Notes: a model not told the origin generated them from the letters alone. 64,000 nucleotides of DNA from Octopus sinensis (GCF_006345805.1 NC_043008.1:49104001-49168000), one strand, 5' to 3'. Positions 1-64,000 are shown, counted from the first letter of the stretch. Numbers and translations are program-made.

Positions 1-714
1 ACAGCGACATACTTTCTTACATATTTTATTGACTCTCACAATAAACAATACAACATTTATTTAAATACTGACGCGGAATTTACAAAGTGGATGGTTTTCA
101 TATGTCAAATATGTTTTGCTTAAATTTGATCCTGATTTATTTTAGGTGGTCTGGCTCTCTCGTTTCATATTTTTCTTTTTCGTAATTTCTAATATCATTT
201 TGTGTTGAGAATCTTATCAACGGATTCTTTTCTGATTCGCTTCATGGTTTTATTTCTTCGCTGTAAGCATTGCATTCGAGTGGAGCAGCTTATGCAGGAC
301 ATAAATAAACAGTGGTTATATATTCTTTTCTGCTCTAGGCACAAGGCCCGAAATTTTGGAGGAGGAGTGGCCAGTCGATTAGATCGACTCAACTGGTACT
401 TATTTATTAGGCGTGTTACAATAAAACTGACCTCTACGAGTATTCTCGTACCTGGCGAAATTTTATGGATTGCCAACTACGAGATAACCCGTAGTTAGCC
501 TTCAACGTGTTAAACGAATCATGGCTGTTATCCTTCCTTTTTTAATTAAATCAGTAAAAAAAGAATATAAAAACAGTCAACCAAATCAATGTCTTTTGTC
601 GCAAACTCTCAACCTTCTCACTCATAAAATAAATTCCTAAATTCATTCATTGGTTAATTAAAAAGTGCAAACGTTTATTAATGAGGCAAAGACTCACAAC
701 AATCTGGAACAAAC

Positions 715-1931
715 TGGTCTTTCTCTCCTTTTCCTTTCTTTCTTTTCTCTTTCTTTCTTTCTCTTCTCTTTCTTTCTTTCTTTTCTCTTCTCTTTTTCTC
801 TCCTCGTTCTCTTCTCTTTTCTTTCTTTCTTTTCTTTTCTCTTTCTCTTCTCTTTCTTTCTCTCCTCTTTCTCTTCTCTTTCTTTCTCTTCTCTTTCTTT
901 TCTCTTTTCTCTCCTCTTTCTTTCTTTCTCTTCTCTTTCTTTTCTCTTTTCTCTCCTCTTTCTTTCTTCCTCTTCTCTCCTCTTTCTCTTCTCTTTCTTT
1001 CTTTCTTTTCTCTCCTCTTTCTCTTCTCTTTCTTTCTCTTCTCTTTCTTTTCTCTTTTCTCTCCTCTTTCTTTCTTCCTTTTCTCTTCTCTTTCTTTCTC
1101 TTTCTTTCTTTTCTCTTTTCTCTCCTCTTTCTCTTCTCTTTCTTTCTTTTTTCTTTTTTCTCTCCCCTTTCTCTTCTCTTTTCTTTCTTACTTTCTTTCC
1201 TCTTTCTCTTCTCTTTCTTTCTTTTTTCTTTTTCTCTCCTCTTTCTCTTCTCCATTTTTCTTTCTCTTCTCTACTTCTCTCTCTCTCCCTTTCTCTCTTT
1301 CCTCACTTTTACTCATTCTCTCTTTTTGCCTTGACATATCTCTCATGTGAAGGCATGTGGCTTAGTGGTTAGGGATATTCAGCTCACAATCGTATAGTTG
1401 TGAGTTCAATTCCCGGCAGCGCGTTGTGTCCTTGAGCAAGACACTTTATTTCACATTGCTCCAGTCCACTCAGCTGGGAAAAGTGAGCTGTACCTGTAAT
1501 TCAAACGGGGCCAACCATGTCGCATTCGGTGTCATGCTGGATCTCCCTGACAACTATGTTAAGTGTAGGCGTGTCTGTGGAGTACTCAGCCACTTGCACA
1601 TTGATTTCAAGAGCAAGCTGTTCCGTTGATTAGATCAACTGGAACGCTCGTCGTCGTAATTGACGGAGGACCAGTTTGTATCACAACCATTTTCTACCCA
1701 CTTTTTTCATAATTTCTCTACCTTTTTATCCCCTCTTTCTCCCTCTCTTTCTTTCATTGTCTTCCTCATTAATTCTCCCCCCTCTCTCTCTCTCTCACAC
1801 TCTATCTATCTATCTATCTATCTTTACTCTTACATCTCTCCTCATTTCTCTCAAACTCTTCACAGTCTTCTTACCTATTTTTTATATTTACTTGTAACAC
1901 TCCCTCTATCACTCCTCTTCCTTTCTTTCTT

Positions 1932-1990
<59 letters not shown>

Positions 1991-2420
1991 CTTACTTTAT
2001 ATATATCTTCCCTTTGTTAACACTCCTTCCCTCTCTTTCTGTACCCTTCGTGCTCTTCTCCTTTCTCTCAGCCTCTCTCTCCTCTCTCTTTCTTTATCTC
2101 TTTTCGTCTCCCTCTTTCCCTCTCTCTCTCTCTCTCTTTCTCTCTCTTTCTCTGTCCCTTTCTATTTTCCCCCTCCTTATAGCTCTCTTTTATTTCTTTT
2201 CTCTGCCATTCTTCTCTTTCCTTTAGCCTTCTCTTTCTCTTTCTCTCTCTCTATTTCTATCTCTCTATCTCTCAATTTTCTTCTATTTTCTGCCCATTCC
2301 TATCACCCCCTAACACATCTCTTCCTTTTTACTTTCATTTCTTATCTTTATCCTTTCCTCCCCCTCTCTCTCTCTCTCTCTCACTCACTCTATTTCACAC
2401 ACACACACACACACTTTCTC
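715..2420. repeat. CT-rich polypyrimidine low-complexity tracts (715-1320, 1780-2420)
   Basis: direct inspection; mirrored by an AG-rich tract at 27530-27945. Confidence 0.95.
1349..1674 (+). mobile_element. tRNA-derived SINE family C (CORE-like)
   Basis: tRNA-like head, gtgtccttgagcaagacacttt core; full copy about 32066-32380, 3' parts about 4661-4828 and 11455-11610. Confidence 0.85.
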
Positions 2421-3024
2421 ATTTCCCCTTCACTCTTATTTAGCATATTTTCTCCTTCTCTTTCCTTTCCTTTCACTTCATCGCCCCCGTAAACCCAGAT
2501 TCCCTTCCTAATGGCTACCAATATATCCATATTTCATGAGAGACTATAAGCTATTGAGAGTAACCAGTCTTCTTATAGGTAAACATGACACACGGTCACC
2601 TCTTCGTTACGTAATGAGAGACAGAAAAGAAAATATAAAAAGACATTATAATTGCGTTTACAATGCTCTGCATTTCTTAACAATACCCAACATACTTTCA
2701 ACACTAAGTATTACTGAGGCATTCCTACTTGTTCGCCATTGAAACTAGCAGACATTTTTATACAGCAGACAATTTCATGAGCAGACGATACTTCTCTAGC
2801 AGACGACACCTTTACTACTTGCTACTAAAATGCATAACCTCAAAACCTTTTAACCTTTCGAGATTTATGTTTATTTTTAATGATCTACTCTGTATATAAA
2901 AGTCTCTTTTTTCTGATTATAAACATTATGAAACGACAAATAGACCCCGCTATGTTTTTCACTCATTCTTACGCAGTCATTTTCCTAATCCTTCGGGAAT
3001 TTCTCTTTTTTTTTTTTTCAATAG

Positions 3025-3150
3025 GAGTGGAAGGAGACGAGAAATTTGTGTGACCTGATTTTCGTGCTTGTGTGTGAACATCCTTTATTTGTTCAGTTAA
3101 AGACAACGAACAATACCCACAGTGTTTCTTACATCTTTCTAAACCAAAAG
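3025..3150 (+). other. Candidate exon of a plus-strand transcript
   Basis: long polypyrimidine tract + caatag acceptor, AAG/GTATAC donor; 126 nt, open only in phase 0; may be UTR. Confidence 0.4.
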
Positions 3151-3322
3151 GTATACGCAACTAGTAAGAATAATGCAGTCGGCGTTTGCTATGAATAGCT
3201 GCAAATTTAAAAATGAAGTAACATGAAAATGGACAGTTAAGAAGTATGAGTCACAGAGAGTTTGTTTAGTATGGAATCTAGTCACGTGTGTGTGAGAGTG
3301 ATGTGTAGATGTTTGTATGTCA

Positions 3323-3706
3323 TTATTACCTCCGCCTTCACTAAGGCAGAGGTATTGTTTTCAGTCATGTTTGTTTGTTTGTTTGTTTGTCCATAGACAA
3401 GATATCTCAAGAACTGCCGGATGGATCCGGATGAAACTTTCAGGAATGTTTGGCCACGTAACTGGCACGACCTGATTAGATTTTGGGATCGATCTGGTAC
3501 CAGACAAGGGTTTTGGATTACCTTCTCTTTTTTTTTTTTTTTTACTTAATTTTTGAGAGCGGTCGGGTTCATTTTTAGTATTCTCATTTGCGAGAGCAGG
3601 CGAATTTATTTCAGCTATTCTCATTTTTAAATTCATCTCTGGTTAATCGTTGAGAGGACGTTGGTGTTGCCTTGGCGGAGGTTTGCGCTCTCTGAGTGCT
3701 CTTGTT
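3323..3706 (+). mobile_element. Helentron-associated (DINE-1/HINE-like) non-autonomous element
   Basis: 5' ttattacctccgcc, (TTTG)n tract, 3' inverted ggcggaggt followed by hairpin gcgctctctgagtgc and a T-rich end. Confidence 0.75.
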
Positions 3707-3721
3707 TAGTTTATTTTCCAG

Positions 3722-3802
3722 ATTTCTCAGCAATTCTGACAGAATCGGTTTCTAACCTAGATCCAAGGCTCCTTCATTGGAATTTTAAACATCATCAACA
3801 AG
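3722..3802 (+). CDS. Candidate plus-strand exon
   Basis: tttattttccag acceptor, AAG/GTATTT donor; phase 1 to 1; FSAILTESVSNLDPRLLHWNFKHHQQ. Confidence 0.45.
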
Positions 3803-4439
3803 GTATTTGTGTATGCTTGTGTGTATGCGTAGAGTATTTGGAGTCAGTGCATGTGCAGACTCGTATGTGTTACGTATGTACTCTCATGCGTGTACTTGAA
3901 TGCTAACCTTTTAGAAAGTTTTACATATTTTGACAATTCCTTTGATAACTTGAATCCGTAATGTTCTAAATAGCTTTCTCCTTTCTAGTTTGAGAACCTT
4001 AATTTCTCAAGATTGGTGCTTAGGCAATTCGTTACATATCCTAGCGCCCCAATAATTAAAGGTATAATAAACCTGAACTTGTAATCCTGGTAGAGTAACT
4101 GTAAATTTCTCAGTAGTTCGGTGTAGGCGTTATCTTTTTCACTGATCTTAAGCTCCTTGTTGACATTCGCTGAGCAACAGCCTTCCACAACTGTACATAG
4201 TTTCTGTTCATCATCATCATCATCATCATTTAACAGCTGCTTTCCATGCTGGCATTGGTTGGACGGTTTGACTGAAAACTGGTCAGCCGGAGTGGGGGGG
4301 GACTGCAAGGTTTCTAGGACTGGATGCCCTTCCTAATCACTGTATCTGATATATTATCTTTGCATTTCATTGAGACTTTCACTGGGACATCCCACCAATA
4401 CTCCTTCATATAACGGGGTGCTACGGCCTGTACTACACG

Positions 4440-4472
<33 letters not shown>

Positions 4473-4506
4473 TGTATGTATGTATGTATGTATGTATGCA
4501 TGCATG

Positions 4507-4540
<34 letters not shown>

Positions 4541-5979
4541 TGTATGTATGTATGTATGTATGTATGCATGTATGTATGTGTGTATGTATGTCATTATTCA
4601 GTTTTATTTCAAAATTTCTTACCTATATTTTCTTCCTGTTTCTGTTGTACCTGTATTTCAAAGGGCCGGCCTTGTCACTCTCTGTGTCACGCTGAATATC
4701 CCCGAGAACTACGTTAAGGGTACACGTGTCTGTGGAGTGCTCAGCCACTTACACGTTAATTTCACGAGCAGGCTGTTCCGTTGATTCGGATCAACCGGAA
4801 CCCTCGTCGTCGCAACCGACGGAGTGCTTCCCATCTCTCCGGCTATTTATATGCATGTGTCAGTTTCTCATTGTTAAAGACGTGTTTCTTTCTCTCTTTT
4901 TTTTCTTCCGCAACAAAAAAAGCCACCGTTACTGCCCCACGACCTTCACCCCTGCAGCGCCGAAACAACAACGGCAATAACGACTTTTACGCAACATGAT
5001 CACAACAACAATCTCTATCGTCAACACCAACAACAACAACATCAAAGGCATTCCCACCAACACCTCATCAAATATTCATCGGAGATTAGCCACATCTGAA
5101 CAATATTCACAACAATTTAACAAATAAGCCACGCTAATGAATGTATAACGACGCCCAAGCACACTAAAATCACTGCCATGGACTCTATGAGCCTCTGTTT
5201 ATGAGAAATAGATTAAGATATCGTAAGACGCAGAACAGAGCGGATAATAATGTCCTGTCGGGAAAAAATGACTGAGCAGTCACGGTTGGAACACCGTTGT
5301 CTATCATTTGCTCGATAAAACGTATGGTTATATACAACATATGGTTATACAAAAGTGAAATTTTACTCAAATGAAAATACACCAAATTAGTCACCTCTGA
5401 AGAAACAAAAGTTGAAACATTTGGCCATGTTGTACGGAAGCAAATTTGTCTGTGTGCTAAACATATTTGTTACTATGGAAGTGTGTGTGTGTGTTTGGGT
5501 GTGTATGTGTGCGTGTGTTCGCGCGTGTGTGTGTACCTGTGTTTCTTCCCCCACACCCACTGCTTGGCAACCGGTATTAGTTTGTTTACGTCCCCGTAAC
5601 TTTGCGATTCGTAACTTTCCTCGCATTGCTACTCTTTGGAACACATTACCTATTTCTTTACTACCCACAAGGGGCTAAACACAAAGAGAGGACAAACAAG
5701 GACAGACAAACGGATTAAGTCGATCATATCGACCCCAGTTCGTAACTGGTACTTATTTAATCGACCCCGAAAGGATAAAAGGCAAAGTTGAGTTCGGCGG
5801 AATTCGAACTCAGTACATAGCAGCAGACGAAAGACCGCTAAGCATTTCGCCCGGCGTGCTAGCGATTCAGCCAGCACGCCGCCTTTTGAGCACATTACCA
5901 CCGCCTTGTCTCAGCCCTTTCAGCTTTCTATCAATTTGTAGGTCCTTCTTTTCTTTGTTTCTGGTCCCTTACGCTACAG

Positions 5980-6037
5980 TAGCCTCAAACCGGGTCTGGG
6001 ACAAAATCGCGACAAGAACAATAAAGAACCCGAAACA
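5980..6037 (+). CDS. Candidate plus-strand exon
   Basis: cccttacgctacag acceptor, ACA/GTAAGT donor; in frame with 3722-3802 (ASNRVWDKIATRTIKNPK). Confidence 0.45.
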
Positions 6038-6104
6038 GTAAGTATGAGACTTAGAAGACAAGTCGTGGGGGGGTGTCAAGCTGTTCGAGTGAAAGAAAAT
6101 AGAT

Positions 6105-6512
6105 ACCTGTGTGTGTGTGCGTGTGTGTGTGTGTGTTTGTGTTTGTGTTTGTGTATGTGTGTGTGCGTGTGTGAGTTTGTGCGTGTGTGTGAGTGTGCGT
6201 GTATTTCTGTCTGTGTGTGTTTGTGTGCTTGCGTACTTGTTTGTGCATTCGTGTGTGTATTTGTGTGTGTGTGTGTGTGTGCGTGTTTTTGTGTTTGCGT
6301 ATGTGTGTGTGTTTGTGTGTGAGTTTGTGCGTGTATTTCTGTCTGCGTGTGTTTGTGTGCTTGCGTGCGTGTGTGTGTATTTGTGTGCGTATGATTTGTG
6401 TGTGTTTGTGTGTGTTTGTGTGTGTGCATGTATGCGTGTGAGTGTGTTTGTGTGTGTGTTTCTGTGCGTGTATGTGTGTGTGTGCGTGCGTATGTGCGTG
6501 CGTGCATGTGCA
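6105..6512. repeat. Imperfect (GT)n microsatellite; (CA/TACA)n at 8836-9390 and 28662-28935; (TATG)n at 4441-4590
   Basis: direct inspection. Confidence 0.95.
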
Positions 6513-6769
6513 TCTAATTATTAAAAACAGGTTTTTCATAGAAAAAAAGAACCGCCACCACCACCACCACTACCACCACCGTCATAAACATCTCCCCCTC
6601 CACATTCACAAATGTTCGTGACGGAAAAGTGCAACACGTCAACAATATTCATAAAACACAAATGAGACATTATTTAATCAGAGTAAACTGACGCCTAGAT
6701 ACACTTAGGTCATTCGCACTATAAAAACAACAAAACGAGAAAAACAAGAAAATGATGACAAAAAAATAA

Positions 6770-7125
6770 CTTCATTAGCTTACGGCTGTTTCTGCAATTA
6801 GATGCAACGGACTCGGAGTTAAGTGACTGAGTAACACTTAATAGCTTCATCGGAGCCTGTCATTTTATTTTGATATATTTATCTAATTCAGCCTCTTTCT
6901 TCTCGCTATTTCATCATGTTGAACCGTTACTCCCTACACATTTTTCTCTCTCCGTTTTTTCTTTCTTTTTTCATTCTCTCTCCCTTTTTTTCCTCTTAAT
7001 CCTTCCTGACGAAGAACGTAGGCTCGAAACGTAAAAAGACCTTTCCATTCTTCTCGAGCGTTAAACTAAAACACCTGCCTGTTGTTCCTACACCTGTCTT
7101 CGTCTTTTATTTTCTGGAAATTTTA
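6770..7125 (+). mobile_element. Penelope-like 3' end / pLTR remnant with hammerhead motif
   Basis: ctgacgaa-gaac-gtag-gctc-gaaacgta signature at 7001-7039. Confidence 0.6.
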
Positions 7126-7170
7126 ACTATATATATATATATATTATATATATATATATAATATATATAT

Positions 7171-7254
<84 letters not shown>

Positions 7255-7401
7255 GGCGCGGGAGTGGCTGTATGGTAAGTAGCTTGCTAACCAACCACAT
7301 GGTTCCGGGTTCAGTCCCACTGCGTGGCATCTTGGGCAAGTGTCTTCTGCTATAGCCCCTTGTGAGTGGATTTGGTAGACGGAAACTGAAAGAAGCCTGT
7401 C

Positions 7402-7448
<47 letters not shown>

Positions 7449-7678
7449 CGTGTGTGTGTGTGTGTGTTTGTGTGTCTGTGTTTGTCCCCCTAGCATTGCT
7501 CGACAACCGATGCTGGTGTGTTTACGTCCCCGTCACTTAGCGGTTCGGCAAAAGAGACTGATAGAATAAGTACTGGGCTTACAAAGAATAAGTCCCGGGG
7601 TCGATTTGCTCGACTAAAGGCGGTGCTCCAGCATGGCCGCAGTCAAATGACTGAAACAAGTAAAAGAGTAAAAGAGTA
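7255..7678 (+). mobile_element. tRNA-derived SINE family A (CORE-like, internal TA/TG microsatellite)
   Basis: A/B-box head, ccttgggcaagtgtct core, gagtaaaa tail; other plus-strand copies about 14252-14620, 19659-20005, 62540-62790. Confidence 0.9.
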
Positions 7679-7734
7679 ATATATATTAATACATATATAT
7701 AGTTCAAATTCGCCATGATAGATCGCTAGCCACT

Positions 7735-8382
7735 ACAATTTAAAAATAGGATAAAATCTTTATAAGAATTTATCAAGTAGTTAGCGTGAAAAAAACCTCA
7801 TAAGAGAAAAAATTCACCAATTTTAATCTATTTATATACATTATATAGAGGGCATTACTATACATAAATGTCACACGCTAGGAGGGACTCTTAAAGTCAA
7901 AACTACCAAAATAAATAAACACATCGTACCGAATTCAACTCTCGAAGCAAGTCATTTAAAAACAGAATTTAGCTGCATATCACCGTGATTTCATAATTAG
8001 TGCAGTAATGCACTTTTTAATCCTCAGTGCAAGCATAATTCAAGATTTATAACGAATGAACAAAATCAACATACCAGACGAACAACCAATGTATCCAACG
8101 TAGCATATAGAACTGTTCACCCTTTACACATCTATGTAAATGGTGGGCTTTTTCGAATTGCATTTCGGCAACAACGTCCTTATTCGGAATAAAAATTCAG
8201 TACTGAATATACTCCGGTTAAATTTACAATTTAAAAATAGCATAAAATCTTTAAAAGAATTTGTCAAGTAGTTAGCGTGAAAAAACCTCATAAGAGAAAA
8301 AAATCCGCCAATTTTTTCACTTAAATATATTTTTATTTATATTATATAGAGGGCATACTATACATAAATGCCACACGCTAGT
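7735..8382. repeat. About 145-bp direct repeats flanking an approximately 350-bp core
   Basis: acaatttaaaaatag...cacacgctag at about 7735-7880 and 8227-8382. Confidence 0.7.
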
Positions 8383-8389
8383 ATACTAG

Positions 8390-8434
<45 letters not shown>

Positions 8435-8436
<2 letters not shown>

Positions 8437-8836
8437 TTTACTCTTTTACTTGTTTCAGTCATTTGACTGCGGCCATGCTGGAGCACCGCCTTTAATCGAG
8501 CAACTCGACCCCAGGACTTATTCTTTGTAAGCCCAGTACTAATTCTATCGGTCTAATTTGCCGAACCGCTAAGTGACGGGGACATAAACATACTGGCATC
8601 GGTTGTCAAGCAATGCTAGGGGGACAAACACAGACACACAAACATATACACACACATACATATATATATATACATATATACGACAGGCTTCTTTCAGTTT
8701 CCGTCTACCAAATCCACTCACAAGGCATTGGTCGGCCCGGGGCTATAGCAGAAGACACTTGCCCAAGATGCCACGCAGTGGGACTGAACCCGGAACCATG
8801 TGGTTGGTTAGCAAGCTACTTACCACACAGCCACTC
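8435..8836 (-). mobile_element. SINE family A
   Basis: reverse copy; others about 21700-22031, 26742-27085, 36522-36932, 57890-58228, and partial 11675-11890. Confidence 0.9.
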
Positions 8837-9557
8837 ACACACACACACACATCCATCCATCGATCTTTCTCCCTTTCTCTCTTTCTCTCTCTCTCCCTCT
8901 CTCTCTCCCTCCTCTCTCTCTCTCTCTCTCTCTCATACACACACACACACAAACATACATACATACACGCATACACATGCGCGCACACAAATATACGTAC
9001 ACACATACACACACTTACATACACGCTCACACACACACACATACAATCATACACACATACACATGTACGCATGCAAACACACATACACGCACATACGCAC
9101 ACATACACACACATACATACACTCTCATACACACACAAACATACATACATGCACACATACACATGTACGCACACAAATACACACACACATACGCACACAT
9201 ACACACACATACATACATACATACATACATACACGTTCATACACACACACACACACACACAATCATACACACACACACACAATCATACACACACACACAA
9301 TCATACACACGTACACATGTACGCACACAAACACACACACACGCACATACGCAAACATACATACACATACATACACTCTCATGCACACACGGATCTTTGT
9401 GGTCGTTGTCACTGTCTACAGTTTTGTTCCAATAATTTTCAAATTTGGTATATTGATTAAGTTTTGTATACTAATCCTGAAAATGAAATTCATTTTCCCT
9501 ATAAATTCATGATTAAAAAGTTATTAGCCTTTAAAGCTTGCAAATTTTGGGTATTTT

Positions 9558-9692
9558 AGCCAATCAGAAGCGAGCATGTTACACATCACAGTGAAGTTCT
9601 GTTAGCATATTAAGCAAAGAAGCACAACGTGTTCCATAGCTGATTGCGAAGAACTCTGTTTCCATAGTAACCAAAGATGCTGCGCATGCGCA
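9558..9692. promoter_or_regulatory. Promoter-like cluster: CCAAT box, RFX X-box, NRF1 site
   Basis: agccaatcag 9558-67; gtttccatagtaac 9658-71; tgcgcatgcgca 9681-92. Confidence 0.6.
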
Positions 9693-9845
9693 CAAGGAGT
9701 GTAAACACCAAATTGAGTGTAATCAAGAGATAGGGAGCACCTGGGCATCTTTAGAAGCGTGGAGAAGGAAATATGAGAAAGATAATTTATTTTATAAAAC
9801 CCTAGCGTGTATTGCAAACTTTCGTTCATCAAGGGGGTTTTTTCA

Positions 9846-10652
9846 CTCTAGGCACAAGGCCTGACATTTTGGGAGGGAGGGAGAGCCAGTCGATTAGATC
9901 GACCCCAGTACGCAACTGGTACTTAATTTATCGACCCGGAAAGGATGAAAGGCAAAGTCGACCTCGGCGGAATTTGAACTCAGAACGTAACGGCAGACGA
10001 AATACCTATTTCTTTACTACCCTCTAGGGGCTAAACACAGAGAGGACAAACAAGGACAGACAAACAGATTAAGTCGATTATATCGACCCCAGTGCGTAAC
10101 TGGTACTTATTTAATCGACGCCGAAAAGATGAAAGGCAAAGTCGACCTCGGCGGAATTTGAACTCAGAACGTAGCGGCAGACGAAATACCTATTTCTTTA
10201 CTACCCACTAGGGGCTAAACACAGAGAGGTCAAACAAGGACAGACAAACAGATTAAGTCGATTATATCGACCCCAGTGCGTAACTGGTACTTATTTAATC
10301 GACCCGGAAAGGATGAAAGGCAAAGTCGACCTCGGCGGAATTTGAACTCAGAACGTAAAGACAGACAAAATACCTATTTCTTTACTACCCACAAGGGGCT
10401 AAACACAGAGAGGACAAACAAAGACAGACAAAGGGATTAAGTCGATTATATCGACCCCAGTGCGTAACTGGTACTTAATTTATCGACGCCGAAAGGATGA
10501 AAGGCAAAGTCGACCTCGGCGGAATTTGAACTCAGAACGTAACGGCAGACGAAATACCGCTAAGCATCTTGCCCGGCGTGCTAATGTTTCTTATTTCATT
10601 ATTGCCCACAAGGGGCTAAACATAGAGAGGACAAACAAGGACAGACAAAGGG
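9846..10652 (-). repeat. Tandem array of SINE family B (184-bp period, about 4 units)
   Basis: cctatttc junction at 10005, 10189, 10373; smaller arrays or copies at about 5640-5885, 18945-19265, 49670-50040. Confidence 0.9.
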
Positions 10653-11754
10653 ATTATGTGGAGAAGGAGATACGTCATTTATACTCAACTAATTTAATCG
10701 ATGTCACCAAAAAGGATTTGTATTTTGTCAAATATATTTTCGACTAGATTAGCGAAAACTCACCAAAAATCTAGCGGGTTTATTTTTATCTCGGTTAAGT
10801 AGACCATAATCTTTCTGCTTCAAGCTTTGCTTAAGCCCTTGTTTTGGGTCAAATAACAGAAATTGGTCCTGTGGCTAAGACATGCAAAACTCAAGGAAGC
10901 CTGCTCCCTAGACCCCAATCACACAGACCAACCAACGTGTGGACATGTCTTGATGTCATGTGAACCAATACCCCCTGCCTAAAGGTCATATAGACACAGT
11001 GCTTCAAGGGTAAACTTTAGAAGATAGGAGATTAGCAGGGTAAACTGTAAATAAACCAGCAAAGGACAATGGGAAATGATTGCTTTATGATTGTATGAAC
11101 AATCAGACTTCGGTGTGGAGATCCATGATGGTCGCCGCCTGGAAATAATAAGCATAGCTCATGAAGAGAGAGAGGGGGGAAGAAAAAGAGGGGAGAACGA
11201 GGGAGAGAGGGAGGGACAGGGGAGAAAAGGGGTACAGGGGACACAGAGAGAAAAGGAGAAAGAGAGAGGGGGAGAGGGCGGGAGAAGTAGGCGCAGTATG
11301 GCTGAATGGTTAAAAAGTTCGCTCCTCAGTCAGAAAGCCGAGGGTTCCATCTTGTATTTTAGCGTGCCATCGCGTCAGCCCGAGTTTCGTGAGTGAATCC
11401 GGGTGGATGGAAACTGTGCAGAATCGCGTCCAATGGATTGTATCCGTAATTTAAAGATCTAGTCTTACCACACACTGTGTCAGGCTCGTTTTCACCCGAG
11501 AATCACGTTAAGGAGACACGTGTCTGCGGAATACTCAGTCACCTACACGATAATTCAAATAATTTGATCATTCGGTTGATGAAACAATTGTAACTGATAC
11601 TCGTAAATTTTGACTGAGATCCATTTTTAGTTTTTACTTTAGCTGCAACTAAGTGTATCTTTTTTATTTTTTTATCTTCTTTCAGTCATTAGACTGCGGC
11701 CAAGCTGGGGCACCACCGAGAAGAATTTTTAGTCGAATGAATCGACCCCAATAC

Positions 11755-11789
<35 letters not shown>

Positions 11790-12533
11790 TTAAGCCTAGT
11801 ACTTATTTCGTCGGTCACTTTTGCCGGACCACTAAATTACGGAGACGTAAATGCTCCATCACCGTTTGTCAAGCAGTGGGGGTGGGGGAAACGCACACAC
11901 ACACACACGGTGGGGGGCACTTTGTCGTCCCACTCATCTCGCAAGACCGTCGCAGTTATCATCATGAAGACCAGTTCTATTAGGTACCAGAATAACTTCC
12001 AAAAAATGTCAGGAACTTGGTTATATTTTATTTATGGATGACCACTCAACAGAACAAAAAAAAAAAGAGAAAAGAATCTGAAGGTTTTTGTCATTTATTT
12101 TTAGAAAAAACAAACAGAAAATGAGAGGCGTACAAGCAAGCGACAATTATTTTACAGCAGAACTTTGGTTTCATTGATTCCAGAAAATAAATGAATGCTT
12201 TTAATTCTTATAAAGGAATTACAAGAAAAGAACGAAACGAGCAATTTTTGAAGCATTCTTCACTATTCTGTATAACACTGATTCTTCATAACTCTACAGA
12301 AATTGTTTTGTGCTGAGATTTTGTGCAATTAAAATATAAAAAACAGAATTATTGTTGTTCATACGGTTATTGCCAAAAGGTGGAGAAATAGATTGCAGAC
12401 GATAATCGATTTTTCCACTTTGATTTCAGATCGAATAATGTAGAAAATCGTGTTACGTGGAGAACTGTAGTTATAAGGGAAACAAAAAATATTCGCTGCC
12501 CTCGAAGACAAACTATGGTAAATTTGGAACTGT

Positions 12534-12646
12534 TCACATCCAAACAAGATTTTTTTCTTGGAATTTCGTGAAATCGTACTTTGGTGGATCGTTGTCTTTG
12601 ATTTGGTATATCAAAGGATAAGGTAGTCTGGATCCATAAGTTCCAC
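12534..12646 (-). CDS. Candidate terminal coding exon of an uncharacterised protein
   Basis: ggttatttttcag acceptor; phase 1; (G)GTYGSRLPYPLIYQIKDNDPPKYDFTKFQEKNLVWM*. Confidence 0.55.
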
Positions 12647-12880
12647 CTGAAAAATAACCTTCAACATTGGTCTTAGAACTTCCAAATGGTTCTTGACTTA
12701 TTGAAGTATTTCGTTAGATTATTTAATCACCTCCACTAAAGGATATCATTGATGATTGCAAATTTCTCGAAGCTTCTATTTTCAACACGGTGACTTCAAA
12801 TTAATACAGTTCTATATTTACGAGGAAATATGTACATTATTTACATTTGACGGATATTTGTCCTTATCTTGTTTGTTGTT

Positions 12881-12926
12881 AACACAACGTTTCGGCTGAT
12901 ATACCCTCCAGCCTTCATCGGGTGTT
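12881..12926 (-). ncRNA. Type I hammerhead ribozyme motif, core-mutated copy
   Basis: AACAC-CCGAUGA-A-GGCUG-loop-CAGCC-GAA-ACGU-U-GUGUU; perfect stems, U-to-C change in the CUGA box. Confidence 0.55.
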
Positions 12927-13019
12927 TTGGGGAAATTTCGAACCTGGGTTCTCATTCCTAAGGTATTTTTCGATGTCGTTATTGTTGTTGTTGTTGTGTT
13001 GTTGTTAGTAATGGTGGTG

Positions 13020-13123
<104 letters not shown>

Positions 13124-13146
13124 TTCAGGTCACTGCTTGGAATCGA

Positions 13147-13205
<59 letters not shown>

Positions 13206-13251
13206 TCGAAAAATACTTTAGGAATGAGAAACCCGGTTCGAAATTTCCCAA

Positions 13252-13297
13252 GACACCTGATGAAGTCTGGAGGGTATATCAGCCGAAACGTTGTGTT
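13252..13297 (+). ncRNA. Type I hammerhead ribozyme motif (minimal, Penelope-type)
   Basis: GACAC-CUGAUGA-A-GUCUG-loop-CAGCC-GAA-ACGU-U-GUGUU; intact core, one mismatch in stem II. Confidence 0.7.
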
Positions 13298-14689
13298 AAC
13301 AACAAACAAGATGAGGACAAATATCCGTCAAATGTAAATAATGTAAATAATGTTCAAATTAATAATTTCCTTGTGAAAGCCACAAGCTTTGAATGATATC
13401 CACGATTTCAACATGGTGGTGTAAGGAAACTTTCGTTATTGTGTTCAAACTCGATGGAACTGAAAATATCAATAAAATACCCCAGCCTAAAAACAAAATG
13501 TTTCAATTTTAACTCAGATCGTAAATGGTGGGGCTGGCGGGTCATTGACGCTCGAGAAATTCGAGGTTTTCATACTGAAGTTCGACTACAAGTACGAAAA
13601 GACGGCCATAACTTAGCCAACGTGTTTCTGTGTTAAACATTAAAACATAATATTCCGCTTAAATCTCCAAAACGGCAGATGATTCAAGGCAGGTCCACGA
13701 ATAAAAATGAATGTTGACTAAACTGTTCATTACTTGTTAGTTTTGCGACGATAGAGGTTGTCTACAACAGCAAAGGTTTTACACTGAAGTCTGTGAGTTT
13801 AGTTAAGTCGTTATGATACGGGAATTCGTCAGAGGAAATATATTTCAACAAAAGAATTGGGTGGCACCGGGGACTTAGAAATAGAAGAGGGTGAAGATAA
13901 GAGGACAATGCAGAAATAAAGATTAAAACGTAGTCATTCATGGAAAGAGTGATATAATTGTGTTTGTGTAGATAAGAGCCAAAATACATACGTGACAGGT
14001 TGGTGAGAAGGTAATAGTCATGAGTTAAGCAAATGATTAATGCATGAATTTGTAAATGAAGTTCAAAAACCAATACAGAAATGGGAGAAGGTCCCTTGGT
14101 GGGTGTCGTGGAGATAATGTATTTTTGAGAGCAGGAAAAAGACAGAGAGAAAGTGAGAAGTGTTAATTATTTCGCAGTGACCAGAATGAAAGAGGAAAGG
14201 AGTTTAAAAATGTCAGAAAAGACGTAATTTAAGAAAAATTATTTACATTTAGGCGCAGGAGTGGCTGTGTGGTTCCGAGTTCAGTCCCACTGCGTGTCAC
14301 CTTGGGCAAGTGTCTTCTACTATAGCCTCAGGCCGACCAAAGCTTTGTGAGTGGATTTGGTAGACGGGGGCTGAAGGGGGCCCGTCGTATATATGTATAT
14401 ATCTGTATATATGCGTGTGTGTGATTGTGTCTGTGTTTGTCCCCCTAGCATTGCTTGACAACCGATGCTGGTGTGTTTATGTCCCCGTCACTTAGCGGTT
14501 CGGCAAAAGAGGCCGATAGAATAAGTACTGGGCTTACAAAAGAATAAGTTCCGGGGTCGAGTTGCTCGATTAAATGCGGTGCTCCAGCATGGCCGCAGTC
14601 AAATGACTGAAACAAGTAAAAAAAAAAAAAAAAGAAATCTATTTTTTTTTTACAAAGAAGTTAATCTTCCGTAAGGCCTGTTGGTGAGG

Positions 14690-15720
14690 GAGTGCCGAGT
14701 ACACAGGTAAGTTACTTGTCTCTACGTTTTGTGGGGAGGTGAAAACCTGTAAGTGTTCAGAAAGTCCACACACCGAGAGGTAGTTAACGGAGTGACCAGG
14801 TGAACTGAAATGGCGGGCGACGTGTTTTGCCTGAGACGAGTAGAGAATACTAAACCAATGATAACAGGATCGGTCACCTAAATAATATCTTACGCCATCG
14901 GCGTATTGTGCTTAAGAAACGGTATGTTGTAGATGAGATTGATAAGGTGTTGGGTGAATTGGCACGAGGATTTCGGGTTGATTATGATTGTAGTGTTCGA
15001 GATATAATCAAACGGGACATCTTAACGAGGGCATTTAAAGGTACCCGGCTAAATGTCACTAGAGGTCAAGTACCCGACTAGTTGTGACTAGGAGCTAGGT
15101 ACTCGGCTGGTTGTGACTAAGCTTCTAACCAAGGGGTTATGGAGTTTTCTGTCTCCTTTGAAAGAGAAACGAAATGGCGAGGTTCCCGGGTGAGAGAGTA
15201 AAATATAGAAATTAAGGTGGGAAGTGGGTTTCAATGGGATGCTGGCTTGGTAGAAGGTAAAAGATGGCGAAGTGCAGTCGGAGGAACTACGGGTGGCTGA
15301 TAGGAGTGTGGTGTTGTAGATGATAGCTCTGGATTAGGGCAAGGTGACATGTACAACTGACAGAGTACCCCACCATCAAAGATATGATTTACTCCGATTT
15401 AGAAGACGAGATCACTGCTAGGATGGGGAGAAGGTGGAGTTTTGGAGGGAGGTGGTAGGGTTTTGGAGGGAGTGGTAATTGATTTGATGGCGTGTGGAGT
15501 AAAGGGAAAGAATAATTGAGATAGGAGTTGGAATGAGAAGGTTTACAATATACGAATATGATGAGTAGAAAGGTATCAATGACGAGGGGGTGGGAGATCG
15601 ATAAAGAGAGAGGGAAAGTGATATCAACTGACAGATATGTTGCGGGTTTGGGATAAATATCAATGTAAAGTGCAACAGGGGGGGGGTGTAAGACGCTGGA
15701 AACTTTTATATATGGCAACT
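14690..15720 (-). mobile_element. Penelope-like element remnant (RT C-terminus + GIY-YIG)
   Basis: VYCKPSHSNSYLNY (RT tail), NLIYNI, KHVARHFSSPGHSVNYLSVCGL. Confidence 0.75.
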
Positions 15721-16727
15721 CGTGGGAAATGAGGTGGTAAGAAGGTGATGGAGTGGAAGATACAGCTTTTAATTATTCTAATTTCCAAAATAATATTTTC
15801 AGTTTATATTCTGTGCGAATCATTTGGAAATATTAATAGTCGAAATATGGCGGCAATATGACAGAATCGTTAGCACGCCGGACAAAATACTTAGCGGTAT
15901 TTCGTCCGTCTTTATGTTCGGAGTTCAAATGCCATCAAGCTTGCTTCATCCCTTTCGTGGTCACGAAAATAAATACCAGTTGAGCACTGGGGGTCGATGT
16001 AATCGACTTCAAAATTTCTGGCCTTGTGCCAAAATCTGAAACCATTATTATTTGCCAGAATGTTTCCACATTAGATATTGATGCCGTGACTTAGGTACAA
16101 GAAATCTTTTAATGGGGATCAACCTGTTGGCGGCAATTTGTTGTTGTGTTTCATTTTGTTGAAGCGTAGCAAGGGAAGATGCTGAAAAAATATTAATAAC
16201 AGAAAAAAGGGGGGATAGTTTTTTTTAATGGCTGAAGACCAATGGAATAGGAGATGAAGAAGTAGAAATTTAGTTCGTATCAGGTGTAAGAAATGGAAAT
16301 AACAAATCAGAGGTTCACAAGTTCTTTTCTACTCTAGGCACAAGGCCCGAAGTTTTGGGGGTGGGGGCCTAGTCGATTACACAATTGGTACTTAATTTAT
16401 CGACTCTGAAAAAATAAAAGGTGAAGTCGACCTTGTTGGAATTTGAACTCAGCGAAGCATTTCGGCCGGCGTGCTAACGTTTCTGCCAGCTCGCCGCCTT
16501 GGGTTTCACAACTTCTATAATTAACCCTCACCAAATAATTGATAGTATTGCTTTCAAATATTGCTTTTTTTTTTAAACAAAATTTGCTTCTTTTTTTTTT
16601 TTTTTGTATGTAAATATCATCTTACAAACATCAAAAAACAATTTCGTTTACTCACACTTCGATTTAAAAAGAAAAACTTGCTTAAAATTTCAGCATGACT
16701 TTACAAAAAACATTTTGTAATATAATC

Positions 16728-16784
<57 letters not shown>

Positions 16785-17290
16785 TTTACTCAAAGGAAAT
16801 GAGGTCAGGTCCATAATAATGACATTTGCGTGACCCTCCCAGAGGAGTGAAATCATTGTGGTTGATGTTCGAATTGAAAATAAATAATTAATTAATAATT
16901 GAATTAATTAATAATAAAATTGAAGAACATCAATCATAAATCACTGTATATTTACACACAATATTCTTGTTATTTCATGTGTAATATTGACAGGTATAAT
17001 AATTAGAATTACACGGTTTTATATTATGATTATATAAGGTGTGAATCCACAGTCTGATGTGTTAAGAGTCATGTAGAATAACGTTACGCACAAAGTGTGT
17101 TATGAATGGTGCCGACGCATGGGGCCGACAGTTCTTTGTCCTACCTATACAATGCATACAAACACACATGCACATACAAACATACATACAATATAGTGTT
17201 GTATCTATACAATATTTATATTTATGCAATAGTGTTATATATATATATATACAGTATATGTGATATCTATACAATATAGAGTTTTACCTA

Positions 17291-18619
17291 CACCCAGAAC
17301 CACGCTAATAGCTTAGGAGTGAAATAGAAGGCCTTAACGACGAAGAAAAATGTGTCATCATCAAAGGAAGTGCTAAAGGCACCTCTCTTCATGTTATTGC
17401 GGAGAAGTTAGGTCGTCATGTGGACACCGTTGGACGATTCCTGAAGGATCCTTCGCCAAGGAAGAAACTATCTGATTGTGGAACCTCGAAGACTGTGACG
17501 GCTAGGGATTTAAGGAATATTGGCCACAAGTTTAGGGGGGAAACCTGGACACACAATCAAAGCCGGACTATCGAAAACCACCAGAAATTGTATCCTCGGG
17601 GCCATAGCTTCCGTGCGAGAACCCCTGAAAGTCCCTCCTTTAACGCCTCGTCACAGAAGTTTGAGGCTTCAATGGGCCCAAAAGTACATGACGTTAGACA
17701 TGAGTTGTGTTCTGTTCACTGACGAAACCAGAGCGACCCTTGACGGACCTGATTGTTGGGCAAATGGTTGGGTCTGTTTTGGAGATGTGCGTCACCAACG
17801 TTTACGACGTTAACAACAGGGTGGAGGAGTCATGTTGTGGGCTGGTATCACTGGGGACAGATTTGTTGACCCAGTCAGGGTACCTGAAGAGGTTGAAGTG
17901 ACCGTAGCCGCCTGCTGCAATCTCCTGAAGGACATCTTAGATTCCTGGCTACATGACATACTGCTGTCACTTCTAAGGAATCTCGTATTCGTGCATGACA
18001 ACGCTCCCTACCACTCGGCTAGGGCCACCCAAACATTCTTAAGGTCTTACCGCATATAAGGTGAAAGGCTGATAATGTGGCCGCTAGCATCTCCGGATCT
18101 CAACCCTATCGAAAATCTTTGGTCCATCGTCAAACAAGATGTTTATGCCGATGAACGCCAATTTACGTCGAAAGATGTCTTATGGGCGACCAGCAGAGGC
18201 TGTCCAACCTGCTACTATTAAGAAATTAACAGATTCCATAACTAATAGGGTTTTTGATGTTATCCATCAAAATGGCGCTCATGTGGCTAAATAATTCATT
18301 ATGTCAATAAATGTTATAACATTATTATGGTTTTCTATTAAATATATACTCAATGTATGCTCAATATGTATCGTTACCTTACATTTTCTGGGAAAAAATG
18401 TCTAGATGGGCCATTTTCATTCAAAAGTTATTAGCGTGGTTCACCCAAAAACTAAAGATTCTGAAATTAAAAAAAAGGGCGTTACACAGAATAATGGAAA
18501 CCTAACAATGGTATTGCCAAAGTGTGAAAACCAGCTGGGAAAAGTTTTATCAAAAACGATTAACAGAAAACCGAGAAATCCTAAATTTCACACCCAAGCT
18601 TTTAGCGTGGTTCTGGGTG
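17291..18619 (+). mobile_element. Tc1-like DNA transposon, DD37E (TRT-type), defective
   Basis: 34-bp TIRs (cacccagaaccacgctaatagcttaggagtgaaa, 3 mismatches) with TA on both sides; VLFTDETRATLDGPD, VHDNAPYH, WPLASPDLNPIENLW with 37 residues between D and E; stops and frameshifts. Confidence 0.92.
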
Positions 18620-20661
18620 TATATACAATGTCCTCACATAATGTGTGCTGTATATCATAGTTCTGTACAAGGTCTCCACACAGTAAAATGTGGTGTAACC
18701 ATGTATCCTCTTCAACAAATCTGTTCCGGTTCCGGTCCCACCTTTTATACTTTAAACCCTTTACCTAGCATAAAGATGCCTCCTCCTTTATTGTAGCCCC
18801 CACTCAACCGAAGAGGGTCTTGGTTTTGCAAGTTACACGGCAACCTCACTAGTGTTGGTGCCACGAGAAAAACTACTCAGTACACTGTGTGAAGTAGTTG
18901 TCATCAGGAAGAGTATCCAGCCATAGAAACTAGGTTGAAGCTGCGAGCTGGCAAAAACGCTACCACGTCGGGCGAAATGCTTAATAGGTATTTCGTTTGC
19001 CGTTACGTTCTGAGTTCAAATTCCGCCGAGGTTGACTTTGCCTTTCATCCTTTCGGTGTGGATAAATTAAGTACCAGTTACGCACTGGAGTCGATATAAT
19101 CGACTTGATCCGTTCGTCTGTCCTTGTTTGTCCCCTCTGTGTTTATCCCCTTGTGGGTAAAGAAATAGAAATAGGTATTTCGTCTGCCGCTACGTTCTGA
19201 GTTCAAATTCCACCGAGGTCGACTTTGCTCTATGTTTAGCCCCTTGTGGGCAATAAAGAAATAAGAAACTAGGTTGAAGCAGACACGGCAACATGCTGCA
19301 GTCCTCCCGTTGGTCTTCAGACACTTTTTAAAACCTATCAAAAAACCGTCCAATTCATGCCAGCAGGGAAATCAGATGTCAAATGATGATGATGATGATG
19401 ACGACGGTGTGACGTGCCCACATAGTTTACTGTGTTGTGGATATGTACAATATCTCCGCACAATACAGTCATCCCTCACCCGTGAATAAGTTTGGCTTGA
19501 TAGCGTGTACCATGCTTTCGCAAATTGTTTCAGGTGCCAGTATAGTCATGAGCAGATAGCGACTCCGTCTCGACTCTCCCACCCTCTGATCCATATGGAG
19601 AGAGGGAGGAGAGAACAAGAGAGAGAAAAATATTATTTAATATAAGCGTATACAATGTAGGAGCAGGGGTGGCTGTGTGGTAAGAAGTTTGCTTCCGAAC
19701 CGTAAGCATGGCACCTTGGGCAAGTGTCTCCTACTACAGGCCCTGGCCGACCAAAGCCTTGTGACTGGATTTGTTAGGCGGAAACTGAGAGAATCCCGTC
19801 GTGTGTGTGTGTGTCTTTGTGTCACCCACCACTGCTAACAACCGGTATTGGTGTATTTACATCCCCGTAACTTAGCGTTTCGGCAAAAGAGTCTGATAGA
19901 ATAAGCACCGTTCTTTTACAAATAAAATCCTGGGGTCGATTCATTCGACTAAAAATTCTTCGAAGCAGTGCCCCAGCATGGCTACAGTCTAATGACTGAA
20001 AGAAGATAATCTCCACCGACCGCACCATGGTATACTAGTGTCATAGCTATGTAGAATGACCCCATAATGTAATATACATAATGCCCCGTCCACCCCTGCA
20101 GTGTCCATGCTGTGGTGTTCGTTGATACGTTCCTGGATGGTTCTAGTAATACAAAGGTTGCTAACCCAACTCACTTCTATTTCTGGAAACCAAGTCGCTG
20201 TGAGTAGTCTCCTTGAACCATCCTCTCGTTACAATGAAGTCCGAGCAAAAAGGGAGACGAATCAACTTCGGTATATGACCGGTGATTTATTGACCCCCGC
20301 CAGGACGATGAAAGATGAATTTAACGTCAGTAGGGTTTGAACTCAAACTGCAGAGAGCCGGAACAAATGCCACAAGGCTTTCTATCCGATGCTCTAACGA
20401 CTCGTAATTTCCCACTTATATGTACCATGTGTTATGTCAACTAATACAATGATCCACCCCCCACACACACACAATGCTATCTTATAATTACAACGTGCCC
20501 CTCCCCGTGCCAACTGTACTATGCAAGATGTCCCTACACACTGTCTTGTAAGTACTACATAGTAATCCATAATTATATAAAGTCCCTATATATCGATTGA
20601 TACCACACGCCCAATGAACAGTATTTCCATAATTCACTGTTATTAAACCAACATTATGATT

Positions 20662-20997
20662 TTATATATATATATATATATGTAATGTATATATATATAT
20701 ATGTATGTATGTATATATATATATGTATGTATATATATATATGTATGTATATATATATATATATGTATGTATGTATATATATATATGTATGTATATATAT
20801 ATATGTATGTATATATATATAGAAGAAATAGCTATAACTCTTTGACTGCTATTTCTAAATTCGGTCTGTGGTAAGGCAATTCGTTGCTAAACCCTTTATT
20901 GCTTAGTATTACTTAAATTTTCGAACGAGGCTTTTACATGCCGAAGACTACTTGGTGTAATTGATAATTATTCCAAATAATTAATTTCACCCTTCAT

Positions 20998-21028
<31 letters not shown>

Positions 21029-21151
21029 GTATGTATATATATATATATGTATGTATGTATATATTATATATGTATGTATGTATATATATATGTATGTATG
21101 TATATATATATATGTATGTATGTATATATATATATGATGTATATATATATG

Positions 21152-21200
<49 letters not shown>

Positions 21201-21278
21201 TATGTATATATATAGTATGTATATATATATATATGTATGTATATATATATATTGTATGTATGTATATATGTATATATG

Positions 21279-21327
<49 letters not shown>

Positions 21328-21336
21328 GTATATATG

Positions 21337-21386
<50 letters not shown>

Positions 21387-21412
21387 TATAATATATATAT
21401 ATATACACATAC
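20662..21412. repeat. (TA)n/(TATG)n compound microsatellites
   Basis: 20662-20821 and 20998-21412. Confidence 0.95.
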
Positions 21413-21433
21413 ACACTGTATTTGTGAGTTAAG

Positions 21434-21528
21434 AAGGCTACCAATGGTTTCATGTAGAGATGAATCTCTAACAATTATCGAGCTTGTTTGGAGATTCTAG
21501 ATTTCATGAAGAAACCATTGGTAGCCTT
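21434..21528. mobile_element. Miniature MITE; shorter copy at 63088-63140
   Basis: TIR aaggctaccaatggttt in both copies. Confidence 0.7.
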
Positions 21529-22068
21529 AAGCCACAAATAAAGAATATTTATCGACCATTCTCCGTTCGATATTAGCGTGTGTGAACACACACACACAGG
21601 GTGTCCATAAATTGCCTTTACAATTCGAAAAATCAAGGGAAAACAGTATGGAATAACTCAAGAGGTTATGTACAACGACTGGAGCAGACGTGGAGGTACA
21701 CTCTTTCACTCTTTTACTTGTTTCAGTCATTTGACTGCGGCCATGCTGGAGCACCGCCTTTAGTCGAACAAATCGACCCAGTACTTATTCTATCGGTCTC
21801 TTTTGCCGAACCGCTAAGTGACGGGGACGTAAACACACCAGCATCGGTTGTCAAGCAATGCTAGGGGGACAAACACAGACACACAAACATATATATATAC
21901 ATACATATATACGACGGGCTTCTTTCAGTTTCCGTCTACCAAATCCAGTCACAAGGCTTTGGTTGGCCCGAGGCTATAGTTGAAGACACTTGCCCAAGAT
22001 GCCACGCAGTGGGACTGAACCCGGAACCATGTATTTTGATGTTTCTAATAAAACTTTGCTAAGTTAAC

Positions 22069-22248
22069 CTTTGATCTTTTCTTTCGTTTTGAATTTTACA
22101 AATTGTAAAGGTAATTTATGAACCCCTGTCACTGATATGCTGTATATTACAATATCCTTCTCTTGTGGCGTATTCTGTGTTTTAATTGGACGTATCCTCA
22201 AAGCCTGTGTTGAACTCTGGCCGAAGGGTGCTGCCAGGCAACAAGAAA
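22069..22248 (-). CDS. Candidate exon of an uncharacterised protein
   Basis: ttttgttttcctacttgtag acceptor, AAG/GTTAAC donor; 180 nt, phase 1 to 1; SCCLAAPFGQSSTQALRIRPIKTQNTPQEKDIVIYSISVTGVHKLPLQFVKFKTKEKIK. Confidence 0.55.
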
Positions 22249-22531
22249 CTACAAGTAGGAAAACAAAACAGACCAAGATAATCTGATCCCAGCTACAAGT
22301 TGTTTATGTGTACGTGCAAGTATATACATGTGAAATTGCATGCATACAGTGCCGACACACGAAACTCTCAGCCCTTGAGTCACTCGACTCTGCTAAATAT
22401 TAATAAAAATATATATATTGAGTTCTATTTTTCTTGTGCTTCAACACCTGTATGTGTGCGCGTGTATACACGAGTGTATAAATATATATATATACACATA
22501 CATATATACACACACGTATATTATATACGTG

Positions 22532-22583
<52 letters not shown>

Positions 22584-22754
22584 GTGTATATATATATATA
22601 TAAAGAATATGAAGGAGTTAGTTCACTTGTGATCTAAACGAATAGGTACGCTGAGTAAGTGCTAAGGGTGGTCGACCGTTAGGTTCCAAGATCACAGCTA
22701 AGGTTGGATCTAGGGAACCACGTTAGGGTTCCATTATAGCATGTATGTATTATA

Positions 22755-23040
22755 TTAGAGGAAAAAATCAAGATCCAAGGCAGAACGAGTATCTCAAGTC
22801 ATTTAGAATAATTTAATTAGGGTAGGGTGAATTTGAAGTCTTACAGCCGTTTCTGGGGTAACCCAAGTGGTTGGTCATCCTTGTCTGATAACGGAATACC
22901 CAGTGCACGGACAGGCTAACCAACCACTTGGGTTATCCCAGAAACGGCTGTAAGACTTCATATTCACCTTACCCTAATTATATTATTCTAAATGACTTTG
23001 AGATACTCGTTCTGTCTTGGGTTTTGATTTTTCCTCTAAT
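22755..23040. mobile_element. Fold-back MITE
   Basis: approximately 130-bp inverted arms, short loop, TA-rich flanks. Confidence 0.85.
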
Positions 23041-23517
23041 ATATATATACATACATACATGTATACACACCATTATTATTATTATTATTAACGGGACGAG
23101 CAAGCAGAAACGTTAGCATGCCAAGCCAAATTTTTAGAGGCATTTCGTCTGTCCTTACATTCCAAGTTCAAATTCCGAGATCGATTTTGCCTTTCATCAT
23201 TTTGGGGTCGATAAATCAAGTACCAGTATTAATATTATATAGTTATATTTGGGGACAGAAAGCTTTATTATTATTATTAGTTGAAAATGATAATAAATCT
23301 AAGATCAAATAGTGCATGTGTTTATTGGCAAAAACGACCGTCCCAGAATATATGTCAACACAATTTCCCATCAAGAATCTTGCAAAACAAATACATAAAC
23401 ATTTTATATATATGTATGTATCTATGTATATATATATATCCAGTTATGTAATACAATGTATATACCCAGTTGATAGGCCAGTCAGTGCAGTATTTATCCT
23501 GAGATAACATCTCTTAC

Positions 23518-23682
23518 AAATGTGAGGTGATAAAAAGTAATAAATATCAGGAGGCAAAAATTTATCGCTGCAGCAACCAGCAAGTGTGCCAGATGCATGC
23601 CCCCCACCTGCCACATTTTTTTTAGCCTCTTCAATGCCATTACTCCCAGCCAGCCATGTGCTCAGTTGAGAGCTCATTGTCT
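23518..23682 (-). CDS. Candidate exon of an uncharacterised protein
   Basis: ttttactctatatcag acceptor, TTT/GTAAGA donor; phase 1 to 1; TMSSQLSTWLAGSNGIEEAKKNVAGGGHASGTLAGCCSDKFLPPDIYYFLSPHI. Confidence 0.55.
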
Positions 23683-24294
23683 CTGATATAGAGTAAAATC
23701 AATAAAACATTCTCTGATGTTGCAAATACCCATCCGGCTGAACAAAACTCCAATATATGCAATTGAGGTGGTTTTTAATTAAAATAGCCATCTATGTATC
23801 ATACTTAATGTATACACACTGTCAAAGGGCATCCAGCCGTAGAAACATTGCCAGATCAGACTGGGCCTGGTGCAGCCTTCTGGCTTCCCAGACCCTAGTT
23901 GAACCGTCCAACCCATGCTAGCATGGAGAACGGACGCTAAATGATGATGATATATATATATTCATAAGTACATATATTTACTAAACACAATTCGAGTATG
24001 GTTGATGCCAGTGCCACCTGACTGGCTCCCATGCTGGTGGCAAATAAAATGCACCCACTACACTCTCGGAGTGATTGGCATTAGGAAGGACATCTAGCTG
24101 TAGAAACTTTGCCAGATCAGATTGGAGCCTGGTGCAGCGTTCTGGCTTGCCAGTCCTCAGTAAGCCTCCCAGCTTGTTAATTTTGTCAGACCGTCCAACC
24201 CATGCCAGCATGGAAAGCAGACGTTAAATAATGATGATGATATATGAGTTAGTATAAAGTTGTGTTTATCCTTATTTTTCAGACATATATATAT

Positions 24295-24671
24295 ATATCA
24301 TCATCATCATCATCATCATTTAGCGTCCGTTCTCCATGCTAGCATGGGTTGGACGGTTCAACTGGGGTCTGTGAAGCTGGAAAGCTTCATCAGGCCCAGT
24401 CAGATCTGGCAATGTTTCTACGGCTGGATGCCCTTCCTAACGCCAACCACTCCGTGAGTGTAGTGGGTGCTTTTTACGTGCCACCCGCACAGGTGCCAGA
24501 CAGAGCTGGCAAACGGCCACGAACGGATGGTGCTTTTACGTGTCACCGGCACGGGGCCAGGCGAGGCTGGCAACGGACACGAACGGATGGTGCTTTTACA
24601 TGCCACCGACACAGGGCCCAGACAGGGCTGGCAAACGGCCACGAACGGATGGTGCTTTTACGTGTCACCGG

Positions 24672-24675
<4 letters not shown>
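24295..24675 (-). mobile_element. RTE-derived short element with 61-bp internal tandem repeat
   Basis: (CAT)n tail and ctggatgcccttcctaacgccaacc shared with the RTE 3' end; three 61-bp units at 24508-24675; related copies about 4210-4440, 23820-24245, 42175-42483, 52845-53090. Confidence 0.85.
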
Positions 24676-24702
<27 letters not shown>

Positions 24703-24703
<1 letters not shown>

Positions 24704-24982
24704 TGCAGCATTGAAGGTGTTTATAAGCCATTTAAGAAACACACAAAAACCGTTAGATTCACTTCAACATTTAAATTTAATTTGCCAAAATATTTTCGTC
24801 GCTCTGAAACCGCAACCTGTTCACTGACAAAATTTCATGATGCATCACGGAATTTTGTCAGTGAACAGGTTGCGGTTTCAAAGCAACTAAATATTTTGAC
24901 AAATTAAATTTAAATGTTGAGGTGAATCTAGCGATTTCTTTGTGTGTTTTTAAATGGCTTATAAACACCTTCCATGCTGCAA
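24703..24982. mobile_element. Fold-back element (almost loop-less 280-bp palindrome)
   Basis: approximately 134-bp inverted arms; the centre tgatgcatca is itself palindromic. Confidence 0.85.
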
Positions 24983-25043
24983 CTGTTTGTTTCAGCACAT
25001 GATCTCAGATCAGGTCACTTGCTATGCATGTACATCTCCATAA

Positions 25044-25079
<36 letters not shown>

Positions 25080-26004
25080 AAGAGAGATGGAGAGCGAGAG
25101 AGAGAAGGGGGGAGAGAGACAATGATAATTAAAATATATTTTTTTCACAAGATCAATAACTGCAAATGCTGTAAATTTGAAATCAATCAGAAATTTCAAT
25201 TCAGAACAGTTAACGAGATTTCATGTCAACGAGCTGTAGTAATTTAAGTAACAAAATAATCACAATTATGGCTTGTAACGCTAATGTGAACAGTGATTAT
25301 TCCCAACACAGAGATCTATGACTGCAAGATTTGAAAATGGATTTAGTCAATCACATCAACCCCAGTACACCACTGGTATTTAGTTTATCTACAATCCTAC
25401 CCACTGTCCTGAAAGGCAAAGTCAGCATTGGTGAGATTTGAACATAATAATTTTCTACTCTAGGCACAAGGCCCGAAATTTTGCGGGAAGGGGCTCATCG
25501 ATTAGGTCAACCCTAGTATGCAATTGGTACTTAATTTATCGACCCTGAAAGTCGACCTTGGCAGAATTTGAACTCAGTTACAGACAGACGAAATACTGCT
25601 AAGCATTTCACCCAGCATGCTAACGATTCTGTCAGCTCTCTGCCTTGATTTGAACAAAATAATTAACAATAATTGGTTGATTATCTGCAAATTAAGAGGA
25701 AGAAAGCAAAATGAAAAAAAAAAAAACGAATATGTTTTTAAAATATCATTTAAGATATTTGTTTGTTTTTTGTGTCACTTTTTTTTTTTTTAATATTACA
25801 GTAAAGATACATGAAGAATATGGCAGCTTCAGAATATTATAAGATTAAATAAATATATAAAGAATTATATCTGAAATATCTGCCAATTCCAGAGATGTAC
25901 ACATGCCAAACATCTATTGAAATGAGGAGAGGCATTTACAAAAAGGATTAGAATTACAGAAAAAAAGAGTGCCAAAAAAAAAAAAAAAACAACAAAAAAT
26001 AACA

Positions 26005-26458
26005 ACATTGGTTTCAAATTTTGGCTCAAGGCCAGCAATTTTGAGGGGAGGTCGACTGGTCGATTACATCGACCCCAGTATGCAACTGGTACTTAATTTA
26101 TTGACCCCAAAAGGATGAAACGCAAAGTTGACCTCGGCAGGATTTGAACTCAGAACATAGTGGCAGGCGAAACACTAAGCAGCTTGTCTGGCACACTAAC
26201 AATTCTGCCAGCTCACCATAATAATAATAATAATAATAATAATATTTTCTACTAGAGGCACAAGGCCTGAAATTTGGTGAAGAGTAATAGTTGATTACAT
26301 CAACCCCCAGTGCGTAACTGGTACTTAGTTTATCGACCCCAAAAGGATGAAAGGTAAAGTCAACCTCAGCAGAATTTGAATTGGGAATATAATTTCAGAC
26401 TAAATACCGCAAAGCGTTTCGCCCACCATACTAATGATTCTGCCAGCTCACGACCTTC

Positions 26459-26460
<2 letters not shown>
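26005..26460 (-). mobile_element. Two adjacent SINE family B copies with (AAT)n tracts
   Basis: gcctttcatcctttcggggtcgat core; many more copies about 330-520, 15845-16040, 16325-16500, 20270-20410, 23095-23230, 25395-25645, 53280-53610, 55150-55400, 58725-59400. Confidence 0.85.
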
Positions 26461-26498
<38 letters not shown>

Positions 26499-28247
26499 GC
26501 GACTGTTTTAACACAGTCTGAAGGGAAAATGTGATGCACTAGGAGGTTGTAAGGACAACTGGACTGACATCACAAGTGTAATGAAAGAGGGATAAAACTA
26601 ATGTCTTCAGCAAACTCCCAAACAGAACCCCTTCCAGCTATCTGAGTAGAGAAACAAAAGGGAAAGGACCTGTACTAGATGCCACAAGCCATATGAAAGG
26701 GTAGAGGGGGTGGGGTGGCAAAAGTAACCATCTTTTAATATTTACTCTTTTACTCGTTTCAGTTGTGTGACTGTGGCCATGCTGGAGCACTGCCTTTAGT
26801 CAAGCAAATCGACCCCAGGACTTATTCTTTTTAAGGCTAGCACTTATGCTATCGGTCTCTTTTGCCGAACTGCTAAGTTACGGGGACGTAAACAAACCAG
26901 TATCGATATATTTTTATTTATATATATATATACAACGGGCTTGTTTTCAGGTTCTGTCTACCAAATCCACTTACAAGGCTTTGGTCGGCCCGAGGCTATA
27001 GTAGAAGACACTTGCCCATGGTGCCACGCAGTGGGCCTGAACCCGGAACCATGTGGTTGGTAAACAAGCTACTTACCACATAGCCGATCAATTAATTTTA
27101 ACGAGGGAGGGAGGGAGGGAGATATATCCACAATGATAAAAATGGTTTTGATGTTACGCTTGAACGGGTTGACAAAAACTTTAGCAAATGTCATGGACAA
27201 TGGAGGGTGCTGAAGACAAATGAAGATTGAAATACAAAAAAAAAAACAATAATTAACCAATTTACAATGACTAGTTTTGAAATGATTGGAAGTGGGATAT
27301 AGGTGGTACCATAGCTTTTGGCAAAATGGTAGAATTGATGAGAAGACTGTAGGCTACCTGGATGTGAACCAGGGGTTAAAACTGACATTACAACCAGGAC
27401 AGCCATGACCATCACTAGGGAGTATGATTTACTAACATGGACCATGCTTTTGCTCATTGTTTTTGGTGTGTATGCAGTCACAAACAGACACGGACATTCT
27501 CTCAGCCCTTCCACCCTTGAACCAGTGGTGGGGGTGAGAAGGAGGGAAAGAGAGAAGAAAAAGGAGACAAGAGAGGGGGAGATGAGGAGGAAAGGGAGTG
27601 AGAGGATGGAAGGAAAAGAGAAATAGAGAGGGAAGGGGGAGGGAAAGGAGAGTATGGAAGAGAGAGGAGGAAAGAGAGAGAGGGGAGAGGGAGAGCGAGG
27701 AAGGGAGAGGAAGAGAGAGGAGGAAGAGAGAGGAAGGGAGAGGAAGAGAGAGGAAGGGAGAGGAAGAGAGAGGAAGGGAGAGAAAGAGAGGGTGAGAAAG
27801 AGGGAGAGAAAGAGAGGAGGGAAAGGCGAGAAAGAGGATAGAAGAGGAAGAGGAAAGAAAGGAGAGAAAGAGAGAGGACGGAAGGGAGAGAAAGAGAGGG
27901 TGAGAAAGAGGGAGAGAAAGAAGGGAAGGGGGAGAGACAGAGAGAGGAAGCACCAGTACTTATTTTTAAGAAAGCAAACTGGAGCACTCAATGAAATGAA
28001 GGGTCAGGTTTATGACTGTGACCCCACAACTCAAACAGCCACATCACATGACCTTCACACAACAAATAAGGTCAAACTGAGAGGCCCCTGCATCCAGCAA
28101 AAGCAGAACCCGCTTGTTTGTAACTTCTGACTGAATCCTGGCTTAGAAGTGCTCCAAGAATTCCTGCAGATCATTTGTTGAATTCCATGGTCTTAGATAA
28201 CTCAATGGACCATGGAGCAGACCCAAGGACCGTTAAAACCTTTTTAC

Positions 28248-28410
28248 TTGCAGGAGTGACTACACTGGAGAAAACAAACAGGCTGCAACCAAGTGTGTGT
28301 TTGGTGTTATTGCAGCAGCCAGAACAGAAAAAGAGAGAATCTTTATCCACATGGCCACCACCACTCAATACAATATTCTTCACATTTATCTGGAAGCACC
28401 TCACAGACAC
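28248..28410 (-). CDS. Candidate exon of an uncharacterised protein
   Basis: ttattatcag acceptor, GCAA/GTAAAA donor; phase 0 to 1; VSVRCFQINVKNIVLSGGGHVDKDSLFFCSGCCNNTKHTLGCSLFVFSSVVTPA. Confidence 0.4.
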
Positions 28411-29236
28411 CTGATAATAACAATTGCTGTAAATATAAATGGGGTTCGCTTATTTTTTCCTTATTATTTTCTATTTTTGCTATGATGTCAACCACTAAGT
28501 GATGCGGAAAATGAAAATATCCTAAGAAAAAAAGCCATTTCTGTATTAGGAATTTACCAAACTATTCACTAACCTTCGCAAAGTATTTATCTACACAATA
28601 TACTGGCCCTGCTGTATTCCACAGTCATTCTCTGAAACAATACTTTTACACGTGGCTATGTAGATACATATACACACACACACACACACACACACTATTA
28701 TATACACATATATACATACACACACTATTATATACACAAATATATATATAGATCCACACACATGTACACATACATGCACACATATATATATATATACATA
28801 CATAAACATATATACATACACATATACCCACACATATATACATACACATATACCTACATATATATATACATACAGACACACATATATACACATATACACA
28901 CACACATGAATACATGCACATACACGTATATATGTGTATTCTTAGATTCACACGTCAGTCCTGAGAGAGAAGACTGGGTAATGACAGTCCAATTCATTCA
29001 ACCATTTCTAGTGAATACATCATTAATAAAAAATATACATTCTTAACGAGAAACTGATTTATCATCATGTTGTGCTAATTAACTTAAGCGATTGTTTTAA
29101 TTAGGAGAAAAGAAAAATATTTACAATAAAACAGCTTGGCCAACATTTAATGTAACGTGAAGGGGATTTGAACTGATGATATTCCGTTTTAAAAGAAAAT
29201 AAATATCAACATTTAAATTTACAACAAATGTGTAAA

Positions 29237-29535
29237 TATTGTTGTATTTCCGGATGGTCATTTTTTTTTTCTTTTTTTTTTTTTGCCAAATAAACACACA
29301 CTGTATATATATTCGTTCTTCCCTTGTTTATTACTGGTCTTATTCTAACTTGTGTCCATCATCCGGAAATCTTTCATCACACATCTGTGACCTCCTCAGC
29401 GACACTATCCATCCTCAGGTGTGCTCTTGCTCTGGACAATGGACACGAGTTAAAAATAAGAACAGTAATAAACAAGTGATGGACGAATATACAGTGCAAA
29501 AAGGGAAAAAATGACCATCCCGAAATAGAACAATA
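29237..29535. mobile_element. Fold-back MITE
   Basis: approximately 110-bp imperfect inverted arms beginning tattgtt(g/c)tatttc(c/g)ggatggtcatttttt. Confidence 0.8.
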
Positions 29536-30813
29536 TCTGCTTCAACACACAGTTTCACATCAAGAATCTTGCAACACAAACTCACATATATATATATATA
29601 TATATATATATCTATATGTATAGGTATATACATAGCAGCTATGTACAGGGATATATATACAGAATAAATTAAGAGATGAGAAATAAAACTGCAAAGAAGT
29701 GTTTTTACAAGCAATAACCAAAATAAGTGTTCAATGATTGTGATCGAAAAAAAGCATTGATCTGTGAAACTAGAACAAAAGAAGAAGAAGAGATGTACTC
29801 GTTTAACTTTCTGTGTACGGCAGTCCGTTAATTGACTATAGTAATTAAAAAACAAAAAACCCAGAGACCAACTTCGCAGTTGGTAATATAAGTGCCATAT
29901 TAGATGTGCTGATTGCGGGTGGGTTAATTGATTAATTAATTCCTATAGTTTAACCATTATCACAAGGGTAAGACATCAGTAACGACTGCATTTAATCAAC
30001 AACTTTAATTATCGCTGTTGTCTTAGCAGTAATTTGTCCAACTCTGGCATCTATCAACAGAATGATGCAGTTTTGAATTAATGACACCTATTATCCAGTG
30101 AGATTGTTTCCAAGAAGAGTGTGTATGTGTGTGTGTGTGTATATATATATGTATATATAAAATTGTATGTATAATATATATGCATATATATAATACATAT
30201 ATACACACATTTATATATATAAAGTTTATATACATTAGACATATATATATTTAGCAGAAGCAACAGAGTGACTCTAGGTCCAAGAGCTTCATGTGTTGGT
30301 TTTATATATATATACATATGTACGTTTATATATATAAAGTTTATATACATTAGACATACATATATATATATATATATACGCACACACACACGTTTGTGCA
30401 AGTCTTTCTCTACTGGTTACACAGGAGGAAACATTAAGTCTAAATGTTACAAATGAGAAAAGCCATTATTAATTAGTATAGTTAATGAGTAATGTAGCTG
30501 ATATTCACATAAACATCTGAAAGGGGACCTGCCCATAAAGGAAACGTTTAAAAAAAAAAACCTTTAAAAATTCATTGTGACATAAGAAATTTTGAGAGAT
30601 TTTTTTTTCTTTCAAGATATCAGAATTCTGGATAAAAATAGACATCATCATAACACAACTTTGTCAAAAACGTCTATCGAATATCAATAAAATAATTAGA
30701 AATTTCAAAAGAAAAAAAATAGATTTTCTTTTTTTTCTTTCTGTGTCTTTGTTTTGTTTTGGTTTTTTTTTTTTTTTGTTAGGGAAGTGGTTTTGTGATT
30801 TGCGTCACCAGTA

Positions 30814-31425
30814 TTATGAAGGGTTCCCAATAAGGTGCCCATTTATGCAGAACAACTGCAAAGAATAGAGAATCCCAGTTTTAAAGCCCTGAATAGTTTC
30901 TTTGTGATTGACAGGCGAATGACACGTCGGACAGCAGACAAACGACAACAACGTGTTGAGGCAGTCCATGTTGACCGTGATCCCACCTTTCTCTTTGGCA
31001 ATCAGTTCTAAAGGAGTCAATATACTAGTTGAATAAGTGGCATTGGCACTGGTCACAAGTGACGCTGAACCCTCGTTATTCTGAGGTAAGAGTTCAAACG
31101 GTAACAAAGTCTGTGCAGATTGTTGCTGGTGCAACGTAATCCGGTTAATGGTGTCTTGTTGGTTTAACTGGTGTATTTGTTGCTTGATGGCCGCGATATT
31201 CGGTATGTTGACATCGTTTTGGTTTGTAGAAATAATATTGGTGTTCGTCATAGAGCTGTTGGAGGGAACAGCCGTACTGCTGAAGCTGCCCAACACCGAC
31301 AAGGAGTTCACAGACGCAGAAGTTACAGACACTGGTGGCTCGATAAAGTGGGTCTCATCGCTTTCTTGTTTGATGATTGTAGTAATGCTTGGATCGCTCT
31401 TCAGGGAAAATGCTTGCATCACGTG
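30814..31425 (-). CDS. Terminal coding exon of the BEN gene: S/T/Q-rich linker plus C-terminal Cys/His motif
   Basis: ttctgttcatcatttcag acceptor, phase 0; 203 codons plus stop; HVMQAFSLKSDPS...FVCCPTCHSP...LFCINGHLIGNPS*. Confidence 0.8.
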   Translation of the reverse strand, partial: HVMQAFSLKSDPSITTIIKQESDETHFIEPPVSVTSASVNSLSVLGSFSSTAVPSNSSMTNTNIISTNQNDVNIPNIAAIKQQIHQLNQQDTINRITLHQQQSAQTLLPFELLPQNNEGSASLVTSANATYSTSILTPLELIAKEKGGITVNMDCLNTLLSFVCCPTCHSPVNHKETIQGFKTGILYSLQLFCINGHLIGNPS

Positions 31426-32874
31426 CTGAAATGATGAACAGAAGCAAAAGTTAAGCAATGGACAGTGATTCAGTGATGTGAAAATAGAATTATGGGAGAC
31501 ATTTATTTCACACAAACAGATGCAAGCAAGCATGGGTGTGTGGTCAAGGCAAACGGTTTCACCTGACGACTGTGAAGCCTTTTTTTTTTATGAAAATGTG
31601 ACACTGATGTCATCAGACAATGTCATCGAAATAATGCCAACGAAAATGTTTTACAAGTTTTTATAGCACAGTTTGTGAGCTTCAATTGATTAGGTACAAG
31701 GTTTTTTTATTTTCATTTTGGTTTTTTTGGTTTTTGCTAAACATTTCACAGCAATTATTGAATTCATTTCAAAACAGGTTTTTTAATGAGTAAATTTTTT
31801 TTCAAGCTGTTTTAATATTTTTTCTCAGCAATTTCAAGCTTGCGCTTTAGTGTCCAACAGATCTCTCGCCATTTTACTATCAAGGGAGATAACTAATCGC
31901 TCCAACCAGCAATTACAACAAACTCTTTTAACACACCGACAGTATTTGTCTGTGTTCTATGTTTGTTCCTTGGTTCTTTAGAAGAATTCAGAGACGAAAG
32001 AAAAAAGTAAAGTTCTATGGAGCAACTGACTAGACTGTTGTCGAAAGATTATAGGTCGGATAGGTGAAGGCGCATGGCTTAGTGGCTAGGGTGTTTGGGC
32101 TCGGGTTCGTAAGGTCGTGAGTTCGATTCCCGGCAGCATATTGTGTCCTTGAGCAAGACACTTTATTTCACATTACTCCAGTCCACTCGGCTGGCAAAAG
32201 TGAGAGATGTACCTGTAATTCAAACGGGGCCAGCCCTGTCACATTCTCTATCATGCTGAACCTCCTTAAAGGTACATGTGTCAGCGGAGTACTCAGCCAC
32301 TTGCACGTTAATTTCACGAGCAGGCCGTTCCGTTGATCGGATCAATGGAACACTGATCGTCATAAACTGACAGAGAGCCAAGGTGGATAAGAGATTAAGA
32401 AAGTCAAAGTGTTTTACAAATATTAAATGTTATACAAAAAATAACAACAATAATATGAGCAAAAAGAAGTGAAATAGTAAAATGGTTCACATTTCACATT
32501 AGCAAAACGTCCTGCAGCTCTGAACTTTCAAAGACACGTGGAGTGTAAAGTCCCTTACTCAGCGAAACTGGTAAGGGTCAGTGACTGGGTGTGAAGTAAT
32601 GCTTCAATGCTCAACCTATGTAAACATGGAAAAATAGACAGAGAACAAAGAAAAAGAGAAAGAAAATAATAATGTTGTTTAAAAATCATCGCAACCACAT
32701 GGAGAGTCCTCAAAAAAAAAACATGTCATCAAAATATATTATTGTGATTAAATTTGTTCATTAGGTTATCTTCAAAACGATCGTTAACCCAAACTAAGTT
32801 ATACCCCTTTTTAAAGCCAAATGCCTTGAGATTCTTTACTATTTAGACTGGCACAAATCGGCTGAAAATGATTC

Positions 32875-34586
32875 CCCTTTATTTGTTTGAACCGGCCAAA
32901 TCCAGCCGTATCTGATCCCTCTATGAAATCGCTAAAGGAATAAATCACATTATTGAATTCTCGTAGCTTTGAGATAATGCAAGATAAAGCTTTTCTCGCC
33001 TTTATGCAAGTAAAAAATATGGTGAAATTTTTGAGACTTCTTGAGGTTTTTTTTTTCAATGTTTGAAGAGAAGTGTATATCTTAGTTTTTAATGATATGG
33101 CGTCAGCAAGTAGCAATTCCAACTTGAAAGTGATTTGTCTTCGGACGAATCCTATTGACATTTGTGAATCTTCATCACACAAGGAAGATTTTGATAATGA
33201 AAGTGACAAAAATGAAAGTGATGAAAATGATATCGAAAACATTATGGCAACATGGTTGAAGATTATTACTACATCAACCGGAATTCCTGATTTCACAGAA
33301 ACGAATAGTCTAAGTACAGTCCACCTCACCAATGCTCAACCATTGGACTATTTATTTTTATTTTTACCAAAAAGTCTTTTGAAACTGTCACGGAGGAAAC
33401 AAATATGCTCAACGCATAATTTCTATTCGTGGAAGACCTGATCCACTACGGCAGCCAACTGATAGAGCAGAAATGCAAACTTTTTTTTTTTTTACTGTAG
33501 ACATTATGTTTGGCATCAAGCAGCTTCCTTGACTGTGGAACTACTGGAATCCTGATCTAAGGCAATGGTGATCCATATCTCTCCAGCATTATGTCTAACT
33601 ATAGTTAATTTATATATTGTTTATGTAAAGAGCCACCAAAGGACTACGACCATTTCAAATTTCGGGTTGACATCGCATCTCAGTTACGCAAGGGCTTTTC
33701 TTCCAGAAAGCACAGAACTGGGAGAAAAGCAAAATTAACTGAGGTGGATGTCAACAGAGAAAATATTGACTTCCATAAAGTGGAAAAAATAAATGGAAGG
33801 AAAAAGAAGTTTGCAGACTGCTCACTGCAAAAACCAAAAATTGCAAAAGGATATCAGGTCGAGACCTCATCTATGTGTTCATTTTGCAAAGTGCCCTTGT
33901 GATAGAAATATGGCATAATTATATTCTGTTGTTTGATAGTAATACTATCATATAATCCTTTCATTTTATTACAAATAATATTTGAAAGTGAGAAATACAT
34001 ATTAATTTTCAGTGTTACATACCTGTATTCACCTTTGCCTCACCTGTTAATGAGCTTTTTTAATTAGATGCATTGTGTTATGTAAATGTATTCATTAAAT
34101 TGTATAAGAGTAAGAGTTTTGTAGTTTATTTTCAATGAAAATGATTGAATGAAATATAGAGAAAGAATAAAGTCTTGTAGCGATTACACCTATATTTTAA
34201 TTAATTCAAATTAATGTACCTCATCGTGAAAAGTGGCAAAATTGTTGGTGGTTGACGTCTGGGATAATTTTAGTAACAAATCAAACAGGTAAGATGCATT
34301 AAAAATTTCAATTTTTCTGTTTATCCATTATGTTATTGATTTTACACCTGTTAATTATATTTACCTGCCCAGAAAAGTCAAATTTAACCAGCAACATCGG
34401 CTAAAATTACAAAACCATAATCTACAGCCATATAAGCACCCACTAAAAAAATTTCGAATCTGTGTGTAAAAAATTTTTACAAACTTACAGGCAAATATTG
34501 TGGACACCCCTCCTGGGCCTGAATAATTCAAAATAATGTGAACAAGTAAACATTACGTTTGACAAATTAATCTGAACACTAAAGGG
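32875..34586 (+). mobile_element. piggyBac-like element, internally deleted
   Basis: acidic N-terminus then PDFTETNS...PLDYLFLFLP; QPTDRAEMQTF..IMFGIKQLP*LWNYWNPD; C-terminal ETSSMCSFCKVPL; right end ctaaaggg-TTAA; degenerate left end ccctttatttgtttgaaccggcc. Confidence 0.8.
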
Positions 34587-34676
34587 TTAAAAAGGGGTAC
34601 AAAAAATATATAGGGGCTTACTAAAGATAAGAATTATTGAAACGAAAACAATAGATCAATAAATACTGGTTTTTAC

Positions 34677-34777
34677 CTCTTTCTTAGCTCTCCATTTATG
34701 ATATGAAAGTTTTCTGTACATTGCTTGTCGCAGGGTCACTGGGGAACAATTACCTTCCTGGTTCTTCTGAACCCACA
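34677..34777 (-). CDS. Exon completing the BEN domain
   Basis: ttttccag acceptor, GAG/GTAAAA donor; 101 nt, phase 1 to 0; (L)WVQKNQEGNCSPVTLRQAMYRKLSYHKWRAKKE; in frame with both neighbours. Confidence 0.8.
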
Positions 34778-35018
34778 CTGGAAAACCAAAAGCAATTCAC
34801 AAAATAAGGCCCTCACAGAATTTACATAATGTTACTTCAAAGTGAAAAGGTCAAGCCAATACAAGTAAAGGGACTTTTCTGGGTTTCTCTTTTATTTTGG
34901 TGCTAAGTAACTCTTAACCAAATATGAAAGATGAAGTGGCTGTGTGATAACAAGCTTCCTTCCCAACCACATGGTTCTGAGTTCAGTCCTATTGCATGGC
35001 ACCTACTATGGTCCCTAG

Positions 35019-35655
35019 AGTAGTGGAAGAATGTTATTTTCTCTGACAAATCATCCTTTGCCTTATTTCCGACCACCAGCCCAAAGAAGCATTTGATTCA
35101 GACTGCATTCTTCCAACTATTAAACATGGAGGAAGATCTGTGATGATCTGGCAGGTGGTTTATATCTTGGAAAGTTCTGCCAGCCCAGTGGCTTCCCTTC
35201 ATGGCAGAAATAATAGTCAAGACTATTTAAGCATTTTATCTGATCAGATTCATTCTATGATTGTAGAACCGTTTCCAGAGGGAAATGCAATCTTTCAGGA
35301 TGATACTGCACCAATTCACACAGCTAAAGTTGTTACTGAATGGCACGGGGAACATTCTAGTGAAGTTGAACATCTTATCTGGCCACCACAGACCCCAGAT
35401 CTCAATATTATTGAACATTTATGGTGCATTTTAGAAAAACAAATAAGGAGTCAATATCCTCCACCATCATCACTACAAGATCTGGAGACTGTTTTAGCTG
35501 AAGAATAAACAAAAATTCCTTTGCAAACAATTCAAACTTTGTACAAGTTCATACCTTGTAGAATCCAAGCTGCAATTACTGCCAAAGGCAGTCCTACCCC
35601 ATATTAAAAGAAATTTGTTTAAAATTTTAAGGTGTTTCTATTATTTTGTCCAACC

Positions 35656-35659
<4 letters not shown>
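35019..35659 (+). mobile_element. Tc1-like transposon 3' fragment, DD36E spacing
   Basis: WKNVIFSD, PTIKHGGRSVMIW, FQDDTAPIH, WPPQTPDLNIIEHLW; right TIR-like end ggtgtttctattattttgtccaacccctg. Confidence 0.88.
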
Positions 35660-35701
<42 letters not shown>

Positions 35702-35721
35702 TGTGTGTGTATATATATATA

Positions 35722-35915
35722 TAACGGGAAGCTTTATGAAAATAAACAAAAGACGAAGGCAGGTGGAGTACAAACAAACAATTGTATTAGTATGGCGCTC
35801 AGAAATATAAATAAAACATGTCTTTTACGTTTAAAGCCTACGCTCTTCAACAGAAAGATACACAGAAAAGAAACACGGAGAGAAACAAGAGAAAAAAATG
35901 CGTGCAGAAGCTAGC
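35722..35915 (-). mobile_element. Penelope-like pLTR remnant, same family as the 6.8-7.1 kb copy
   Basis: reverse complement reads TCTTT-CTGTTGAA-GAGC-GTAG-GCTT-TAAACGTA-AAAGA and shares the downstream cctgccttcgtcttt tract. Confidence 0.6.
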
Positions 35916-35923
35916 GATTCAAC

Positions 35924-36159
35924 ATATATATATATATATATATAATATATACATATACATATATATACATATATACATATATATATACATATATATATAT
36001 ATATACATATATATATACATATATATATATATATACACATATATACACATATATACATACACACATATATATATACATATATATATACATATATATATAC
36101 ATATATATTACATATATATATACATATATATATACATATATATATACATATATATATAT

Positions 36160-36234
<75 letters not shown>

Positions 36235-36429
36235 TATATACATATACATATATATTACATATATACATATATATATACATATATATATATATATACATAT
36301 ATATATACATATATATATATATATACATATATATATACATATATATATACATATATATATACATATATATATACATATATATATACATTATATATATACA
36401 TATATATATACAATATATATACATATATA

Positions 36430-36481
<52 letters not shown>

Positions 36482-36488
36482 GTATATA

Positions 36489-36522
<34 letters not shown>

Positions 36523-37692
36523 CTCTTTTACATGTTTCAGTCATTTGACTGCGGCCATGCTGGAGCACCGCTTTTAGTCGAGCAAATCGACCCCGGACTT
36601 ATTCTTTGTAAGCCCAGTACTTATTCTATCAGTCTATTTTGCCTAACCGCTAAGTGATGGGGACGTACACATACCAGCATCGGCTGTCAAGCAATGCTAG
36701 GGGGACAAACACAGACACACAAACACACACACATACATACATACATATACATATATATACATATATACGACAGGTTTCTTTCAGTTTCCGTCTACCAAAT
36801 CCACTCACAAGGCATTGGTCGGACCGAGGCTATAGCAGAAAACACTTGCTCAAGGTGCCACACAGTGGGACTGAACCCGGAACCATATGGTTGGTTAGCA
36901 AGCTACATACCACTCACCCACTCCTGCGCCTATGCATATATACATACACATGCACATATATACATATATATATACACATATATACATAGATACATATATA
37001 TACACACATATACATACATACATACACATATATATATATATACACACACACATATATACATATATATACACATATACACACATATATATATACACATATA
37101 TACATACACACATATATACACACATATATACATATACATATATACACATAGGAGGAGGAAGAAGTGGAAGAGGGGGGGAGGAGGGGAGGAGGAGGAGGGG
37201 GAAGGAGAGGAGGAGGGGGAGGGGGAGGAGGGGAAGAGGGGGAAGAAGTGGAGGAGGAGGTGGAGGGGTATATGTCCAACATTTCGTGAACTTTAGGCAA
37301 CTTCAATGAGGACAATAGCAAAGATGATTCAGCGTTAAATGTGAACTGCAGAGTTGCGTCCCTTTGACCAATCTTCTTTCATGCAAAGTTTTTCTGCCAA
37401 GCGATATTTTGCAGTCAATAAGGATGAAAATAAGAAAATGATGATGAGGATGACGATGATTACGATAAAAGTAATTCTCTCGATTATGGGGCACAAGGCC
37501 TGAAACTGAAGCTAGTCGATTACATCGGCCCCACCCCACCCCCGGTTCTTAACTGGTTCTTATTTCAGGAACCTTGAAAGGATGACAGGCAAACATGACC
37601 TCAGTGAAATTGGAACTAAGAACATTATATATATATATATGTATGTATGTATATATGTATGTATGTATATATATATGTGTATATATATAATA

Positions 37693-37727
<35 letters not shown>

Positions 37728-37814
37728 GTGTATATATATATATAATATATATATGTATGTATGTATGTATGTGTATTTATATGTATTATATATATGTATG
37801 TATGTATGTGCATG

Positions 37815-37859
<45 letters not shown>

Positions 37860-37864
37860 GCATG

Positions 37865-37914
<50 letters not shown>

Positions 37915-37991
37915 TGTATATATATATGTATTTCGTTTTCCTTGTTTCAGCTCAGAGCTGCAGCCATGCTGATGCACCGCTGTTATATATG

Positions 37992-38027
<36 letters not shown>

Positions 38028-38061
38028 CGTACATACATATATATATATATATTATATATAT

Positions 38062-38104
<43 letters not shown>

Positions 38105-38345
38105 TACATATAATATACATATATATATACATAATATATACATATATATACATATACATATATATATAATATACATATATATAACATATATATATACATA
38201 TACATATATATATATATATATATATACATATATATATACATATACATATATATATGCATATATATATATATACATAATATATACATATATATATACTAGT
38301 AGTAGTAGTGGTGGTGGTGGTGGTGGTAGTAGTAGTAGTAGTAGT
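35924..38345. repeat. Cluster of long (TA)n/(TACA)n microsatellites interleaved with SINEs
   Basis: 35924-36521, 36935-37150, 37627-38295, plus purine tract 37150-37265. Confidence 0.95.
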
Positions 38346-38356
38346 AAATCACTTAC

Positions 38357-38552
38357 AGATAATAGCTTTCGTAAGCAAAGGGTTTAATAACCTTCCGCAT
38401 CCTCGTACAGACAAAGTCCCACTTTTCATTTGGTCCTTGCTGAACAAGAAATTCATTAAAATTCGTACCATAGCTTGACCATCAGTCTTCTTACGAATCA
38501 CTTCAAAATATTGGTCAGAATGGATGTACACACCAAAACCTATGTGCACCAT
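38357..38552 (-). CDS. Exon encoding the core of a BEN domain (BEN-domain protein gene)
   Basis: ttccag acceptor and GTAAGT donor; 196 nt, phase 0 to 1; [65 protein letters not shown] fits the BEN pattern (MVRxLMxxLFS...GTLS...LNP...AII). Confidence 0.85.
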
Positions 38553-38929
38553 CTGGAACAAAAAACAAAAAAACAAATAAATGAAATTGGTTAATCTTTA
38601 TTCCAACAACAATTACAGAGAACTTTCATTCGCAGTCCATAACACTTTGCAGAATTGTGTCACAGTCTCAGATCATTTTTTCACACATTCATATAAAGCT
38701 TCTTTTATCACCAATACAGAATGGCAGGTCTTAAATATATTTTATCCCTCTAGAAATCTTCAGTCACTTTGATCCTCATCAGCTTCATTGCCAGCACTGT
38801 CCTATGCCTACAGATGAGCTTCTGCCACTAAAAACCACTTGATGCAACCCTCAGGCATCAGTCTGCTGACCTGCAGCAGTGGTTGTAGTCCCTCTGCCAT
38901 GTGGTGCATCTTAGTTTTGTAGTGCTTTT

Positions 38930-39385
38930 CCCCTGCTTGTCAATTTTTTGCAAAGGCTGAAACGAAGGAACAGCATACTTCCATGAAATTCTGTTTTCAG
39001 CTGGGGGAAATGGCAGCTGAAACAGTTACCATGCTTCAAACAGTTTATAAAGCCACTGCCATGAGCAAAACACAAGTTTACAAGTGGTTTTCATGCTTTA
39101 GGAATGGTTACTCGTTGCTTGAGGACCAACCTTGTTCAGGGCCACTGTCAACCTCACAAATGAATGAAAACATCCTGAAAATTCATGAACTGATCTTGGA
39201 GGACAATCACTGAACAATTGACGAACTTGTTGAAGACTGGTGTGTCCTGGAGCTCCAACCAACAAATTTTGAGTAAGGAATTGTGAACGAAAAGAGTTGC
39301 AACAAAATTTGTTCCTCGCTTGCTCACGGAAGATCAAAAGCAGTCACGACTGAATGCATGTTGTGAACTGAAAGAACAGTTGGAG
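38930..39385 (+). mobile_element. mariner transposase N-terminal fragment
   Basis: EQHTSMKFCFQLGEMAAETVTMLQTVY...SKTQVYKWFSCFRNG...EDQPCSG; later aaatttgttcctcgcttgctcac (KFVPRLL-type motif). Confidence 0.85.
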
Positions 39386-40106
39386 GAAGTTGATGCATTT
39401 TGCCCTTATGATATTTGGACACATTTATCTTGCAACTCTAAATACTTTTAGTTAGCTAAAATATTAAGTCGTAATTCTCTAGCCATTTTCCAATAGTAGC
39501 GCCAATTTGTGGTAGCTGGCAATTTGAAAATGGCTACACGCTACACTGGCATGTGTTGGATGGTTTAACAGTATCAGGTAGGTCAGACAACCACATCTTG
39601 CTTGAACATCTCAGCTCTCTCTCTACCTCACACTCATATGAAAGTTTCCAAATTCCACTCAGAACAGATTGGTCAACCCAAGACTATGGCAGAATGCATT
39701 GTTTTAAGTTCTACATTGTGGGACTGAATCCTAAACCAAATGACAGTTGGAAAGCAAACTTTACATCCATAGTTGTTACCACTCATTGTATTAATCCATT
39801 TTAAAAATGTAATAAACATATTTCAAAACCAAGAATTGTTCAAATCAGTTCTATATGTAGAAACTAAATGCCAACGACAAGAGGTTTGGGTTTTTTTTTA
39901 ATTGATTGTTCTTGGAAAAATTCTGAGGTCTTAAAAAAAGCGTTTTATCTCTTGTATCTTCATTTTAGCATAAAATTCATTACTTATTGACCAATTTTCC
40001 TTGTAAAAAAAAAACAGGTGGGTTTTTTTTTTCTTTTCTCTTGAAATTTTATGCCCACATTTGTTAATGAACCCCCCAAACACACACACAGAGCAGAGTA
40101 ATATAC

Positions 40107-40182
40107 CTGATATTTCTCAGCATCTTCGGCAGAAACTAAGCCCGCATTTGGTCTTCCATGCTTTAACGTGTCCATGTGTTGG
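40107..40182 (-). CDS. Exon upstream of the BEN exon (duplicated exon, copy A)
   Basis: tttctttctcatattag acceptor, CAG/GTATAT donor; 76 nt, phase 2 to 0; QHMDTLKHGRPNAGLVSAEDAEKYQ. Confidence 0.7.
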
Positions 40183-40385
40183 CTAATATGAGAAAGAAAA
40201 ATGTAATTTAATACACAGATTATAAATATATATACACACAAAAACACCCTGGAAATATATTTATACGTAGGAAGGGGAGGGGACAAATGCCACAATAAAC
40301 AAGAATAAAATATCACCAGCAAGGGCTAATGAGTTATACATAATTATACGAATGCATACTTCTGTTAATGAACACAGAGTTACAC

Positions 40386-40453
40386 CTGATATTTTTCAGC
40401 TTCTTCAGCAGAAACTGAACCAACATATGGTCTTCCATACTTTTGCACAAATC
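40386..40453 (-). CDS. Duplicated exon, copy B (alternative exon or pseudoexon)
   Basis: 68 nt, phase 1 to 0; FVQKYGRPYVGSVSAEEAEKYQ, clearly paralogous to copy A; weak AAG acceptor, CAG/GTGTAA donor. Confidence 0.5.
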
Positions 40454-40476
40454 CTTTTAAAACAATTGTGAATATA

Positions 40477-41600
40477 TTGGGTCATCCCATAAATAAAGCA
40501 AGTTCTTTTTAATATTTATTTTATTTTTCAAAATTAAGATAAAGTTCTTCTTTAATCTAAAATATACACTCCTTCATTTTCTACAATGCTCTTCCATCTA
40601 TCTGGTATACTTGCAAGGCCCCTCTTCCAAAATTCATTTGTCCGTGACGAAAAATACTCCTCCAATACTGTTCTGACTTTGTCTACAGAATTAATATTCT
40701 TTCTGTCCAAATGATTTTGATGACTGCGGAATAAATGATAATCAGATGGGGCAATGTCTGGCGAATGTGGTGGGTTGGGCATCGTTTCCCATTCAAACTG
40801 CTCCAGCCTTTGGAATGTCTTCTTCACTGTATGTGGCCAAGCATTATCCTGATGGAAGAACACCTTTTGTCTTGGAACCAAAGATGGTCGTTTTTCTTCT
40901 AGCACTGACTTAAACTGTTTGCAGTAGATCTCCTTTGTTATCGTTTGGTTTGGGTTTAAAAGTTCAAAGTGGACTAAACCTTTCATATCCCACCAAACAG
41001 ATAACAACACCTTACGTGGGTGAAATCCTTCTTTAGCCTGGGGTGCTGGTGTTTCTCCTTTCCCTACCCACCATCTTTGGCGCTTGACGTTTTTATAGAG
41101 AACCCATTTCTTGTCACCAGTCACTATTCAGTCCAAAAAAGGTTAATTCCTGACACATGACAGCAAACAAAAACACACATTCACTCTTTGTGTGTGACTG
41201 GACTTCGAAAGTTTGTGAGGAACCCACTGACCCAATCTGCTGACTTTTCCAATGGCACTCAGGTGTCGATGGATGGTTGAATGACCAAATCTAAGCTTCT
41301 CTGCTAGTTCCTCAACAGTTACAATAGGATTTTGTTCCACCAAGATTTGCAGGATGTCCTCGCTGAGCTCTACAGATCTTCCAGGACGAGGCTTGTCTTC
41401 TAGGCTGTAGTTTCCCCACTAGGAATTTCTGGAATCACTGTTGACACTGGTTTACACTTATTGTCCAATCCCCCATATTGCATTAATATTTCTCACACTC
41501 TCTGTCGTGTTGTTGCCTTTATTGAACTCATAAAGCAAAATATACCGAATATGCTCCTTTGTCACTTCCATTATAGCTTTGAAAAAAATAACTGTGTCGT
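40477..41600 (-). mobile_element. mariner (DD34D) transposon, defective
   Basis: start MEVTKEHI at 41571; TGDKKWVLY, HQDNAWPH, SPDIAPSDYHLF with 34-residue spacing; TIR-like ttgggtcatcccataaat after TA at 40475-6; other TIR not found. Confidence 0.92.
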
Positions 41601-41714
41601 GTCACAACACCCTGGTATGTCACAACGCACCAATGTGTCCCAAATCACTGATGTGCCATAAAGACTATCTACAGACACCACAGATTTTTTTTCTCTTTTT
41701 AATATAGTTTAAAG

Positions 41715-41908
41715 CAATGGGTCTCAACCTTTTTAATATCTAAGCCAAATCTTGGGGTTTTTTCTAGCAGGGGTGGTCACACCAAATCAAGAAAAACACA
41801 AACCAATTAAAGAAAACTTTATATTTATAAAGAGGGAAGAATGTTGAGGGTGGCCAGAAAGATGTTTGAGAGCCACAAGCTACCTCGAGGGCGGCATTTG
41901 AGAACTAG
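41715..41908. mobile_element. hAT (Charlie-like) MITE
   Basis: perfect 8-bp TSD gtttaaag (41707-14, 41909-16); decayed cagtggttctcaa-type termini. Confidence 0.75.
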
Positions 41909-42040
41909 GTTTAAAGCTTTAGAAAACCAATAATTGTTTGAGCACCCTGAAAACATCTTAATAATAGCTGTATAAATAAAATTGTTATCCACAAATAAGA
42001 CTAATAAAATAAGCCAAGCAATAATGTTTATTTTTTTTAC

Positions 42041-42164
42041 CTTTCCGTGTGAAATATGTCAGTAATGCTTTTTCTTTGATTGCCAGTGCACCTCAGTGAA
42101 AAACACTGATATTCTTCAGAGGCCCAGAAACAGCTGTGATGGTGCCAACTATCATCACTTTCAC
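42041..42164 (-). CDS. Candidate internal exon of the BEN gene
   Basis: ccttcag acceptor, AAG/GTAAAA donor; only one open frame, phase 1 to 2 (ESDDSWHHHSCFWASEEYQCFSLRCTGNQRKSITDIFHTE), compatible with exon copy A. Confidence 0.4.
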
Positions 42165-42930
42165 CTGAAGGCTTTTCATCATCATTATCATCTAACATCC
42201 GTTTCCCATGCTGACATAGATTGGATGGTTTAGCAAAAGCTGGTAGGTCAGAAGACTGTACCAAACTCTACTGTCTGCCCTGGCATGGTTTCTATGGCTG
42301 GATGTCCTTTCTAATGCTAACCACTCTGCAGTGTACTGGGGATTATTTATGTGGTACTAGCAGTGGTAAGGTCACCAAATAATTTCAAGACAAAACCCCT
42401 CAAGTGAGAGGTGCAGGGCGGGGAGTAGTTTTGAGGATGGTGGCTTTGTACCAGATGAGAGGTCAGAGCATGAGGAGAGGAACCTGAATGCAAAACCTAT
42501 TTCTACTCATCAAAAGATATGCAATGCATGATTTTAGATTCATCAAGCAAAATAGTAAACTATTTAAAAATTCTTAAAGGAAAACATCATAGAATCCACT
42601 GAACTCCCTCATGGAGAGATCAGGCTAAAACATTGTCATCAATTTCTCAACTCCTGCCAAATCTTCACATTATCATCATCGCTTTAAAGTCCACTTAGCC
42701 ATGAAGGCATGGGTCAGATAAAAGTCTTGCTGAAGCCCTGGGATTGAACCTGGCACTTTGATTGCAGGGAAAGCTTCTTCACCACACAGCCATCCTTAAT
42801 TTCATACCAATATTTATTGAATTGCTGTTGACCATTTCTTGGGTTTATAATCTCATAGTTCATTGTTTTCTATACACAGAGGTGGCGGAAGGGGGACTGA
42901 TGTGGGGGATGTTGTGATTCTACTTTCCTT

Positions 42931-43400
42931 TAACCTTTTAGCATCTGAATCAGCAAGAACTGGCCAAAGATATTCTGTTTTACACTCAAACCAGCCAGAA
43001 CTGACATCTCCCATCTACTCTTACAATATCATTCAAATATAAACAGTCACTTCATCTCCATCACAAAGCTATGAGATAAATTGCTTGATTAATTCAAAAC
43101 TACGTGAATAAATAAGTGTAGGGTGTTCAAAAAGTCTCTCCGCAGTGAATTTTTTCTTTTTCCATCCCGACTCTTCAAGATGTATTTCAAAACATGTGTA
43201 GAAAAGTCAAACTTATGTATTGAAAATGAAGGACGATACTTTCAACACCTCTTGTAATATTTTTTAAAGTCTTGTAAAGTCTAATATATTCTTTTGTAGT
43301 CTTATACCATCTTATAAATATTTATTCTGCAATAAAATACTTACTGCGGAGAGACTTTCTGAACACCCTTGACGAAAGTATCAATCAAATAATTTATAGT
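42931..43400 (+). mobile_element. piggyBac-type MITE (family 1), interrupted by a nested MITE
   Basis: TTAA-cc(c)ttttagcat start; shares terminal and subterminal sequence with the 32875-34586 element. Confidence 0.65.
43119..43369 (+). mobile_element. Tc1/mariner-superfamily MITE (maT/rosa-like deletion derivative)
   Basis: 27-bp TIRs agggtgttcaaaaagtctctccgcagt (1 mismatch); interior retains a frameshifted transposase tail QDVFQNMCRK..CIENEGRYFQHLL*. Confidence 0.8.
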
Positions 43401-43543
43401 GGGTAAGTTCTCTCCCTTGCTTAAACCAAATTGAATCGGTTTCATTCAGTGATACGCAAAATGTAAGGCAGTCATGATAGGAGACCAGCATCCTTAAAGA
43501 CTTTATTCAACAACTGACACTACAACTCAACGAAAGAACTCAC

Positions 43544-43565
43544 CCACTATGTGATACAGGAATTC
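43544..43565 (-). CDS. Candidate 22-nt microexon
   Basis: cgtcttttag / GAATTCCTGTATCACATAGTGG / gtgagt; both splice sites strong; frame ambiguous (EFLYHIV or IPVSHS). Confidence 0.5.
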
Positions 43566-43644
43566 CTAAAAGACGCAGTATTAGAACATAGGCTTTAAGA
43601 GGAAACAATAAACTAAGATATTACAACTGAATAAATCACAAGCT

Positions 43645-43849
43645 AAACCTTTGGTGTTCGTAATTACTCTGTCGAATGTAATGCTTCCTTATTCTCATTG
43701 TTTTGAAGTAATCATGCATTAGCTTGAAGTTTTGAGATTTTGATGAGGAGATTATAGGGTAGGTGTGACATGCCAGGTCTGGCCAGTTTGAACATAAAAC
43801 AGGTTGAATATTTGGGCCAGATATGTCCACTGAAAATGAAAGGTTAATA
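43645..43849 (-). mobile_element. piggyBac-type MITE (family 1)
   Basis: reverse copy of family 1 ending aaaggttaa. Confidence 0.65.
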
Positions 43850-44296
43850 ACCCTTTTTATACCAACCTACCTAAACTTCATCTTGGTTCTATGATAAAAG
43901 ATCTTTCTGTTTTAAAGTGATGAATTAAAATCTTGCATCAACATTTCATGTCAATTTATTATCCAAACACCAGATTATTTCATTAAATTCTTTTTTAATT
44001 TTTAAAATTAACTGAAACAGCAGTGTTATAATCGTCACCATTCTAACATCCGTGTTTGCATGAGATAGACAGAATTCTTTCAGGCAAAGCCTTTGGTTGG
44101 GTGCTCTTCCAGTCACCAAGCCTCACCTGTTTCCAAGCAAGGTAATATTTTCCTAGGACCAGATATATTTCCACAGAAGTTTGGGAATGAAGGACACCAC
44201 ATGCATTAAGTAACACTCATTTACACCTATCATATGACATCAAGACAAAGACACATCACAGAGCCTAGAAAACTAGACACCATTATCAAAGCATAA

Positions 44297-47200
44297 TCGT
44301 CGTCATCATCATCGTTTAATGTCCACTTTCTATGCTGGCATGTGTGGGATGTAGTTTCACAAGAGCCGGCCAGGCAGAAGCCGGCACCAGAGTTCTGTGA
44401 CTGTTTTGGCAGGATTTTTACAACCGGATGCTCTTCCTAACACCAACCACTCAACAGAGTGGACTTAGTGCTTTTTACGTGACACAAGCACATGTGAGGT
44501 CAGTTTTGGCAAGGTTTTTACAGCTGGATGCCCTTCCAAACACCAACCACTTTACAGTGCGGACTGGATGCTTTTTAAGTGGCACCTACACTGAGAGGGT
44601 CACCAAGTACATGCAAGACAAAAAGAAAATCTTTTCAAAGAGGAGGGGGCATTAGAGGAGGTGATCTTGTCTCAGATGATGAACGGTTATAGTGAGAGAG
44701 ACAGACAGAAACAGGTGTCTTGCAGTAGAGGCGGTACAAGGTTACCCAGCCGGAGAGAGAGAGAGAGAAATCAGGGATGACGACAGAAACAGGTGTGCTT
44801 CCGGAAAGGAGATACATGGTTATCCAACCTGAGGGATGTGCAGAAGAGAGAGAGAGAGAGAGAGTGGGAGACAGTAGGATAGGGATAGTGGCAAAGTGCT
44901 GGGCATACTCACGAGGGACAAGGATCAGAATGTAAATGGGATGGTTGAGTAAAGGAAGAGAGAGAAAGAGATAGATGGTGGCAAGTGCCAGCGCATATCC
45001 GTGAGGTTCAAAAGTCATAATATAAGTGGCAGGATAGTACAAAAGAAGCATGATTAGAGAGTGGGAGGGAGTGGAAAAACCTGGGTATGGGGGGGTACTA
45101 GATGGCAATGATACAGAGAAACCAGGCCGTGAGGATAGGATTGGGGAAGTGAGAGGTAGGCATAGTGCATGGAGGAGGAGATGTGAGGAAGAGAAAAGAT
45201 GTAGAGATGTGGATTGGTTTGTTGGGGTAGGGTGTGCGAGAAGTTTTCTTGGTACATGTGGGTAGAAAACAAAGGTCGGATGGAGTGAGGTAGCAGATAG
45301 CAATGATACAGTGAGACAGGACCAAGAGGACAGGATTGGGGAGTGAGAGGTAGGCATAGTGCATGAAATGGAAATGTGAGGAAGAGAAGAGATGTAGAGA
45401 TGTTTCTTTGGTTTGTTGTGGTAGAGTGTATGAGAAGTTTTCTTGTTAACCACTTCTAGAACTCAGTTTCGCTGACATGGGCAGGTCTTCTGAACTTCAT
45501 ATCACCAGACATCTTGATCCGTTGTCATTTCCTCCATGAGGCCCAACATCCTGAGATCGGTCCTCACCACTTCATCCCACGTTTTCCTGAGTCTCCCTCT
45601 TCCGCAAGTGATTGGCACTTCCTTATGCAGCTGTCCTCATTCATGCGCATCACAAGTCCAAAACAACGTAGTCTTCTCTCTTGCATGCTACATTTGATTC
45701 CTCTTATCCCCAACTTTTCTCTCAATACATTTGCACTTTGTCGTACATGTGCACTGATGTTGCACATCCAACAGGGCATACCAACCTTCATTTCTCTCCA
45801 GTCTACGCATGTCTTCTGCATTCAGAGCCCATGTCTCACCACCATGGAGTATAACAGTTCGTACACAAGCATCATACAGTCTACCTTTCACTCTGAGAGT
45901 CTTTTTGTTGCCAACAGATGTAGTAGCTCTCTGAACTTCCTCCACCATTGCTAATTTGGTCACCTAGGTAACAGAAACTATCTACAACCCCAAGAGAGCC
46001 TCCTGGGCATTTGAGAGAATCTAGATCCCATGTGCACTTAGTGCTTATCATTCCTGCACATCTGCCACTGTACATGGCTTGGACAGCTCTAACAAGCCAA
46101 TCCTCCACTACTAGCTTCCTTAGAGACCACGATATAACAGAGCAGGGAACTCTGTCAAAAGCTTTCTCCAGGTCGACAAAGGCTAAGTACAATAGCTTTC
46201 TTTTGACCAAGTACTTTTCCTGCAGCTGTCTCACTAGGAAGATGGCATAAAACCAAACTGCATCTCATCTAGTTTAATTCTATTTCTAATCAATTGAGCT
46301 ACAACTCTCTCAGTAACTTTCATGACTTGGTCCAATAGTTTAATACCTCTGTAGTTGCTTCTATCTGTTGCATCACCTTTACCCTTGTAGCAGCTAACCA
46401 TAATGCTACTACACCAGTCACTGGGGATGGTGCCTTCCTGAATAACCAGATTAACTATACGGGTGACTAAGCTGTATCCTAAACCATTGGAAATTTTAAT
46501 CATCTCGGCAGTGATTCCTGATGACCCAGGGCCCTTTCCCTGTCTTCATGTCCTTCATTGTCTTATCTATTATGCTGTCATCAACTCTGGTGGCTGGTCC
46601 CTCAAATGGTTCAATATTTAGTAGACTCTCCATCTCCCATTCCTTTCCCACATTTAGTAACCTTTCATACTGACACTTCCATGCATTTTCCTTCTTTGAG
46701 TCACCAAGAGCAAGCATACCATTATCCATTCACACACGTTTCTCACCCACCACATCTCTATCTTCTCTGATACACTGCTTTGCAATCATCAACACCTCAC
46801 ACCTTTGATCCTCACACTGTAGAACATTTGCAAATCTCTTACCATCAGCTACTCCTTTTGCTATGTAAACCTGACACCTAGCGGCCCTTTTGGCTACCTG
46901 ATATAATTCTCTGCTTCCACCATTTTTCCAGTCTTTCCAGGAATGTCTTTTTGCTTTTATAATACTGTCAACCCCCTTGCTCCACCACCATGCCTCCTTT
47001 GGTCTAGCTGGGACTCTGCACCAACCACAGATTTCATCCACAGCCTTCAGTAGATTGTCCCTCAAGAACTTCCAGTTGTCCTCTAAGCTATATGTCCCCC
47101 AACTTTTCCTCTCTTTCGTCAGAGGCTTCCATAAGCAAATCTCTAAATTTTTGTCTCTTTGCTAGGCCTTTGAGCTTCCATAGTCTTCTTTTCCAGATTG

Positions 47201-48400
47201 GTTTACTTCTCCGAGTCTTTCTAGCTCTAATTCTGAAGTCACTAACTCGTAACCAAAGTTGGGTTCCACACTCTTCACCTGAGAAAGACTTTATATTTTT
47301 AAACATTCATCTATCTCATTGCCTGGTGAGAAGGTAGTCAATCTGGTTTATGTTCCCACCAGACTGATAAGTGATTAGGTGGCTCACTGGTTTTTTTGAA
47401 GTTAGTGCTGCAGATCATGAGATCTTTTGCATCACAGAACTCCAGCAGTCTTGTTCCCTCCTCATTTCTAGGTCCAAAACCATAGCCCTCATAGCCACTC
47501 CCTGGGGATGCTGTTTAACAAGTCTTTGTCATTTGTTGTTGAAGTAGTCTGCAAAAGGACCTCATAGAATTGGTCCGTCTGCTCATCAGCCAGCCCAGAC
47601 TGAGGAGCATAGGCAGAGATAAATGTAACTATTAATTTATCTATAAGTTTTATCTTAATTACCTATCACATGCTCTGACTACCTCATTTACCTTATCTAC
47701 CCACTTTTCTGCTAACAGTATCCCTACGCCACCTACTCTATTCTTCCTGCCAACCCAGAAGAATTTGAATCTTTGTCTCTTACTCATGAGGAATCTAGCT
47801 GAGGCTCTCCTCCATCTTACTTCTTGCACACCAGACACATCAACACGGCGTTGCTCCAACATTTCAATAATCTTCCCACTCCTTCCTTTCACTGTGCCAA
47901 CACTGATGGTAGCAGCCCTGAGATTGAGTACTTGGGAGTGGTGGCGAGAAAGCAGTTGTTGAAATTTTGTCATCACCTGAAAAAATCTGTGCAAATGTTT
48001 ACCAGCTAGCACAGAGCTTTGGTACATATTTTACTCAGTGAAATACAATGGATCACAGTTTCCCCCCATTTCATCCAATATCCAGAGCAAGAGCCAACAA
48101 GAGATGAAGTGGATATGAGAATAGGGAATGTAGGTTGACCTGAAAGAGAGGAATAGGGTGGTTACATAGGGTAGTTTAAGTATTATATGTCTAAAAATTT
48201 AAATATGAGATACCTTTAACAGTATATGATAATCATCTGCATGAAGGTATAAGAGTTAATCAAAATATGTACTCACACGTAGCACAGGAGTACGAGTCAC
48301 CAGGTGAAAATGTTAATATACGAATTAAAATGGTGGGGGGTGCATAACGGGGGTGCAAAATGGACGCTGGGCATAAACCTTGTGCAAACTAAGTTTACAC
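44297..48400 (-). mobile_element. RTE-clade LINE, near full length, degraded
   Basis: APE fragment (VGTVKGRSG...QEVRW...GGVGILLAEKWVDK); RT fragments (YKGKGDA.DRSNYRGIKLL, LAFVDLEKAFDRVP, FCYLGD, RRLRCFGLVMRM); long 3' UTR with an approximately 195-bp tandem duplication at 45.1-45.45 kb; (GAT)n tail; 5' edge approximate. Confidence 0.92.
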
Positions 48401-49170
48401 ACTACATAGCTAGATGGGCTTACAAGAAAAGCTGTAGTATTTAATTATTATTATTATTATTATTATTATTATAAAATATTAATACTAAATTATTATACAT
48501 GTGCATTTTAATCGGAAAATTTATCGCATAAGCATTTTGCAACAAGAAATTGGCTGAAATTGAAATGAAATTACATGTGGCCTTGGCAAACTAGATATTG
48601 AAAAGGGATGGGGGAGTCCTAGTTTCATTAAATAAGTCACATTTGAATAATAATGACAATAACTTAGCTGTTGATTCAAGAAAGTGCGAGCAATCAAGCA
48701 GGTGATTCATGAATGGCAGTGAAAACTTAATAAGATTATCTACTAAGAAAAACAACCAATGCCAATGTAAGCCATGTCCACAAAGTCTTTCCATTTTACT
48801 AGAATGAAGGACAACTCATAACAAGACAAAGTTATGAAAATCAACAAACAAGCATAACAAATATGTATTATCCTCATCAGCTGCCAAAACAGATATCACT
48901 GTGGTTTCCACACCAGAGCAGTACCACTCAATCTGGTTATGTTGGCCATTAAAAACAAACACTGCCTGGGAATCAATAGTAACCAGCAGGAATGAAATGG
49001 TATAGTATGTCCATTATGCCAACACCTGCTTGTTGCTACTGGCAATAATAACATCAAATTAATTAGTATTAACTTATATTTACAAAGCAGTACCTGTAAA
49101 ACGAAGAACTTACTCCCAAAAACAATACCGAGATCATAGTGCAAAGAAACAAGTGAATTAATCATATCAA

Positions 49171-49391
49171 CCCTTTCGTTACCAACCTGGCTGAAACCAG
49201 CTCTGGGTCTTTGGTATAAATGTCTTGTTTCCATAAGTTTTGAATTCAAATCTTCCACCAAATCTAAGTCACAATTTATGTTCCTAACACTAGCTCAATG
49301 ATAACGATGTTATTTTACTAAATTCTTTGTTATATTTTAAATAATTGGAAGAAACACAGAGCATCTCAACAGAAATACAGTAACAAAAGGG
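49171..49391. mobile_element. piggyBac-type MITE (family 2, about 220 bp)
   Basis: ccctttcgttac...gtaacaaaaggg termini flanked by TCAA/TTAA; decayed copies near 43.85-44.0 kb and 50.65-50.85 kb. Confidence 0.8.
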
Positions 49392-51049
49392 TTAAGGAAG
49401 AAAACTAATCGACCCCCTACAATCAGCATGACAACACCAACCCAAGAACTTAAAATATAAAGACTATACAACAAACACAGAGTACGAAATGCGTTGTTTC
49501 TATATCTATGTCATATATCACAAACATTGTGGAAGCTGTTCACTTGTTGCCACAAAAAGGGATGAATGTCTTGGTATCAAGATACGAAGAAAAATGACTG
49601 ACCGGAAATACAGACTTCACCAATAATTCAAGGAACATAGCAATATGACAGTCTTGTGGAAACTTAATTTAGTCTTTTCTACTCTAGGCATATCCCGAAA
49701 TTTTGGGGGGAGGGGGCCAGTCAATTAGATCAACCCCAATATGCAACTGGTACTGAATTTATTGACCTCAGCAGAATTTGAACTCAGAACATAAAGACAG
49801 ATGAAATGCCTATTTCTTTACTACCCACAAGGAGCTAAACACAGAAGGAACAAACAAGGACAGACAAAGGGATTAAGTTGATTATATCGACCCCAGTGCG
49901 TAACTGGTACTTATTTAATCGACCCTGAAAGGATGAAAGGCAAAAATCGACCTCAGCAGAATTTGAACTCCAAGCGTAGTGGCAGACGAAATACCACTAC
50001 GCATTTCACCCAGCATGCTAACATTTCATCCAGCTCGATGCATTATCACAAAAAGAGATACATATGTACAGTTGATTTATATCCTTCAAGTGCAACAACT
50101 CTTTATCTGTTTGATCATAAATATGTTTAGAAGTTTATTGTAGAAATTGTTATATAACAGCCGCGGCTTCTTTTTCATTTTCGTCTAGACGTCCAAACCA
50201 TGACTCAACGATCTTGGCTTTTTTTTTTTTTATTTTTTTTTCTGTGTTTTCTTCTAAATTTGCCAATGCTATCATACATGACGTTGTCGACCTCTACAAA
50301 AAATATGTGGCGCCAATTCGTAAAATATACATCACAACAAACATGAAACCACAGCAAAGACAAGCCCAATAAAAACTAGCAGAGCAATATATCCCATAGC
50401 CAATGTCCTTGAACAAGAAGAAAACAAGCACAGATCAATATCTATAAAATATATGTTCAATATTATAAAATAAATTAACCAAATAATTGCTTTTAATTAT
50501 AATGGAATTAAATTAAAAATTATATCTAAAAATATATAAAACAATAAAGACAAAGCAAAAAACTACCTAAAACAAATTATAACTATTAAAATGTCCTAAC
50601 TACAAAATGACTAAATAATCCGTTATTAATTAAACAGCCATTTTGTCCGTTACCAACAACTCTTTTCATACCAACCTGCCTGAGACCACTCCTGGTTTAT
50701 GATTTAAATTAAAACTTTCCATCAAAATATTCGGTTCATTTATGTTCCAAACACCAGCTTAATAGTGACAATTTTTTTCACTAAATCCATTTTTTCAAAA
50801 TTAATTGAAAAGTAAGGTATTTCATTTGGAATCTGGTAGCAAAAAGGTTAAGAGAGGATATCTACACAGGTAGCTACAAGAAGGTGATATTCATCGGCCA
50901 ATTAAAAAGTAATCAACTTGAGGCAGTTTCAATCTTTGAAGGAAACCCCATAAAATATATTTTACAGTAGTCTGGATAGCCTTCATGAGGAACTGACCCA
51001 GAGAACTGTGAGAACTAGGTTTTGGTTTGGAGTCTATTAAACAGCCATG

Positions 51050-52650
51050 ACAGACTTTACAAAATATTCAGAAATGAAAATGTAAGATTATTTTTCCTTC
51101 ACACAATAGAAAAGTTTTCTCACACCAAGGTGACATACTTTAACGTGAATACATTCAAGAAATTTATAATGTGGGTCAAACGGAGAAGTACACTGCAGAT
51201 AAGAAATAAATACACACCTTCCAATTTAAACATTGATAAAAAATGTCAAACTTCTAGACAGAAAGGCTGGTTCACCAATGTGATTTCTTTTATCTTGCAA
51301 TGAAAGGATTTCTCAGAAATATTACTCAGACACTTTGTCAGTCTGTCGTGAAGAATGTGTCACAATTAAGGCCAGGAGACCTCAGTAATTGCGATGGATT
51401 CTTTCTCAATAAGAATATTCAACAATTCCTTGTTGGAGTGAATTGTTCAGGGGCAAAAGGCAATGGGGGTGCCCTGTTTGTGTTGCAGTCAGAACTATGT
51501 CGGTGACATCACTCTCAAAAGTAAATGGCACTGAGATGTTGATAGCATGAAAAACAAGCTTCTTCTATATTGACTTTAATATTTCTGAAGGTTCTTGAAA
51601 GATTGGTAAAATGGTACATTTCACTTTATCAGGAAAAAGTGATTTGTAGTAAAAGATAACCAACCCAATGAATTTAAGTGGCAACATTCTATCAGGAGGG
51701 TCAGGAGTTCTTTTGTATCATGAAAGTATAACTATTTGCCCATAGAATCTTATGCGCTTTTTTTTTTGTGGAAAAAATAAACGCATTTTTGCTAAATAAA
51801 GTGATATTTTTAGACGTTTGGCACATGACAGAAATGCTTTTAAATGTCTGTCATAATCTTCCTTAGAATTACCAACACAGAATGATGTTATTTAAATATG
51901 TGTAGGTAGATCCAGTCAGTAATTCCGTCAGATAATTTGACTCGACGCCCACTGGAAAACATATCAAGGCATTCATAGAGTTTGAGGAGAGTCTTGTATA
52001 CTGGTGCCATTGTTCCAAGACTTGAATAGTCACATAAAGATAATCTTTCATAGCCAATAGCAACTGATGCCAAGCATGTTTTATATTGACCTTACTAAAG
52101 CAGGAATGCTGCAATTCGGCACTGATAGCTTCATCAATGACAGGTAGCACAAAAGTATTAACAAGTGTACCAATATTGACACGATAAGGTGTCTTTTATG
52201 ATTTTCATTTTTTGGTTACTAAGATCTAAGCTCTCTGTAGTGAGTTACTAGGTTGTATGATGCCTTCTTGGAGAAAGCATTCAGTTCTTGACCTTTGAAT
52301 TTGGAACCATTCACGATATCACTTCAAGTAGGCATAGCAATAGGCGCCATATTGGTGAATGGTGAAACTAGTGGAATCTCTAGGCAAACGAAATTTGACA
52401 GTGCTAGATGGACTTCTGAGCCATTAACCATTACTGTTCAGGAACTTGGTACAATGTCTTGGTACCATGCACAGGAGACACAGGAACCAAGTTAAATCAT
52501 TTTTGATAGTGAGGTACTTTTCAGAACTCTCCACATTACATATGACGTATTTTATTTTCACACATTATATTTTTACTGACCAACAGAAAGAGGTTGTGAG
52601 AACCAATTTACATACGATTATCTGCACATTATCTTCTACTTGTTTCAACC
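51050..52650 (-). mobile_element. Gypsy/Ty3 LTR-retrotransposon pol remnant
   Basis: LQEGIIQPSNS, FSKVNIKHAWHQ, TYLNNIILC (decayed YLDD), RNase H-like ESDVTDIV; many stops; no LTRs seen. Confidence 0.8.
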
Positions 52651-53648
52651 ATTAGACTGCGGCCATACTGGGACATCGTTTTGAAGAACTTTTAGTCAAA
52701 TTTACTAAAGTTTTTGAAGCCTGGTACTTAATTTATCAGTCCCTTGGGCCGAACCACTAAATTTCAGGGATGCAGAGTGGTGGAGAAACAAACACAGATA
52801 CACATACAATATACATATATATATTATATTATATTATATTATTATCATCGTTTAACGTCTGTTTTACGTGCTAGCACGGTTTGGACGGTTCGACAGGGGT
52901 CTGGGAATCCAGGAGGCTGCACCAGGCTCCAGTCTGATCTGGCAGTGTTTCTACAGCTAGATGCCCTTCCTAACGCCAACCACTCCGTGAGTGTAGTGGG
53001 TGCTTTTTATGTGCCACTAGCACAGGTGCCAGGGGAGGCTGGCAGCAGCCACGATCTGTTGGTGCTTTTTACATGCCACCGGCACAGAAGCCAGTATACA
53101 ACAGGCTTCATTCAGTTCAGAGATTCCTCGTGGATTTCTATCACAGTCCACTGTGACAAGAGGTGAAAACTAATACTACTAATATTACATAAATGTTATG
53201 GTAACACAGACAGATGACTTAACATCAATTTGCTGAACCAAGATATACGTTAATTGAGAAGCAACGAACTGACCGAGTCATTAATGAGTTAGACAAAATG
53301 CTGAGTGGAATTTCATCCACTTTTACATTCCGAATTCGAATTCCTCTGAGGCTGACTTTGTCTTTCATTCTGCTTTGGAATTGATGAAATAAGTATCAGT
53401 TGAGCACAGGGGTTGACAGAATTGACAAACCACTGAAATCCAACAATTTCAGGTCCTGAGCCTTTAGTAGAAAGAATTATTATTATTACTAAATTCCACT
53501 GAGGTCGACTTTAACTTTCGGGGTCAATAAAATAAGTACCAGTTGAACACTGGGGGTTGATGTAACCAATTCATCCCTTCCCTAGAATTCTTGCCCTTGT
53601 GGCAAAATTTGAAACCATTATTATTATCACTATTATTATCATCATCAG

Positions 53649-53679
<31 letters not shown>

Positions 53680-53691
53680 TCTTTTGTTCAC

Positions 53692-53826
53692 TCAGCAATT
53701 TGTTGCTGTTCAGCCAGTGTTGGACAGCTGAGATATCAAACAGCATCCTGCCATCTTTCTTATATTCCTTGCTGTGCCAAATAACCTGGCTTTCGGGAGA
53801 ATCAGGAAATTTGAGCAGACAAAATC
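53692..53826 (-). CDS. Candidate coding exon (possibly N-terminal part of the BEN gene)
   Basis: ttctaatgttttaag acceptor; open phase-1 frame FCLLKFPDSPESQVIWHSKEYKKDGRMLFDISAVQHWLNSNKLL; donor CTGA/GTGAAC, or stop at 53675. Confidence 0.45.
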
Positions 53827-54019
53827 CTTAAAACATTAGAAAAATTACTTTGCAGCATTTGTCCCGGCTCTTTACATTCTGAGTTCAAAACCCACAGAGA
53901 CCAACTTTGCCTTAAATCTTTCCAGTGTTGACAAAATAAGATAACCAGAAAAGAATTGGTTTGATATAATCAACTAACTCTTCACTTCAAAATTATGGCT
54001 TTCTGCCTAAATCAAGCAC

Positions 54020-54605
54020 CAATGCCGGTGCCACATAAAAAGAACCTGTGCTAGTGTCTTATAAAACGCACCCATACTGGTTCTACATGCAAAGCATTTG
54101 TGCCGGTTCCACATAAAATGTATTCATGCCAGTTCCACATAGAATGCAATCATATTGGTTCCACATAGAATGCAATCGTGCCAGTACCACGTATGAAGCA
54201 CTCATACTGGTGCCATGAAGGGAGCACTTGTACAGGTCCCACATAAGGAGCACTTGTGCAGGTGCAACATATTGAAGCACTTGTGCCAGAGTCACATGAA
54301 AGAGCACTCATGCCAGTGTCACATATGGAGCACTAGTGCTGGTGCCACATAAAGAGCACTCATGCTGGTGCCATGTAAAAGGCACCCATGCTGGTGCCAC
54401 GTACGAAACACCGGTGCTGGTGCCTCATAAAAAGCATCCAGTACACTCTGTAAAATGGTTGGCGTTAGGAGTGGCATCCAGCCATAGAAACCATGCCAGG
54501 GCAGACAATTAGAGCCTGGTGTAGCTTTCCAGCCTTGCCAGCTCCTGTCAAGCCGTCCAACCCATGCCAACATGGAAAACAGATGTTAAATGACAATGAT
54601 GGAAA
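54020..54605 (+). repeat. RTE-derived element with an approximately 25-bp minisatellite
   Basis: about 16 diverged units of gtgccacataaaaagcacccatgctg (54020-54430), then RTE-type 3' end and gat tail. Confidence 0.8.
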
Positions 54606-54728
54606 ATTGGCAGAATTGTTAGAGCATCAGAAAAAAAGGCCTTGTGGTACTTCTGGCTTTTCACGTTCTGAGTTCATATTCTGCCATGGTCAACTTTGCC
54701 TTTCAATGCATCAGAGTGAATATATTAA

Positions 54729-55124
54729 CCCTTTTGTTACTGTATTTCTTTTGAGAGGTTCTGTGTTTCTTTCAATTACTATAAATATAACAAAGAATTT
54801 CATAAAATAACTTAGTTATCTTTCAGCTAGTATTAGTAGCATAAATTGTGACTAAGGTCTGGTGGAAGATTTTAATTCAAAACTTTTGAAAACAAGACAT
54901 TTGTACTCAGAGCCAGAGGCAGTTTCAGCCGGGTTGGTATCAAAAAGGTAAATTTGTAGATTGGCTTGTTAGAAATAGCAGCCAAATCTTGTGCAAATTG
55001 AAGATACATTTGACTGTCTTTAACCCTTTTGCTACCATATTTCTGTTAAGATGCTCTGTGTTTCTTTCATTTAATCTTATGTGCTCAGAGCCAAAACGTT
55101 TCAGCTGGGTTGATAACGAAAGGG
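54729..55124. mobile_element. Composite MITE-spacer-MITE (family 2), copy 1
   Basis: two head-to-tail family-2 MITEs separated by an approximately 67-bp spacer; second MITE internally deleted. Confidence 0.8.
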
Positions 55125-55764
55125 ATACCAAGATCTCTGTAATCAACTAAACCCACCCCCACTCCAAAATTGTTGGCCTTATGTGTAATTTAATAATAAT
55201 AATTAGTTTTAAATTAAGGCACATGGCCAGCAATTATGGAGGTAGAGAGTTAGTTGATTACTGGTACCTTATTTTACTGATTAAAAGTGGATGAAAAGCA
55301 CAGGTGACCTTGGCGGAATTTGAACTCAGAACATAAAGAGTCAAAAGAAATGCTGCTAAGCATTTTGTCTAACTTGCTAATGACTCTGCCAGCTCACCAC
55401 CTTTATTGTTGTTAGAATGCCATAAGGGTATTCCTTTGTTTACACCCACATAAACGTCAAATGGATCAGCTGGTTGTTTGTTAATTTCCATTAAAAAAAA
55501 TTTATTTATTTACTTTTGTTTTAATGACGTGTGGAAGGCAACATTTGCTTTGAAGTGAGAGCAGAAAGTGAAAAATGTATGTACGTATATATGAAAGATT
55601 GTGTGCGTGTGTCTGCACACTATGTTCAGCACCCAAACACACATGTACACCTCTTAAATGGACAATCCTATGTGATTGGCTTTTGATGCAGGAGGGAGTT
55701 CGACACTGCTGCCCTCTTTTTAGTTTCTTGCCTTTATATTGGTTCATCTGGGATCTTGAATAGT

Positions 55765-56820
55765 AAGAGGTCAAGTTGTTTCTTGAAAATATCTACTGAG
55801 ATCCCTGAGATGTTTTGATAAGGTGTTAAATAGCTGTGGGCCCTTGAATCCCAAGCTATTGCAGTACATGGTCCTCACCTTAGATGGGACAGCTGGGACT
55901 TTCGGAACAATGCAGTGACATCCTATTGTGGGGGGGGATGTTCTGGTGTAACTCACGATTCCAAAGTTTGGTGCCAGCCCCTCCAATATCTTCCACACAA
56001 ATATAATTGCATACCTCTCCCGTCTTTGCTCCAGGGAGTAGAGTCTCTCCCAGTAGCTCAGCTCTGCCACTAATGCAATCTTCCTTGTGTAACATCACTG
56101 AACCACCTCAAGTTTCGTTATTAATCTGACACCTATAAGGTGACCACAGCTAAGAGCAGTAGTCCAGATGGTCCTCCATAGGTCCAGCATAGTTTCTGCT
56201 TAGTGACACGAATATTTCTTGACTACATGTCACTAAATCTCTCAGGTACTTTGTTTTTGTGTTGCTGGGACATTACGAGGCCCCTGATGTTCAGCAACAA
56301 TATTGGTGTGACATGTAGGGTGTCAGTAGCGGCCACTGGTCTGACACATGTAGAAGTGGCCACCGTGGATCTTTTGTTGTTTGAGGTGGTCATGAATACT
56401 GGTATGTGTTCCTCACACTGGATATCTGGTGAAGCCAGGTCAGCTGCCTTACCATCTTCCGTTGTCCAGCAGCCGCTATCTGCACTGCATCGACAGTTTG
56501 TTTCCTCCTAGGAACAGTGCATGCACCATACACACAGTTCTATGGTGGTGGCATTGTATCTTGTGACCTGACTGTGTGTCGTTGGAGGCTGTTCTTCCTG
56601 GTCTTTGAGCGAGTGGAATAAGTACCACTCACAGAGTACAGCTCCTGTGATGAGCAAATCTGCAACCAGTCCCAATGTCACCATGCCAGCAGGTACCCTT
56701 TACATAGCACTTGCAGACCGGTTTGCTTTCCTTTTTACCAGAGTCACTGCCGGTTCTATTTTGTTTTCCTTGTGATCCCACCTTGGGCCCACATCCATTC
56801 TCAGCTTGCTGACCTGCTAG
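55765..56820 (-). mobile_element. CR1-group LINE remnant
   Basis: LDYCS.LWSP, LSYWERL..YSLEQRRERYAIIFVWKILEG...CNSLGFKGPQLFN; CCCH-like segment near 56.7 kb. Confidence 0.8.
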
Positions 56821-57479
56821 TATGTATGTATGTGTTTATGCATACATGAATCCCACACTCTAGATTAAACAGGTACAGACAAAATGTGGAACAGTTTTAG
56901 TTAGCTCTGGGAAATTTAGAGTTTAAATTTCTGACCTTCTTTTGTGAAACAAATGAAGCCAGTAAGAACGAACCTTAGCCACTTACACATACAGGCAAAA
57001 AAATACATACGGGAACACACACCTTCACTCACTCTCTTTCACACACACATACAAAAAAGATGCATGCATATGTATTTATGTATATACGTGTATATGAAAG
57101 ATAACGGGTGTATGTGTGTGTGTGTGTAGTCTACATACATCTTTCACACGCCATGAAAACAAAAGTAAATGAAATTTTTTTTCGGAAATTAACAAACAAA
57201 TCATATGATCCCATACGATCGAATTTTGACGTTTATGCGGGTGAAAACGAAAGAAAGTAAAAATAAGTGCCAACCCCTCCCCCAAAATTGCTGCCCTTGC
57301 GGCAAAATCTGAAACTATTACTATTATGCAACGTATTAAATTTATTCCCCGAAATTCACTAGTTTATGCCACTTTCATTTTGACACCGAAGTTCAAGGAC
57401 GTTTTGATAAGACGAACATATTGAGCAAGATTATCCGAAATTATATTTCCCAAGGCCCCGTGGGGGCAGCTACCCACAG

Positions 57480-57720
57480 CATCCGTATTAAGATGTCAGA
57501 TGTCACTACTCGTCACTAGCCGCCAGAATACTTGGCTTTCGTAACACCTCAGCCACGCCATCACCCGCCACAATGCGGCCTGTGTTTTGGGTTGCCATGA
57601 AAATTTGGCGCGGATATAGATTCGTTTTTCACCAAAACATTTCTACTTTTTGCTTCGTTTTCACACCCGCATTGAGAAATGTTTTTAGAAAACGGTCTTA
57701 GCGCCAAAAATTGTTTTAGA
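57480..57720. promoter_or_regulatory. CpG-rich promoter-like region with two E2F-type sites
   Basis: tttggcgc 57604-11 and gcgccaaaaa 57701-10 in unique, CpG-retaining sequence. Confidence 0.45.
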
Positions 57721-59014
57721 AGGAAGCGTGAAGGCTGTTCTAAAATAATTTTTATTAATGATATCCATGAAATTGTTTTTATAAATTATTTTTTTAATGA
57801 ATTAATTTGGTGGACTTGTCAAATACGCACCTGTTTATATAACAGACGACCATCATATATATACACACACAAACACACATATATTAATTTTTACTTCGTT
57901 TCAGTCTTTGGACTGCGCCCATGCTGGGGCAACGCCTTGAAGATTTAAGTCAAATAAATCGATCCATTACTTTTTTTTTTTAAACCGTGATATTTATTCT
58001 ATCAGTCTCTGAAACCGAACTGCTAAGTTAAAAGGATGTAAACGAATCAACACCGGTTGACAAGTAGTATGGACACACACACATATATATATACAGATTT
58101 CTTTCGGTATTTGTCTATCAGATTCACTTGCGTGGCATTGGTCTAACAAGAGCTATACAATGCAAGAAACTTGCCTAAGGTGTCACACAGAGGGACCGAA
58201 CCCATGATCACATAGTTGGGAAGCAAACTTGGAGGGAGAAATAGGGGATGGTCACGGCTGAAACGCCTTGAAAACGTCTCAAAGACCCTAAAGATCTGCT
58301 CAATAAAGTCTGACCTCGAGTTAAAACAACGACCGTGTACTTTTGAATGTTTTTTTTTTTTCTTTATCTGACGTTTCGCTATCATCATGGAAACAATGAT
58401 AATTAGTGCCGGAGTATTGATTAATTTCTCTCTCTCTCTTTTCCGAGGACAAACAGCTTCGTCCTTTATAAAAGCAAAGACAAAATTAATAATGATGTTG
58501 ATATTTCCTTCTACAGTTATAAAAGCCATTTAAACAGTTCACCAACTGTCATTTAAAGGATGTATGTGTGGGTGTGTGTGAGGCTTGACGTTTACAGATT
58601 GGATTATCTCATAATTGTTAAAACGAAGGATTGCCTCATATTTTTATTTAAAAGAATCAACTTCAAAATATTAACCAAGGAAAATTGCTACACCCATTTC
58701 TTTTATTATTATTATTGTTGTTGTTAGTCCGTCCTTACGTTCCGAGTTCAAATTCCGCCAAGGTTGACTTTTACTTTCGTCCTTTCGGGGTCGATTAAAT
58801 AAGTACCAGTTACGCACTGGGGTCGATATATTCGACTTAACCCCTTCCCTTCAAATTTGAGGCCTTGTGCTTCCTGTAAAAATTATTATTATTGTTGTTG
58901 TTCTGGTTATTCTTGTAAAAGGTGGCGAGATGCCCGAATCGTTAGCGCACCTGGCGATATGCTTAGCGGCATTTATTCCGGTTCTTTTCGTTCTGAATTC
59001 AAATTCCGGTACGA

Positions 59015-59245
59015 GTGGGATACAAGTCTTTCCAAAAGGATCTTGAAATATTGACTTAACGGTACAAGGGACCCGACAATATCCTCTGTGAATACTTGAT
59101 TGTTTTTAATCTTTTTTTTGTTACAAAATTTATTGTATTTGTTCATTGACCGAAATAATTATAAAACAATTGACTAAATATATTCATTTTTACTGTATCG
59201 TTAAATCAATATTTCGGAACCCAGGCCGGGACCCTTGTATCCCAC
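59015..59245. mobile_element. Decayed fold-back element inserted in a SINE
   Basis: gtgggatacaag/cttgtatcccac and aaatattgacttaacggtaca/tgtatcgttaaatcaatattt inverted pairs. Confidence 0.55.
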
Positions 59246-59785
59246 AGGTGCCCGAACTCCGCCGGGTTCGACTTGGCCTTTCATTCTTTCGGGGGTCAAT
59301 AAAATAAGGAGAAACTTAAAAACCAGTTGAACACTTTTGTCGATTTGCATCGACAAACTCCCTCTCCACAAATTTCAGGCCATGGGCCTATAGTAGAAAG
59401 GATTATTATTATTATTATCAAGTCGATAGGTTTACGAAATCAATAGGGTATAGAAAGAAGTCCTTGGGGTATTTGTTCCAGTTCTTTGGGTTCCACCAAA
59501 ATCAATTTTACCTTTCATACCCCTCGAGATCGATAATACAAAGCACCGGTGAAATACTCAAGTCGGTGTACCCTACAACAGTTTGCTAACCGTGTACCAC
59601 AACTTAAAACCAATTATTATTATTATTATTGGTGAGTGATTAAGGACAAATTTTACCGGATGGTTCTCAATGACATTTAATAAGCCTTACAGTATCACCA
59701 TAACGTTTACTGTTCGGATATTTTTTTAATGATTAAAGAAAATATCACATTAAAACTGAGAAAAAAACTCAAGGTTTTTTTTCTT

Positions 59786-59858
59786 TATATACATATATAT
59801 ACAAACATATATATATACACACATACATATATATATATATATATACACACATACATAT

Positions 59859-59889
<31 letters not shown>

Positions 59890-60500
59890 CACACACATAC
59901 ATATATATACACACATATACATATATATACACACATATACATATATATACACACATATACATATATACACATATATATATATACAAACATATATATACAC
60001 ATATATACACAAACATATATACACATATATATATACACAAACATATACACACACATATATACACACAGATATACACACATATATACACACACAGATATAT
60101 ACATATATATATATACATATATATATACACACACATATACATATATATATATATACATATATATATACACACACATATACATATATATATATATACATAT
60201 ATATATACACACACATATACATATATATACACACATATACATATATATACACACATATACATATATATACACACATATACATATATATACACACATATAC
60301 ATACATATACACACATACATATATACATATACACACATATACATATATACATATACACACATATACATATATACATATACACACATATACATATATACAT
60401 ATACACATATATACATATATATATATACACACATATATACACATATATCTACACATATACACATGTATACATGTATATACACACATATATATACATATAA
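59786..60500. repeat. About 700-bp (TA/CA)n compound microsatellite
   Basis: direct inspection. Confidence 0.95.
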
Positions 60501-61542
60501 TACTAACAATAATCATAAGCAACGATATTTACAATAACAACAACAATAATAATGAATGGTGAGAAAGAAAAACCTTGGAAGCTTTTCCAAGAAATTGAAA
60601 ATAAAGCAAGAACAATAATATATATGCGTGTGTGATACAGATATTGATATATATATATACATATATATATACAGGGAGAGAGATCAGGGTGTAACAGGGT
60701 GGAGGAGAAACAGATTTGAATGTTTATAAAACAAGTGCAGAGGAAAATAAATAGAAAAAATATTAAGAGTAAAAAGTAGCACAAAGGTGGCCGTAAAGTC
60801 AGTGGTTGATTTGCCATTGTGAGATGTGTCAAACTGATCCCGGACTTTGTGGCATACAATGAAAACATTGAAACAATATGGAGATGATGTTCTGAGCGGG
60901 GAAAGACGGCGAAATTTCTGTCTCGATGGACGGGTTTGGGTTAAGGTAAAGGGTATATACTCACCCCAAATATCTATCCTGTTGAGAAAACATACGTTGG
61001 TCTTGATGGGAAGCGAGAATAAGACATTATTGGTGAAATAAATAATAGATCCGATCGCTGAAGCGTCCACAGTTTAAAGCGCAACTGTTACCACAACGAG
61101 GCTTCGATCGATTAGTCATGTCTCAACAGAAAATTCGGGCAATGACTGGCAAATGTCTATGTGGAGATTACAAACCAATTAATAGTTTTCTGTTTAATTT
61201 TAAATAATTAATTCTCGAATTTTACACAGAATTTTTATAGCTTACCCGAAAATATAAATTCAGTTTAGTCCAAAATTCCTGCCCTCTTTCTTTTTTTTTT
61301 TTAGAACATGGGTCTTTCTAGAACTTCTTTGAACAATTTCTGTCAAGTCATTCTTGATTGTGCAATATAAATGTATAATAATAATAAAAGAAAAGAAAAA
61401 AGCAAATTTCTGGAACTTACCGAATTTTATAAATACCTGTAAATGAATAAATCGAAATATCTAAAGTATTTATCTTTGAGATTCAAAAGAAATAAAAACA
61501 ATATATTTGATATCTATGGCTACAAATTAATGCCATTCTTAA

Positions 61543-62062
61543 CCCTTTCATTGCTGTATTTCTTTTGAGATGCTCTGTGTTTCTTTCAATTATTTTAAAT
61601 ATAACAAAGAATTTAGTAAAATAACTTAGTTATCATTGAGTTAGTATTAATAACATAAATTGTGACTAAGGTTTGGTGGAAGATTTTAATTCAAAACTTA
61701 TGAAAACAAGACATTTGTACTCAGAGCCAGAAGCGGTTTCAGCCGGGTTGGTATCAAAAAGGTTCATTTGCAGATTGGCTTGTTAGAAATAGCAGCCAAA
61801 TCTTGTGCAAATTGAAGACACATTTGACTGACTGTCTTTAACCCTTTTGTTACCATATTTCTGTTGAGATGCTCTGTGTTCTTTCATTTAATCTTAAATA
61901 TAACAAAGAATTTAGTAAAATAAATTAGTTATCATTCAGCTCAGTGTTAGGAACATAAATTGTGACTAAGGTTTGGTGAAAGATTTTCATTCAAAATTTA
62001 TGGAAACAAGACATTTATACTCAGAACCAAAGCCAGTTTCAGCCGGGTTGGTAACGAATGGG
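61543..62062. mobile_element. Composite MITE-spacer-MITE (family 2), copy 2
   Basis: same two-MITE arrangement and the same spacer; TTAA at both outer ends. Confidence 0.85.
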
Positions 62063-62827
62063 TTAAATGTCAGTATCATTTTTAATATAAGGACTCATTT
62101 CATTTAGAATCAGATGGATTTTCTATTCTGACTTGGAATCTATAAAATATAACAAACTTTTTGTAGTCGTACTATGCCTTTTGGTATCAAAGGTTTGTCA
62201 GTGCCTATTTCATCACAAGCATCTGTGTCCAAAATAAAAACCCTTTAACTTACAATAATATACCTCAAATAATTATTGCATCACTGGACTTAGACCATTC
62301 CATTATTATGAAGAGTCTTCTACAAGACTGATTTAACCGAGAAACACCGTGAATGGAGATGAAAGTTTCCATCAAAATTCTAAGAAGCTGAGATATCATG
62401 ACCTTACCAGAACACTTTTCATTGCTTCTCCACAGAAAAACTATCTTCCAAACTCCATAATTCATCTCTTCTCATGGCACAGAAAGATAATTCTGCTTAT
62501 GACATTCTATTAAGAGGCACAGTTACTGCTGGTAGGTTTAGATGTTCACTTCATAACCAAAGGGTTTCAGGCTCACTCCCATAATGTGACACCTTGGGCA
62601 AGTGTCTACTATCAGAGCCCCAGGCTAAACCAAAGCCTAGTAAATGGATTTGGTAGATGGAAACCAAAAGAAACCAATCATACATACATACATAAGTACA
62701 TACATACATACATACATAAATACATACATACACACATACATACATACATATATACATACATAGATATATACATACATACATATATATCGTCTGTAAAAAA
62801 CTTAAATCTGAAAGAAGAAGCACACTC

Positions 62828-63019
62828 TAAGATATGGAGCAGTATATATTAAAAATGGGGAAGGCTGGTTTATGGGATCCAAAAACCAGTTGACCTTGGG
62901 TCAACAGGTTTTGGGATCTGACAATACACCATAAAGCCAAACCCTTTATGGACAGGAAACCTAAGGTAATGCCATGAACTGGCCTTCCCCATTTTTAATA
63001 TATACTGCTCCTTATCTTA
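62828..63019. mobile_element. MITE with about 48-bp TIRs
   Basis: taagata(t/a)ggagcagtatatattaaaaatggggaagg inverted at both ends; internal palindrome. Confidence 0.8.
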
Positions 63020-63292
63020 CATAAATGTCAAATGATGAAAATGAGTGCTCAACACTGCATTGGATATAATTTCTTTACTTGTGAATTAAGGCTACCAATG
63101 GTTTTCCTACTTTTCTTAACATGAAACCAATGGTAGCCTTATATATGTGTGTGCAGTGCCAGCAATGATGATGGTAGCAGTGGTGGTGGTGGTGGTGGAG
63201 AGAAGTGGAGGAGGGGAGAAGGAGGGTGATGGTGTTAAATTATTTGTTTCTAATTAGGTACAGTGACAGTGGATATGTCTTATTAAGAAGAG

Positions 63293-63347
<55 letters not shown>

Positions 63348-64000
63348 CCCATGCTATAACACATCTTTGGTTGGACTTGAACAAAGAGACCCAACAGGGC
63401 ATAATAGCTGTAAGGTGCCTGTCTGCTTTATATTATTTATTTACAGCCAGGTCAACTGGGTCGGAGAGTATTAAGAAATTTTGTTGACACTTCACAACAT
63501 TAAACAGCTGCCATACCTTTTACTACACAAATTAAACAATTGAATTCAGTTCTTAGTTTTTATGAAATAATCTAATTGAGACAACTTTGTAGATGGCAGG
63601 TGTAACTCACTCAGGAATCTGGAGGTCAGCAAGGTAACTTGGTGTAGACAAATGGGATGTGAAGACTTTACAAGCTGTGAATAAAAATGCAGTAAATAAA
63701 CCGAGACTCATCAATGATTTTAGTGATAAATTTAGGGCAAAGGTAGGAATCTATCAAGGTTCAGTCCTTGGTCTTCTCCTTTTTGTTATAGTCTTGCAGG
63801 TTTATCATAGCAGAGTTTAAGATTAGTTATCAATGGGAATGCCTGTGTACCAATGATAAAGCCATCATAGTTGAATCTATAGTGAAATTAGTGACAAAAT
63901 TCAAAGTATGGAAGCTAGACCCAGAATTAAGAAGTCTAAAAGTGAAATTATTCAATGCAGTCTTTGGACATGTCAAATCCTGTCAACTGGTCAACACATA

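What the first reader, a model, noticed from the sequence alone, without database searches (positions are those of the whole stretch)
30814..30981. BEN-domain protein ends in a transposase-like zinc motif
Seen: the last exon ends ITVNMDCLNTLLSFVCCPTCHSPVNHKETIQGFKTGILYSLQLFCINGHLIGNPS*, a CxxC...CxxH arrangement. From recall, it resembles the N-terminal region of invertebrate Mutator-like transposases (L..LL..V.CP.C...E...GL.S.L.L.C). Inference: a domesticated transposase fragment is fused to a BEN DNA-binding protein through a Q/S/T-rich linker, giving a possibly undescribed chimeric transcription factor.
Basis: partly seen in the sequence, partly recalled or inferred. Interest (0 to 1): 0.7.

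Follow-up and report, generated by a model that had tools for sequence, protein, structure and literature searches.

The report
Cephalopod BEN-like protein with zinc tail
The flagged stretch is the real, strongly conserved C-terminal end of an uncharacterised octopus gene: a probable zinc-binding module that cephalopods also attach to other DNA-binding heads, with an origin from a transposase possible but not shown.

Summary
Window 30981-30814 (minus strand) encodes ITVNMDC...NGHLIGNPS*, the end of the last of five GT-AG exons of a 337-aa gene. It is the ortholog of O. bimaculoides LOC106879503, annotated only as an uncharacterised protein. The Cys/His arrangement is C-x9-C-x2-C-x24-C-x3-H, so the last pair is CxxxH, not CxxH.

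The 66-aa module is under strong purifying selection: 8 synonymous and 0 non-synonymous differences against O. bimaculoides, and 34 against 4 for Argonauta.

The N-terminal domain gets no Pfam BEN hit. It does align full-length with a profile of four solved BEN domains (hhalign P 5e-4; no match among 200 shuffles).

The transposase reading is not established. An anchored scoring test gives only +4 to +8 bits over 24 controls, against +43 for a typical motif. There is no catalytic remnant and no extra copy.

The new point is that the whole last exon is a shared cassette: a SUMO-consensus-like motif, a low-complexity linker and the Cys3His module. It also ends a THAP-headed protein in Argonauta and a Cys-rich-headed protein in Sepia. 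I read the module as a common zinc-dependent interaction domain of a coleoid-specific family of regulators.

The parts
60965..60993 (-). Coding exon 1 (ATG; MFSQQDRYLG, ends in phase 2)
   Evidence: 100% tblastn match to P0001 residues 1-10. GT donor..
40107..40182 (-). Coding exon 2 (QHMDTLKHGRPNAGLVSAEDAEKYQ), carrying the invariant GRPNAGLV motif
   Evidence: AG acceptor and GT donor; the same 76-nt exon is present in O. bimaculoides..
38357..38552 (-). Coding exon 3: first two thirds of the BEN-like domain ([12 protein letters not shown]...LLTKAII)
   Evidence: Spliced model. The same 196-nt exon is present in O. bimaculoides and Argonauta. hhalign to solved BEN domains.
34677..34777 (-). 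Coding exon 4: last, basic helix of the BEN-like domain (LWVQKNQEGNCSPVTLRQAMYRKLSYHKWRAKKE)
30814..31425 (-). Terminal coding exon 5 (aa 135-337 plus stop): the shared cassette of linker and Cys3His module
   Evidence: A homologous last exon is present in the THAP paralog (L001 17413-18018) and in the Sepia and unknown-taxon paralogs.
31354..31374 (-). IKQESDE (aa 152-158): a psi-K-x-E plus acidic motif, like a SUMOylation consensus
   Evidence: Conserved as VKEETDE, VKQERSEE and IKQEPCEEE in orthologs and paralogs. The functional reading is inference.
31084..31107 (-). LLPFELLP (aa 241-248): a short conserved island inside the variable linker
   Evidence: L241, P243, F244, L247 and P248 are invariant in cephalopod orthologs.
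30829..31026 (-). C-terminal module (aa 268-333): SILTPLELIAKEKGGITVNMDCLNTLLSFVCCPTCHSPVNHKETIQGFKTGILYSLQLFCINGHLI
   Evidence: Nearly invariant in cephalopods. dN/dS is about 0-0.01. AF2 of the module alone has mean pLDDT 74.
30922..30933 (-). First putative zinc knuckle, C299-P-T-C302
   Evidence: Invariant in all seven module sequences.
30835..30849 (-). Second putative zinc ligand pair, C327-I-N-G-H331
   Evidence: C, N, G and H are invariant in all seven module sequences.
40383..40442 (-). Degenerate in-frame copy of exon 2 (KYGRPYVGSVSAEEAEKYQ followed by GT), 260 bp upstream of exon 2. It may be an alternative exon or a relic.
   Evidence: Also present in O. bimaculoides at L005 38487-38546.

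Best explanation
The finding is the C-terminal end of a bona fide five-exon gene that is conserved across coleoid cephalopods (octopus, argonaut, cuttlefish). The 337-aa protein has three parts:
- an N-terminal BEN-like DNA-binding domain (aa 36-134);
- a fast-evolving S/T/N/Q-rich linker that begins with a conserved SUMO-consensus-like acidic motif;
- an almost invariant 66-aa C-terminal module with a helix, a CPxC knuckle, beta-hairpins and a CxxxH pair, most likely binding one zinc ion as a zinc-ribbon-type fold.

Linker and module are encoded together in the last exon. This cassette also ends at least two or three other cephalopod proteins whose N-terminal heads differ: a Pfam-confirmed THAP domain in Argonauta, a Cys-rich head in Sepia esculenta, and a third protein known only from its last exon.

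I infer that the module is a common effector domain of a small lineage-specific family of DNA-binding regulators. It would act in zinc-dependent self-association or in recruiting a shared partner, as BTB, SCAN, KRAB or the insect ZAD domain do elsewhere. It would have been spread among the family by gene duplication and exchange of 5' exons.

Shown here: gene structure, conservation and selection, the shared cassette, and BEN-likeness. Inferred: zinc binding, DNA binding by the BEN-like domain, and the interaction role of the module.
For: - Gene model with five GT-AG exons; the four exons also annotated in Argonauta match in size, and O. bimaculoides has all five.
- Uninterrupted spliced transcripts in decapodiforms that carry the same RAKKE|HV junction.
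- Orthologs at 97% (O. bimaculoides), 79% (Argonauta) and 68% (cuttlefish-type) identity, with the module nearly invariant.
- Nei-Gojobori counts for the module: Sd 8 / Nd 0 and Sd 34 / Nd 4, with linker dN roughly ten-fold higher vs Argonauta.
- Exhaustive phmmer finds the module only at the extreme C-terminus of P0005-P0009.
- P0009 is an Argonauta hians protein with a Pfam THAP domain (E 1.9e-15). It is an ordinary 12-kb six-exon gene lying between EMP24 and P450 genes.
- P0007 is expressed in Sepia esculenta larvae.
- The last exons align from their first residues, including the [IV]K[QE]E-acidic motif.
- BEN-likeness: hhalign P 5e-4 over 84 collinear columns; score 25.3 against shuffles of mean 10.6, sd 2.1, max 20. 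The beta-beta-alpha5 order matches the published BEN fold.
- Module fold: AF2 mean pLDDT 74, with two helices followed by short strands.
- The only weak sequence and fold pointers are to zinc ribbons (Trm112p E 0.02; archaeal Trm112 Foldseek E 1.1).
Against: - No experiment or confident structure shows zinc binding or any interaction.
- AF2 of the full protein was unusable (pLDDT 36), and Foldseek hits for the module are all insignificant.
- BEN is not detected by Pfam or by PDB sequence or profile searches. It rests on one profile-profile comparison with a thin query profile (Neff 1.1).
- The effector or dimerisation role is argued only from architecture.
- Near-total invariance of the module would fit a nucleic-acid-binding surface equally well.
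- A marginal similarity to the N-terminal zinc motif of Mutator-like transposases exists. If that similarity is real, it would favour a DNA-binding origin.
- The taxon of P0008 is unknown, so restriction to coleoids is provisional.
Confidence: 0.55

Rival explanations
1. The module is the exapted N-terminal zinc-ribbon DNA-binding domain of a Mutator-like (Pfam PF20700-type) transposase. It was captured by splicing into a transposon and truncated just after the second zinc knuckle. The protein would then carry two DNA-binding domains.
For: - PF20700 really does start with a helix-CxxC...E...G...C..C motif. A from-memory probe of that motif matches profile positions 1-64 of 357 at E 1.7e-8.
- hhalign aligns VCCPTCHSPVNH-KETIQG of the module with the CxxC...ET..G part of the probe. 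Only 2 of 200 shuffles score as well.
- When placed in front of a PF20700 catalytic anchor, the four real modules score 131.6-135.3 bits. The 24 controls (shuffled, ligand-preserving shuffled, reversed and unrelated zinc fingers) have mean 127.5, sd 2.6 and max 132.0. The alignments of the real modules run through both knuckles, from profile position 15-26 onward.
- The architecture of host exons followed by a transposase DNA-binding domain at the C-terminus is that of known host-transposase fusion genes (my own knowledge).
Against: - There is no PF20700 or other transposase hit for any of seven module sequences at E up to 10.
- The anchored gain is about 6 bits, against about 43 for a typical motif. 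One unrelated THAP fragment reaches 132.0 bits, above one of the four real modules.
- The four modules are homologs of one another, so they count as little more than one observation.
Only the Pfam model is independent data.
- Exhaustive phmmer found no transposase-length protein with the module.
- There is no catalytic remnant downstream and no further copy in 188 kb of cephalopod DNA.
- The second pair is CxxxH and the spacing differs from the family pattern.
Confidence: 0.2
2. The module is a nucleic-acid-binding zinc ribbon of non-transposon origin. It would be a second DNA- or RNA-contacting domain that works alongside the BEN-like, THAP or Cys-rich head.
For: - The module is extremely conserved, more so than the BEN-like domain itself: dN 0.026 against 0.048 versus Argonauta.
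- Zinc ribbons commonly bind nucleic acids (my own knowledge).
- All partner domains in the family are DNA-binding types.
Against: - The module is not basic: 4 K/R against 4 D/E in 70 residues.
- It matches no known DNA-binding zinc-finger family.
- Attachment of the same module to three different DNA-binding heads is more typical of an effector or oligomerisation domain.
Confidence: 0.15
3. The Cys/His pattern is a chance feature of a non-functional or mis-annotated reading frame.
For: CxxC and CxxxH pairs are common by chance in short peptides. The ORF list of this AT-rich, repeat-rich window is full of spurious frames.
Against: - Canonical splice sites and the same exon structure in three genomes.
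- Spliced transcripts in cuttlefish-type RNA assemblies.
- Strong excess of synonymous change.
- All five Cys/His are invariant across paralogs.
Confidence: 0.02

Closest known systems
BEN-solo transcription factors (Drosophila Insensitive, Elba1/Bsg25A, Elba2; vertebrate BEND5/BEND6)
   Same: A small protein with a single BEN-type domain. The N-terminal domain aligns full-length with Insv, Bsg25A, BEND6 and NACC1 BEN domains. It ends in a basic helix, as does the DNA-reading alpha5 of BEN.
   Different: Here the BEN-like domain is N-terminal and is too divergent for Pfam PF10523. It is followed by a conserved Cys3His module that no described BEN protein has.
NACC1/NACC2 (BTB + BEN)
   Same: A BEN DNA-binding domain combined with a separate protein-interaction domain through a long linker.
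   Different: The domain order is reversed. The partner domain here is an unclassified zinc module, not a BTB domain.
N-terminal zinc motif of metazoan Mutator-like transposases (Pfam PF20700, positions 1-64)
   Same: A helix followed by CxxC, about 25-30 residues with an E...G stretch, and then a second knuckle. There is a marginal positive score in the anchored test and in hhalign.
   Different: There is no significant HMM match, the spacing differs, the second pair is CxxxH, no DDE core is present, and the motif sits at the extreme C-terminus of short host proteins.
Lineage-specific effector domains on DNA-binding proteins (insect ZAD, vertebrate KRAB/SCAN, BTB)
   Same: One conserved non-DNA-binding module shared by a family of proteins with DNA-binding domains and restricted to one animal lineage. 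ZAD is itself a zinc-coordinating dimerisation domain (my own knowledge).
   Different: There is no sequence relationship. The family here is tiny (three or four members seen) and its DNA-binding heads are of different classes rather than arrays of one class. The function is untested.
Trm112-type zinc ribbon (Pfam PF03966)
   Same: It is the best sub-threshold Pfam hit (LLSFVCCPTC region; E 0.02 in 5 of 7 members) and the best Foldseek hit (archaeal Trm112 6zxw_H; TM 0.39-0.46).
   Different: Both hits are below significance (15 bits against a cutoff of 22; Foldseek E 1.1). The context and the size of the inserted region differ.
THAP-domain proteins
   Same: The Argonauta paralog P0009 carries a true THAP domain in front of the same cassette.
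   Different: The window protein itself has no THAP domain.

Membership tests
BEN domain (Pfam PF10523) | Match to the Pfam BEN model at or above its gathering score | tested here: not met
   No BEN hit at E up to 10 for the full proteins of three species or for the isolated domain.
BEN domain (Pfam PF10523) | Collinear, near full-length sequence-profile similarity to experimentally solved BEN domains | tested here: met
   hhalign of the ortholog profile A5 against a profile of NACC1, Bsg25A, Insv and BEND6 segments gave P 5e-4 over 84 columns (query 28-112, template 2-94). The local rerun scored 25.3, against 200 column shuffles with mean 10.6, sd 2.1 and max 20.0.
BEN domain (Pfam PF10523) | [quoted passage not shown] | tested here: inconclusive
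   AF2 gives E36-40, E43-46 and then helices in the expected order, but pLDDT is only about 55-65 and Foldseek found no BEN structure.
BEN domain (Pfam PF10523) | Sequence-specific DNA binding through the C-terminal helix | not testable with these tools
   Needs EMSA, PBM or SELEX.
Mutator-like transposase (Pfam PF20700), N-terminal zinc motif | Match to the PF20700 model, whose positions 1-64 cover the motif | tested here: not met
   A generic probe of the motif hits positions 1-64 at E 1.7e-8. None of seven module sequences hits PF20700 at E up to 10.
Mutator-like transposase (Pfam PF20700), N-terminal zinc motif | Positive contribution to the PF20700 score when the module replaces the motif in front of a catalytic anchor | tested here: inconclusive
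   The gain is +4.1 to +7.8 bits over 24 controls (z 1.6-3.1). The top control, a THAP fragment, exceeds one real module. A typical motif adds +43 bits.
Mutator-like transposase (Pfam PF20700) | DDE catalytic core following the zinc motif | tested here: not met
   The protein stops 6 residues after H331. tblastn with the probe found nothing downstream or anywhere in 188 kb of loci.
Mutator-like transposase (Pfam PF20700) | Multiple genomic copies, or transposase-length relatives carrying the motif | tested here: not met
   Exhaustive phmmer found only short host proteins. An HMM scan of 188 kb of cephalopod DNA found only the genic copies. Whole genomes and TE libraries could not be scanned.
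Trm112-like zinc ribbon (Pfam PF03966) | Pfam score at or above 22 bits, or a significant fold match | tested here: not met
   Best score is 15.2 bits (E 0.02). Foldseek to archaeal Trm112 gives E 1.1.
Zinc-binding domain (generic) | Four conserved Cys/His ligands with knuckle spacing; metal actually bound | tested here: inconclusive
   C299, C302, C327 and H331, plus C289, are invariant in all paralogs.

The most novel reading that the evidence does not exclude
The Cys3His module is the exapted N-terminal DNA-binding zinc ribbon of a PF20700-type Mutator-like transposase. It was captured once in the coleoid ancestor and then shuffled, as a last-exon cassette, onto BEN-like, THAP and Cys-rich heads. 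To my knowledge this would be the first Mutator-derived host gene family in animals, with each member carrying two unrelated transposon-type DNA-binding domains.
Probability: 0.2. Interest if true: 0.65.

Novelty: new variant of a known kind. Interest (0 to 1): 0.4.

Why it matters
Cephalopods are known for lineage-specific expansions of regulators. This locus shows a different kind of innovation. A 66-aa probable zinc module, unclassified and almost frozen in sequence, is reused together with its linker as a terminal-exon cassette on at least three classes of DNA-binding head.

If the module proves to be a shared interaction domain, it defines a small coleoid-specific regulatory family that could be studied as a unit: common partner, heterodimers and SUMO control. 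If it proves to be transposase-derived, it would add a Mutator-type case to animal host-transposase fusions.

The locus is also a further example of a BEN domain that Pfam cannot see. The discovery that LIN-14 is a BEN factor was a similar case.

Tried and rejected
- **Pfam scans:** the last exon, the 69-72-aa tail, three full orthologs and all seven modules gave only sub-threshold zinc-knuckle noise (Trm112p, RING, DZR).
- **PDB sequence and profile searches:** the N-terminal domain and the module gave nothing significant.
- **AF2 of the full protein on six sequences:** mean pLDDT 36. Its Foldseek hits are meaningless.
- **Foldseek of the module model:** all hits have E above 1.
- **The search for homologous proteins with the module alignment:** it returned no hits at all, not even the query's own family. 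I treat this as a tool failure, not as a negative result.
- **The search for homologous proteins with the N-terminal domain:** only 3 candidates and 1 hit, which is uninformative.
- **P0010:** a 1355-aa FN3-repeat protein that scored E 4e-11 by summing several weak matches of its repeat (EYTVRGLKNGREYSLQMRAVNQAGYGEPS) to module residues 41-72. I rejected it as a repeat-summed beta-hairpin resemblance.
- **Real Mutator N-terminal sequences:** I looked for them in the supplements of the MULE survey PMC6446971, but those hold only DDE-domain alignments.
- **Submitting the spliced window protein for structure prediction:** I used the O. bimaculoides ortholog instead.

Full report
**1. The observation**

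It closes a 612-nt open frame that starts behind a ttcag acceptor at 31425. The Cys/His pattern is C289-x9-C299-x2-C302-x24-C327-x3-H331, so the last pair is CxxxH rather than CxxH.

**2. The gene**

The last-exon peptide finds O. bimaculoides LOC106879503 (P0001, 339 aa, uncharacterised protein, no precomputed Pfam domain) at 95% identity. It also finds an Argonauta hians ortholog (P0003) and more distant cephalopod proteins (P0004-P0006). One of these clusters contains a protein of the cuttlefish Acanthosepion pharaonis.

Using P0001 as a guide, the window holds five coding exons on the minus strand, all with GT-AG borders:
- 60993-60965
- 40182-40107
- 38552-38357
- 34777-34677
- 31425-30814

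They give a 337-aa protein. O. bimaculoides (L005) has all five exons; the Argonauta model (L006) begins at the second and matches the next two in size. The Argonauta gene spans only 2.6 kb, against 30 kb here. Assemblies of decapodiform sequencing runs contain uninterrupted coding sequences that carry the same RAKKE|HV junction. The splice is therefore used in relatives. It was not checked in the source species.

**3. Conservation**

The last 66-70 residues are almost invariant from octopus to cuttlefish-type sequences, while the preceding linker varies and carries indels. Nei-Gojobori counts for the module (aa 268-333) and the linker are as follows:

| Comparison | Module Sd / Nd | Module dN | Linker dN |
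|---|---|---|---|
| vs O. bimaculoides | 8 / 0 | 0 | 0.031 |
| vs Argonauta | 34 / 4 | 0.026 | 0.29 |
| vs the decapodiform | 35.8 / 10.2 | 0.069 | 0.42 |

This is a constrained coding element, not a chance motif.

**4. The N-terminal domain**

Pfam gives no BEN hit at E up to 10 for three orthologs or for the isolated domain. PDB sequence and profile searches are empty.

It retrieved solved BEN domains: BEND6 7yul, Insv 4ix7, Bsg25A 4x0g, NACC1 8yzs, and also BANP and BEND3. I aligned four of the printed segments.

hhalign of the cephalopod N-terminal profile against this BEN profile gave P 5e-4. The alignment has 84 collinear columns, covering query 28-112 and template 2-94. In a local rerun the score was 25.3. 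Two hundred column shuffles of the BEN profile gave mean 10.6, sd 2.1 and max 20.0, and shuffles of the query reached at most 16.6.

Solved BEN domains have two beta-strands followed by five helices, with alpha5 reading the major groove (PMC11472053). The low-confidence AF2 model shows the same order, and the last helix is basic (SPVTLRQAMYRKLSYHKWRAKKE).

I accept BEN-like as supported, but with a thin profile and no confident structure. LIN-14 (PMC10080584) was likewise recognised as a BEN-domain factor long after its discovery.

**5. The C-terminal module elsewhere**

An exhaustive phmmer search of 1.84 billion representative proteins with the 72-aa tail found six proteins at E up to 0.001. 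They are the cephalopod orthologs, P0007, P0008, P0009, and one spurious FN3-repeat protein whose score is the sum of several weak repeat matches. In every real hit the module lies at the extreme C-terminus.

- **P0009** is an Argonauta hians protein with a Pfam THAP domain (E 1.9e-15). It is encoded by an ordinary six-exon, 12-kb gene between EMP24 and P450 genes.
- **P0007** has a Cys-rich head and a proline-rich linker. It comes from RNA-seq of Sepia esculenta larvae.
- **P0008** is known only from a genomic contig of unknown taxon that holds just the last exon.

In all of them the linker and the module share one terminal exon of about 200 codons. The exons align from their first residues (SLK...), through an [IV]K[QE]E-acidic motif that resembles a SUMOylation consensus, to the module. 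The unit of reuse is therefore the whole last exon, attached to different DNA-binding heads.

**6. What the module is**

AF2 of the module alone, on seven sequences, gives mean pLDDT 74. It predicts two helices (PLELIAKEK and DCLNTLLSF) followed by short strands around the two ligand pairs.

Foldseek against the PDB gives nothing significant. The best hit is archaeal Trm112, a zinc ribbon (E 1.1, TM 0.39-0.46). That is also the family behind the best sub-threshold Pfam hit (15 bits against a cutoff of 22).

The module is not basic: 4 K/R against 4 D/E.

I read it as a zinc-ribbon-type Cys3His domain of no described family.

**7. The transposase hypothesis**

A from-memory probe of the metazoan Mutator-like N-terminal motif matches Pfam PF20700 positions 1-64 of 357 at E 1.7e-8. 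Pfam therefore does test the claim, and the module fails that test.

| Construct | PF20700 score (bits) |
|---|---|
| Anchor alone | 127.9 |
| Four real modules | 133.7, 135.3, 131.6, 133.4 |
| 24 controls | mean 127.5, sd 2.6, max 132.0 |
| Typical motif (probe) | 170.4 |

The 24 controls were 4 full shuffles, 14 ligand-preserving shuffles, 4 reversed modules and 2 unrelated zinc fingers. The alignments of the real modules reach profile positions 15-26.

hhalign of the module profile against the probe aligns only 19 columns (CxxC...ET..G). Two of 200 shuffles do as well.

No transposase remnant lies downstream, and no extra copy exists in 188 kb of cephalopod loci.

Overall the resemblance is weak. 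It may be real, or it may reflect generic zinc-ribbon architecture. It is far from family membership. The probe and the anchor were composed after I had seen the module, so only the Pfam model counts as independent evidence.

**8. Mechanism**

My best reading, at about 0.55, has three parts. All are inferred, not shown:
- The BEN-like domain binds DNA.
- The linker carries regulatory short motifs (IKQESDE and LLPFELLP).
- The invariant zinc module is a common interaction or oligomerisation domain of a small coleoid family of regulators. It is analogous to ZAD, SCAN, KRAB or BTB, and was spread by duplication with exchange of 5' exons.

The rivals are a domesticated Mutator-like DNA-binding domain (0.2), a non-transposon nucleic-acid-binding ribbon (0.15), and chance or artefact (0.02).

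**9. Verdict**

- The feature is a new variant of a known kind: a modular DNA-binding regulator with an undescribed lineage-specific zinc module.
- It is of moderate interest.

Noticed in passing
window 40383-40442 (-); L005 38487-38546: A degenerate in-frame copy of coding exon 2 (KYGRPYVGSVSAEEAEKYQ followed by GT) lies 260 bp upstream of the real exon 2. It is also present in O. bimaculoides, with an in-frame 3-nt insertion. It may be an alternative exon or an old tandem duplication.
   Followed up: partly
window 41418-40555 (-), 38923-39210 (+), 35047-35505 (+), 17312-17810 (+): Tc1/mariner debris lies in introns 1, 2 and 3 and downstream of the gene. Pfam hits are Transposase_1 with an HTH, Mos1 HTH_48, DDE_3 and Tc3 HTH. 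None of it is Mutator-like.
   Followed up: yes
window 48030-45884 (-): A run of ORFs that look like reverse transcriptase or LINE sequence (for example ...LYLAFVDLEKAFDRVP...) in intron 1 gave no Pfam hit at E 0.01.
   Followed up: partly
window 31354-31374 (-) and 31084-31107 (-): Two conserved islands sit in the otherwise variable linker. IKQESDE is like a SUMO consensus with an acidic tail and is shared with paralogs P0007 and P0008. LLPFELLP is shared with orthologs only.
   Followed up: partly
window 40107-40182 (-), aa 19-26: The motif GRPNAGLV ahead of the BEN-like domain is invariant in cephalopods. Its GRP core recalls an AT-hook, but the flanks are not basic.
   Followed up: no
L006 (Argonauta) versus the window and L005: The same gene spans 2.6 kb in Argonauta hians but about 30 kb in the window and 39 kb in O. 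bimaculoides. The Octopus introns are swollen with repeats and transposon debris.
   Followed up: partly
P0011 (Acanthosepion pharaonis CAE1328804.1), P0012-P0015: The annotated cuttlefish protein loses the module because its model runs into non-homologous sequence after ...TTNLQT. Transcript contigs show at least three alternative N-termini (MFARQDRKNRS..., MNVHFGFYYPFRS..., MEVLQ...).
   Followed up: no
window 35600-38300 and 28600-30400: Long AT-rich microsatellite tracts produce many spurious ORFs of the YIYIYI and CVCVCV type on both strands.
   Followed up: no
(tool behaviour): The homolog search with the module alignment returned no hit at E up to 10, although the query's own family is in the database. 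That null should not be used as evidence.
   Followed up: no
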